Of a stretch of 64,000 nucleotides of DNA, positions 1 through 64,000 are shown piece after piece. Origin of the DNA: Anaeramoeba ignava BMAN (lineage: Eukaryota > Protista > Anaeramoebae); NCBI GenBank assembly GCA_028826165.1, contig JAPDFW010000092.1, positions 434,001-498,000 of the forward strand, given 5' to 3'. The notes under the pieces were generated by a model that saw only the letters and a list, made by a program, of their open reading frames with translations, made no database searches and was not told the DNA's origin. Each line of letters begins with the position of its first letter. Positions within the stretch are counted from its first letter, which is position 1. Both the position numbers and the translations under genes were made by a program.

Positions 1-720
1 TTAAATTAAATAAATATTTAATAAATAAATTAATTTTATTTTTAAATTTAAATAAATATTTTTATTAATTAAATAAATATTTTTATTAATAATTAATGAT
101 ATTTTTATTTAAATAAATTTAATCAAAAAAAGTGGAATAAAATATATTAATAAATAAATAAATTTAATTTTAATTAATTTTAATAAATATTAATAAATAA
201 ATTGATTTTATTTTTAAATTTAAATAAATATTTTTATTAATTAAATAAATATTTTTAATTAATAATTAATGATATTTTTATTTAAATAAATTTAATCAAA
301 AAAAAAGTGGAATAAAATATTTTAATAAATAAATAAATTTAATTTTAATTAATTTTAATAAATATTAATAAATAAATTAATTTTATTTTTAAATTTAAAT
401 AAATATTTTTATTAATTAAATAAATATTTTTATTAATAATTAATGATATTTTTATTTAAATAAATTTAATCAAAAAAAAAGTGGAATAAAATATTTTAAT
501 AAATATTAATAAATAAATAAATTTAATTTTAATAAATATTAATAAATAAATTGATTTTATTTTTAAATTTAAATAGTTATTATTAATTAAATAAATAATT
601 ATTTTAATTAATAATTAATGATATTTTATTTAAATAAATTTAATCAAAATAAAATATTTTTTTAAATTTAATTTTAATTAATATTAATAAATAAATTAAT
701 TTTATTTTTAAATTCAAATA
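1..720. repeat. AT-rich tandem repeat, ~175-bp unit, each unit containing AAAAGTGGAATAAAATA
   Basis: GTGGAATAAA recurs at ~132, ~307 and ~481 in near-identical AT-rich context; the same array recurs at 3610-4540. Confidence 0.85.
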
Positions 721-797
721 AATATTTTTAATAATTATTTATTGAAATAAAATTGAAAAAAAATAAAAGATTTGTTGATTTTTTTTTAGATTATTTG

Positions 798-2287
798 TTA
801 AATAAAATAAGTCTCAAGTTCATCAACAATCCATTTATTAAATGATCCAGCTAAATAACTTTCAGCTTGATTTGTTCCCTCTCGTATTCCATTATAAATA
901 TTGTAAGTATCTCCAAAATTCACAAAACCAGGTTGTAAATTAGAATGCAAAACAATATCACCTAAACCTCCTCCAAAACTTGGTCCTAGTTTAACAGAAT
1001 ACCTAATTGCGGTTTCTTCTTTTCGTTCTTGAATTGTAAATTTCTCTGGTTCTCTATCATTTTTATCATTTCTTAATGAAAAAATAAATGCATTTGGATC
1101 AGTAATCCATCCAAAATCATCTCCTCTATCTTTTTCATTCCATTTTGATTTATCATTTGTCCATCCAACTTTCAGTAAATCCTCCAAAAATATAATTATC
1201 TTTTGTTTTGATAATAATTAATGTTTTTCCTTTTTCATCACATTTTGAATGCCAATTTTGGGAATTAAATCCATCTCTTTTAGCTGAATATCCTTTTTTC
1301 ATTTTGTAAAAGAATTCATCATCATTTATCCATTCTTTTAATTTCTTGAAATGTTCAACTTCTTGAATTATTATTGATTTTAACCCAATTCTTGGTTTGA
1401 AAATGAATGAATTTTGATTTTGTTTTTCATTTTTAATAAATTCATATAATTCTTCTTTATTTTTTTCAATTTTCCTTATTAATAATTGAATTAGTTGTTT
1501 TGAAATTTGATTTGGAATTAAATCTTCTTTCAAAGTATCTTGCATTTCTTTTTTTGTAAAATCAATAAATCTGATTTTATCAACAATATTTGAAATTTGA
1601 TCTTGTAATTTTTCTTTTTCTTCTTTATCAAGTTTTTGATTTTCTTTTTCTTGATTAATATTTGATTTATGTTTTCCCCATTTTATTATTGATTGGAAAA
1701 TTTTAAATTCATTTGTGAAAATTTCATCATTTGATAAAATTGAATTTAAATGATTTTCTTCAAGTTCAAGAAAAAATGAAGTTTTAATAAATTCTTTAAA
1801 ATTTTCACAAATAAATTGATAAGAATAATCTAGTAATTGATTTAAGTTTCTTGATTCAGACAATTTAAGAATATCAATAATAGTTTCAAATTGTAAATTG
1901 TTTTTGATAAAATTTGAAGAAATTTCAATTAATTCATCAATTAAATATTTTGATGAAAAAATTAAAATTTGAATTGCATTTTCTGAATTAATTTCAATTT
2001 TTCCTGAATAAAAATATTTCAAAATTGGGAATAGAATTGAACTTGAAACATCTTTTAGAATTAATTTATTTTCTTGATATTCTTTCATTTTAGATTTGAA
2101 AAGAGATTTAAAATATTGACTTCTTGAAGAAAGAATTGATTTATGAGTTTTAAATGAAGTTTTATTTTGTTCACAAATTATTTCAAAATCAAAATAACTT
2201 TCATATTGGTTTTGATTTTTGATTTTGGTTTTGAAATAAATTTTTTAAATCATTTGAAAGTTTTTCTAAATTTGAATAAGTTTCCAT
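798..2287 (-). CDS. BTB/POZ-BACK-TLDc domain protein, copy 1 (apparent frameshifts near 2220 and 1187)
   Basis: ATG at 2287 (METYSNLEKLS, as in copy 2); BTB motif HKSILSSRSQYFKSLF...MKE...ILKYFYSGKI; BACK region; TLDc motifs YSAKRDGF..WHSKCDEKGKTLIIIKT..IFGGF, AFIFSL, GPSFGGG; stop TAA at 798-800. Confidence 0.85.
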
Positions 2288-2378
2288 TTTAATTTAAAAA
2301 TGAAAAGAAAAAAATGAAAAATGAATAATGAAAAATAAAAAATAAATAGAAAAATGTTTTTCTTTTTGTTTTCTTCTT

Positions 2379-3533
2379 TCAAAAACATTTTTCATGAATA
2401 ATTTTCGGTCCAATTTCATCATACTCTTCTTTTAGAACCCACCTTCTTTGGAAAATAGGAAAAGAAGAAAACATAGAACCACCAATCCAAACTGAATACT
2501 TTCCTTTCAAGAACTGAAGTAACTTTTGCTTTCATTCCTTTTGATTTTGCTAAATCATTAATTTCTTGTTTGAATCTTTGTTTAATTCCAGGAAACAATG
2601 AAGATCCACCAGATAAAACGATATTCGAAAATAAATCTTTTCTAATTTCATGATTTGATTTGAAAATTGAATTAAAAGTAATTTCATGAATTCCTGGATC
2701 TTCAATTTCCAATGAAAGAAGGCTGAAATAAAATTTCTGGACATCTAAATCTTTCATTTCCAAAAGTAATAATTTGACCATCAGGTAATTCATAGTCTTT
2801 ATCAATAGAAGAAGTTTCAGCTGCAATTTCCATTTCTTTATCAAAATCCAAAGCAATATAACAATGTTTTTCTTTTGATATCTCGAACAATTTCTCTTTC
2901 AGCAGTTGTTGTAAATGTATATCCTCTTTCAGCAAGAATTTTCATTAAATAATCAGTTAAATCTCTTCCATTCAAATCCAATTTTTGGACTGAATTTTGC
3001 AAAATAGCGCTTTCATAAATAGGGACAAATTGGATCACTCCTCCTCCAATTTCAACAACAATTCCAATTGATCTTCCAGTTGAAATTAATGATAAAACAG
3101 CTTGTTGTGCAAGATAAAAAGCTGGAACATTAAAAGTTTCAAACATGATTTGAATGGTTTTTTCTCGGTTTGCTTTTGGATTCAAAGAATTCTCAGTTAA
3201 TAAAACAGGATGTTCTTCAGGAGCAACTCTTAATTCATTATAAAATGAATGATGCCATATTTTTTCAATATCATCCCAATTTGTCACTATTCCTCGTTCT
3301 ATTGGATATTTCATTGATAATATTCCCCTTTTGGAAATTGCTTCATCTCCAACATATGCATCTTTTTGTCCCATTCCTACCATAATTCCCATATGTCTTG
3401 GTCTTCCTACTGTTGATGGAATAATTGCTCTTGGTACATTTTCTCCTGAAAATCCTAATTTTGATGTACATGATCCATTATCAAATACGATTGCTGGATA
3501 ATCTTCTTCAAATGAAAAATCTTCGAATTGCAT
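2379..3533 (-). CDS. Divergent actin paralogue (intronless, several apparent frameshifts in 3' half)
   Basis: [73 protein letters not shown], and C-terminus [19 protein letters not shown] (2379-2381), pieced together from several frames. Confidence 0.9.
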
Positions 3534-3609
3534 TTAAAAAGTAGAAAAAATCAAAAATTAAAAAAGAAAAAAATGAAATTATTTTTTTCTCCTTTTCTTT
3601 TTTTGATTT

Positions 3610-4540
3610 TAATAAATAAATAAATTAATTTTATTTTTAAATTTAAATAAATATTTTTATTAATTAAATAAATAATTATTTTTATTAATAATTAAAGATA
3701 TTTTTATTTAAATAAATTTAATCAAAAAAAAAGTGGAATAAAATATTTTAATAAATAAATAAATTTAAATATTAATTAATATTAATAAATATTAATAAAT
3801 AAAATAATTTTATTTTTAAATTTAAATAAATATTTTTATTAATTAATTAATTATTTTTAATTAATAATTAAAGATATTTTTATTTAAATAAATTTAATCA
3901 AAAAAAAAAGTGGAATAAAATATTTTAATAAATAAATAAATTAATAAATTTTAATTAATTTTAATTAATATTAATAAATAAATTAATTTTATTTTTAAAT
4001 TTAAATAATATTTTTATTTATTAAATAATTATTTTTATTAATAATTAATGATATTTTTATTTAAATAAATTTAATCAAAAAAAAGTGGAATAAAATATTT
4101 TAATAAATAAATAAATTTAATATTAATAAATATTAATAAATTTTAATAAATAAATTAATTTTATTTTTAAATTTAAATAAATATTTTTATTAATTAAATA
4201 AGTTATTTTTATTAATAATTAAAGATATTTTTATTTAAATAAATTTAATCAAAAAGTGGAATAAAATATTTTAATAAATAAATAAATTTAATTTTAATTA
4301 ATATTAATAAATATTAATAAATAAATTGATTTTATTTTTAAATTTAAATAAATATTTTTATTAATTAAATAAGTTATTTTTATTAATAATTAAAGATATT
4401 TTTATTTAAATAAATTTAATCAAAAAAAAAGTGGAATAAAATATTTTAATAAATAAATAAATAAATAAATTTAATTTTAATAAATATTAATAAATAAATT
4501 AATTTTATTTTTAAATTTAAATAAATATTTTTAATTATTA
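3610..4540. repeat. Second copy of the ~175-bp AAAAGTGGAATAAAA tandem array (about 5 units)
   Basis: GTGGAATAAA at ~3733, 3910, 4085, 4256, 4431; lies immediately downstream of BTB-TLDc copy 2, as the 1-720 array does for copy 1. Confidence 0.85.
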
Positions 4541-4601
4541 TTTATTGAAATAAAATTGAAAAAAAATAAAAGATTTGTTGATTTTTTTTTTAGATTATTT
4601 G

Positions 4602-6085
4602 TTAAATAAAATAAGTCTCAAGTTCATCAACAATCCATTTATTAAATGATCCAGCTAAATAACTTTCAACTTCAGTTTGAATTATATCGTATTCCATTAG
4701 GAATATTGTAAGTATCTCCAAAATTCACAAAACCAGGTTGTAAATTAGAATACAAAACAATATCACCTGAACCTCCTCCAAAATTTGGACCTGATTTAAC
4801 ATAATATCTAATTGCGGTTTCTTCTTTTCGTTCTTGAATTGTAAATTTCTCTGGTTCTCTATTATTTTTATCATTTCTTAATGAAAAAATAAATGCATTT
4901 GGATCAATAATCCATCCATAATCATCTCCTCTATCTTTTTCTCTCCATTTTGATTTATCATTTGTCCATCCAACTTTAGTAAATCCTCCAAAAATATAAT
5001 TATCTTTTGTTTTGATAATAATTAATGTTTTTCCTTTTTCATCACATTTTGAATGCCAATTTTGGGAATTAAATCCATCTCTTTTAGCTGAATATCCTTT
5101 TTTCATTTTGTAAAAGAATTCATCATCATTTATCCATTCTTTTAATTTCTTGAAATGTTCAACTTCTTGAATTATTATTGTTGATTTTAATCCAATTCTT
5201 GGTTTGAAAATGAATGAATTTTGATTTTGATTTTCATTTTTAATAAATTCATATAATTCTTCTTTATTTTTTTCAATTTTCATTGTTAATAATTGAGTTA
5301 ACGGTTTTGAAATTTGAATTGGAATTAAATCTTCTTTCAAAGTATCTTGCATTTCTTTTTTTGTAAAATCAATAAATCTTATTTTATCAACAATATTTGA
5401 AATTTGATCTTGTAATTTTTCTTTTTCTTCTTTTTCTAATTCTTTTTCTTGATTAATATTTAATTTATGTTTTCCCCATTTTATTATTTTTTGAAAAAGC
5501 CCAAATTCATTTGTGAAAATTTCATCACTTGATAAAATTGAATTTAAATGATTTTCTTCAAGTTCAAGAAAAAATGGACTTTTCAAAAATTCTTTAAAAT
5601 TTTGTAAAATAAATTGATAAGAAGAATCAAATAATTGATTTAAGTTCAATGATTCAGATATTTTAAGAATATCAACAATAGTTTCAAATTTGTAAATTGT
5701 TTTTGATAAAATTTGAAGAAATTTCAATTAATTCATCAATTAAATATTTTGATGAAAAAATTAAAATTTGAATTGCGTTTTCTGAATTAATTTCAATTTT
5801 TCCTGAATAAAAATAATTCAAAATTGGAAATAAAGCAAAACTTGAAAAATCTTTTAGAATTAATTTATTTTCTTGATATTCTTTCATTTTAGAATTAAAA
5901 AGAGATTTAAAATATTGACTTCTTGAAGAAAGAATTGATTTATGAGTTTTAAATGAAGTTTTATTTTGTTCACAAATTATTTCAAAATCAAAATAACTTT
6001 CATTTTGGTTTTGATTTTGATTTTGGTTTTGAAATAAATTTTTTAAATCATTTGAAAGTTTTTCTAAATTTGAATAAGTTTCCAT
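4602..6085 (-). CDS. BTB/POZ-BACK-TLDc domain protein, copy 2 (apparent frameshifts near 5690 and 4676)
   Basis: Closely similar to copy 1 at DNA level over the whole CDS and 3' flank; after a 1-nt shift it ends ESYLAGSFNKWIVDELETYFI-TAA at 4602-4604. Confidence 0.85.
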
Positions 6086-6139
6086 TTTTGAATTTAAAAA
6101 TTTGAAAAGAAAAAAAATGAAAAATGAAAAATGAAAAAT

Positions 6140-6805
6140 ATTTAAATCTAAAAAAGTAAACTATTATTTTAAACATAAAATTAAATTATAAAAACATTTT
6201 TAAATAAATTTCCAAATTAATTTATTAATTAAATTTATTCTTAATTTTTATATTTAATTTAATAAAAATAAAAAAAAATTATTTTAAAAATGAAAAATAA
6301 AAGATTTTTAAATAAATTTCTAAACATTAAATTATTATTTTAAACATAAAATTAAATTATAAAAAGATTTTTAAATAAATTTCCAAATTAATTTATTAAT
6401 TAAATTTATTCTTAATTTTTATATTTAATTTAATAAAAATTTGAAATTAAAAAATATTTAAATCTAAAAAAGGAAATTATTATTTTAAACATAAAATTAA
6501 ATTATAAAAAGATTTTTAAATAAATTTCCAAATTAATTTATTAATTAAATTTATTCTTAATTTTTATATTTAATTTATTAAAAATTTGAAATTAAAAAAT
6601 ATTTAAATCTAAAAAAGGAAATTATTATTTTAAACATAAAATTAAATTATAAAAACATTTTTAAATAAATTTCCAAATTAATTTATTAATTAAATTTATT
6701 CTTAATTTTTATATTTAATTTAATAAAAATTTGAAATTAAAAAATATTTAAATTGAAAAAAGTAAATTATTATTTTAAACATAAAATTAAATTATAAAAA
6801 CATTT
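6140..6805. repeat. AT-rich tandem repeat, ~145-bp unit, 4-5 copies, between divergent genes
   Basis: ATTATTTTAAACATAAAATTAAATTATAAAAA...AATTTCCAAATTAA recurs at ~6163, 6334, 6478, 6621, 6768. Confidence 0.8.
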
Positions 6806-6872
6806 TGAAAGAAAAATCAAATTTTTTATTTTTTTTTTAAAATCATTTTTTTATTTGCTTCTTCAAAAAATA

Positions 6873-7817
6873 ATGAACAAATTCACAATTATAATTTTAA
6901 TAATTTTCCTTTTAAAATTAACAAAATCAAATCCAAACGAAGATTTAGAAACATTTAGCTGTCCATTCTCCAACTATTGTCCAAATAAAACAGAAGTACC
7001 AATTTTTGAAGCAAATCAAACGATAGAAATGTACTTTCTTCAAGCACCATTACTAAAGCCAGAACTAAACAACACACTTGCGGGATTAAGCCTCTATCAT
7101 ACAGCAATTGGAATACTTGAAGTAAAATCAAATGAACAATATTTTATTGAATTTGATGCAATTTCCAATTTTGTCAATGCAGTGTTTCCAAATCTTGTCA
7201 ATACTACAAATTCCACCAAAATTATTTGGTGTGATACAGCTCATGTTTGCTTTTCAAAGGCTAAAATTTTCCCTCCTGAAAGTTATTTTACCAATTCAAC
7301 TCTAATTGGAAAAATGAACGGAAAAATTTTCAATGATTTTATGAATTGGGTTTTTGATTACAACACCTCTGTTACTTCTTACCAACTCTTTTACGCTATG
7401 GAGCTCTGGCCCCAACAAGAATACACTCCTTACATAGCATCTCAAGCTTGCTATAACTTTGTCTGGGATTCTCTCTATGCGTTGAATCAACTTGGTGCGT
7501 TTTTTTTGCCTGATTTGAAACTTCGTCATGATTTTGCTATTTTACATACAAAACCTCCTGTTGTTGTAAACCCAAAAGATCCCCAAATTCACCAAGAAAT
7601 AGTCGATTTTTATACTTGGTTTGATTGGCGCAATAAGACTTTTGAACAGATTATTAAGGATATTATCTTTTTTATTGAAGATCCAAAATTTCTTTATGTA
7701 AATGGTGATTATTTTTTGATTGAAATGGTTGTTCCTTTTGTTAGTGCTCATTATGCTGTTGAAGAATTATCTTTTGATTCTAAAAAACAATTTAAATTTC
7801 AATCCAAATCAAAATGA
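6873..7817 (+). CDS. CLN5: CLN5-like secreted/lysosomal protein (permuted NlpC/P60-type fold)
   Basis: Signal peptide MNKFTIIILIIFLL; motifs YCP, YFLQAP, YHTAIG, NAVFP, IIWC, GKIFNDFMNWV, SQACYNFV and LGAFF match CLN5 (LQAP, MHDAIG, FWCN, GNMFN, SYDCSKFV, FGAEF); multiple N-glycosylation sequons. Confidence 0.8.
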   Translation: MNKFTIIILIIFLLKLTKSNPNEDLETFSCPFSNYCPNKTEVPIFEANQTIEMYFLQAPLLKPELNNTLAGLSLYHTAIGILEVKSNEQYFIEFDAISNFVNAVFPNLVNTTNSTKIIWCDTAHVCFSKAKIFPPESYFTNSTLIGKMNGKIFNDFMNWVFDYNTSVTSYQLFYAMELWPQQEYTPYIASQACYNFVWDSLYALNQLGAFFLPDLKLRHDFAILHTKPPVVVNPKDPQIHQEIVDFYTWFDWRNKTFEQIIKDIIFFIEDPKFLYVNGDYFLIEMVVPFVSAHYAVEELSFDSKKQFKFQSKSK

Positions 7818-7930
7818 AATTAAATCCAAATCAAAATGAAATCAAAATCAAAATCAAAATGAAATGAAAATCAAAATGAAATCAAAATAAAAAATGGAAT
7901 TAAGATTTAATCATTTTCGTTTTATTAAAA

Positions 7931-10900
7931 TTATTTGAAAAAAACATTATCAGGTGGTGGTGATGGTGTTTTTTGTTTTCTTTTTGATCTTCCAGAAGAA
8001 TGTGAATGACGTTTTGTATTTTGTTCATGAGAATAATTTCGATAATTTCGATTTCTTGAATTTGCAATATAAGTATCTCCTCTTTTATGAGTAGAAGAAA
8101 AATGAGAAGTAGAAGAATGTGGACGAGAATAAGAACGAGGAGAAGGATATATTTGTGAAGAAGAATTTATTTTTGGTTGTTGTAAATTCGGAGGTTCATT
8201 CATTTGATTTCGGGAAATTGAATGTTGTTGTTGTTGTTGTATTTGAATCGATTTTTGTTGTTGTGATTGTGGTGATCGTTCTAGGAATTTATTCATTTCT
8301 TGGTTTTTAAAACTTGGAAGATCTGCGTATTGATTTGTCGAATAAAGTGTTGTTAAATAATCAGGAAAATTTTGTGATACTTCTTGAGTTGATGTGAATA
8401 ATGGTAATTGATTTTGTTTTTGTGGATTGGTTTGATTTAATTGATTTATTTCTTGATTAAGTTGATTCATTTGATTCATTTGATTTAATTGATTTAATTG
8501 ATTTAGTTGATTTAATTGATTTAATTGATTTAATTGATTTAATTGATTTAATTGATTTAGTTGATTTAGTTGATTTAATTGATTTAATTGATTTAATTCA
8601 TCATCCATTTGTTGGGTTATTTTCTGGTTGATTTCTTTTTCAATTCCTTGTTGATCCGTTTTATTCATCAATACTTCATTTTTGGTTGATTTTTCTGAAA
8701 CTCCCCAATAATTTGATTCACTTTCTTGTTTTGGTTTGTTGTTTTTTGGTTGTGAATATTTGACAGAAGGAGAATTCCATTCAATTTTGGGTGTTTGTTT
8801 TTCATTATTTGGAAGGATTGGTAATTTTTGATAATTTTTGTGTTGTTCTTTTAATTGTTTTTCTTTTAATTGTTGTTCTTTTAATTGTTGTTCTCTTAAT
8901 TGCTGTTCTTTTAATTGTTGTTCTTTTAGTTGTTGTTCTTTTAGTTGTTGTTCTCTTAATTGTTGTTCTCTTAATTGTTGTTCTCTTAATTGTTGTTCTC
9001 TTAATTGTTGTTCTCTTAATTGTTGTTCTCTTAATTGTTGTTCTCTTAATTGTTGCTCTTGTTGTTGTTCTTTTTGTTCGGCAAACCACATGACTCTCAA
9101 CATCACTTCATATGGATTGTTTTGCAATTCCACTGGTTGGATATTTGATGTTAATGATGAGTTTTGAGTTAAATTTTGGAGTTGATTTTGGATTAAATTT
9201 TGAAGTGGATTTTGATTTGAATTTAATGAATCTAATGGGTTTTGTTTTGGGTGTTCTGTTTGTTGTGTTTTTTGAATAAAAGCATTATTTCCAACGGGAC
9301 TTTCAAAATTAAATTCAATGGGTCGTTGAAGATTTGATAGTTGTTCAATTTTTCTCGATTGAGATAGGTTTGATTTTTTTGAGTCTGGTTGATAAATTTT
9401 GTTTTCTTGTTTGAATGATTTTTCATGAATAAAATCTTTTTCTTTTAATTGTTGTTCTTTTAATTGCTGTTCTCTTAATTGCTGTTCTTTTAATTGCTTT
9501 TCTCTTAATTGTTGTATTCTTAATTCTTGTTCTCTTAATTGTTGTTCTTTTAATTGTTGTTCTTTTAATTGTTGTTCTTTTAATTGTTGTTCTTTTAATT
9601 GTTGTTCTTTTAATTGCTTTTCTTTTAATTGTTGTTCTTTTAATTGCTTTTCTTAATTGTTTTTCTTTTAATTGTTTTTCTTTTAATTGTTGTTCTTTTA
9701 ATTGTTGTTCTTTTAATTGTTTTTCTTTTAATTGTTGTTCTTTTAATTGCATTCTTAATTGCTGTATTCTTAATTGTTTTTCTTTTAATTGTTTTTCTTT
9801 TAATTGATTCTGAGATTTTTCTTGTATTGAATTCTCAATTTCCATTGAATTTGTATTTGAATTTGAAATTTTATTATTTTTGTTTGTGATATTTTCTGTA
9901 ACATTTGTTTTTTTCAATTTGGTTTCATGATCTTTTTCAATTTTATGAATTTGATCTGCCGAATAAAATCCAGAATATTCAAGATAAGGATCTGACAATT
10001 CATCAATCAATGGAAAAATATTATTTTCATCAAAAAATATTGAAATTGATTTTCCATTTGATATTAATTTTTCCAAGTCTATTTCAAAATCCAAATCAGC
10101 TTCTTTTTCATTTTCAATTTGATTTTTGTTTTCATTTTCAACTTGATTTTCAATTTTTTTTTGATTTTGATTTTGATTTTGATTTTGGTTTTGATTTTGA
10201 TTTTGGTTTTGATTTTGATTTTGATTTTTGTTGTATTTGGCTCTGAATCTGATTTATAATCAGATTTTGATGTTAAATTTGGTTTTGGGTTTGATTTTGA
10301 TTTTGATTTTGATTTTGATTTTGATTCTGATTTTGATTTTGATTTTGATTTTGATTTTGATTTTGGTTTTGATTTTGATTTTGATTTTGATTTTGATTTT
10401 GAATTTGATTTTGATTTTGGTTTCGGTTTTGATTTTGGTTTTGATTTTGGTTTTGGTTTTTGTTTTGGTTTTGATTTCGATTTCGATTTTGATTTTGGTT
10501 TTGATTTCGATTTCGATTTTGATTTCTTATTGCGATCACTTTCAGATTGATTGTCACTAGAACTTTTACTAATACTTTTGCTATCACTAATTGATTCATT
10601 TTGAGAGTCAGATTCAGATTGGGATTCAGATTCAGATTGGGATTCAGAATTAGATTCAGAGTTAGATTCACTTTCAGAATTAGATTCACTTTCAGAGTTA
10701 GATTCAGATTCAGATTCAGATTCAGAGTTAGATTCAGATTCAGAATTAGATTCAGATTCACTTTCAATAGATTCAGATTCACTTTCACTACTTGATTCAC
10801 TTGGACTTCGATAAACTTTTTGTGATTTCTTTTTTTTTTCTTCTCTTTTTCTTTTTGTATTTTGTCTTTTTTTTTGGTTTTTGTTATCTTTTTTTTGATT

Positions 10901-11204
10901 TGATTTCTTTTGCATTCCTTGGTTTTTTGGTTGTGATTTTATTAGTTTCTTTTCGAATAAAATTTGTTGATTATCTTGATTGTTCAAGATTAAGTCTTGG
11001 TTTGTTATTTGGTTGTTTTCTAAATTAAGAAACTATTTAGGAAAAGAAATTTGTTAAAGAAATTTTAAATGAAATTTTTTTTTTTTTGCATTTCCAGAAA
11101 AAGAAAATAATAAGAAAATAATTATTAAAATTAAATATAAAACTTACTTCATTAAAAAGAAAAAAATTAAATTGTTGATTTTCGTTATAAATTGATTCAT
11201 TCAT
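7931..11204 (-). CDS. Low-complexity Ser/Glu-, Ser/Lys- and Gln-rich protein of unknown function (1 intron, frameshifts in repeats)
   Basis: Proposed exon 1 is 11204-11148 ([19 protein letters not shown]|GTAAGT); the acceptor AG at 11033-11034 joins in phase 0 to ORF 10079-10987; continues through (SE)n, (SK)n, (EQQLK/R)n, (NQL)n to the stop at 7931. Confidence 0.55.
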
Positions 11205-11326
11205 TTTTGATTTAGAAAAAAAAAATGAAAAAAATGAAAAAAAATGAAAATAAAAATTTTTATTTAAAATTGTTTTTTTGTTCCACTTTTTTATTTCATT
11301 TAGATTTTGGATTGAAATGAATAATT

Positions 11327-12736
11327 TTAATTCTTTTGTCTTTTATCAAAATGAGGAGGATTGTTCCAAGCGCCGTATTTAATTGACTTTCCAGAACGTT
11401 GAACCCTTTTTTCAGAAGCAATTAAATAATTATCACGAATTTCATCAATTTTGGATTTGCCATCATAAAGATCATATTCCTCTCTAAAATTCTGGGGGGT
11501 AACAATTGGCATCATAACATTTGCACCTGAAGAGAGTGCGATTTCACGACCGAAGGGATGAATAGCATGCAGGGCTGTTGTTGAAGCGATGTTGATTTCA
11601 TTCATCATAACTCGAGAAATTGCATACATTCTTAAAGTCAACTGGAAAGATCTCAACAGATCCTTTTGGATCTCAGAATGGGTCTTTGATTGGAATATCT
11701 TGTCGCCCATAGGCGTGTTTTTGGCAGGGATGTAGGGACCCATTCCAAGCATATCAATATCCATCTCTTTGAAAAACAAAACATCATTCGCAAGATCCTT
11801 TAAGGTTTGATCAGGAATTCCGATCATGACTCCAGTTCCGACTTGGTAGCTGAGTTTTCGCAGATCCTGCAAGCATTGTAAACGGGTGTCAAATGAGTGG
11901 TTGATGTTCTTCGGATGGATTTTTTCGTACAGTTCCCGATTCGAACTTTCTATGCGCAAAAGATATCTCATAGCTCCGGCCTCTTTGAGTCTTTTAAGAT
12001 CACTATAAGATAATTCACCCAAAGAAAGAACAACTCCAATTCCTTGTGGATATTGCTCGTTTGTGGTCATTTTTTTGATTTCCTTGATTAGATCAACAAG
12101 ATAATCCATCCTGTTCGTTGCAGTGAGTTCTCCTGATTGAAGAAGTAAACATCCAAAATTTAGTTTGTGAATTTTGTCAACACATTCTAATATTTCTTCT
12201 CTTGTCATCGTAAATCTCTTCAAATAAGGATTCCCTTTCCGGATTCCACAATAAAAACAGTTTTTTTGGCATATATTTGAAAACTCAATTATTCCTCGAA
12301 AATACACTTTATTATCAAATACTCTTCTTGCAATTGAATCCGCAAATTTGAATAAATATTCATCTTCTTGCCACGTTTGATTTTCTAAAAGTCGAATAAT
12401 TTCATTCTCCTTGAGTTTAGTTCCTGTCTCCGTTTTTGGGGATTCTATCAATATTTTTGTCACTTCTTCAACTCTTTTTTGGATCTTTTTTGGATCGTTT
12501 TCTTCTTTATTTTTATATTCCATTTTTTTTAAATTCTCTGTTAGAAAATCATCTGTTTTTTGATTTGTTTTGAAATGTCTTTTTGTTCGGTTTTGATGAG
12601 TTGGCTTTATTATTGGAAGTCTTTTTGGTTTTTGTATGATTGTTGTGATTAGATTTTTTGTTATTTTCATGCTTTTTTGATTAATTTGTTTGAGTTTAAA
12701 AGATTTTGCATTTTTTGGGAAAATTTTAGAAAGCAT
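11327..12736 (-). CDS. hydE: [FeFe]-hydrogenase maturase HydE (radical SAM) with N-terminal organelle-targeting-like leader
   Basis: RGIIEFSNICQKNCFYCGIR (CxxxCxxC), LLQSGE, LSLGE, GAMRYLLRIESSN, VGTGVMIGIPDQT, DMLGMGPYIP..TP, GANVMMP, YDLYDGK; real ATG at 12736 (MLSKIFPKNAKSF..., basic and acid-free). Confidence 0.9.
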   Translation of the reverse strand: MLSKIFPKNAKSFKLKQINQKSMKITKNLITTIIQKPKRLPIIKPTHQNRTKRHFKTNQKTDDFLTENLKKMEYKNKEENDPKKIQKRVEEVTKILIESPKTETGTKLKENEIIRLLENQTWQEDEYLFKFADSIARRVFDNKVYFRGIIEFSNICQKNCFYCGIRKGNPYLKRFTMTREEILECVDKIHKLNFGCLLLQSGELTATNRMDYLVDLIKEIKKMTTNEQYPQGIGVVLSLGELSYSDLKRLKEAGAMRYLLRIESSNRELYEKIHPKNINHSFDTRLQCLQDLRKLSYQVGTGVMIGIPDQTLKDLANDVLFFKEMDIDMLGMGPYIPAKNTPMGDKIFQSKTHSEIQKDLLRSFQLTLRMYAISRVMMNEINIASTTALHAIHPFGREIALSSGANVMMPIVTPQNFREEYDLYDGKSKIDEIRDNYLIASEKRVQRSGKSIKYGAWNNPPHFDKRQKN

Positions 12737-12951
12737 TTTGTTTGAATTTAACACACAAACTAAAACTAAAACAATAAAAATGAAAATGAAAAAAATTTGT
12801 GAAAAGAAAAAAATGAAAAAAAAAAAGATCTTAGAAAAAAAAAATTTTTTTGGGGATACAAATTTAATCGAAAAAAAAAAAACCAAGTTTAATAATTCTC
12901 GATAATTTGATTATTGAAAAATTTTTTTTCTTTATTATTAAAATTAAAAAA

Positions 12952-15013
12952 TTAAAAAATTAAAAAATTAAAAAAGAAAAGGAGGAAAATAAGAAGGACA
13001 TTTGAAAAGATAATTTGGGAATTTTGGAACATTATCGATAATTGATAAAAGTATTGAACCCAATCGATAACCTGCAAGAGCAATTTGTTGTTGAGAAATT
13101 TTGATAGTGCGTTCTTTATAAAAATCAGAAGCTGTTCCATTAACTACTATGTCTGTATAAGCATAATCAACAGCAAGTTGATAAGTTTCTGTTCCCCAAG
13201 CTACAAAATCAAAATTGGAATCATTGAATCGATCTTTGAACCAAATTTTTGGATATTTGTTCATAATTGATGTTGCATTTCCTATTAAATATTGAATTCC
13301 TTCTTCATCAAGTGGATATACTCCTAAATATTCACATGCAACTGAATCCCACCAAAAATGTAATCTTGTATTACATGGACTGTCTCCTGTTAAAAGAAAT
13401 AAATTTCCTCCTTGATCTCCATTTGGGAAGAGAGGCGAATACATTTGACAACAATGAAGTGGTTGATGTCTTTATTTCATTTAATTTTCATTTTCAAATT
13501 ATAAATGAATTTTAATTTTAATTTTAATTTTAATTATAATTTTAATTTTAATTTTAATTTTAATTTTAATTTTAATTTTAATTTTAATTTTAATTTTAAT
13601 TTTAATTTGAATTTTAATTTTAATTTTAATTTTAATTTTAATTTTCAATTTTAATTTTGATTTTAATTTTAATTTATAAATGAATTTTAATTTTAATTTT
13701 TTATCCGATTTTTGATTTTAATTTTAATTTTAATTTTAATTTTAATTTTAATTTTGATTTTAATTTTAATTTTAATTTTAATTTTAATTTTAATTTTAAT
13801 TTTAATTTTAATTTTATAATTTAATTTTAATTTTAATTTTAATTTTAATTTTAATTTTAATTTTAATTTTAATTTTAATTTTAATTTTAATTTTAATTTT
13901 AATTTTAATTTTCAATTTATAAATGAATTTTGATTTTAATAAATGATTTTTTTATAATTGAATTTTAATTTTAATTTATAAATGAATTTTTAATTTTAAT
14001 TTTATAAATGAATTTTTAATTTTAATTTTTAATTTTAATTTTAATTTTAATTTTAATTTTAATTTTAATTTTAATTTTAATTTTAATTTTAATTTTATAA
14101 ATGAATTTTCATTTTAATTTTAATTTTAATTTTAATTTTAATTTTAATTTTAATTTTAATTTTAATTTTAATTTTAATTTTAATTTTAATTTTAATTTTA
14201 ATTTTAATTTTAATTTTAATTTTAATTTTAATTTTAATTTAAATTTTAATTTTATAAATGAATTTTAATTTTAATTTTAATTTTATAAATGAATTTTAAT
14301 TTTATAAATGAATTTTAATTTTAATTTTAATTTTAATTTTAATTTTAATTTTAATTTTAATTTTTAATTTATAAATGAATTTTAATTTTAATTTTAATTT
14401 TAATTTTAATTTTAATTTTAATTTTAATTTTTAATTTTAATTTGTAAATGAATTTTAATTTTATTTATAAATGAATTATTTTAATTTTAATTTTAATTTT
14501 AATTTTAATTTTAATTTATAAATGAATTTTAATTTTAATTTTAATTTTATAAATGAATTTTAATTTTATAAATGAATTTTAAATGGAAACACACAAATCT
14601 CCAACAAAATGAATTAATTGTCTTAATTGAAAAGCCCAAGCCCAAATAGAAGTACAATTTGGGGATTGAAGAGTATTAAGAGATTGGTTACAAGCCCACA
14701 TAACATTTTCAGTAGGCATAGTAAAATTAATTGAGATATTTTCAGGATTATAAGGTATATCAGCAAAATGCCAATTAGACATAGAAGAAATATTATAAGG
14801 AGCAGCTTTTATTTCATCAGGCCAAACTGAAGCTTCATAAAAATCTCCTGTAAAATAAGGTTCCCATGTATCAAGTATGTTCATTAATAATTCTTTTTGT
14901 TCTTCCGTTAAATCTCTTGTTGCAATTTCAACTATTATCATATGCCCATTTCCCCACCAACAAAATCCAACAATTATTAAATAAAACGATAAAATTATCC
15001 CTAAAAAATTCAT
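12952..15013 (-). CDS. S1/P1 nuclease family protein, secreted, probably GPI-anchored; 2 exons (15013-14595, 13469-~12952)
   Basis: Signal peptide then WWGNGHMI; ASVWPDEIK; WHFAD; LIHFVGDL|HQPLH joined across a GT..AG intron at 14594-13470; DQGGN, LHFWWDS, QQIALAGYRL. Confidence 0.9.
13500..14580. repeat. (TTTTAA)n hexamer array with recurrent TTATAAATGAA variant, filling the S1/P1 intron
   Basis: Directly visible. Confidence 0.9.
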
Positions 15014-15519
15014 AAAGAAAGAAAAAAATGTTTTTAATTTTTCATTTTTTTTTCATTTTTTTTTTAAGTCAACAACTTTTTTTGTTTTTTGTTTTTTTTG
15101 ACATTTTCTTTCTTTTTTTCTTTTTAAAAAAACAAAATATTGAAAAAATTGGAAAACAATAAATAATTAATTTTTTTAGTTATTTTGGATTTATTGATTT
15201 CGAGAAATAATTTTTTAAAAAAATTTTAATTTTGATTTTGATTTTAATTTGCTTTTGATTTTGATTTTGATTTTAATTTTAGTTTTGCTTTTGATTTTAA
15301 TTTTGATTTTGATTTTGATTTTAATTTTGATTTTGATTAATTTTAATTTTAATTTTGATTTTGATTTTGATTAATTTTAATTTTAATTTTGATTTTGATT
15401 TTAATTTTAATTTTGATTTTGATTTTGATTTTGATTTTGAATTTTGATTTTAATTTTAATTTTAATTTTAATTTTAATTTTGATTTAAATTGATTTTGAT
15501 TTTAATTTTGATTTTGATT

Positions 15520-18114
15520 TTAATTTTGATTTGCTGCCATTCTTTGAAGCACAATTTCTGAAAAATTTTCCACTGGTTGAACTATAATAGAAATTTTTGG
15601 TTTTTGTTGTATATAATATTCTGGATTATCAATGCTTTGTCGTGTTTTAATTTCAACAATCGATGTTTCAATCTCTTTTTATTTCAAATTTAAAATTAAA
15701 TTCAAATTTTTAAATGGATTTTCAATTTTGTATTTTGTTAATTAATTTTGAGTATTTACTTTCAACAGTTATTAAACCTGCTTTTTTTAAATCTTCTACA
15801 ATTTTGATAGTTCTTGAAATAGCTAAAAATTTTATAATTAATTTTATAAATAATTTTATAAATAATTTAATAATTAATTTTATAAATAATTTTATAAATA
15901 AATTTATATTTAATTTTATAAATAATTTTATAATTAATTTTATAATTAATTTTATAAATAATTTTATAAATAATTTTATATTTAATTTTATTAATAATTT
16001 TATTAATAATTTTATAAATAATTTTATAAATAATTTTATTAATAATTTTATATTTAATTTTATAAATAATTTTATAAATAATTTTATAAATAATTTTATA
16101 AATAATTTTATAAATAATTTTATAAATAATTTTATTAATAATTTTATATTTAATTTTATTAATAATTTTATTAATAATTTTATAAATAATTTTATAAATA
16201 ATTTTATTAATAATTTTATATTTAATTTTATAAATAATTTTATAAATAATTTTATAAATAATTTTATAAATAATTTTATAAATAATTTTATAAATAATTT
16301 TATAAATAATTTTATAAATAATTTTATAAATAATTTTATAAATAATTTTATAATTAATTTTATAAATAATTTTATAATTAATTTTATAAATAATTTTATA
16401 AATAATTTTATAAATGATTTTATAAATAATTTTATAAATAATTTTATAAATAATTTTATAAATAATTTTATAAATAATTTTATAAATAATTTTATAAATG
16501 ATTTTATAAATAATTTTATAAATAATTTTATAAATAATTTTATAAATAATTTTATAAATAATTTTATAAATAATTTTATAAATAATTTTATAAATAATTT
16601 AATAATTAATTTTATAAATAATTTTATAAATAATTTTATAAATAATTTAATAATTAATTTTATAAATAATTTTATAAATAATTTAATAATTAATTTTATA
16701 AATAATTTTATAAATAATTTAATAATTAATTTTATAAATAATTTAATAATTAATTTTATAAATAATTTTATAAATAATTTTATAAATAAATTTAATAATT
16801 AATTTTATAAATAATTTTATAAATAATTTTATAAATAATTTTATAATTAATTTTATATTTAATTTTATATTTAATTTTATAAATAATTTTATAAATAATT
16901 TTATAAATAATTTTATTAATAATTTTATAAATAATTTTATAAATAATTTTATAAATAATTTTATAAATAATTTTATAAATAATTTTATAAATAATTTAAT
17001 AATTAATTTTATATTTAATTTTATATATAATTTTATAAATAATTTAATACTTAATTTTATATTTTAATTTTATAATAAATTTTATAATAAATTTTATAAA
17101 TAATTTTATAAATAATTTTATAAATAATTTTATAAATAATTTTATAATTAATTTTATAAATAATTTTATAATTAATTTTATAAATAATTTTATAAATAAT
17201 TTTATAAATAATTTTATAATTAATTTTATAAATAATTTAATAATTAATTTTTATAAATAATTTTATAAATAATTTTATAAATAATTTTATAAATAATTTA
17301 ATAAATAATTTTATAAATAATTTTATAAATAATTTTATAAATAATTTAATAATTAATTTTTATAATTAATTTTATAAATAATTTTATATTTAATTTTATA
17401 TTTAATTTTATATTTAATTTTATAAATAATTTTATAAATAATTTTATAAATAATTTTATAAATAATTTAATAATTAATTTTATAAATAATTTTATATTTA
17501 ATTTTATAAATAATTTTATAAATAATTTTATAAATAATTTTATAAATAATTTTATAAATAATTTTATAAATAATTTTATAAATAATTTTATATTTAATTT
17601 TATAATTAATTTTATAAATAATTTTATAATTAATTTTATAAATAATTTTATAAATAATTTTATAAATAATTTTATAAATAATTTTATAATTAATTTTATA
17701 AATAATTTTATAAATAATTTTATAAATAATTTAATAATTAATTTTATATTTAATTTTATAAATAATTTTATATTTAATTTTATAAATAATTTTATATTTA
17801 ATTTTATATTTAATTTTATATTTAATTTTATAAATAATTTTATAAATAATTTTATAAATAATTTTATAAATAATTTTATAAATAATTTTATATATAATTT
17901 TATAATTAATTTTATAAATAATTTTATAAATAATTTTATTAATAATTTTATAATAAATTTTTCAATCTCTAATGTAATAAAAATTAAAATAAAAAGTACC
18001 TAAACCTAAACCACTGAATTCTAATGGTTGTCCTTTAGAAATATGTGTTTTAATTAAATTTGCATAATATGATGATGATTTACTGTTGGCAGAAATGGGA
18101 ATCAAAATAGACAT
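15520..18114 (-). CDS. Alba-domain DNA/RNA-binding protein, 110 aa, 3 exons (18114-18000, 15822-15760, 15674-15520)
   Basis: The spliced product MSILIPISANSKSSSYYANLIKTHISKGQPLEFSGLGL-A-ISRTIKIVEDLKKAGLITVE-K-IETSIVEIK...QKPKISIIVQPVENFSEIV fits the Alba pattern (Y..L.K...ELSALG.AI...V...E.LK..G......I.TS......K.KI.I); all introns are GT..AG with consistent phases. Confidence 0.85.
15830..17960. repeat. 12-bp minisatellite (ATAAATAATTTT)n forming Alba intron 1
   Basis: Directly visible; generates the spurious INNF ORF. Confidence 0.95.
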
Positions 18115-18321
18115 TGTGGAAAAATTTTTTTTTTGTTTAAAAAGGAAAAAAGACAAAGAAAAAAATGAAAAAAAAAAACAAAAAAAAATAAATTTTTACT
18201 CATTTTCAAATCAAAATTATTAATTTATTTCATTTTATTAGTCATAATAAAAAAAATAAAAAAAAAAAACAAAAAAAAAATTTTTTTTTTCATTTTTTTT
18301 CATTTCCTTTAATTAAATAGA

Positions 18322-20384
18322 ATGGAAGAAACAAAAGCACCACAAAAACAAGAAACACAAACAGAACAAAAAAAAGAAACACAAACACAGCATCACAAGA
18401 AAGAAACACACAAAAAAAGAACTGTTGATAAAGAAATTCAAAAATATTGCAAAATGAAAAGATTTCCAAATAAACTTGAAGTCGGAATTATACAACATCT
18501 TATTCAACTTCAGGTTTGTTTAACGAAAAAGAAAAAGAAAAAGAAAAAGAAAAAAAAATTTTATAATTCATTTTAAATTATATTTATAATAATTCCTTTA
18601 AATTATCATTAATTTTAAAATATAAATATAAATATAAATATAAATATAAATATAAATATAAATATAAATCTAAAAATAAATATAAATATAAATATAAAAA
18701 TAAATATAAATATAAATATAAATATAAATATAAATATAAATATAAATATAAATATAAATATAAATATAAATATAAATATAAATATAAATATAAATATAAT
18801 TATAAATATAAATATAAATATAAATATAATTATAAATATAAAACAAAATATAAATATAAAATATAAATATAAATATAAAATAAATATAAATATAAACATA
18901 AATATAATTATAAATATAAATATAAATATAAATATAAATATAAATATAAACATAAAATAAATATAAATATAAATATAAATATAAACATAAATATAAAATA
19001 AAAATAAAATAAACATAAATATAAATATAAATATAAAATAAATATAAACATAAATAAATAAAACATAAATATAAACATAAATATAAAATAAAAATAAACA
19101 TAAATATAAACATGAATCAAACATAAATATAAACATAAAATATAAAAATAAACATAAATATAAATATAAATATAAAATATAAATATAAATATAAACATAA
19201 AATAAGCTCTTGTCATAAAATATAAATTTAAATATAAAATATAAATATATAAGAATAAACATAAACATAAAAAAAAACATGTAAATATAAATATAAATAT
19301 ATAAATATAATTATAAAATAAACATAAATATAATTTTAAAATATAAATTACATAAAATATAAAATTATAAACTAAATATAAATAAAAATATAAATATAAA
19401 ATATAAATATAAATATAAATATAAATATAAATATTAATATAAAATAAATATAAATATTAATATAAATATAAATATAAATATCAATATCAATATAAATATA
19501 AATATAAATATAAATATAAATCTAAATATAAATATAAATATAAATATCAATATCAATATAAATATAAATATAAATATAAATATAAATCTAAATATAAATA
19601 TAAAAATAAATATAAATATAAAAATAAATATAAATATAAATATTAATGAAATTTTCATTATTTAATTAGGCTTCAACTGAATCAGAAGATTTTAAGACTG
19701 GTCTTGCAAAATTACAAATAACCCAAGTTAGAATATTCCGTCTTGGAAAAGGAAAACAAGCTCTTGTCATTTTTATTCCTGTTCCTTTAATCACAACTTT
19801 ACATTCTGTTCAAGAACAATTAACTCAAGAACTTGAGAAAAAATTCAGTGGAAACACAGTTTTCTTTGTTGCTCAAAGAAGAATTATTCACCCTGAAACA
19901 AGAAAAACAAAAATCAAAAGACAGAAAAGACCTAGAAGTAGAACTTTAACAAGTGTACATATAAAATTCATTTATAAAATCAAAATTAAAATTAGAATTA
20001 AAATTAAAATTATAATTAAAATTAAAATTAAAATTAAAATTAAAATTAAAATTAAAATTAAAATTAAAATTCATTTATAAAATAATTAGGTTTATGAAGC
20101 AATGCTCACAGATATGGTTTATCCAACTGAAATTGTTGGAAAGAGAATTCATTATCATTTAGACGGTCATCAAATAACTAAAATGTACTTTATTTTTATT
20201 TTTATTTTTATTTTTAAATACAAAAATTTAATTATTTAATTATTTATTTAATTATTTAAAAAAAAGTCATCTTGATAAGAAAGATCAAACAACAATTTCT
20301 CCAAGAATTCCTGCTATAGTTAAAGTTTACAAAAAATTAACAAGTAAAAATATAGTTTGTGAATTCCCAACTTTCCAACTTTAA
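18322..20384 (+). CDS. RPS7: 40S ribosomal protein S7 (eS7); exons 18322-18513, 19670-19954, 20090-20184, 20267-20384
   Basis: [77 protein letters not shown]..AG junctions are in frame. Confidence 0.93.
18615..19640. repeat. (AAATAT)n hexamer array in RPS7 intron 1
   Basis: Directly visible. Confidence 0.9.
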
Positions 20385-20766
20385 ATGAATTTTGAAAAAT
20401 TGATTTGATTTCATTTATCAACATTTTTAAAAAACTTTTAAATCAAAAAATAATAATTAAAAAATTAAAAAGAAGATAAAAAGATTTTAAGAGAAGAAAG
20501 AAAAAAGTTTATTTCAATCCTTTTTACTTTCCAACCTTTTTTTTTTGGTTTTTTTTCTTTCACAAAATTTTTTACTTTTTTACATTTTTTTTTTAATAAA
20601 TTCCTTAATAAAGAAAAGATACAAATTTTTATTTAAATTTTTATTTAAATTTTTATTTAAATTTTTATTTAAATTTTTATTTAAATTTTTATTTAAATTT
20701 TTATTTAAATTTTTATTTAATTTTTATTTAAATTTTATTTAAATTTTTTATTTAAATTTTTCTTAT

Positions 20767-20776
20767 ATGACGTCAT
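20767..20776. promoter_or_regulatory. Palindromic ATGACGTCAT (CRE/bZIP-type site) ~125 bp upstream of the eIF1A start
   Basis: Perfect 10-bp palindrome in otherwise GC-poor upstream DNA. Confidence 0.4.
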
Positions 20777-20901
20777 TTAATAAAAATTTTATTAATTTAA
20801 AAAAAAATTTTTTTTCTTTTTTTTTTTTCATTTTTCATTTTTCTTTTTAAAACAACAAAAACAACAAAAACAAAAACAAAACTTTTTTTTTAATAAACAA
20901 A

Positions 20902-22064
20902 ATGCCAAAAAATAAAGGAAAAGGAGGAAAAGGACGTAAAAGAGGAAAAAATACAGCTTGGGAAACAAAAAGACCACTTCTTGAAAAAGAAGAAGGACAA
21001 GAATATGCTTTTGTAGAAAAGATTTTAGGAAATGGAAGATTAGAAGCATATTGTTATGATGGAAAGAGAAGATTATGTCACATTCGGTAAAATTTCACAA
21101 ACAAAACTAATTTTAAAATATTTATATTTATATTTATATTTATATTTATATTTATATTTATATTTATATTTATATTTATATTTATATTTATATTTATATT
21201 TATATTTGTATTTATATTTATATTTATATTTATTTTTATTTAAATTTATATTTATATTTATATTTTAAATATTTATATTTATATTTTAAATATTTATATT
21301 TATATTTATATTTATATTTATATTTATATTTATATTTATTATATTTATATTTATTATATTTATATTTATATTTATATTTATATTTATATTTATTTTAAAT
21401 AATTATAATTGATTAGAGGTGCAATTCGAAAACGTGTTTGGATTAATCAAGGAGATCATATTTTAGTTACACTTCGAGACTTTCAAGATGATAAAGCAGA
21501 TGTTATTCACAGATATACAACAGAAGAAGTTAGAGAATTAAAAAAAATGGGGTGTCTTCCCGATCCAGGTATTTATTTCTTATTAAAATTAAAATTAAAA
21601 TCAAAATTAAAATTAAAATTAAAATTAAAAATTCATTTTGAAATTTAAAATTAAAATTAAAATTAAAAATTTATTTCTTATTAAAATTAAAATTAAAAAT
21701 TCATTTTGAAAATTAAATTTAAAATTAAAATTAAAATTAAAAATTTATTTCTTATTAAAATTAAAATTAAAATTAAAATTAAAATTAAAATTAAAATTAA
21801 AATTAAAATTAAAAATTTATTTCTTATTAAAATTAAAAATTCATTTTGAAATTTAAAATTAAAATTAAAATTAAAATTAAAATTAAAATTAAAATTAAAA
21901 TTAAAATTAAAAATTTATTTCTTATTAAAATTAAATTCTGATTTGTATTTTTAGAGGAAAAGGATGAAGACACTGATGAGAAAATCACTTTCTCACGCAA
22001 TCTCCCTTCTAAAAATGAGGTTGAAAAAGAGAAAGAGACAGAAATTGATTTTGATAACATCTAG
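20902..22064 (+). CDS. EIF1A: Translation initiation factor eIF1A; exons 20902-21086, 21417-21568, 21955-22064
   Basis: [39 protein letters not shown]|[28 protein letters not shown], acidic tail ending IDFDNI-TAG. Confidence 0.95.
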
Positions 22065-22465
22065 ACAAGCCTTCTGCTTGTTCTAGATTGTTATTTTGCT
22101 TGCGGCTGTTGCTGCTCGCTAAATTCCTTATTTTGATTTGATCCTTGATCCATTTTTCAATTTACTTTAAAAAACAAAAAAAAAACAAAAACAGATTTGG
22201 TTATTCTTTTATTCTTTTATTCTTTTATTCTTATTCTTCTTTTAGCAATGATTTTTTCAATTTTATCACATTTAATTAATAATTAATTTTACGTTCAAAT
22301 TCCTTTATCAAAAAAAAATTATTTTTTCATTTCTTAAAAAATCAAAAAAAACTTTCAAATTTTTTTTTTACTTTTTTTTAAAAATTCAAAAAAAAAACAC
22401 TTCAAAAATGAAAGAGAAAATTTCAAATTATGTTTTTTTTGTTTTTTGTTTTTGTTTTTTTGTTT

Positions 22466-24340
22466 CTAATCTTTTTGACTTTTTTGAACCACAAAAAGAA
22501 ATTTTTCTTTAAAAGAAATTGCTCGTTTTTCATTATCAAAAAAGAAAGTAAATTGTTTCTTTTCAGGATTAAATTCAACTTGAGCATTATTATCATTAAG
22601 TTGTATAGAAGATTGAGAAGTTATTGGATAACTTAAAATATTATCTTCTTGAATTCTCAGATGCAATTTATCAAGTTCAATAAAAAGACGAACTTTTTTA
22701 TTCAAAGGAATTTTTGGATCAGAACAATGTTGAATCATAGCAGAATATCTAGGTTGATATTTTTGGAAAAAAGAAACAAATTTTTCTGAATGAGAAGGAT
22801 GAACAAATTGGAACAAAATCATTTTGCAATTATTAATCAATTTGAGTTCATCTTTGTCGTAATGGAAATATTTGAGTTTAAGAGATGAATCAAGCATATT
22901 GTAGTTTTGTATGATTCTGCCATGAGAGGAAAAGGTGATTGAAAATGGGTTACAAATCATATCCGATTCAAGATATCTTGGTGATTTGAAGGGTTCTGAA
23001 GAAATAATTGAGATTTTAAATATTCGACTGAATCTTGCAAGTGATGTTGGTTGTGGTCTTGGAAATTCTTTGAATTCCAAAAGCGAATCGTTGTTTTCGT
23101 TTGTGTCTCCAGAAAGTGTGATATCACAATAAGAGTCTGGTTTTTGTGAGTAAATTGAATCAATGATGAATTGAATAATATTTGATTCAACTAATTTATC
23201 CATAAAGAAAAAATCGATTGAGTCAAATTGCGAATCTCCCCAAGAAAGCGAGATAGTTTGTTCGTTTTCTGGGAATTGAACCAAATTAATAAGATTCAAC
23301 GGGATGCGATTTTGTATGTGGAACGCATTGTTCTCATAGATCATTGCGTTGTTTGTAATTTGGATTGAATGGTGATATTTTAGATCAACCACTTTTGTAT
23401 CTTGCGAAATATTCTGTTTTAGAACTTGGAAGGTTTCCAAAGAGATTTTGTATTGAGGTCTACGGAACTGTTTATTTTGGAATTTATTTGTGATATCTGA
23501 AATAACGGATTTCCTGCTGTTGAAAATCTCATGAAAAGTTCGTGCATGAAAAGAGGATTGAAATTGAATATAGTAATTTTTGTCTTTTGTTTGTATCTGA
23601 AGCCATTGAGATTCTGTTGTGTTGTATTTATCTTTTGTGTTGATGATTTCTGTATTGAGAATGCACTTATTGTAAGAAGAATGCTCCTCAATCAGAAGAA
23701 TTGAAGTTGAAGTTAAAAAACATTTTCCCTTAACGGTTGAATTGATATCTTTGAAATATATCTGGATTCCAAATGACGTTGTTGGGGAGTAAATGTGGAA
23801 CGCAGAAAATGCCTCGATATAATTTTTTGGTGTTGAAAAGAAGAGCGAAAGCTTGAATTTTTCCAATATTGGATAATTTGGGAATTGGAAATCAATTTCA
23901 GAATGATTGTGAAATTCAGAGAATTGAATTGTTAATCCTAATTCTCCTTTCGGTATGATTTTATGCCCTGTAAACCTCATTCGGATCAAAGGTGAATTAT
24001 CCGATCCGATGATTGTAAGTGATCCAAATTCAAATATTACTGTTGCTTGTTTGTTTTCTTGCTGATTCATCCGAATATTAACCAAAAATGTGTTTGTTAT
24101 TGTTTGGAAAAGGTTTTGAGTAAGTTGCTCTCTTGCAGAAAAGGAAAGAAAATTGATTCTATGTGATTCAAAATATTGTTTGAATTGTTGGAGATTTTCT
24201 GTACTGAAAAAGTGAATTGGGATAAAAGTTTGGTAACCAAGAGTAAGAACCAAAGTAAGAGGTTGATTTTCAATTGAACGAAGAAGAGTAGTTGAAGTGT
24301 ATTCAAGATGGAGTGATTTTGATAATTGAGAAAAGGGATT

Positions 24341-24373
<33 letters not shown>

Positions 24374-26897
24374 TTCATTATTATTTTCATTATTATTATT
24401 ATTTTCATTATTTTCATTATTATTTTCATCATTAGAATCTGAATCCTCATCTTCTTCCTCCCCAAATTCAAGATTAATCTCAAATCCATCTTTCTTTGTT
24501 ACAATCTCTCCATTCAATCTCCTTCCGTCATTAATTTCAATTTGGCAAATAAATTTCCTTGATTCAATCCCCATTTTCCAAAAATTATTCATAAATAAAT
24601 TTGATTTATTCCGTTTTTTCTCGAAATCAAGTGTAAATCCTTTTTTTTCTTGAAGAGAAGAAAAACCAATAATCATAAAAAGATATTCATCAATATGAAA
24701 TTTGCAGTGAAGCTGGTTTTCAAACTGGAAGTACAAGTTGGAATATGGACTATATCTTCGACTGATAGTTGTTTCTTGGAATCTAATTGAAAAATGATCT
24801 GATTCAAGAGAGATTTGTGCGAAATATTCAAATTTGAATAGCGAATTGAAAACAAGGATATTGTAAATAGTTGAACAAATTGTAGAGTTAGTTGGAATCG
24901 ATTGGGTTTTAAAAAACTCAAATCCTTGATAAATAAACCGACTGACTTCCTTATCAATTGGGTTTTCCTTTTCTTTCTTTGATTTCGCATATTGAATGTT
25001 TGTTGGGGAAAAAATAAGAGGAAATGGTTTGGATTCTTTTTGGGTTTGCTCGAGATTTGATTTTTCTTGATTTACAAAAAGATGCAAAAAATGAAGATAA
25101 ATATTTATAAACAAATCACGTGAAATTATGTCTTCCATTTGAATTGTAAATCTTTCAGTTGAGGATTTTTGGATCAAAATTCTACGTAGTTCAATTGTGT
25201 GTAAGTAAATATCGTGTTTATCGTTATATTTTATCATTTTTGTTTGAAGATTGGATTTTTTTGGAAAATTTATTTTGATTCCAATATCTAAATCAAGTTC
25301 CAGAGTTGCAAAACATTTTTGATCTGAAAGAAGTTCGACAGCAAAACTGCGTGATTTGTTTTGTGTTGCTTTTGCAATTTCATCGTTGATGATTTGACTG
25401 CGCAGAGGGTTTGCATGATGGAATATTCCTGATTTGATTCGTTGATTATCCGCAATTGGTGAAATTGTTTGCAGTTGAGTGATTTGAGATTCACCGTTTT
25501 CAGTGAATTGTGTGAACATAACTTTGTTCTGCAGAATCTCCACTATTTGATAGCTGTCTACTTTTTGTCGGATGAATCTTTCCTGTATTTGAATTGAAGG
25601 ATTATTTTGGGAATCCTTGGAAATTTTCTTTTTGTAAAGTATTTTTACAAATGATTTCACTGTTCCAAACAATAAATCCCGATACTCCTTTGATTTGCAT
25701 ATCAAATAGATGGTTTTCTTATGGTTTTTTTGCTTTCCCACAATTTTGATTTGATTTGTATTTTTTATTTTCATCATTGAAATCTGATCTTTATGTAAAT
25801 TGTGCCGAAATAACGGCTCCTCTTTATGCGTAGTTACAAACATGATTCCATTTTGAATCATCAAGAAACCTTTTGCGTTTTTTCCCCAGATGTAATTTTC
25901 ACCATCTTGATTGGAGTTATTGCGAATATTCGAACTTCTCTTCTCATTTTTTTCCTCTTCCATTAAAAATATTTGAAATTTTGCTTTTTGTTTTTTGAGA
26001 AATTTCGAAATTAAAATTTCAATTTCTTCTTGAATGGAAAAGATTTTCCCATTAAAGAATCCCAAGGCGATTGCCTGTTTATCATAGTGTTGAAACATTT
26101 GAAATGTTTTAGTGATTAGAAGCTTTTCGTTTTCATTTTTTGCTTGGCATAAAATTGACACTTCTGAATTGAAGTAAATTCTGAATATTTTGGGTTGATC
26201 AGTTAAATCTTGATTTTCAATTCTTGAATATATTGAGTATTTAAAATGAGTTTTTTCGTTTGAGATTTCCAGTTTGAATTTTTTTGGTAATAGTGTTAAT
26301 ATAGCTTGTTGAGAATCATTTGAGTTGCTGATAATTTTGATTTTGAATTCAGCAAAACCAGAAACAAAAAAAAACTCGATATATTTTATCAGTTGGATTT
26401 CTTTGATTTTTGAGAAAAGAGTTAGTAAATCTGTGTAATAATTTTGTGTATAAATTTTCTTTTCTGTTAAAAGAGAAGGGTCGTTTATTCCTATTTGTTT
26501 TCTAAGAGTATCTATTGTGAGGAGTTTATTGACAACATTTTGCCTAAATTGAAAAAAACATTTATAAATTTAATTATAAATTTAATTATAAATTTATTAT
26601 AATTTTCATTATAATTTAATTATAAATTTCATTTTCAATTTAATTATAAATTTCATTATAAATTTCATTTTAAATTTCATTATAATTTAATTATAAATTT
26701 AATTATAAATTTCATTTTAAATTTCATTTTAAATTTCATTTTAAAAATTATAATTTTATTATAATTTTTTACTCTCTTGAAAGATCTAAATTTTTAATAT
26801 GTTTTTCTAATTCTTTAATTTGAGTTTTCCATGTAATTTGTTTTTGAAGTACAAAACCAATAAGTTGAAGTAAATCTTCAACAACAAAATAATCCAT
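22466..26897 (-). CDS. Large (~1.4k aa) uncharacterised protein, possibly with tandem divergent PH-like segments
   Basis: 1231-aa ORF with coding-like sequence continuing upstream to an AG at ~26544; probable first exon from ATG 26897 (MDYFVVEDLLQLIG...) ending at GTAAA ~26772; no family confidently recognised. Confidence 0.6.
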
Positions 26898-26998
26898 TTA
26901 TATTAAAAAATAAAAAAGAAAAAGAAAAAATAAAAAAATAACGTTAAATTTTTTTTTTTCATTTTTTTCATTTTTTTTTTATTCTTTAAATAAAGCTA

Positions 26999-29900
26999 AT
27001 GAATAACAATAATAATAATAATAATAATTTAACTAAAGATGAATTAATTCAAAATTTAAATCAAATTTCAAAGCAAATTCAATTTTTAAAAGTATTAATT
27101 TTTTTTTAAAATAATAAAATAATAAAATAATAAAATCTTTTTTTTTTTAGAAAGCTTCACTTGAAAGTTTTGATAATAAAACAATGCTTTTAGTTCAATT
27201 TTATGATCAAATGCATTTAGTTGATTCAGAATTAGATAAATTAATGATTTGGATAAATGAAATTGAAACAAAAGCACAAATAATTTCTGGAGTAAATTTC
27301 ATTTACAAATCAAAATATAAAAATATAAATATAAATATAAATATAAATATAAATATAAATATAAATATAAATATAAATATAAATATAAATATAAATATAA
27401 ATATAAATATAAATATAAATATAAATATAAATATAAATATAAATATAAATATAAATATAAATATAAATATAAATACAAATATAAATACAAATATAAATAT
27501 AAATATAAATCAAATTCAAATTCAAAATCAAAATTAAATTCAAATTCAAATTCAAAATTAAATTCAAATTCAAATTCAAAATTAAATTCAAATTCAAAAT
27601 CAAATTCAAATTCAAATTCAAATTCAAAATCAAAATCAAATTCAAAATCAAAATCAAAATCAAAATCAAAATCAAAATCAAAATCAAAATCAAAATCAAA
27701 ATATAAATATAAATATAAATATAAATATAAATTCAAAATCAAATTCAAAATCAAAATCAAAATCAAAATCAAATTCAAAATAAAATTCAAATTCAAAATC
27801 AAAATTAAAATCAAATTCAAAATCAAAATCAAATTCAAAATCAAAATCAAAATCAAAATTAAATTCAAATTCAAAATTAAAATCAAAATCAAAATTCAAA
27901 ATTTAAATTCAAAATTTAAATCAAAATCAAAAATTAGCAAACACAACATTACCCTTTATTACAAAATGAATTCGAACAAAATCGTAACTTAATAACCTTA
28001 ATCAAACACATCAACCAAATACAACAAAAATTCGAACTTTTCGAAGAACATTCTGAAGAAAATCAATACTTAAATTGTGTAAAAGATATCAAAGAAATTG
28101 AAACTCAAATAAATTCACTCACAGAAAATATAAAAAAATTACTCAAAGAAGAACAACAAAATCTTGATAAAATTGAAGAAGCAAATTTTTTAAAAATAAT
28201 GTATCAAGAATACATTCGAAAAAAATCATTTATTGAACAAATTTTAATTCAAACATTAGAAAATTACTTCATTTTCAATGAAAATGAAATTCAAATGCAA
28301 ATTTTACTCGAAATTTCCAAAATTTCTGGAATTGAAACAATATCATCTCCAATAAAACTCAACGAAATAATCGAATCACTTTTTGAATTGAAAATGATTG
28401 AATCAAAACTTGAAAATATTTTTGATAAATTTTTGCAAAAGATAATCATTCCAATAATAACAAATCCAAAACTAAAAATGATCATTTCAAAAGGACATCA
28501 AGAATTCACAATACAATGTGTTTTTGACCCAACAACTCAGTTTGAAAATGAAACATCAAATGTCACTCATGCATTCACACAAATACATAATTCACACTTA
28601 GTTGTAATTCAAGATATAATGATGAAATTGAATCAAGTTTTGACAGCATTTTTCAACAGCATATTTGCAGATAAAAATAATTACCAGGATGTCTCTATGA
28701 AATTGGGAACAGAATTATTCACCAAAATAACTGATTTGTTGATCAAAAATTGGCTTGAAAAATCTAATCCCACAAAATATGAAGGAGCTCAATGCTTTTT
28801 TAAAATAGAGAAGATATATGCTCAGACACAAATAAGTTTGAAGTATCTTTACAGAAGTTGGGAATGGTGGGAGAGAATGAAACAAGACTGTCCCAATATC
28901 TGGAAAATATGGAGCGAAAATTTTTGGATCAAAAACATGACAAAATCTTACAAACAGCAAGACAATTTCTACTGTCTTCAGATTACTCTGTCGTTGGAAA
29001 TAAGCGACGAAACGGAGAGAACAGCTCTGTCAACATTCGACATGGCGGGAGGAAAGGACAAGAAAGGCAAGACAGGAATATCTGGGAAAGATTGGATGAA
29101 AAATGTTGAAAAATTCGATAAAAATCAATCAGGAAATAGTGAGTATTTGGCTCAATTTTTTGAGTTTCGATTACCAACAATGAAAATACAATCAAGCACA
29201 CAGAGACTTGTAGAGCTTGCTTATCAAACTTTAGAGGAAGCTTGTAGTTCTGAATCATCGAAATTTGCTTGGGAATTGTATCAATCAACAAGAGATATTT
29301 TCGACATGTATTTAGTTTTAGTCCCAAATTTCCATGGATCAAACATTGCAGAAACAAGCCATCTCAGTGCGTTATTTTATCACGATTGCATGTACATTTC
29401 ACATCACTTACTGACATTGGGCGCTCGGTATCGTGATCGTCTTCCAGAGCCATTGAATCGCACTTCAAGTTTTATAGATTTTGTTCCACTTTTTCGTGAT
29501 CTTGGCGAAAATTGGCATTCACAGCAACTCCAATCCCAGGCTGCTCATCTCCGCTCACTTCTCAAAGATATATATCCTCTGTTCGCAAACCTTGACTCAT
29601 ATTCTACTCCCCGTGTTGAGTCTGCTTTGTTGCAAATTAGTGCTCATGTTGAACGTTTGTCTAATTCTTGGAAAGATATTTTGACAAGTGAAATTCTCAT
29701 TGGTTCGCTTGGAAAAATTCTCAGCATACTTTTGAGAGATATTGTTGATAATGTTCTCTTACTTTCGGATATATATGAACCAGTTATTTTGCATGGATTA
29801 CTTTCTAAGTTGCTTGTTTTTATTCCGAGAATTCTTTTCAAAAGTGACAGTCAAACAAATCAAAAGGATTCTGATGATGTTCATGTTGATTCTGATGTTA

Positions 29901-30130
29901 ATCTTGATTCTGATGCGAATGTGAAACGATATGTTTCTGTTTGGAAGAGGTTTAAAACCTTATTGATTTTTTTGAAAGATGGATTGAAAGAAATTGTTGA
30001 AAAAGTGCGAAAAAATGAAATTGAGGATTTTTTTGTTGAAGAAGTTATACATTTAATTCAAGCTATTTTTGAAAAGAGTGTTTTAAGAGAACAAAGTATT
30101 GAAGATATTAAAGTGATGATGAAGAAATAA
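26999..30130 (+). CDS. ZW10: ZW10 / Dsl1 (NRZ tether and kinetochore RZZ subunit); multi-exon, apparent frameshifts ~28790-28990
   Basis: LYQSTRDIFDMYLVLVPNFH...LSALFYHDCMYISHHLLTLG, SFIDFVPLFR.LG, L..SWKDIL, EEVIHLIQAIFE..LRE match the ZW10 C-terminal domain; upstream exons start at ATG 26999. Confidence 0.85.
27315..27935. repeat. (AAATAT)n followed by (AAAATC/AAATTC)n arrays in a ZW10 intron
   Basis: Directly visible between GTAAAT at ~27292 and AG at ~27937. Confidence 0.85.
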
Positions 30131-30139
30131 GAAGACAAA

Positions 30140-31270
30140 TTTATTAAAGAATTAATTATTAAATTTATTAAAAAATTAATTAAAAAATTTATTAAAAAAT
30201 TTATTAAAGAATCTATTAAAGAATTAATTAAAAAATTAATTAAAAAATTTATTAAAAAATTAATTAAAAAAAGTGGAACATTTTGGAATTAAATTTATTT
30301 CTTTTATTATTATTAAATTTATTATTAAATTTATTAAAAAATTAATTAAAAAAAGTGGAACATTTTGGAATTAAATTTTATTTCTTTTTTTATTATTAAA
30401 TTTATTAAAAAATTTATTAAAAAATTTATTAAAAATTTATTAAAAATTAATTAAAAATTAATTAAAAATTAATTAAAAATCTATTAAAAATTAATTAAAA
30501 AGTGGAACATTTTGGAATTAAATTTATTTCTTTTTATTATTAAATTTATTAAAAAATTTATTAAAGAATTTATTAAAAAATTTATTAAAGAATTTATTAA
30601 AAAATCTATTATTAAATTTATTAAAAAATTTATTAAAGAATTAATTAAAAAATTAATTAAAAAGTGGAACATTTTGGAATTAATTTTATTTCTTTTTATT
30701 ATTAAATTTATTAAAAATTTATTAAAAATTTATTAAAAATTGATTAAAGAATTCATTAAAAATTTATTAAAAAGTGGAACATTTTGGAATTAAATTTATT
30801 TCTTTTTATTATTAAATTAATTAAAAATTAATTAAAGAATTTATTAAAAATTTATTAAAGAATTTATTAAAAATTTATTAAAGAATTTATTAAAAATCTA
30901 TTATTAAATTAATTAAAAATTTATTAAAGAATTAATTAAAAATTTATTAAAAAGTGGAACATTTTGAATTAAATTTATTTCTTTTTATTAAAGAATTAAT
31001 TAAAAATTTATTATGGAACATTTTGGAATTAATTTTATTTCTTTTATTATTATTAATTAATTAAAAATTTATTAAAGAATTTATTAAAAATTTATTAAAG
31101 AATTTATTAAAAAATCTATTATTAAATTAATTAAAAAATTTATTAAAAAATTTATTAAAAAATTTATTAAAAAAAGTGGAACATTTTGGAATTAAATTTA
31201 TTTCTTTTTTTATTATTAAATTTATTATTAAATTTATTAAAAAATTTATTAAAAAATTCATTTCTTTTTT
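30140..31270. repeat. Composite repeat: ~33-bp AAAAGTGGAACATTTTGGAATTAAATTTATTTC motif (~8 copies) separated by variable numbers of ~12-bp ATTAAAAAATTT-like units
   Basis: Motif at ~30270, 30351, 30498, 30660, 30770, 30950, 31013 (variant), 31172; lies between the convergent ZW10 and DOCK stops. Confidence 0.85.
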
Positions 31271-31353
31271 TATTATTATTAATAATGAAAATTAAAATAT
31301 TGTTTCTCTTCTTTTATCCTTTCAAAAAAAAATTAAATTAAATTAAATTAAAT

Positions 31354-34300
31354 TTATTTCTCCTTCTCAGCTTCATTAAAATTATTATCATCTAAAAAAG
31401 ATTCACTATTTTCTTTCAAAGTGTGAAAACCTTGTTTAACAGCTTGATTAAACTCTTTCTGATTATCCTTTGCATACTTCTCATTTTCATTTATGGCATC
31501 AGAAAGCATAAGAATAAACTTTCTAAATTCATCACGAAGTTCCAAAACTTGAGGAAGAGGATATTCAAAAGGGGGAGAAAGGAAAACCTTACAAATTTCA
31601 AAAGGACCAACATTAACAGCAGTAAGACAAGCACCAGAAAGAATTGACTGAAGAAGATTGATGTTTTTTTCTTTAGCAGAAAGAATATTAGAAAGTTCGA
31701 TATTTTTGGATCGTAAATTTTCCAAAGAAACAATAATTGGGGAAAGTTCAGTAACTTTTTTATCAACAACAGGAAGACGTTTGACAATATAGGGAAAATG
31801 ACCATCGCAAGAAAGAACAGTCTTGCGGATCCACTGTTCGCCAATAGATCCCTGCGTCTTGCCTGTCTTTGTAAATGGGGTTTGAAATTGGAAATTAGAG
31901 ATATCGAAGGAGCGTTGGAAACGAGTCACGCGCATATTTTCTTCAGATTCAGGGAAATAGGGTGTGAGCGCGGTGACTTGAAGATAGACTTTATCGGGAG
32001 AAAGAGTGGATGTGTCGGGAGGTGTTGAGGTCTGGAGAATCACGACGTTTTCTGGGCCGAAGACGGGAGAGAACTGGGATTTAAGTCGTTCTGTAAGTGA
32101 AAAGAGATGAGTTAGATCAGACTCACGATAGACAAACTCTCTCGTGTTAAGCTCGCCAAACTTTGTGCCGAAGAAGGCAACTCGGAAATAGGCTCCGAGC
32201 GTCTGGGAATGCTGGACAGATTGCGAGTCCTCAATAAGTTCGTCGTATGTCAATTTAAGATCGTGATGAGTGGATGATAAGGCTGGGTAATCACGTGCGT
32301 GTTTGTATATGGGGATGAGGAGGGAATACAGCTCGACTTGTGCTTCAAGAAGCTTGCATTTCTTGAGATCACGAGCTGTTTTTTTAAGAACAGAAATTAA
32401 GCCTTTTTCAGTGAAAAATGGGGATTGACAGAATCGCTCGATGTCTGAGGTCTTCATCTCGCAACTTTCATTTACACATGTTGCGGAGACTGATGCGAAT
32501 GCGCGAGCGCCTTGAGGAAGCCATAAGTTATCGGGGATGCATAAGGTGTAGATACTCGCCAACAAGCGCACACATGTGCAAAGAGGCAAGTGTTGCTTCC
32601 GTGAAATTTTTGTTGTTAATATGAAATTTCTGTAGAGACTCAAGCCATGTCAACCGCAGATCGGGCGCCTTGTTGTAACCGTCTGCAATACGATGGTATA
32701 GGTGAGCGGTCATCTCAGGATCGTACCGATACTTCTTTAGCTTAACCGAGTCGCGTAGGATGTTGCTCATCTCATCCGCATGAACATGCATTTTGCGCGC
32801 AAATTCCGACAGAGAACGTGATTCTATATCAGCATATTTTTTCAGCACAAGAAGCGCTCTTCGGACAAACACTTCTTCCTTGAATTGTTCAGGGTCGCCT
32901 ACCAATCTACTGAAGGCGATTGTTGTGTGAATTTGAGTTCGGACAAAATTCCCACAAACTTCGTGGTTTCTGCGGAAGAGCATATACAACATGGAATTCG
33001 CAGCAGCCCTGATGGTATCATCGTGAGATACTGTTTTGCCGAATATTTGTGTGCAAAGCTCTGAAAGGAAGTGGTTATTATGAATAAACACAATGTTCTC
33101 GAAAGATCGAACAAAGAGAGTAAGAGAAGAGAAAAAAATTGACAACATCAGGTTTGATTGATTCTTGCGTAGAAATGCCACAAGCACATGGAAAATCTGA
33201 CCGAGAACACTTGTCTCTGCAGAAACATCTTCCTGTTCGAGTTCTTTTGCGAAGCGTTTGTAGAGATCCTCAGTCACATCAAGCACAACTATTCCAACTT
33301 CCGTTGCCAACGCTCCTTCATTCACTGCGTTTGTGAAAACTGGAGGCCGATTATTCAAGGTGCCACTTATAGTCCCTCTCATAGTCTCAAATGCTGTGCG
33401 TTGATCTACTGAGAATTGCCTTACAGGATGCTGGGGTCCTTCTGTGTTGATGTTGTTCTCCCCACTCTTCGTTTCTTCCTTCTCGGATTTTGGCGCAACC
33501 CGCATGGATTGCAACTCTCGTCGCTTGCGTTTCATCATCTTCGCTCCTCCTGCGTACGATTGCTCCAATGCATCAAGGGCACTCACCGTCTTGCTCTGTG
33601 CATTTGCTGCGATTTTTTCTGTTCGTTCGTTTTCTTCAAGTTTTTTTTTCCCGGCATATTCAAAAGTTCCGAGACATAATCCTAAAGCCTCAAAAAGTCC
33701 CAAACGTCTTCGCAGTGCTTCTACTCCAAACCATTTGCACAAATACTCCCGATCAATATTCTTCAGGATATATAAAAACACAACAAGCATCGATCTGCGA
33801 ATTTCCGTATTTTGCTTTTTGCATAAATTTACATGATCAATAAGCATCAATACATAAAGTAAATATACTCCACAGAACCGTGCTTTGGCTCCCTCTGCGC
33901 GTAGTTTCGGATCCGCATCGTGCTTGGCAATAAGATCCCGCAGAACACCTACTGCCATCAATTTCGCTCGATCAGTTGCCTCTTTTTCTTCGATTGTCCG
34001 GAAAATTGTGCGGATCAATATTCCGGCCAAAAAATGTCGAGATGCCAGAAATTTTGTCAAATTTGTTGTTGTTGACATTTGCACAACAACCGGCAAATTT
34101 AATGGTAAAAAATTTTCATAATCAATTAAATTCTGCAAGAATTCATATTTAAGAGTCTCAAGACTGCTTTCCCAAGGCTGCGCGCGCAAAATCTTGATAT
34201 GGCGTTTTGCAAGCCGAAACACTTCGCCAGTTGGCATCACGCCGAATAGATCCTTGAGGAAATTTGCAAATGCTTGGTTGAGTCTTTTCGCCACGTTCAA

Positions 34301-37300
34301 TCCCTTGCTGGATCTAAGTCTAACATGCCTAGTGATATTCTCTCCAAGAGCTCTTATGCTCTCTATTGCGCTGTCTGAGAACCGCATTTTCCAGTCGTGT
34401 TTTCCTTTCAATTTTCCACTCGAATCGAGTTCAAGTCCCATTGACTTTGTGATCAGCTCAAGAAAGAACGCTGCAGGATTAACATATTCATTACCTTCCG
34501 CACGGATCTCCTCTCCGCCTTTCTCATGCGCTTCAATATCGCGCGCAAGTATCTGGTTCCATTGCGCAGGGATTTCTATATAAACTTTTTTTTGCGAGTC
34601 TCGATCGTCGAAAATAAAATCGCTATAAGTCCGTAAAACATCGCATTCTTTCTCGTCCTGAAGAAGAGATATCTGATACGCAACACGCGCAAATGTCGCA
34701 AACGCTTCTGCTCGAATGCGTTGTGTCATCTTCTGTTCGTCTTCATTGTCCTCGTTTTCGTTGTTTTCTGGTTCGCAAATAAGTTTGACCAGAAGATTCA
34801 GTAAAACTGCCGAGAAATGCACAAGGATTTCTCCAATCTCCTCTGCATGAGCACGGAGTTGGATCATTGTTTCAACGAGTTTTGTTTTTCCGCCCTGTGC
34901 ATAATTGCGGAAGCCTTGGAAAAAGGCGATTACATGGGGATTTTGGGGATAAACTGAAGATTCAACTTTGACTTGAACTTGCAAAAAGTTTTTTTGTTTT
35001 TCCTGCATGACAAGCTCAGGAGAGGACAAGTACCCAGAGACCGGCAAAGCAACACCGATTGGGAGAGTGTATTCTCCGTCGATCATAAACTGTTTGTGGA
35101 ATACAGGCATTGCACAGTGACCAAACGGTCCCTCGGATTTTTTTTGTTTTTTGAGCTTGCAATTGACGTGATAGAGCGAAAACAAGACATGATGTTGCGG
35201 GGTTAAATGAAGAGGAAGAAGAATCTTGATCTCGTCATAAAGCTTAGGCTTTCGGTTATGGTACTGCACTGCTGTCAACTGGTGGTCCATAAACCGTTTC
35301 TGTAAAACGTTCCCGTAAAAAACTGTTAGTCCTTCGCTGTGGAGATCCGTATCGTTCTCCTTCATCTGGAGCTTGATGCTGATGTTCCGAGCCGAACTTC
35401 CCTTCACATTTGCGATGTTCAACTGTCGCAGATAAATATACATGTTGTTGACATACTCCATTTTAGGAACAAGCGGTTTTTCAATCGGAAAACTTTCTAT
35501 TTCTCGCACTGGAATTGCTTGTCTTGTTTTTGTCTGATCCTTTTCCTGCTGCTCTTTGTTCTCTTTTCCTTTTATTTTCACAGTACGCAAACTTGTGTCA
35601 ACAACTATATTTTCTTCGTGAATTTTTTGTTCCAATTCTTTTTCGAACTGGTGAATTTTGAACAGCAATGTTCCGTTAAGAAGGTTTGGTTTCTTTGGTG
35701 TTGATTTCTTGTCCGTCATCAAAGAAATCATCTGTTCTTCGCTCATATCTTCTCTTGCTCTGTAAAATCCTTCCATTTTTTGTGTTTCTGTGCTTCGGAA
35801 TGTTTCTTCTAATGTGTTGTTTTTCATGTCATATTGAAATAATGGAAATACTGACCATCCCACTGTTTGACGATATTTGGATAATCTTTGACAAGTTTCT
35901 TGCACTTTTGCTTTTAGTTTGTTTAATGCTTTTCCTTTTGTTGGTAACTTTATTTTCAAATTTTAATTTTCAAAATGAATTTTAATTTCAAAATTAATTT
36001 TCAAAATGAATTTTAATTTTAAATTAATTTTAATTTTAATTTTAATTTTAATTTTCATTTTAATTTTAAAATGAATTTTAATTTTAATTTTAATTTTAAT
36101 TTTAATTTTAATTTTAATTTTAATTTTAATTTTAATTTTAATTTTAAATTTCAAAATGAATTTTAATTTTAATTTTAATTTCAATTTCAAAATGAATTTT
36201 AATTTTAATTTTAATTTTAATTTTAATTTTAATTTTAAATTTAATTTTAATTTTAATTTTCAAAATGAATTTTAATTTTAATTTTAATTTTAATTTTAAT
36301 TTTAATTTTAATTTTAATTTTAATTTTAATTTTAAATTTAATTTCAAAAAATGAATTTTAATTTTAATTTTAATTTTAATTTTAATTTTAATTTTAATTT
36401 TAATTTAAATTTCAAAATGAATTTTAATTTTAATTTTAATTTTAATTTTAATTTTAATTTCAAAATGAATTTCAATTTCAAAATTAATTTTAATTTTATT
36501 TGTTTACTCCCTTAGAATAAGTCTCAATAAACGAATCATAACTTCCTTGTAAAATCTTTTCAATAACTAAAACAAGATAAATTGAATTTGAAGGTTGAGC
36601 TACTTGAAATATCGCCTTTTTTGGCATTGTTACATAATCAAGATTCTCAGTTTTTTGTAAAACAAATCGATTAAATTTTTCTGGATTTAATTCAAACCGA
36701 AAATTTTCAGAAATTTTCTTTTTTTTAGAAGTATCAAATAAAAAAAGGATGCAATAAAAAGGTTCAATTTGTTCTTGAGTAATCATTTTCAATTCAATTG
36801 GTTCAATAATAAATCGATAAGCTTCTGGTTCTCCAAATGGTTTTGTTGGCTGTCGAGAATCACCTATTTGATTCTCAATATCAATATCACTGAATAAATG
36901 GAACAAATTACGTGATTTTTCTTGTCGAATATTTGAATTTTTTTTAAATGCTTCTTTTGTTGGCTTTAAATTAAGTATTTCGTTATTTAATTCTTCTTTT
37001 TTCACTTCAACTTGCTTTAAATTCTTTTCATCTTCATTTTCATTTGTTGAAAATTGATATTTTTCTAATGAAATGTAATTCTCATCAGTTTTTCTTGATT
37101 CTAAATAATCAATTTCAAATTTTTCTGGTTCAATTTTTTCTCTTTCTTGAGTTGGGATAGTGTTTTGATATCTTCGATATTTTCTATTTAAAGATACCCA
37201 ATCTGAATAAAATGTTTTAGCACATTCTTGGTGATATAAAGAAGATTCATCAAAACGGGTCTATTTTAAATATTAATTTAAATATTAATTTAAATATTAA

Positions 37301-37975
37301 TTTAAATATTAATTTAAATATTAATTTAAATATTATTATAAATATTAATTTAAATATTAGTTTAAATATTAATTTAAATATTAATTTAAATATTAATTTA
37401 AATATTAATTTAAATATTAATTTAAAATATTAATTTAAATATTAATTTAAATATTAATTTAAAATATTAATTTAAATATTAATTTAAATATTAATTTAAA
37501 TATTAATTTAAATATTAATTTAAATATTAATTTAAATATTAATTTAAATATTAATTTTAAATATTAATATAAATATTAATTTAAATATTAATATAAATAT
37601 TAATTTAAATATTAATTTAAATATTAATTTAAATATTAATTTAAATATTAATTTAAATATTAATTTAAATATTGATTAAAATATTAATTTAAATATTAAT
37701 ATAAAATATTAATTTAAATATTAATTTAAATAATTTAAATATTAATTTAAATTAATAAATAATTAAAAAAATAAAATGTGGTAAATTTTATTTACAGTAT
37801 CTTCTTCAATTCTTAACTCCCTTTTGATTTGTTGAACTTCAATATGATCATCGGGAAAAACTGTAATTTCTGGTAATGGATCCTTTTTCATTGATAATGA
37901 TTTAATTTCAGAATCATAATCCTGTTTAAAAGTTTTTTTTGTTTCTTCTGTTTTAATTTCTAATTGTTGAGTCAT
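31354..37975 (-). CDS. DOCK-family (Zizimin-related, DOCK-C/D-like) Rho GEF; exons 37975-37796, 37260-36508, 35947-31354; frameshift ~32530
   Basis: N-terminal FPDD.IEV....RE.R and ECAKTFYSDW; IEPFYCILFLFD..KKISENF; DHR-1 C2 (ARNISIK, YHNRKPKLYDEIKI.LP, HHVLFSLYHV); DHR-2 (PDLRLTWL, GAYFRVAFFG, EFVYRE, TPFTKTGK, VNVGP). Confidence 0.92.
35960..36495. repeat. (TTTTAA)n array in DOCK intron 2
   Basis: Directly visible. Confidence 0.85.
37265..37750. repeat. 12-bp self-complementary repeat (TTTAAATATTAA)n in DOCK intron 1
   Basis: Directly visible. Confidence 0.9.
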
Positions 37976-38109
37976 CAGTTTGTTTTCTTTTTGAAAATTA
38001 AAAAAAAAAAAATGAAATAAAAAAATGAAAAAAACATTCCAAAATAAAATTTTTTTTTTTGCTTTTTTTTATTTCAAGAAAATTAAACATTAATCTCTTT
38101 TCCAATTTA

Positions 38110-38323
38110 TTTTAAATTGATTATAAATTGATTTAGAAATTGATATTGAAATTGATTTAGAAATTGATTTAGAAATTGATTTAAAAATTGATTATAAATT
38201 GATTTAGAAATTGATTTATAAATTTGTTTATAAATTTGTTTATAAATTTGTTTGTAAATTTGTTTATAAATTGATTTAGAAATTGATTTAGAAATTGATA
38301 TTGAAATTGATTTAGAAATTGAT
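38110..38323. repeat. 12-bp satellite (TTAGAAATTGAT / TTATAAATTTGT), left part, interrupted by the element
   Basis: The same units resume at 40559. Confidence 0.85.
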
Positions 38324-38438
38324 TTATTGGACCCTGAAGCCATAAATAAATGAATCTAAAAAAAAAATTATAGTTCCGAAAAAAAAGGAGAAATTCTCTT
38401 TTTGAATTAAAATCAATAAAATTTGGTTGGTTCAATTT

Positions 38439-38755
38439 GAGAGAGAGTTATAAAAAATTTATAGCCCATGTACTTTGAGGGGGTATACCTACAATAACAT
38501 TTCAATTTATTTCGTAGTAACTATAAATTGCTCAGTCATCATTTCCCTAAATTAAAAAAATACTTAATTCTCCTTTTATTTTCTTTTTTTTATTTGTCTC
38601 ACACTTAATTTCCAATAAAAAAATTTTCATTGATTCAGTTCGAGAGAGAGTTATAAAAAATTTATAGCCCATGTACTTTGAGGGGGTATACCTACAATAA
38701 CATTTCAATTTATTTCGTAATAACTATAAATTGCTCAGTCATCATTTCCCTAAAT
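38439..38755. repeat. Two 114-bp direct repeats (38439-38552, 38642-38755; one substitution) upstream of the recombinase ORF
   Basis: GAGAGAGAGTTATAAAAAATTTATAGCCCATGTACTTTGAGGGGGTATACC...CATCATTTCCCTAAAT occurs twice. Confidence 0.95.
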
Positions 38756-38829
38756 CAAAAAAGTTCCATCATCATTGGAGTTTAAAAAAAAAAAATTCTT
38801 TTCTAATATTTATTTTTCTTTTACAAAAA

Positions 38830-40224
38830 ATGAGTGAACAGATTTCACTGGAAAAACCTTCCGAAAATCAAAGATTTAGGGAGGTTAGTGACCAAGAAAT
38901 TGAGCATGCACAAACCAACGCTACTCCGTCGAATACTAACAGATCAACAGATACATGGATAAAAGTATGGGAACAATATGCAAAGCAATTTGAATTACCA
39001 ATGGATTTTTCTCTTCTTGATTCTGAGACTCTTCAAATGCATTTATCTAAACTGATCCTCCAACTTAAAACTCAGGATGAACAAGAATATTCCTCTTCAT
39101 CAATTTATTACTGCGCAGCTGGCTGGAATCGGTTTCTGAAGGAACATGATTTCAAAGCGAAAAGACCCGAGAGAAGCCTTCTTCAGGGAAGAGAATTTTG
39201 GAAATTTCAAAACATCCTTCATTATAAGATGAAAATCTTAGATGATTTGGGGAAAGGAGAAAAGAAACATTATGAACCAGTTACCTTAGAAGAATTTCAA
39301 GCATTAAAAGCAACTTTTAATATTTCGGAACCTCGAGGACTTATTGGAACTTTAATACTGCAATTCGGAATTTTCTGCGCGTTCAGGGGGGGAGATTATT
39401 GGAGATTAAAAATGGGGAATGTGACTTTGAAAAAAGATCAACAAGAGTATTTTGAAATTCGTTTATTCCGAGAAAAAAATAACCAAAGAGGATTAAAAGG
39501 AAAACATCAAAAATCAAGAGTGACTTATATCATGGATCCATTAGCTGTACAAAATTTAAAAAACTATTTAGCTCAACGGCTTCCCCAGAATAATGAACGT
39601 TTTTTTCTTGGAATAAATGGCTCCAAAAAAAGGGTGCATCCATTCAAGAATCAGGCTATGGGTAAGAACACATTAAGAAAGATCTTACAGGAAGCTTGTA
39701 AAAAAGCAAAGATTCAAAAGAAGATTACGCTCCATTCTTTGAGAACTACTTGTATTACTTGGCTCAATAAAATGGCTGAATCTACTTCAAGAATTCAATT
39801 ATTATCAGGTCATAAATGTATCGATTCAGTGCAAAATTATAATCATGCCCAAGAAGATATCAAAAAAGAATTAGCAAATAAACTGACTGACTTGATCACC
39901 CCTGCTGAAAGCACGAAGCAGATTTCAGAGCAAACTAAGGATAATTCAGAACAAACTAAGGATAATTCAGAGCAAACTAAGGATAATTCAGAACAAACTA
40001 AGGATAATTCAGAACAAACTAAGGATAATTCAGAACAAACTAAGGAGAAATTGTCGCTTCATTCAAGAAAACACTCCAATCCAGAATTCAAAAAGAAAGA
40101 TGATCATTCACTCGCTATTTCCCAAACTGATTTGACTCTCGATTCTTTGGGAACTATTTTCTCTCGGTGCCACATTCGAAATGTGGATATTTACTTTAGT
40201 TCAAAAAGATCCAAACAAAATTGA
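38830..40224 (+). CDS. Tyrosine recombinase, DUF3504/Crypton (KCTD1/ZMYM-related) type, 464 aa, intronless
   Basis: NT.RST.TW, EYSSSS...GWNRFL, LGKG.K, PRGL, catalytic R (CAFRGG), K (EKNNQRGL), HxxR (LHSLR), H (SGH), Y (VQNY); C-terminal (SEQTKDN)x5-6 and IFSRCHIRNVDI tail. Confidence 0.9.
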   Translation: MSEQISLEKPSENQRFREVSDQEIEHAQTNATPSNTNRSTDTWIKVWEQYAKQFELPMDFSLLDSETLQMHLSKLILQLKTQDEQEYSSSSIYYCAAGWNRFLKEHDFKAKRPERSLLQGREFWKFQNILHYKMKILDDLGKGEKKHYEPVTLEEFQALKATFNISEPRGLIGTLILQFGIFCAFRGGDYWRLKMGNVTLKKDQQEYFEIRLFREKNNQRGLKGKHQKSRVTYIMDPLAVQNLKNYLAQRLPQNNERFFLGINGSKKRVHPFKNQAMGKNTLRKILQEACKKAKIQKKITLHSLRTTCITWLNKMAESTSRIQLLSGHKCIDSVQNYNHAQEDIKKELANKLTDLITPAESTKQISEQTKDNSEQTKDNSEQTKDNSEQTKDNSEQTKDNSEQTKEKLSLHSRKHSNPEFKKKDDHSLAISQTDLTLDSLGTIFSRCHIRNVDIYFSSKRSKQN

Positions 40225-40237
40225 TCTTTTTTCAATT

Positions 40238-40289
<52 letters not shown>

Positions 40290-40336
40290 GATTTTCTTTC
40301 TGGTTTTTTTTTTTTTTTTTTTTTTTTATTTTCACT

Positions 40337-40549
40337 CTTCAGGTCCAATAAATTGGTTATTGCCTTCTAAAAACTCAAATTTCGGAATTTATAGTCTGAC
40401 TTAAAAATTTTTCTTTTTTCTTACACTCGTCTCCGACTCGTTGGAAAAATTGTTTATTGCCCTCGTCTCCGACTCGGGGCAATAAATGGAGAAAAATTTT
40501 TTCGTCAGTGCTATAAATTCCTTATTTTCATTTTTAGAAATCAATAACC
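40337..40549. other. Structured right end of the element: internal complement of the left terminus (40337-40351), 60-bp imperfect inverted arms (40355-40414 / 40490-40549) and two CTCGTCTCCGACTCG ears (40426-40440, 40462-40476)
   Basis: Manual reverse-complement alignment. Confidence 0.9.
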
Positions 40550-40558
40550 TATACTTAT

Positions 40559-41220
40559 AAATTTGTTTATAAATTGATTATAAATTGATTTAGAAATTGA
40601 TTTTAAATTTGTTTATAAATTTGTTTATAAATTTGTTTGTAAATTTGTTTATAAATTGATTTAGAAATTGATTATAAATTGATTTAGAAATTGATTTAGA
40701 AATTGATTTATAAATTGATTTAGAAATTGATTATAAATTTGTTTATAAATTTGTTTATAAATTTCTTAATAAATTTGTTTATAAATTTATTAAAAATTTC
40801 TTAATAAATTTGTTTATAAATTTGTTTAGAAATTGATTATAAATTGATTATAAATTGATTATAAATTGATTTATAAATTGATTTAGAAATTGATTATAAA
40901 TTTGTTTATAAATTGATTTAGAAATTGATTTAGAAATTGTTTATAAATTTGTTTATAAATTTGTTTATAAATTTGTTTATAAATTTGTTTGTAAATTTGT
41001 TTATAAATTTGTTTATAAATTTGTTTATAAATTTGTTTATAAATTTGTTTATAAATTTGTTTGTAAATTTGTTTATAAATTTGTTTGTAAATTTGTTTAT
41101 AAATTTGTTTGTAAATTTGTTTGTAAATTTGATAATAAATTTCTTAATAAATTTGTTAATAAATTCTTTTGTAAATTTGTTTGTAAATTTGTTTGTAAAT
41201 TTGTTTAATAAATTTCTTTG
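40559..41220. repeat. 12-bp satellite (TTATAAATTTGT / TTAGAAATTGAT), right part
   Basis: Directly visible. Confidence 0.9.
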
Positions 41221-41247
41221 TAAATACATAATTCTAATAAGCTCAAA

Positions 41248-42565
41248 TTAATTATTGTTATTATTTAATTTTAGAATTTCTTCCCACTCTTTTTTGAGTT
41301 CTTGTTTAGAAAGATTCATAGAATTTACTGCTGGATTCGATAAAGAAATTTTCTTTTTAACATTCCAATCAGAACCATTAGAAAAACAAGGAAAAGAAAA
41401 AACCATTCCCTTTTCAACACCATACTCACCCTTAGAATAAACACCAACAGAAGTGAGTTTATTTGTAGGATTTACAATCCAATCATTTATTTGATCACAA
41501 GTAGCTTTTGCTATTGAAATATAATTTGGAGATTTTTTCTTCTGTTGAATCAATTGAGTTCTTTCATTAAATTTATTCACAAAGTCATTTTGTTCACTTT
41601 CAGATTCAGAATTCACAAATTTTTGCTCTTCTCCATTCTGAATATAACAAGCATTCGAGAAATCAGGGAATTTTGTTAAACTTGAATTATGTCCCCAAAC
41701 AAAAATATCTTGGATTGATTCGGGATGAACAAGAAATTTTTTGGATAAAACAGTTTTCGCTCGATTTTCTTCAAGACGCATCATTGAGAAAAATATTTCT
41801 TTTTGGAATAGAAGGCGCCTCTTCCAAACAAATTCTGCACATTGTGTTGGAATGAGGACCAACAACTACTGCTCGAAAATCTTGGTTCACTTTTTTTGAA
41901 ATTGCATTTCCATATGTTTTAAATAAAATTGCATTTTCTTTTAAATGATCCAAATCGTTTTTTTTTTCATCTTCTTTATAAGGCTCAATTAAAAATGCAA
42001 AATCACATCCATCAAAAGCTTCTTCTGCATTGCTTGTTGGCAATATCTGCTTCACAGAAGAATATGCGCAATCTTGTATTTCCATAACAATTCCGTTGAG
42101 TTTTTTTTCGTTCTCTTTTTGATCTAGCAAATGAATTGCTAAAGGAGTGTCTGTGAAAAGGTTTCCTCCAATAACTTGAAAAATTAGTGAATATGCCAAT
42201 GGATTTGTTGCGTTTGTAAAGCAAATGTGAATTAAATCTGGAAACTCCACAAACTTACTAAATTCAAATTCATTTTCATTTTCATTTACATTTTGATTTT
42301 CATTTTCATTTTCATTTTGATTTTCATCTTTTCCTTTATCGTCTTTGTTGTCAATGTTGTCTTTATTATATTTTCCTTTATCGTCTTTATTGTCAATGTT
42401 ATCTTTATTGTCTTTATCATCTTTATTGTCAATGTTGTCTTGATTATCTTGATCATCTTTATTGTCTTTGCCTTTTTTATACTGCTTATAAAAAACAGTT
42501 ACAAAAACTACTGCATTAATTGCAAAACATGTATAAGCAATTTTTTTTTGTAAATCATGTGACAT
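41248..42565 (-). CDS. Malate dehydrogenase-like protein (cytosolic MDH1/MDH1B-type fold) with N-terminal transmembrane anchor; frameshift ~41790
   Basis: LAYSLI, LNGIVMEIQDCA, EEAFDGCD, NAILFKTYG.AI, APSIPK, RLEENRA, VWG....FPD, AKATCDQI.DW, SVGVYS.GEYGV..GMVFSFP. Confidence 0.85.
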
Positions 42566-42643
42566 TTTATGTTTCTTTTTTTTTTCTTTTTAATTTAAGA
42601 AAAAAATGAAAAAATGAAAAAAAAAATTTTTTTTTATTGAATT

Positions 42644-45600
42644 TTATTTTTTTTCTTCTTTTTCTTCTGCTAATTCAAAAACTCTCCTAAAAACTCGTTC
42701 CATTTTTTTCCTTTTTCCAAAAAATTTTTTCACCAATTCATTCAAAATATTCTCATTCAAAATCAAATGAGAATTTTCTAATTCAAAATCTAAATCACCT
42801 TTTTTTTTCAAATTTTCATAATTCAAAATTTTGGAAGCAATTTGAAAAAAAACGGATTGAAAAGCGATATTATTGAACTGAACATCATCAATTCCCGATT
42901 TAACTTTGCGACCCAAATGGGACCACCATTTGATAGTTTTTTTATCTCTTCCATCACCTGACTTGACAATTTCTTGCCAAATTTTAAAAATCAACCGAAA
43001 ATTCTCACTTTCATTTCTTTGCAAAATTGTTGAATCAAAAACTTCCAATGCAAAAATAAATTTGAGTTGCGTTTCTTGATGATCCACATTTAAAAACGAA
43101 TCAATCAACTCTTCTGCATCCATAACAGGTTTTTTTTCTGTCAGATTGAGGATTGAATCCTGTTTTTTTCTTCTTGTTTCGTCAATTAAATACTCTAATT
43201 TTTTATGCAATTCTGCAATTCGAATTTCTCTATTCAAATTAAACAATGAATTTTCCTTTTGGTTTGTTTCTTGTGAATCCAAATGGCACAATTTACTAAT
43301 CGATAAATAAGAGTGATATAAATCTAAATCTTGTTTCGCAGTTTTAGCTTGCATTTGTAAGGATTGTGAAGCTGTTTGGAATTCTCTCCATTCGGATATC
43401 ATGAAGCCATGACAACTTCAAATTTTTTGATTGATTTCTTGCTAAATAGTTCTTCAATTTCAAGTTGTATTTGGATGGCAATGTTAAGAGTTTGGTTTCT
43501 TGTTTAGTATCGATATAATATTTAAAAAGATGATCTGCAAAATTGTATTTCTCGAATTTTTCCGCAAATTTATCAATTTTGTCCACCTTATTGAGCTGGT
43601 GGCACAAAAGAATCAATGTATCAAATTCAAAATATTTTTCGCAAAGATGAAATGCTGTTGTGTACTGTTTGAAGTTGATCATATTTTGGATAATATTTTT
43701 CCGGATGAGATCCATTTTGGGTGAATTGAACAACTTGGGAAACTGTGAAAGATAATGATCACTAATTATCCTGAACTGTTTGAATAAGTGATCGTTTGTT
43801 TGAGGCATTTCTTTCAATTTCGTCAAATCAATCAAAATATTTTTCATTGTTTCCCAAAGTGTTTGAATATCACCCTCAATATCTTGAAGGGATTCAAACT
43901 CAGTCACTATATTTTGTGCTTCTTCTATTTCAATTCCATCAATTAAATCACTTTCTTTTATTCTGTTTGTCAATTGTTTTTTGTTTTTTCTTTTGCTCAT
44001 TTTAATATTCATATTCATATTAATATTCATATTCATTTTTATATTCAAAAATTGACCGTCTTGTTTGTATAACATAATATTATCTTCTTGGTATTGCTTT
44101 GCTGAAGTTAAAGCAAGAACCAAAATTTCTGCAAGATGACCAAAAATACCAAGCATTTTTTGATCGTAAGAAAAACGCACTCCTTGACTTTCCAAATCCT
44201 TGATTTCTTCAATAACGCAATGAACAAACCCTTGAATCTGGCTCACATTTCCAAAACATCTTTCTGTCGTTGTCAATCCTTCAAATAAATAATTCTCTTT
44301 GTTTTGTGATTGAATCTCCAAATGCCGATTCATCGCCTTAAGAATTATTTGGTATTGCTGCTGTTGTTGCTCGCTTGAGAGACGTTGAATATAATTGTAA
44401 GTATCTGATGCAATCGAAAGTTTTTCTCTCATCAATAAAATTTCAAGACGTACTTTTGCTGAAAGCGCCGAATAAATCGAATTATATAATATGTACTGAA
44501 TGAAAATATCAAATTGCTCATTTTTGCTTTTGAGTTGATTTTTCAGCAAAATGGGTGTTGCACCAAAATCGTTTGTTTCAACCCAATTAGGTCCACTTAG
44601 TGGAACCTCATCAACAATAAAACTAACAAATTTCAAAACTAAATTTTCAATCTCCTTGATCTTCCTTGATTTTTCTTCAGGATTTTGTGCTTTATAGAAA
44701 ATCCTCAAACAAAACACATTGCATCAATATCTCTTGTGATTGCAATTTTTGTCCATTCATAAATGCCTGAAATGAATCTCTTATATATCTCAAGTAAGGA
44801 GAAACATCTCTGCTCTCCATTTTTTCTTTTGGGAAAATAATTTCATTGCTTGATTTTATGTTTTCTTCGATTCTTTGCTCGCCCGTTTTCATTTCCACAA
44901 ATATTGTGTTTTTCAAAGTTAAAAGAATAATTTTTTTTTCACTTTTGATTGCTCCAATAAATGGTTCTTTTAATGAAAGAACTGAGTATTGATTTAAATT
45001 TTGGTCAAAATTATTGGGTTGATAAACTATCAACTCTCTTGGATAAACAATAAAATTGGTTTCTTGGTTTTTCAATGAAAATAGTTTTGCAGAACTAAAT
45101 TTAGTTTCATCTTTGTTCTAAAAATAATAAAATAATTAATAAATAAATAAATATAAAAAAAATTAATAAAAATAAAAATAAATTACTTCAATAGATTGAA
45201 TTTGCTCAATTTTTAGTTTTTTGTTATTGATAAAGAAATGAACTAAAATTTGTGTTGATTCTTGGAAGGTTTCATCAGGAGGGAAAATTTCACAAAATAG
45301 CAAAATTTTATCAATACTAAAATTTAGAAAAGAAATAGATTAAATTTAAACTATTTTTTTTTTGATTAATTTTTGAATTACTTTTCACAAGAAATATCAA
45401 TAAATCGGATTGTATAGTCGATATTTTCCAACTTCTTTAATTTTGTGATAATTTTTGCTTTGAGATCAAAATTTGCTTCTTGTTTTAATTCAAGTTCCTT
45501 TTCGAAATGGAATTTCCAAATTTGGAATGTTGAATGAAATAAAATGATAATACTTTCATCTGAAACAGAAATAACTCTAGTAATTTCGTCGATATTTAAT

Positions 45601-46835
45601 TGGTTAATTTGGGTTTGATTTTTCTTTTCATTCCATGGAGATAATATTTTGCCAATTCCAGATAAAAATTGAGATGATTGATGAATTTTTTTTGTTGTAA
45701 TTTCCAAGTAATCATTTGAGGAGTTTGAAGATTTGTATTTAAAAAGAATAATAATTAAATTTCCATGTGAAGTTATTAATAAATGAAGGTCGTATAAATT
45801 GTATTTTTGAAAGAAGTTGTTGTAACCAGAGCATGGAAATGTGAGTCTAATTTCTTCGTCATTTTCAAGTTCTAAAGAGCTTGTTAGATAATAAACATCA
45901 TTTGAATTATTTGGTTGATACCAGTATTTGATATTTCCTTGAAAAGTTGTTAAAAAAACATTTTGAAAAGTTTGATTTTTAGGAACGAAATGTCTGATTG
46001 AAATGAGGTTTTGATTAAAAGATTGAATATTTTTTTCGTCACAAATAGGGAATGTTTTCAAAGACTTTTTTTTTAAATAAAATTCAATTTAAAATTTAAT
46101 TTAAAATTAAAATTATAATTAAAATTAAAATTAAAATTAAAATTATAAATCAAAATTAAAATTAAAATTAATATTTAAATCAAAATTAAAATTAATATTA
46201 AAATTCGAAATTAAAATTAAAATTAAAATTAAAATTAAAATTTAAATCAAAATTAAAATTAAAATAAAAATTTAATTCGAAATTAAAATTAAAATTAAAA
46301 TTAAAATTAAAATTAAAATTAAAATTAAAATTAAAATTAAAATTAAAATTAAAATTAAAATTAAAATTAATATTAAAATTAAAATTAATATTTAAATTAA
46401 AATTAAATTTAAAATTCAATTCGAAATTCAATTCGAAAATTAAAATCAAAATTAAAAATTAATACAAACATCTTTATCAAAAATATTCCAAATAGTAATA
46501 AAATTATTTGAAATGTAAAAAGCAAATCCATTTGAAAATAATTTGCAAGGAAAAGAATATTGTTGTGATAAATTTTCTATTAAATTTTGAGTAATATTTT
46601 GAGGTGGTGGATTTATTATTTGAGAAGTTAAATTTTGAATTTTTGATAATTGATAAGTAAAATTTGTAAATTGATGTTGTTGAATTTTTTGAGTTTTTCT
46701 TGAAGAAGTTGGAATAGAAAATAAAAGCATAGAATTATGAATTAAATTTGATTCTTGTTTTTGAGTGATTTTATGTTTTCTAAAAGAAGAATCTTGTTCA
46801 TTTCTTAAATTTTTTCTTGGAGTTAAAGTAAACAT
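42644..46835 (-). CDS. NUP133: Nucleoporin Nup133-like (multi-exon, frameshifts ~44700 and ~43390)
   Basis: AFHLCEKYFEFDTLILLC, FADHLFKYYI, KLLTLP, LSWLHDI, ASQSL..QA, LSISKL match the Nup133 C-terminal alpha-solenoid; beta-rich N-terminal exons. Confidence 0.75.
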
Positions 46836-47143
46836 TTTAAGAAATGAAAAAAATGAAAAATGAAAAAAATGAAAAAAATGAAAAATGAAAAAAAGTTTTT
46901 AAATTTGACTTTTATTTGTTTTTAAAATTGTTTTTGTTTTTGTTTTTAAATTTGACTTTTATTTGAATTTGTTTTTAAATTTGTTTTGAAATTGTTGTTG
47001 AATTTGTTTTTGTTTTTAAATTTGTTTTTGTTTTTGTTGTTGAAAAAAAAAAAGAAATAAAAGGAGAAAAAAAAATAATTTTTCTCTTTTTGTTTTTGTT
47101 TTGTTTTGTTTTGTTTTGTTTTGTTTTTGTTTTGTTTTTTTTT

Positions 47144-47174
<31 letters not shown>

Positions 47175-47190
47175 GTTTTCAAAAGAAAAG

Positions 47191-48278
47191 CTATTTCTTC
47201 TTTTTATCCTTGACATCAATTTCAAAATCTAAACTATCATCAGAAGAAACACTTTTACCACGTTCTTGTTTTAAATCAGGATTAGAAGTTTGTTTTTCAT
47301 TCAAATTAGGATAAATTGAGAAGTTATTAAGTTCAATTCCATCATCACTTGAATCACTAATTGAATCATTCAATTCTTGTTTTTCGACATTTTTTGATTT
47401 CTTTTTGTTTTTTTTTGGTTTTGAAATTTTTTCAGGATTTTCATCAGGATCATTAATAGGAAGTGCGCTGTATTTAAGTGATTTGTTTGTTTTTCCCTTC
47501 TTGAATTTGCGCGCAATTTGTGCGAATTTCTTCTTTGATTCTGGTCCCATATGAGTTAAGTTAACTTTGAAAGTGGCTTCGTCCATGTCCTCAAGCAAAT
47601 AGTTTTTTGAGCTATCCTTCTGATCATTTGGCACAGACGGCTCTTTCTCGTTCTTTCTTTTCTTGACGGTTTTCGGGTTGTTTTTTTTTTGACAGTTTTT
47701 TTTGCTTCTTGTTTTTCTTTTTTTTCTTTTTCTTTTTGTTTTGCTTTTTCTTTTTTTTCTTTTTCTTTTTTCGACTTTTCTGCTCTTTTTTCTCTTCTCA
47801 TGATATCATTACCAAGCATTTCTCTGAATTCCGCATCGCCCTGAAGAGTATTCAAGAACTCTCTATTTGCAAGCATTTGCGCCAGTTGGGAGTCCTTTTG
47901 AATCTGTTTCATTTCTTCTTTTGAACGGGGTCTTGAAGTGACACCCGCATCATCATCATATTGTAAAAATCCTGGTGGCAACAAAGATCGTCTAAAACGG
48001 GGTTGCGGTTGCATCGGTTGCATATAGTATTGTTGTGGTACTCCGTACACACCCTGTGGATATACTCCTTGCATCATTTGCTGTCTTGGTTGGCTTTGTA
48101 CTTGTCTTGCTGGCTTGACTTGTGGGTTTTTTGGATCAAGTGTTAAAAGTTCAGTTATTGTTCTTTCAAGTCTTCCTTGATTTTTACGTATTACTTGGAT
48201 TAGAATTTCTTCTTGGAAATCGGGAAACATTTCTTTTAATGTTGTAAGCGCTTCTTTTAATGATATTGTTTGTGACAT
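47191..48278 (-). CDS. CUE (ubiquitin-binding) domain protein; frameshift in the poly-T tract ~47690
   Basis: LTTLKEMFPDFQEEILIQVIRKNQGRLERTITELL is a CUE motif (MFP...LL); QIQKDSQLAQMLAN.EFL. Confidence 0.75.
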
Positions 48279-48759
48279 TTTAAAAAAAAAAATAAAATGA
48301 AAAAAAATAAAAAAAAATGAAAAAAAATGAAAAAATGAAAATTAAAATTTTTTTTTCCTTTTTATTTTTTTTTCTTCTTTATTTTTATTATTATTATTAT
48401 GACTGGTAAAGTAATTTATTTAAGATTTCATTTTAATGAATATTGTTTTATAATGAATATTGTTTAAAATTTATCTTAAATTTATCTTAAATTTTTGGAA
48501 CCTTTTAAAATTTAAAAACTAATTAGAAAAATTATAAAACAAAAAAATTAAAAGATCAAAATTTTATTTATGTTGAAGTTTGTTTTAATTTAAACTTTTT
48601 TTTGAACTTTTTCTTTTTAACTTTTTTAATTTTGGAACTTTTACATGCAAGACTTATTGAATGGTTTTTAATGAATTTGAATTAAAAACTCAATTAGAAG
48701 TTAATATTAAAGGTTGCACAACAATGATTTTCATCAAAACTGACAAGAAATGATCCAAT

Positions 48760-49590
48760 TTTTAAATCCAATTTTAAATATAATTTTAATTCCAATTTTA
48801 AATCCAATTTTAAATCCAATTTTAATTTAATTTTAAACTAATTTTTAAATCTAATTTTAAATCTAATTTTAATTCTAAAATTTTGGGTAATTTTAAATGC
48901 AATTTTTATTTTAAATCAATTTTTTTAAATATGGATTTTAAAAATTTTAAAATAATTTTTAATTTTAAATATAATTTTAAATCAATATTAATTTTTTAAA
49001 TATAATGACAATTTTAAATATAATTTTAAATCTATAATTTTTAATTCCAATTTTAAATCCAATTTTAAATCCAATTTTAATTATAATTTTAAATCCAATT
49101 TTAATTCTAATTTTAAATCTAATTTTAAATATAATTTTAAATATAATTTTAAAATTTTTAAACTTAATTTTAAATATAATTTTAAATATAATTTTAAATA
49201 TAATTTTAATTTTAAATATAATTTTAAATCTAATTTTTAAATATAATTTTAAATATAATTTTAAATTTAATTTTAAATATAATTTTAAATCTAATTTTAA
49301 ATATAATTTTAAATATAATTTTTAAATATAATTTTAAATATAATTTTTAATAAATATTTTAATTATAATTTTTAATTTTAAATATAATTTTAAATATAAT
49401 TTTAATTCTAATTTTAAATTTAATTTTAAATATAATTTTAAATATAATTTTAAATATAATTTTAAATATAATTTTAAATATAATTTTAAATCTAATTTTA
49501 AATATAATTTTAAATCTAATTTTAAATATAATTTTAAAATATAAAAATAATTTTAAAAAAATATAATTTTAAATCTAATTTTAATTTAAT
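48760..49590. repeat. ~12-bp repeat (TTTTAAATATAA)n downstream of NFS1
   Basis: Directly visible. Confidence 0.8.
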
Positions 49591-49675
49591 TTTTAATGAA
49601 ATCAATAAAATTTCCAAAAATTTTTAATTTGAAAAAGAAAAAGAAAAAGAAAAAGATTTTGAATCAATGAATTAA

Positions 49676-52172
49676 TTAATCAGTATTCCATTTAATTGTT
49701 TTCAAATCAATTCCCTCTTCAGCCATTTCCCACAAAATACTCAATTTTCTCAATCTTTCTGCTTGTTTTTGGATTGAATCAACAACATAATCAATTTCTT
49801 TCTCTGTAGTAAATCTACCAATACCAAAACGAATAGAAGTATGAGCCATTTCCTCTTCCACACCAAGAGCTCTCAAAACATATGAAGGTTCAAGAGAAGC
49901 ACTAGTACAAGCACTTCCAGAAGAAAGAGCAATATCTTTAAGAGCCATCAGTAAACTTTCACCTTCAATATAACTGAATGAAATATTGATGCAACCAGGA
50001 TATCTTTTTTCGGGATGGCCGTTAAGAATTATTTTTGGCACTTTTTTTTGAACTCCTTCCCAAAGTCTTTTTGATAATTTTGTAATGTGTTCGTGATCTC
50101 TTTTCATTTCCATTTTGGCTATTCTTGCTGCTTCTCCAAATCCTATTGCTAATGGTGCTGGTAATGTTCCACTTCGAATCCCTCTTTCTTGTCCTCCGCC
50201 GCTTTGAATTGGTTCTAATCGTACTCTTGGTCTTCTTCGTACGTATAACCCTCCTATTCCTTTTGGTCCGTAGATTTTGTGTCCACTCATTGATAAAAGA
50301 TCTATATTCATTTTGTTAACATCAATTGGAATTTTTCCGATTGCTTGAGCTCCATCTGTATGAAACCAAACCTAATCCAAAATCAAAATCAAAATTAAAA
50401 TCAAAATTTAAATCAAATATCAAAATCAAAATCAAAATTAAAATCAAAATCAAAATCAAATATCAAATATCAAATATTAAAATTAAAATCAAAATCAAAA
50501 TCAAAATCAAAGTTAAAATCAAATATAAAATTAAATACCTTTTCTTGTTTACAAATTTGACCAATATCACCAATAGGTTGAATAACACCAATTTCATTAT
50601 TAACAGTCATAATAGAAACTAAAGCAGTTTTTTTAGTAATAGCTTTTTTGAGATCATCTAAACTAACCAAACCAAATTTATTAACAGGAAGATAAGTAAC
50701 ATTAAAGCCTTCATTCTCCAAAGCACGACAAGAATCCAAGACACATTTATGTTCGATTTGTGAAGTAATAACATGAGTTTTTCCGCTTGGTTTTAGAAAA
50801 CGACTGACTCCTTTAACTGCAATATTGTTACTCTCAGTTGCTCCTGAAGTGAATATTACTTCATTTGGTGTTGCTGAAATCAAATCCGCAATGTGCTTTC
50901 TTGCTTCCTCTACTAAATCTTCAGCTTCCCATCCAAATGCATGTGTTCTTGAATGTGGATTCCCATATTTTTCTGTAAATAATGGTAGCATTCTATCTAA
51001 TACTCTTGGATCAACTGGTGTTGTTGCTTGGAAATCAAAATAAAGTGGTCTACCATTATCAAATGCTGTTGATTTTGAATCTTTTATAATAATTTAGAAT
51101 TTCCAATTAAATATTAATTAAATATTAAATATTAATAAAATATTAATTAAATATTAATTAAATATTAATTAAATATTAAATATTGATTAAATATTAATTA
51201 AATATTAATTAAATATTGATTAAATATTGATTAAATATAAATTAAATATTAATTAAATATTGATTAAATATTAATTAAATATTGATTAAATATTAATTAA
51301 ATATTAATTAAATATTGATTAAATATTAATTAAATATTAATTAAATATTGATTAAATATTGATTAAATATTGATTAAATATTAATTAAATATTGATTAAA
51401 TATTGATTAAATATTAATTAAATATTAATTAAATATTAATTAAATATTGATTAAATATTGATTAAATATTGATTAAATATTAATTATTGATTAAATATTA
51501 ATTAAATATTAATTAAATATTGATTAAATATTAATTAAATATTGATTAAATATTAATTAAATATTAATTAAATATTGATTAAATATTAATTAAATATTGA
51601 TTAAATATTAATTAAATATTAATTAAATATTAATTAAATATTAATTAAATATTAATTAAATATTAATTAAATATTAATTAAAATATTAATTAAATATTAA
51701 TTAAATATTAATTAAATATTAATTAAATATTAATTAAATATTGATTAAATATAAATTAAATATTAATTAAATATTAATTAAATATTAATTAAATATTGAT
51801 TAAATATTAATTAAATATTAAATATTGATTAAATATTAATTAAATATTGATTAAATATAAATTAAATATTAATTAAATATTAATTAAATATTGATTAAAT
51901 ATTGATTAAATATTGATTAAATATTAATTAAATATTGATTAAATATTGTGATCAGTTAATGAATTTTTTCTACCCCTTTTCTTTTCTTTTGTTTTGTCTT
52001 TTGTTGTTTCTTTTGTTGTTTCTTTTGCTTCTTTTTTTATTTCATTTATTTTTGTTGAGAAATTTAAATTTTGATTCAAAAATTGATTTGCTTTTTTTTT
52101 AAAACAATTTTGTATTGTATTTGTATAAATTTTGCTAAAAGATAATTTTTGTGCTTTAATTGTTTGAAGCAT
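49676..52172 (-). CDS. NFS1: Cysteine desulfurase NFS1/IscS with targeting-like leader; exons 52172-51974, 51080-50539, 50371-49676
   Basis: [69 protein letters not shown] (PLP Lys), SSGSACTS (catalytic Cys); GT..AG introns are in phase. Confidence 0.95.
51105..51945. repeat. 11-bp repeat (ATTAAATATTA/G)n in NFS1 intron 1
   Basis: Directly visible. Confidence 0.9.
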
Positions 52173-52308
52173 TTTAAATGATTAAAAAAAAAAAATGGAA
52201 AAAATGATTTTGAAAAAAAAAAAATTAAATTTATTCACATAAAAAAAATTTGAAAAGAAAAATTTAATAAAATTTAAAAATCTTCTTTTTTCTTCTCTTT
52301 TTCTCTTT

Positions 52309-53640
52309 TCAAACTTTTTTTGTTTCTTCTTTTGAAATTAATAATTTTAGTTTACGATTTTCTTTGATTAATTTTTGGTAATCAGAATACAAAGTATTAA
52401 TTTGATTTATTTGTAAATCATCAAATTCAAAATTATAAAAAGGATATTTATTTTGGAGATCATTTTCACTCAAATCATCTCCAGAATCAGATAAACTTTC
52501 TTCCTTTTCAATTTGTTCAAAATCCTCGTGATTTTTGTCTTCATTAGGTTTTTCAGATTCTTCATTACTCAAAGATTGAGAGGATTTATTCTGAATCATA
52601 ATATCATCATTTGATTCGGAAAATTTGTATTTGGACGATTTTTTTTCAGATTTATTTTTTTCGTTTGAATTCATATCCTTTAATCGGATACTTTTCGGGT
52701 TAATGCTTGTATTCCTTGAATCTTGGGGTTTCATAATTGTGTTAAAAATTTCAGGATCAATATCCAATTCAGAAGCTGTTAAAGTTTCAAGAAAATTTGC
52801 AGCTTTTTTTAAAAGAGAAAAATTGACTTCAATTTGTTTGTCTAAAATTCTTGTTTGCTGACTAAACCGTTGAATGTAGCGAATATTTGACTTGAGATTT
52901 GGGGTGTTTGAGTGCAAAATAACATAAACTAAAAGCGGGAAGAAAAATAAAGCTCTTTTACTTTCGTTTGTAACGAGGATATCATTGATGTGTTGAATGC
53001 ATTCAGATATTTTCAATAGTTTTTCTTTTGGAGCTTTAAGTGAGTTGATTTCCCTTAAGGATTGCATTGCTTCCTCCAGTTTATCCACAACAAAGAATTC
53101 CTTTGGCAATTTTAAGTGGCTGAATTGAATGAAAGAAAGTTTGTCAAGTCTTTCAAAGAAATTTTGATCATCAAAAACATCTTCATCTCCATTTAAAAAA
53201 AATACTTTGTTATATATTTTCTTCAAAATATTCGACTCAAAATATTCATATGTTTGCATTTGAACTTCTTTTGGATCGTGTTTTTTCAATGTTTTTCGTG
53301 ATACATGATTTGTGTCGAAATTGTCACTAACTTCCTTTATAAAATCACTTACTTTCTTCCCAACTTCTTCTGTTTTATATTCTTTCCTGTCAAAATTTTC
53401 TACAAAAGACTCAATTTTTTCTTTGATTGATCTCAATTTTCTGGTTTTTAAAAATTGATTGAATTCGTTTTGGTTTTTCATTTTTGTAAATGTTATATAT
53501 TTTCTTCCCTTTTTTATTTTTTTCTTTTGTATTGTTTGTGTTTGATTATTTGTGTTTTCTTTTGTTTTATTGTTTTCTTTTGTTTTGTTTTCTTTTGTTT
53601 TATTGTTTTCTTGGATTTGTTGGAAAATTTGTTGATCCAT
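52309..53640 (-). CDS. VPS9-domain (Rabex-5-like Rab5 GEF) protein with degenerate catalytic motif
   Basis: ATG at 53640; helical bundle (FESNILKKIYNKVF, D..F.ERLDKLSFI...HL), LREINSLKAPKEKL.KI.EC, FPLLVYVIL.SN.PNLKSNIRYIQRF. Confidence 0.8.
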   Translation of the reverse strand: MDQQIFQQIQENNKTKENKTKENNKTKENTNNQTQTIQKKKIKKGRKYITFTKMKNQNEFNQFLKTRKLRSIKEKIESFVENFDRKEYKTEEVGKKVSDFIKEVSDNFDTNHVSRKTLKKHDPKEVQMQTYEYFESNILKKIYNKVFFLNGDEDVFDDQNFFERLDKLSFIQFSHLKLPKEFFVVDKLEEAMQSLREINSLKAPKEKLLKISECIQHINDILVTNESKRALFFFPLLVYVILHSNTPNLKSNIRYIQRFSQQTRILDKQIEVNFSLLKKAANFLETLTASELDIDPEIFNTIMKPQDSRNTSINPKSIRLKDMNSNEKNKSEKKSSKYKFSESNDDIMIQNKSSQSLSNEESEKPNEDKNHEDFEQIEKEESLSDSGDDLSENDLQNKYPFYNFEFDDLQINQINTLYSDYQKLIKENRKLKLLISKEETKKV

Positions 53641-53773
53641 AAAAGAAAAAAAAAATGAAGAAAAAAGAAATGAAAAATGAAAAAATGAAAAAAAATGAAA
53701 AATGAAAAATGAAAAATGAAAAAAAGTCTTTTGTTTTTTGTTTGTTTGTTTGTTTGAGAGTAATTGTTTTTCC

Positions 53774-56700
53774 TTAGTTATCATTTTCTGATTTAGAATC
53801 TGATTTAGAATTTGATTTTGAATTTGAATTAGAACTTGAATTAGATTTTGATTTTGATTTAGAATTTGATTTAGAATTTGATTTAGAACTTGAATTAGAT
53901 TTTGATTTTGATTTAGAATTTGATTTAGAATTAGAATTAGAATTAGATTTAGAATTTGAATTTGAATTTGAATTTGAATTTGAATTTGAATTTGAATTTG
54001 AATTTGAATTTGAATTTGATTTTTCGAATTAGAATTAGAATTTGAATTAGAATTAGAATTTGAATTTGATTTTGAATTTGATTTAGAATTAGATTTAGAA
54101 TTAGATTTAGAATTTGAATTTGAATTTGATTTTGATTTTGATTTAGAATTTGATTTTGATTTTGATTTAGAATTTGAATTTGATTTAGAATTTGATTTTG
54201 ATTTTGATTTTGATTTTGATTTTGATTTAGAATTTGAATTTGAATTTGAATTAGATTTAGAATTAGATTTAGAATTTGATTTTGATTTTGATTTTGAATT
54301 TGATTTTGATTTTGATTTTGAATTTGAATTTGATTTTGAATTGGAATTTGAATTTGATTTTGAATTTTGAATTTAAATTTTGAATTTGATTTTGATTTTT
54401 GAATTTTGATTTTGATTTTGATTTTGATTTTGATTTTGATTTTTGATTTTGATTTTGATTTTTGATTTTGATTTTGATTTTGATTTTGATTTTTGATTTT
54501 TGATTTTGATTTTGAATTTGAATTGAAATTTAAATTTGAATTTTGAATTTAGATTTAATTTTAAATTTAAATTTAAATTTAATTTAGAATTTGAATTTTT
54601 AAATTTGAATTTTGATTTTTAAATTTGAATTTGATTTAAATTTAAATTGAAATTTAATTTGAATTTAGAATTTAATTTAATTTGAATTTAAATTTAGAAT
54701 TTAATTTGAAATTTAAATTTAGAATTTTGAATTTGAATTTGATTTGATTTTGATTTTGATTTTGATTTTGATTTTTGATTTAAATTTGAATTTAGAATTT
54801 GCATTTTGGAATTTTATTTAGATTTTAATTTAGATTTTAAAAATTTGATTTTAGATTTGATTTAGATTTGATTTGATTTGAATTTGATTTTGATTTTGAT
54901 TTTTGATTTAGATTTAGATTTGAATTTAGATTTAGATTTAGATTTAGATTTAGAATCTGATTTAGATTTAGATTTAGATTCTGAATTTGATTTTGATTTA
55001 GAATCTGATTTAGATTTAGATTTAGATTTAGATTTAGATTTTGATTTAGATTTAGATTTAGAATTAGAATTTGATTCTGAATTTGATTTTGATTTTGATT
55101 CTGATTTAGATTTAGATTTAGAATTAGATTTAGATTTAGATTCTGATTCTGAAATTGATTTTGATTTGATAATTTCATCTTCTGATTTTGATTCGGATTT
55201 CTTCTTTTTTGATTTTGATTTTGATTTTGATTTTGGTTTTGATTTTGATTTTGATTTTGATTTTGATTTTGATTTTGGTTTTGTTTTTGATTTTGTTTTT
55301 GATTTTGGTTTTGATTTTGATTTTGTTTTTGATTTTGGTTTTGATTTTGGTTTTGATTTTGGTTTTGTTTTTGGTTTTGATTTTGGTTTTGATTTTGGTT
55401 TTGATTTTGATTTTGGTTTTGATTTTGATTTTGATTTTGATTTTTCTTCTTTAGATTTAGATTCACTTTCTTTTTTACTTTCAATTATATTATTATCATT
55501 ATTATCATTATTATTAGAATCATCTGCTCTAATTTCTTGAATTTTTTTAAGTTCTTCAGATATTATGTCAAGCTTTTTCTGGAAATTTTTCTGATTTCGA
55601 GAATCTAAGATTTTGTCTGAGGAAAAAACAATCTGTTTTTTATCTTTGAGTAAATTAGTCGAAAGACGAAGTACAGGATCAGAAAATTGGGAAGGTGATA
55701 ACACAATTAAATTACTCAAAATTTGTGAATCAAAGAAAGAATCTTTTTCAAAATTATCAATATCAAGAACAAAATAAGAAAGAAGTTTGAAAAATTGCTC
55801 TTTGTAATCCTCATGTGCTGTTAATGTTGCTTCAATAATTTGGAAAAGAACCCAACGACAACTTTCAAATTGCCGAAATTCGTTATCCTTACCTATAGAT
55901 CGATAGAGTTGGTCCGAGAGTACAAATTCCTTGTTTTGATACTTGACAAGAGAATCCTGAATTTTTTTGTGTTTTAGTTTTTTGGAAATATCAATCATTT
56001 GTGTTGTAATGTTCCTTGGATTGCGTTCTTGGATATTTTTGGAAATAAAAGGCAAGAGTGGAATAAGACAAGCAAAGAAAAATTGTTTTTGATTATTGTC
56101 AAGAACTTTGAGAATGGAGTAATTCATTAACTTTTCCAAAATGGAATAAGTAATCTCTGTTGTTTGCGGATGTCTCAACCCAAAAAGAGCATTTCCAGGC
56201 AATTCCAGGAAATGCTTTTGCAATTTTAATTCATCAATTTTCTTCAGTTTGATCTCAACAAAAATTACGCAAGATTCAAGTAATTTCATCAAAGAATAAG
56301 CTGTTTCCGGAGTTTCCAATTTCAACAAGATGGTGGATATCTCAAATATCGTATAGAATAACTTTTCGGAAGATGAACCAATTTTCATTGTGATAAAACT
56401 TAAGGTATCAACATAAGAATTCAACATCAAATGAAAGCTTTTTTCATTTCCCCTCTTTTGCTTCAACATATCAATCATTTTGAGAAATGGACTCGAAATT
56501 GAATAAATCAGGTTCTCAAATGAACTATTCAAAGCAAGAATGCGGAAAATATAATTCGAGTTTTTGTATATATGAGGATTGAAGCCTTCTTTGTTTTTTC
56601 TGCCTTCATTGTTCAAACAAGAAATCCAATTCCATGCTTCTCGGATCCAGGCTGCCTTCAATTTCTGTGGATCTTTTGCAATGTTTGAACAAACAATATT

Positions 56701-59700
56701 GATAAATTTTGCTCCTTCACTTAATTCATCCACTACTTCATCTTTTGCTTCACCTTTTGTTTCATCTTTTGTTTCATCTTTTACTTCATCAAATTTAGGT
56801 TTTTGAGAAGGCATTTCTTTTGGATAAGTAAATAAAGGTTTCCCTGGTGTTGAAATCTTCATGACAAAATCAAGGACTTCTGGATCTTGAGAATTCTTAA
56901 TATTACCCAAAATATAAAGTAGTTTCAGGATTATTGACTTGGAATTCTCGTACATTATTGAATTTTCATGGTCAATGTTCATAAACAACAAATTTAAAAT
57001 GATCGCCAATTTTTTGGAAACAGCCTTTTGACGAAATGAAATAACGGATGGCAAAATAAGAAGAAAAATATCTCTTCTTGATAAGTGTGTGATTAATTGA
57101 TCGTGCTTAATCAGCAGTAATTGTTTAATTCGGTTAGTAAAATTATTATGACTATTTCTGTTGATTTCAAAATGAATGGATGAATAAATAAATAAATGAA
57201 TGAATTGTTTGTTTATTTACTTAATAAACTCATCAATATCATAACTTTCAGGTTCAAGAATTAATTCTTTATCAAAAAAACTCCAAATACGATCGATATT
57301 CTTTTTGTTAACAAAACTTTCTGCTATTAACTGCACAGTTTGGATCAATCTTGGATGTGGCTAAAAAAAAATCACAAGAAATAGAAAATTTGTCAAAAGG
57401 AAAAAATTTTGTTTTTGATTATTTTTATAAATACCAGAAAAGCAGCTAATTCTACAAGAAAATCAATAGTTGTTGATATGACAGATTTATTAGAAGATAC
57501 AGAATTCCACAATTGACTGACTTGATTATGGAACTGAATGTTTCTTAAAGAGAATGTAAATAAAAACTCAAGAAGTTCAATAAAAAGTCGTTTTTGTTGG
57601 ATATCTTTGATAGTTATTTTTGAGTCAAGAGCTTTGATCCAAGGACATAAATATTCGGTCATTACTTTCAAGGATTTCTATAAACCAAATGAAAATGAAG
57701 GAAATTGAAATTCAAAATTTATAAGAAAATAAGAGAAAAGATTTTTCTCGGTTTAATTTTTACAACTCGGAAAACAGGTTCAATTTGAGGATATTTTTCA
57801 TAATCTTGCAATTCGGCCATAAGAATAAGGGTTCTATTTATAAAAGAAAGGTAAATTTGTTGTGAAATTCCTTCTCGATTTAAAATAATTTCGCTTAATT
57901 GAACCTAAATATTCAATCAAAAAGAATAAATGTTTTTTTTTTGTTGTTAAAGGATGAAATGAACATCAAATAATAATTAATAAAATACGGATTGATGAAG
58001 AATCAAATCAGGATCTCTAATTGAAGAGCAATAGATTGGAGGAGAAAGAGTTCCTTTGTTGAAAAAATTTTTAATAGTATAATCCAATAAAATTTCAGCT
58101 TTTTTTCTGACAATTTTGCTTGAAGAATTGAGGAGAAATAGAATCAATGCATATAAATCAATTTCATCCACTTGGAGATTGTCATTAGTAATTTTTTCTT
58201 GTAGAATCGTTCCAAAAGCATCAGAAATTTTTTGGTTCTTTGAGCAGTAAACATTAGTAATCAGTTCAGATGCATTGATATCATTTTTGATGTAATGGTT
58301 TCTTAACGATATTAGTCCAAAATCCTGGACCCACTGCTCTGAATAATCAAATAAACTGTAGATCCAAGGCAGAACATCCGTATCAAATTTCGATGTCTCA
58401 CTTTTACTTATTGGGCCTTTAAGAAGAAGCTCTGAAGTAGCAAGAAACCCCATATATAATACTGAATCCATAACTTTTTTTTTGTTTTGGATTAAATCAG
58501 CTGATTGGTTTAAGAATGATGAAATGAAATTGAATATTTTTTTTCGGTTTTCTTCTCCAATTCCAAATTTGGGTTGGATCCATGATTTAAGGGAATAGAC
58601 GAATAAAGAGAAATTATACATCAAATCATCTTTCTGCTCTGATTTATTGAAGATTAATTTGGATATTGAATTTGAAAGGAATGCAATTGAATTGTTCAGA
58701 ACGGTATCATCAACTTTTTCAAAAGAACGAATAAGACGATGATGGATTTCTATTCAAAAAATGAAAATTGGAATTAACATTTTTTCTTTTTCTTTTTCTT
58801 TTCAAAAATTGAAAAATTTACCAAACATATCTGGTTGAGGTTGATTATCTCTTATTTTATCAATAAAATATCCTGCCAAAGTAATATTTAATTGAGACAA
58901 AACCTATTTAATTCAAATTCAAATTCAAAATCAAATTCAAATTCAAATTCTTTTTTTGTTTTATAAATTTACATCTTTAAACTCTGAATATTTTTTAATA
59001 AATTGATTTATCAATAACTTGGATTTTTCTGTTTTTGGAATTAAAAAGAAGAAAAAAAAGATATTTTAGTTATTGAAATAGAAATGAATATGAAAAGGTA
59101 ATTACCATTATTGTTTGATAGACCAAGATAAAGAGTTGTGAAATTTCGATAATATTTTTCATTAACTTTTTTTCTCTCCAAATGATTTATAAAATCATCC
59201 ATCTTGGAAAAGTTATAAATTGTTTTTTTTAAATTTTAAATTTAATCATTTTTTTTTAATGTTGAATATAATACATTATTGGAAAGTTCATCAATAAGTC
59301 CTCCATCGGATTTTTTCACTTTTCGAAGAAGCTTAACTAAAGAAATTATCCTAAATAAACCATCATCCTTTTCGAAACATTCAATAAGCGGTTCAATTTT
59401 CATTTTTTCAGGAGAAATTAACTATTTTGTTTTTGATATAATAATATTGTTAAACGAAGTAAATTAATCTAATTGAAACTTTTGCGTTATGAAGACAAAA
59501 ATAAAATACATATTCCAAGCTAATCATTTCAGTATCTTTTTTTGTTTCGCGATAAGCATATTCCCATTCTTGAAAGAAGATGTCGTGAGTTGCTATTTAA
59601 TTATTTACAGAAGATGAATATAAAATTAATAAAATTAATAAAATTAATAAAAGAATTACTTAATTTAGTCCGATTTGGTTGGAATTTGAGAAGTTGACTT

Positions 59701-61886
59701 ATATAAAGAAATATATCAAGACAATTATGAACGATAGTAATATCTGGATTACATAAACCAATTAAAGAAATTGCTTGAAGTAGTTTAAAAAGATCATCAT
59801 TCAATACGATTTTCGGATCTTGAATTTGATCAGCATCTTGTATAATATTTTGGTTGTTGTTATTATTGTTATTATCATTATTATCATTATTATCATTATT
59901 GTTATTATCATTGTTTTCTTGAGATTGTTCATTTTGATTCCCAAATTTTCGAGTTATTGATAAAAGAAAAGAAATGATATTCTTTGTAAATTGAATTAAT
60001 AAAGATGTATCGTTTTCTTTCAAAAGAAAGAAGAAGTATTTTGCGAGTCTATCCAGAATTGGTCCGATCCAACTCTTATTTTTTTCAGCAATTTTGATGA
60101 TACTTTGAGTGGAGAGATCTGAAATATCTGGATCGGGACTTAAAGATAATCTGCACAAGCGATCAACAATTGGTTCATTTTCTTGTTTGTGTTCTAAGTG
60201 TGGGAAAATCTTGAGTAAATATTCAAAGTTTTCGATTTGTTGAGCTTTGTTTGATAAATTCTGCTTTGTGAGTGAAATTAGTTGTTGAGAGGAATCTTCA
60301 ATTCTTTTGATAATCAAAGAAGAAAGTTCTGAATCAAATAGTTGGGATGTGTCTATGTTTGCATCAAGAATAGAAGCAGCAAACTTGAGCATTGGGCGAG
60401 CTCGTTGTTTAAAAAAAGCTCTGAGAAATTCTATGAGAGTAATTTGAATCTGGAAAATTGCAGTTTCTCGAAATTCTTCTGATGAAAGAAGAATTCGGAA
60501 CAAGAAAAACAAACTTTTACGAACAAAGTCTTTTGTAATCTTTGATTTTGTGAGTTTTGTCATGATAGTACCAAATTGTTTTCCAGAACTATTTCGTATT
60601 TCGGGAGATGTTGAAGCGAGAAAAAGAATCAACCTCTCTTTGGCATCTCCTTTCGATTTTTCGATAAGTTCAATTCCTTCCTTGTTCCATTTCAATAAAT
60701 CAACTGATTTTGGAAAATGAGCAATCTTAAAAAGTGAAAGCCAAAATGTTTTTTTTTTGGAATATTTATCGAAACTTTCCTTGAAAAAGTTATGAAACTC
60801 ATTGAAATTTTCTTGTGATATATCCTTTAAACTAAATGATGAAATGATTGATGTAAGAATTTTCTCGTTGTTTAAATAGTCGTCTATAACAGTTTTTTTG
60901 AGTTGAGTGAAATGATGAGAAGAAAACTCTCTCAAAACTTCTCTGTATAATTTCTCAAGATATCTGATATTTTTCTTATCTAGTGCTGAATGTGCATTTT
61001 TTGTTCTGAATTTTTTCCTTTCAAAAAGAAAGATGCTGTAAGTATCTTTAAAAAGATTATCATCCCAAACTGGGTTTTTTCCAATTAAAATGGCTCTTGT
61101 AACTAATCCAAATAGACAGAATTCAAGGTTTGTGGAAGTGTAAATGATTGCATTTCCTTTCTAAAAAATTCATTTTGAAATTTAGAATAAAAATTCATTT
61201 TGAATTTAAAATTCATTTTAAAATTCATTTTAAAATTAAAATTCATTTTGAAATTAAAATTCATTTTGAAATTAAATTTAAAATTAAAATTCATTTTGAA
61301 ATTAAAATTAAAATTAAAATTCATTTTGAAATTAAAATTAAAATTCATTTTGAATTTAAAATTAAAATTAAAATTAAAATTAAAATTCATTTTGAATTTA
61401 AAATTCATTTTAAAATTAAAATTAAAATTAAAATTCAATTTAAAATTAAAATTAAAATTAAAATTAAAATTAAAATTAAAATTAAATTTAATTACTCCTC
61501 TTTGCGATTTTATTAGTGAATCATGAATTCTTTGAAGTTGTTCTCTTGAAAAATGAAATGAAGAACTTGTTATTAAATTTAATATTTTTGATAAATCTGG
61601 TCTATTTTGTAAATCAGAAAATTTTAAAGGTGTCTTTTTTATTTTTTATTTTGTGTTGTTTAAATTTATTTTGATGTCAAATTATTGGAAAAAAAAATCA
61701 GGAAAAAAAAAATTAATAAATAAATAAAAAAAGGAAAAAAATATTTTTAAAAGAAAAAACTTGAAAATTTACTTCTTTATCCGATTCAATAATATTTTTA
61801 ATATTATTTTCTAAAGATTGATAAATGAAACCTAAAAGCATACTTTTTGGTTTTTGGTCTTTTGATTTTGGAACTTGTCTACTCAT
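53774..61886 (-). CDS. Furry/MOR2/TAO3-like HEAT-repeat scaffold (RAM/MOR pathway), multi-exon, with Ser/Lys-repeat C-terminus
   Basis: EYLCPWI, VSQLWNSV...IDFLV, LNLLFMNIDH...YENSK.IILKLL and AWIREAWNW..C....SNYIFRILA resemble Fry/Tao3 motifs (YLLPWL, LGLDH...FEHSKKLLLHLL, RSFQIFRAL); ATG at 61886; putative final stop at 53774; internal exon limits approximate. Confidence 0.65.
53790..55440. repeat. (GATTTT/GAATTT/GATTTA)n hexamer arrays, partly coding (SK/PK repeats) and partly probably intronic
   Basis: Directly visible. Confidence 0.8.
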
Positions 61887-62140
61887 TTTATTCTTAAAAA
61901 AAAAACGAAAAAATGGAAAAAAATGAAAAATAAAAAAACGGAAAAATATTTTTTTTTTTGCTTTTTTTTTTCCTTTTTAAATTTTGAGTCATTTTTAAAT
62001 AATAATTAATAATTAAAATTAAAATATTTATTTAATTAATTATTTTTTGATTAATTTATTTTTTTTCATTTTTTTTCTTTTTAAAATCTTTTTGGAAAAT
62101 TTTTCAATCATTCTTTTTTTTTTTGAAAATTAAAAAAAAA

Positions 62141-62380
62141 ATGGTTAATAAAACTGTAATTAGTTTAATAATTTTCTTAATTATTGTTAGTGCTGGTGTA
62201 GTTGTCATTTTTACCTTCCGATTTCTATTTAAAATGATTATATTTTTTTGGAGGTGTTGTTTTCCATTTTCAAGAAAACATGCTCCATATTGGTTTCATT
62301 TTTTAGCTATGAAATATTCAAGGGTCAAAAGATTTCTAAAGAGAAGTTTTTCTGTTTCAACAAGATTTGGTTCTATTTGG
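62141..62380 (+). CDS. First exon of a membrane protein, possibly a Slo/BK-type K+ channel (partial; continues beyond window)
   Basis: ATG 62141, N-terminal TM (VISLIIFLIIVSAGVVVIFTF), WRCC, then VKRFLKRSFSVSTRFGSIW|GTAATT, resembling the BK pre-S1 segment (ISAQTLTGRVL). Confidence 0.4.
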
Positions 62381-62394
62381 GTAATTAATAAATT

Positions 62395-64000
62395 AAAATT
62401 AAATCAAAATTAAATCAAAATTAAATCAATTTTAAATCAAATTTAAATCAAATTTAAATCAAAATTTAATCAAATTTAAATCAAAATTAAATCAATTTAA
62501 ATTAAATCTAATTCAATTTTAAATCAAAATTAAATCAAATTTAAATCAATTTTAAATCAAAATTAAATCAAATTTAAATCAAAATTAAATCAAAATTAAA
62601 TTAAAATTAAATCAAAATTAAATCAATTTTAAATCAATTTTAAATCAAATTTAAATCAAATTTAAATCAAAATTAAATCAAAATTAAATCAAATTAAATC
62701 AAAATTAAATCAAAATTAAATCAAAATTAAATCAAAATTAAATCAAAATTAAATCAAAATTAAATCAAATTTAAATCAAAATTAAATCAATATTAAATCA
62801 AATTTAAATCAAAATTAAATCAAATTTAAATCAAAATTAAATCAAATTTAAATCAAAATTAAATCAAAATTAAATCAAATTTAAATCAAATTTTAATCAA
62901 AATTAAATCAAAATTAAATCAATTTTAAATCAAAATTAAATTAAAATTAAATCAATTTTAAATCAAAATTAAATCAAAATTAAATCAAAATTAAATCAAA
63001 TTTAAATCAAATTTAAATCAAAATTAAATCAAAATTAAATCAAAATTAAATCAAATTTAAATCAAATTTAAATCAAAATTAAATCAAATTTAAATCAAAT
63101 TTAAATCAAAATTTAATCAAATTTAAATCAAAATTAAATCAAAATTAAATCAAAATTAAATCAAATTTAAATCAAATTTAAATCAAAATTAAATCAATAT
63201 TAAATCAAAATTAAATCAAATTTAAATCAAATTTAAATCAAAATTAAATCAAAATTTAATCAAATTTAAATCAAAATTAAATCAATATTAAATCAAATTT
63301 AAATCAAAATTAAATCAAAATTAAATCAAAATTAAATTAAAATTAAATCAAAATTAAATCAAATTAAATCAAATTTAAATCAAAATTAAATCAAAATTAA
63401 ATCAATTTTAAATCAAAATTAAATCAAATTTAAATCAAAATTAAATCAAAATTAAATCAAATTTAAATCAAATTTAAATCAATTTTAAATCAATTTTAAA
63501 TCAAAATTAAATCAAAATTAAATCAAATTTAAATCAAAATTAAATCAAATTTAAATCAAAATTAAATCAAATATAAATCAAATTTAAATCAAAATTAAAT
63601 CAAAATTAAATCAAAATTAAATCAAAATTAAATCAAATTTAAATCAAAATTTAAATCAAATTTAAATTAAAATTAAATCAAAATTTAAATCAAAATTTAA
63701 ATCAAATTTAAATTAAAATTAAATCAAAATTTAAATCAAATTTAAATTAAAATTAAATCAAATTTAAATCAAAATTAAATCAATTTTAAATCAATTTTAA
63801 ATCAAAATTAAATCAATATTAAATCAAAATTAAATCAAAATTAAATCAAAATTAAATCAAAATTAAATCAAATTTTAATCAAAATTAAATCAAAATTAAA
63901 TCAAAATTAAATCAAAATTAAATCAAAATTAAATCAAAATTAAATCAAAATTAAATCAAATTTAAATCAAATTTAAATTAAAATTTAATCAATTTTAATC
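62395..64000. repeat. 11-bp minisatellite (AAATCAAAATT)n, intronic, runs off the window
   Basis: Directly visible after the GT donor at 62381. Confidence 0.95.

What the first reader, a model, noticed from the sequence alone, without database searches (positions are those of the whole stretch)
38324..40558. RT-less tyrosine-recombinase element with a DIRS-like internal complementary region matching its own circle junction
Seen: joining the right end to the left end through the shared TTAT gives ...TTTTTAGAAATCAATAACCTATAC-TTAT-TGGACCCTGAAG. Its reverse complement (CTTCAGGGTCCAATAA-GTATA-GGTTATTGATTTCTAAAAA) is present internally at 40337-40373 as CTTCAGG-TCCAATAA-ATT-GGTTATTGCCTTCTAAAAA. One internal stretch is therefore complementary to BOTH termini, and contiguous pairing is possible only after circularisation. 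Known: this is the logic of the ICR in DIRS1-type YR retrotransposons, and folded single-strand substrates are used by integron attC and CTXphi attP. This element encodes only a Crypton-type YR, with no RT/RNaseH. Inference: a single-stranded circle (DNA, or possibly a reverse-transcribed copy) folds into a duplex recombination site, CAATAA-bulge-TTATTG, that the recombinase uses. This would be an ssDNA integron-like transposition mode in a eukaryote. Subterminal inverted repeats are reported in some Cryptons, so novelty needs a literature and Repbase check.
Basis: partly seen in the sequence, partly recalled or inferred. Interest (0 to 1): 0.92.

Follow-up and report, generated by a model that had tools for sequence, protein, structure and literature searches.

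The report
Crypton transposon with fold-back junction site
An intact 2.2-kb "Crypton" jumping gene of the amoeba Anaeramoeba ignava encodes only a tyrosine recombinase, yet carries inside a T-shaped hairpin module an inverted copy of the sequence formed when its two ends join, a layout described so far only for DIRS retrotransposons and bacterial single-strand recombination sites, so these elements may move in an unrecognised way.

Summary
Window 38324-40558 is one intact Crypton-type element of Anaeramoeba ignava: a tyrosine recombinase (YR) only, no reverse transcriptase (RT). It sits at a TTAT in a 12-mer satellite. A 700-bp deletion derivative and two fragments elsewhere in the genome have the same ends.

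The stretch 40337-40373 is complementary to both termini (score 47 against 20±2.7 for shuffles). Written as a circle, the joined ends and this stretch form the base of a single ~235-nt T-shaped hairpin (z = -14).

The same layout recurs with unrelated sequence in other Crypton families of the genome (19-38% protein identity). It is clear in F4 and F5, weaker in F2, partial in F3 and not found in F6. In F4-F6 the module is flipped relative to the ORF.

One strand carries CGAG 19 times against 1 on the other. CGAG faces CGAG (tandem G·A), the triloops are of GNA type, and this strand folds 2.6-7.6 kcal/mol better in 5/5 families. That favours, but does not prove, a folded single-strand substrate.

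No read test was possible and no circle was seen. The papers searched describe Cryptons as lacking such repeats. The scan found the same design before on other DNA of this genome (s1-686556, s1-689369, s1-689383).

Verdict: a new variant of a known kind; high interest.

The parts
38090..38323 (.). Left flank: AT-rich ~12-bp satellite (aaattgatttag and variants), which is the insertion target
   Evidence: the same satellite continues after 40558
38324..38327 (+). TTAT, left copy of the 4-bp crossover repeat
   Evidence: the same TTAT is present in all copies; the uninterrupted satellite has a single TTAT in the same context
38324..38339 (+). Left terminus (L), 16 nt, complementary to ICR-L'
   Evidence: identical in the C64 and C12 copies
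38402..38762 (+). Two 158-nt direct repeats (period 203 nt, 91% identical) upstream of the ORF; a presumed promoter/5' UTR duplication, also kept in the C64 derivative
   Evidence: (D3)
38830..40224 (+). Tyrosine recombinase ORF, 464 aa. Catalytic residues R186, K216, H302, R305, H328 and Y337 are conserved. There is a weak QRICH1-type N-terminal match
   Evidence: PDB XerA 1e-6; identical to the A. ignava protein M0811_01837
39913..40059 (+). 21-bp tandem repeats inside the ORF, encoding a 7-aa repeat (SEQTKDN) in the C-terminal tail
   Evidence: (D2)
40232..40330 (+). (CTTT)n and poly-T simple repeats between the stop codon and the ICR
   Evidence: D1
40337..40351 (+). ICR-L': complement of the left terminus (15/16, with a one-base deletion; 16/16 in the C64 copy)
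40352..40354 (+). ICR central spacer ATT, facing TATAC of the junction (a 5x3 internal loop in the fold)
40355..40373 (+). ICR-R': complement of the right subterminus (17/19), and the start of the left arm of the hairpin
   Evidence: (I1)
40355..40549 (+). ~195-nt imperfect palindrome (T-shaped hairpin module). The arms are ~40355-40414 and 40490-40549, with two apical 'ears' at ~40421-40446 and 40453-40486
   Evidence: (I1, I6, I16)
40426..40440 (-). Apical motif, read on the minus strand as CGAG-TC-GGA-GA-CGAG (copy 1)
40462..40476 (-). Apical motif, read on the minus strand as CGAG-TC-GGA-GA-CGAG (copy 2), enclosed by the TTTATTGCCC / GGGCAATAAA stem
40531..40554 (+). Right terminus arm (R) plus the central TATAC
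40555..40558 (+). TTAT, right copy of the crossover repeat
40559..41230 (.). Right flank: continuation of the satellite

Best explanation
This is an intact, recently mobile Crypton of Anaeramoeba ignava: a DNA transposon that encodes only a tyrosine recombinase, of the QRICH1/DUF3504 'CryptonA-like' lineage. It integrated by conservative site-specific recombination at a TTAT in a satellite (shown by sequence).

Its attachment site is not a simple end-to-end junction. In the circular form, the joined ends and the internal stretch 40337-40373 are the two sides of the basal stem of a ~235-nt T-shaped fold-back module (shown in silico and by conservation across families). The crossover point lies at the edge of a small central bulge in this stem: TATAC opposite ATT, flanked by CAATAACC/GGTTATTG and TTATTGG/CCAATAA.

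Most likely mechanism (inferred):
- The module works as folded single-stranded DNA of one particular strand, the one that reads CGAG.
- The ICR supplies the complementary strand that turns the two termini into one duplex recombinase site.
- On an integrated single strand the ICR acts as a splint that brings the left and right ends together for excision.
- In a single-stranded circle it forms an attP(+)/attC-like hairpin site for one-strand exchange with a TTAT target, and replication completes the event.

Confidence is about 0.9 that the ICR/fold-back is a real, selected cis-element of these Cryptons. It is about 0.4-0.45 that it is used in single-stranded form.
For: - **Ends and ICR.** Both are verified. 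The ICR alignment is z≈10 in the window copy and z≈15 in the C64 copy.
- **Fold.** The circularly permuted 252-255 nt fold into one hairpin of -58.7 kcal/mol, against -15±3 for shuffles (z≈-14).
- **Family-level co-variation.**
  - F4 (C146/C107; ends defined from two 97%-identical copies) has an ICR with z≈12.
  - F5 (C61) has a 29/30 complement of the post-module stretch 250 nt beyond the stop codon; 0/500 shuffles reach it.
  - F2 (C78/C104) has its best hit at the expected place, z 4-4.6.
  - F3 has a 10/10 L/L' match.
  - A detector that ignores the known ends returns the true ICR as its top candidate in F1, F4 and F5.
- **Constant geometry.** The ICR centre is 2-3 nt shorter than the junction centre in F1, F2 and F4. 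The end-to-end boundary lies at the 5' edge of the central bulge on the CGAG strand. The order 5'-short piece | junction | arm-apex-arm | ICR-3' on that strand holds, although the ORF is flipped between F1-3 and F4-6.
- **One-strand features.**
  - CGAG occurs 19 times and CTCG once in the modules of five families, and CGAG is the top GC-rich tetramer.
  - CGAG faces CGAG at mirrored positions in the arms (F4, F5, and the metagenome relative L080).
  - The apical mini-hairpin CGAG-NN-loop-N'N'-CGAG has covarying NN: TC/GA, CC/GG, AC/GT, TGGG/CCCA.
  - The CGAG strand is more stable in 5/5 families, by 5.1, 7.6, 5.8, 2.9 and 2.6 kcal/mol.
- **Protein.** It is a bona fide YR. Its nearest non-Anaeramoeba relatives carry QRICH1+DUF3504+Phage_integrase and no RT.
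Against: - There is no direct evidence of any circle or of ssDNA.
- A palindrome that spans the junction equally fits double-stranded models (cruciform, or paired recombinase-binding sites).
- The strand energy differences are small. The sign test is only 5/5, and G·T counts in F1 are not biased (2 vs 2; 0 vs 3 in C64).
- F2's ICR is weak, and F6 shows no detectable R' partner.
- The window copy's own ICR has a 1-nt deletion relative to its left end.
- Each family has only one or two full copies, so co-variation within a family cannot be tested.
- No source of single-stranded DNA in a eukaryotic nucleus is identified for this element.
Confidence: 0.42

Rival explanations
1. Double-stranded reading. 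The element moves as an ordinary double-stranded Crypton circle. The junction-spanning palindrome serves either as a cruciform or as two inverted sets of recombinase- or host-factor-binding sites (junction and ICR) that assemble the synaptic complex, like accessory or arm sites. The ICR itself is not a crossover site because its spacer is too short.
For: - The standard Crypton model is a ds circle (PMC3212892), and clean excisions are seen in Chlamydomonas (PMC9977147).
- The ICR spacer is 2-3 nt shorter than that of the junction.
- AT-rich 235-bp palindromes extrude readily (general knowledge).
- A metagenome relative (L078) has ~95-bp TIRs, so its circle junction would also be palindromic.
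Against: - It does not explain why CGAG sits in direct orientation at mirrored positions of an otherwise inverted repeat.
- It does not explain the 19:1 strand bias, the GNA triloops on one strand only, or the consistently more stable strand.
- Complementarity is kept along whole ~100-nt arms while the sequence is replaced between families. That points to pairing rather than to protein motifs.
Confidence: 0.3
2. Flip or amplification switch. Junction and ICR are two inverted recombination sites on the circle or in the chromosome, and the recombinase inverts the segment between them. This would resemble FLP/FRT in the yeast 2-micron plasmid, for example to amplify or to regulate the element.
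For: Two inverted copies of the same site flank the module. The ORF is inverted relative to the module between F1-3 and F4-6.
Against: - The central regions differ in both length and sequence (TATAC vs AAT when read in the same sense), which blocks normal YR strand exchange.
- Both copies of F1, of F2 and of F4 have the same orientation.
- A junction x ICR inversion would reverse the junction/ICR polarity on the CGAG strand, yet that polarity is conserved in F1, F2, F4 and F5 (and reasoning in the report).
Confidence: 0.08
3. DIRS-like retro-route in trans. The element is transcribed without its extreme ends, copied by a reverse transcriptase supplied by another element, and the ICR restores and joins the ends as in DIRS-1.
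For: - The ICR logic matches DIRS-1, whose 88-nt ICR is complementary to 33 nt of the left end and 55 nt of the right end and is essential (PMC7192593).
- The genome has at least 17 RVT_1 loci, several with long open frames.
Against: - There is no RT, RNase H or gag inside any of the five families, whose ends are sharply defined.
- No YR/RT pairs occur in the genome, apart from one RT fragment lying outside F5 on the opposite strand.
- The protein's relatives are Crypton-type (QRICH1/DUF3504), not DIRS.
- There are no ITRs.
- The ICR is not an exact copy of the junction (2-3 nt shorter), so it could not template faithful end restoration.
- The module lies antisense to the ORF in F1-3 and sense in F4-6, which does not fit an mRNA-based template.
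Confidence: 0.06
4. Neutral by-product. The internal stretch is a relic of an accidental head-to-head dimer, a nested self-insertion or a replication fold-back, and has no function.
For: Palindromic rearrangements are common around transposon ends. The C55 copy is rearranged exactly at the ICR.
Against: The same architecture, geometry and strand polarity recur in families whose DNA is unalignable and whose proteins share 19-38% identity. The CGAG and hairpin features extend to a metagenome relative.
Confidence: 0.03

Closest known systems
Cryptons (YR-only eukaryotic DNA transposons; Goodwin et al. 2003; Kojima & Jurka 2011, PMC3212892), especially the DUF3504/QRICH1 'CryptonA' lineage (PMC13465315)
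   Same: A single ORF encodes a tyrosine recombinase with the full catalytic set. There is no RT. A 4-bp direct repeat (TTAT) at both ends matches a single copy in the target, as the circle-integration model predicts. The nearest outside relatives carry QRICH1+DUF3504+Phage_integrase.
   Different: Published Cryptons are described as having neither TIRs nor long repeats. This element, and at least three sister families, have a ~235-nt junction-spanning palindrome with an ICR, a T-shaped apex and a strand-specific CGAG motif. The element's own protein gives no DUF3504 hit and only a sub-threshold QRICH1 hit.
DIRS-1-type retrotransposons and their internal complementary region (Cappello et al. 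1985; PMC7192593)
   Same: One internal stretch lying next to the right end is complementary to the left terminus on one side and the right terminus on the other. Pairing is therefore contiguous only across the circle junction. Both encode a YR.
   Different: There is no RT, RNase H, gag or methyltransferase, and no left/right ITRs. The ICR is imperfect and 2-3 nt shorter than the junction at its centre (the DIRS-1 ICR is an exact 88-nt complement). The ICR continues into a long hairpin. The YR belongs to the Crypton lineage, not the DIRS lineage.
Folded single-strand recombination sites of bacterial YRs: CTXphi attP(+) (two inverted XerCD sites folding into a forked hairpin) and integron attC (own knowledge)
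   Same: Two inverted half-site pairs separated by ~200 nt would fold into a hairpin. Its stem is the recombinase site, with an unpaired central region. The features are strand-specific. The crossover lies next to the bulge, with a short conserved target core (TTAT, compare GTT).
   Different: This is a eukaryotic nuclear transposon. No ssDNA stage has been demonstrated. The hairpin is much longer and T-shaped. The recombinase is only distantly related (PDB XerA 1e-6; IntI4 0.02).
T-shaped terminal hairpins of parvovirus/AAV ITRs (own knowledge)
   Same: A ~200-nt terminal palindrome with two small apical arms, and stable mini-hairpins on one strand.
   Different: Parvoviral ITRs are processed by an HUH Rep nickase and serve rolling-hairpin replication. 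Here the only enzyme is a YR, and the hairpin lies 9 nt inside the right end of an integrated element.

Membership tests
Crypton (YR-only DNA transposon) | Encodes a tyrosine recombinase with the catalytic R-K-H-R-H/W-Y residues | tested here: met
   Pfam Phage_integrase 1e-16. R186, K216, H302 and R305 are invariant in A1, and H328 and Y337 are invariant in A2. PDB XerA 1e-6.
Crypton (YR-only DNA transposon) | No reverse transcriptase, RNase H or other transposase within the element | tested here: met
   The YR is the only non-repeat ORF between the satellite flanks. The ends are fixed by other copies.
Crypton (YR-only DNA transposon) | Short (4-6 bp) direct repeat at both termini, identical to a single target copy (the crossover sequence); no TSD from a staggered cut | tested here: met
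   TTAT is at both ends in all copies, and the uninterrupted satellite shows gatTTATaaattt with one TTAT.
Crypton (YR-only DNA transposon) | Excision and integration through an extrachromosomal circle | not testable with these tools
CryptonA subgroup | DUF3504 / QRICH1-type domains in the recombinase | tested here: inconclusive
   The element's own protein scores QRICH1 at 20.7 bits, below the 30.8 cut-off, with no DUF3504 hit. The nearest non-Anaeramoeba relatives carry both domains.
DIRS-like retrotransposons | RT/RNase H (and usually gag, methyltransferase) encoded with the YR | tested here: not met
   The RT loci of the genome are elsewhere.
DIRS-like retrotransposons | Inverted terminal repeats at the left and right ends | tested here: not met
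   The inverted repeats are both at the 3' end (ICR/arm and arm/R). The left end shares only 16 nt with the ICR.
DIRS-like retrotransposons | Internal complementary region matching both termini contiguously | tested here: met
   It is imperfect and 2 nt shorter at the centre.
Folded-ssDNA YR substrates (CTXphi attP(+), integron attC) | Two inverted sites that fold into a hairpin with an unpaired central region | tested here: met
   In silico only: (5x3 internal loop; z -14).
Folded-ssDNA YR substrates (CTXphi attP(+), integron attC) | Recombination of one specific single strand | not testable with these tools
   Only indirect evidence: the CGAG strand bias, tandem G·A pairs, GNA loops and the more stable strand.

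The most novel reading that the evidence does not exclude
Cryptons of this lineage transpose through folded single-stranded DNA. On one strand (the CGAG strand) the ICR splints the two ends into a duplex site. The recombinase cuts at the 5' edge of the central bulge and releases or integrates a single-stranded circle by one-strand exchange, and replication completes the event. This copy-out mode would be the first ssDNA tyrosine-recombinase transposition in a eukaryote. It would explain why active Cryptons gain copies despite clean excisions. It would also imply that the DIRS ICR was inherited from a Crypton ancestor as a recombinase device, not invented for reverse transcription.
Probability: 0.3. 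Interest if true: 0.92.

Novelty: new variant of a known kind. Interest (0 to 1): 0.78.

Why it matters
Cryptons are the least understood class of eukaryotic DNA transposons. Their cis-requirements are unknown, and they are described as having no terminal structure. The only direct observations of activity (Chlamydomonas, PMC9977147) show clean excision yet net copy gain, which the authors call "a complex mode of transposition".

A conserved, junction-spanning fold-back site with an ICR gives a concrete, mutable cis-element to test. It links Cryptons structurally to DIRS retrotransposons, whose ICR is essential but mechanistically unclear downstream of cDNA synthesis (PMC7192593). It also raises the possibility that folded-ssDNA recombination, known from integrons and CTXphi, exists in eukaryotes.

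The element is small (2.2 kb) and intact. It has a natural 700-bp non-autonomous partner, which makes it a practical experimental system and a possible recombinase tool.

Tried and rejected
- **Junction in the assembly.** A pattern search for the circle junction with up to 3 mismatches found 0 hits.
- **First hairpin/ICR detector.** The version based on local self-alignment failed even on the known cases and was replaced. The 'reversed sequence' control is invalid, because reversal preserves inverted repeats, and is not used.
- **F6 (C60).** No right-end partner for the post-module stretch was found (22 vs 19.4±3.0; 102/500 shuffles reach it).
- **C89 tandem copies.** These are degenerate fragments and give no information on ends.
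- **Word-seeded protein search.** It found only the protein itself. The exhaustive profile search was needed.
- **The search for related loci.** Alignment A1 had no usable conserved stretch. With A2 it gave only 5 short metagenome contigs. Some have hairpins near the ORF, but their ends are undefined and they have no CGAG.
- **Rfam.** No family matches at E≤1 in 38000-41000, so the module is not a known RNA.
- **RNA-level explanation** (terminator, UTR hairpin). Rejected because the left-end/ICR complementarity spans the whole ORF, and because the module is antisense to the ORF in F1-3 but sense in F4-6.
- **G·T wobble counts as a strand test.** They are suggestive in F2, F4, F5 and F6 but not in F1, so they are treated as weak evidence.
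Full report
**What is there.** The window is contig C82:434001-498000 of a 42.8-Mb assembly. The ORF product is identical to the Anaeramoeba ignava protein M0811_01837. Between two stretches of an AT-rich ~12-bp satellite lies a 2,235-bp insert, 38324-40558. It holds one real ORF, 38830-40224 (464 aa). The ORF matches Pfam Phage_integrase at 1e-16. Its catalytic R186, K216, H302, R305, H328 and Y337 are conserved in alignments with relatives. Its best solved relative is archaeal XerA (1e-6). Nothing inside the insert resembles RT or RNase H.

**The termini are real.** A DNA search of the whole genome found three related pieces:
- A 700-bp internal-deletion derivative at C64:451004-451706, made of element positions 1-439 joined to 1992-2235.
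- A rearranged copy at C55:619772-620183.
- A left-end fragment at C12:52410.

These lie in different satellites but begin with the same TTATTGGACCCTGAAG and end with the same CAATAACCTATACTTAT. The uninterrupted satellite contains the context gatTTATaaattt with a single TTAT. The two TTATs are therefore the crossover sequence of a conservative recombination, as in the Crypton model (PMC3212892).

The reverse complement of the junction aligns to 40337-40373 with score 47, against about 20±2.7 for shuffles. In the C64 copy the match is better (z≈15), with 16/16 for the left end.

This stretch is only the base of a larger structure. 40355-40549 is a long imperfect palindrome. When the element is written as a circle, ICR, palindrome, right end and left end fold into a single ~235-nt hairpin with a forked apex. 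Its energy is -58.7 kcal/mol against -15±3 for shuffles (z≈-14). The junction sits in the basal stem. CAATAACC pairs with GGTTATTG, TTATTGG pairs with CCAATAA, and TATAC faces ATT as a 5x3 internal loop.

**The design is conserved with different sequence.** A six-frame search found other Crypton families in the genome. Their proteins are 19-38% identical to this one, and F4, F5 and F6 share no detectable DNA similarity with one another.
- **F4 (C146, C107).** The ends were defined by comparing two 97%-identical copies in different flanks. The reverse-complemented junction hits an internal stretch with z≈12. The permuted region folds with z=-11.
- **F5 (C61).** This is a single copy. The 30 nt that follow the module have a 29/30 complement 250 nt beyond the stop codon. 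None of 500 shuffles reach that score.
- **F2 (C78, C104).** The copies are 99% identical, and a diverged third 3' end at C141 confirms the right end. The best hit is at the expected place but weak, z 4-4.6. The fold has z=-7.3.
- **F3 (C1).** This is a dead, 3'-truncated copy. It has TTAATGAACC at its left end and GGTTCATTAA after the ORF, followed by GGTTATTGATT.
- **F6 (C60).** It has the module, but no right-end partner was detected.
- A detector that ignores the known ends returns the true ICR as its top candidate in F1, F4 and F5.

**Geometry and polarity are constant.**
- The ICR centre is 2-3 nt shorter than the junction centre in F1, F2 and F4.
- In F1-F3 the module lies 3' of the ORF. 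In F4-F6 it lies 5' of the ORF and is flipped.
- Read on the strand that carries CGAG, the order is always 5'-short terminal piece | junction | arm-apex-arm | ICR-3'. The end-to-end boundary is at the 5' edge of the central bulge.
- A simple junction x ICR inversion would reverse this polarity. The conserved polarity therefore argues against a flip-flop switch.

**Strand-specific features.**
- In the modules of five families, CGAG occurs 19 times on one strand and CTCG once. CGAG is by far the commonest GC-rich tetramer.
- In the arms of F4 and F5, and of the metagenome relative L080, CGAG faces CGAG. This gives C·G, G·A, A·G, G·C.
- At the apex every family has CGAG-NN-loop-N'N'-CGAG with covarying NN: TC/GA, CC/GG, AC/GT, and TGGG/CCCA in L080.
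- The loops GGA and GCA are of the GNA type. From general knowledge, tandem sheared G·A in a YGAR context and GNA triloops stabilise single-stranded DNA hairpins. Their complements (tandem T·C, pyrimidine loops) do not.
- The CGAG strand folds 2.6-7.6 kcal/mol better in 5/5 families.
- G·T counts favour the same strand in F2, F4, F5 and F6 but not in F1.
- These features are hard to explain for duplex DNA. They are also hard to explain for mRNA, because the strand is antisense to the ORF in F1-3 and sense in F4-6.

**What it belongs to.** An exhaustive profile search gave 12,090 relatives at E≤0.001. After the A. ignava paralogues, the best are from marine and other metagenomes, Amoeboaphelidium and Branchiostoma. 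The long relatives carry QRICH1+DUF3504+Phage_integrase and no RT. That is the CryptonA signature (PMC3212892, PMC13465315). The element meets the tested defining features of a Crypton and fails those of DIRS except for the ICR.

**Novelty against the literature.** Cryptons are said to have "neither terminal inverted repeats nor long direct repeats" (PMC3212892). [quoted passage not shown] Full-text searches for Crypton together with ICR, hairpin, palindrome or subterminal repeat found nothing that describes this. Nothing was found on Anaeramoeba transposons either. The DIRS-1 ICR is an exact 88-nt complement (33 nt left + 55 nt right) and is essential at a step after cDNA synthesis (PMC7192593). 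Active Chlamydomonas Cryptons excise cleanly yet increase in copy number (PMC9977147).

**Beyond Anaeramoeba (leads only; ends undefined).**
- L080 (metagenome) has a 165-nt 5' hairpin with four CGAGT on one strand. A core-like site GTGCAATA-N7-TATTGCAC follows it, and there are five 30-bp repeats containing GTGCAATAACAG.
- L079 encodes the closest outside protein. It has a ~40-bp-stem hairpin 3' of the ORF, built on GGTTATTG/CAATAACC, the same words as the F1 arms.
- L078 is flanked by ~95-bp TIRs with GGAGGTGTATA-N7-TATACACCTCC sites.

**What could not be done.** I did not try another route, so there is no read-level test for circles, empty sites or strand bias. The junction is not present in the assembly. 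The genome does contain RT genes, but none lies within or is paired with these elements.

**Earlier notes of this scan.** Three follow-ups (s1-686556, s1-689369, s1-689383) described the same design on other pieces of this genome. A first-stage note on this window (s1-704417) described the T-shaped hairpin with GNA ears. I used them as leads and re-derived the claims here.

**Verdict.** The structure is real, conserved and undescribed for Cryptons. Its use as folded single-stranded DNA is the best-supported mechanism but remains an inference (about 0.4).

Noticed in passing
L078:3230-3320 and L078:5520-5610 (metagenome contig ERZ28496113:ctg6511): A QRICH1+DUF3504+integrase ORF is flanked by ~95-bp terminal inverted repeats. 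These contain GGAGGTGTATA-N7-TATACACCTCC core-like sites plus a third copy of the arm (FRT-like). The outer flanks are also mutually inverted. This contradicts the textbook statement that Cryptons lack TIRs, or else it shows insertion into a palindromic target.
   Followed up: partly
L080:1-185 and L080:2255-2445 (metagenome contig ERZ25039475:contig_73919): A distant relative has a 165-nt 5' hairpin in which CGAG faces CGAG twice. A GTGCAATA-AGAGATT-TATTGCAC site follows it, and five tandem 30-bp repeats containing GTGCAATAACAG lie 3' of the ORF. The CGAG/hairpin device therefore predates Anaeramoeba.
   Followed up: partly
L079:1620-1698 (TARA scaffold, closest non-Anaeramoeba protein P0006): A near-perfect ~40-bp-stem hairpin sits 70 nt after the stop codon. 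It is built on CTGGTTATTGACC / GGTCAATAACCAG, the same GGTTATTG/CAATAACC words as the window element's ICR-R' and right end. This may be the recombinase half-site.
   Followed up: no
L006:1500-1915 (C55:619772-620183): In this rearranged non-autonomous copy, the left end lacks its first 6 nt. The left arm and apex of the module are replaced by 49 nt that repeat the left flank (attgatctgctttcttt). The break is exactly after CTTCAGGGTCCAAT, that is, inside the ICR.
   Followed up: no
window 38402-38762: Two 158-nt direct repeats (period 203 nt, 91% identical) lie upstream of the recombinase start and are retained in the 700-bp derivative. Another first-stage note (s1-704738) points to a shared AATTTATAG motif with the hairpin arms.
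   Followed up: no
window 39913-40059 and 40232-40330: The recombinase C-terminal tail contains about six 21-bp tandem repeats encoding SEQTKDN. The 3' UTR is (CTTT)n plus poly-T. F2 and F4 have analogous T-rich microsatellites between the stop codon and the cis-elements, and F6 carries a ~400-bp (TTA)n array between module and ORF.
   Followed up: no
window 38090-38323, 40559-41230; L002, L005, L016, L017, L023: Most copies of F1-F4 examined sit inside AT-rich tandem-repeat arrays (6- or 12-bp units or longer). The exception is the left flank of F2 at C78. This reflects either a target preference for TTAT/ATAA-type satellite words or survival in safe havens.
   Followed up: partly
G000:C61:374834-375157: An RVT_1 fragment (191-aa open frame) lies ~700 bp outside the ICR-defined left end of the F5 Crypton, on the opposite strand. 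The public 744-aa gene model P0003 at this locus may merge unrelated pieces.
   Followed up: no
G000:C89:84000-90500 (L071): Two tandem 1.7-kb units (96% identical) hold degenerate fragments of an F2-like recombinase with stop codons, embedded in an aaattatttt satellite.
   Followed up: partly
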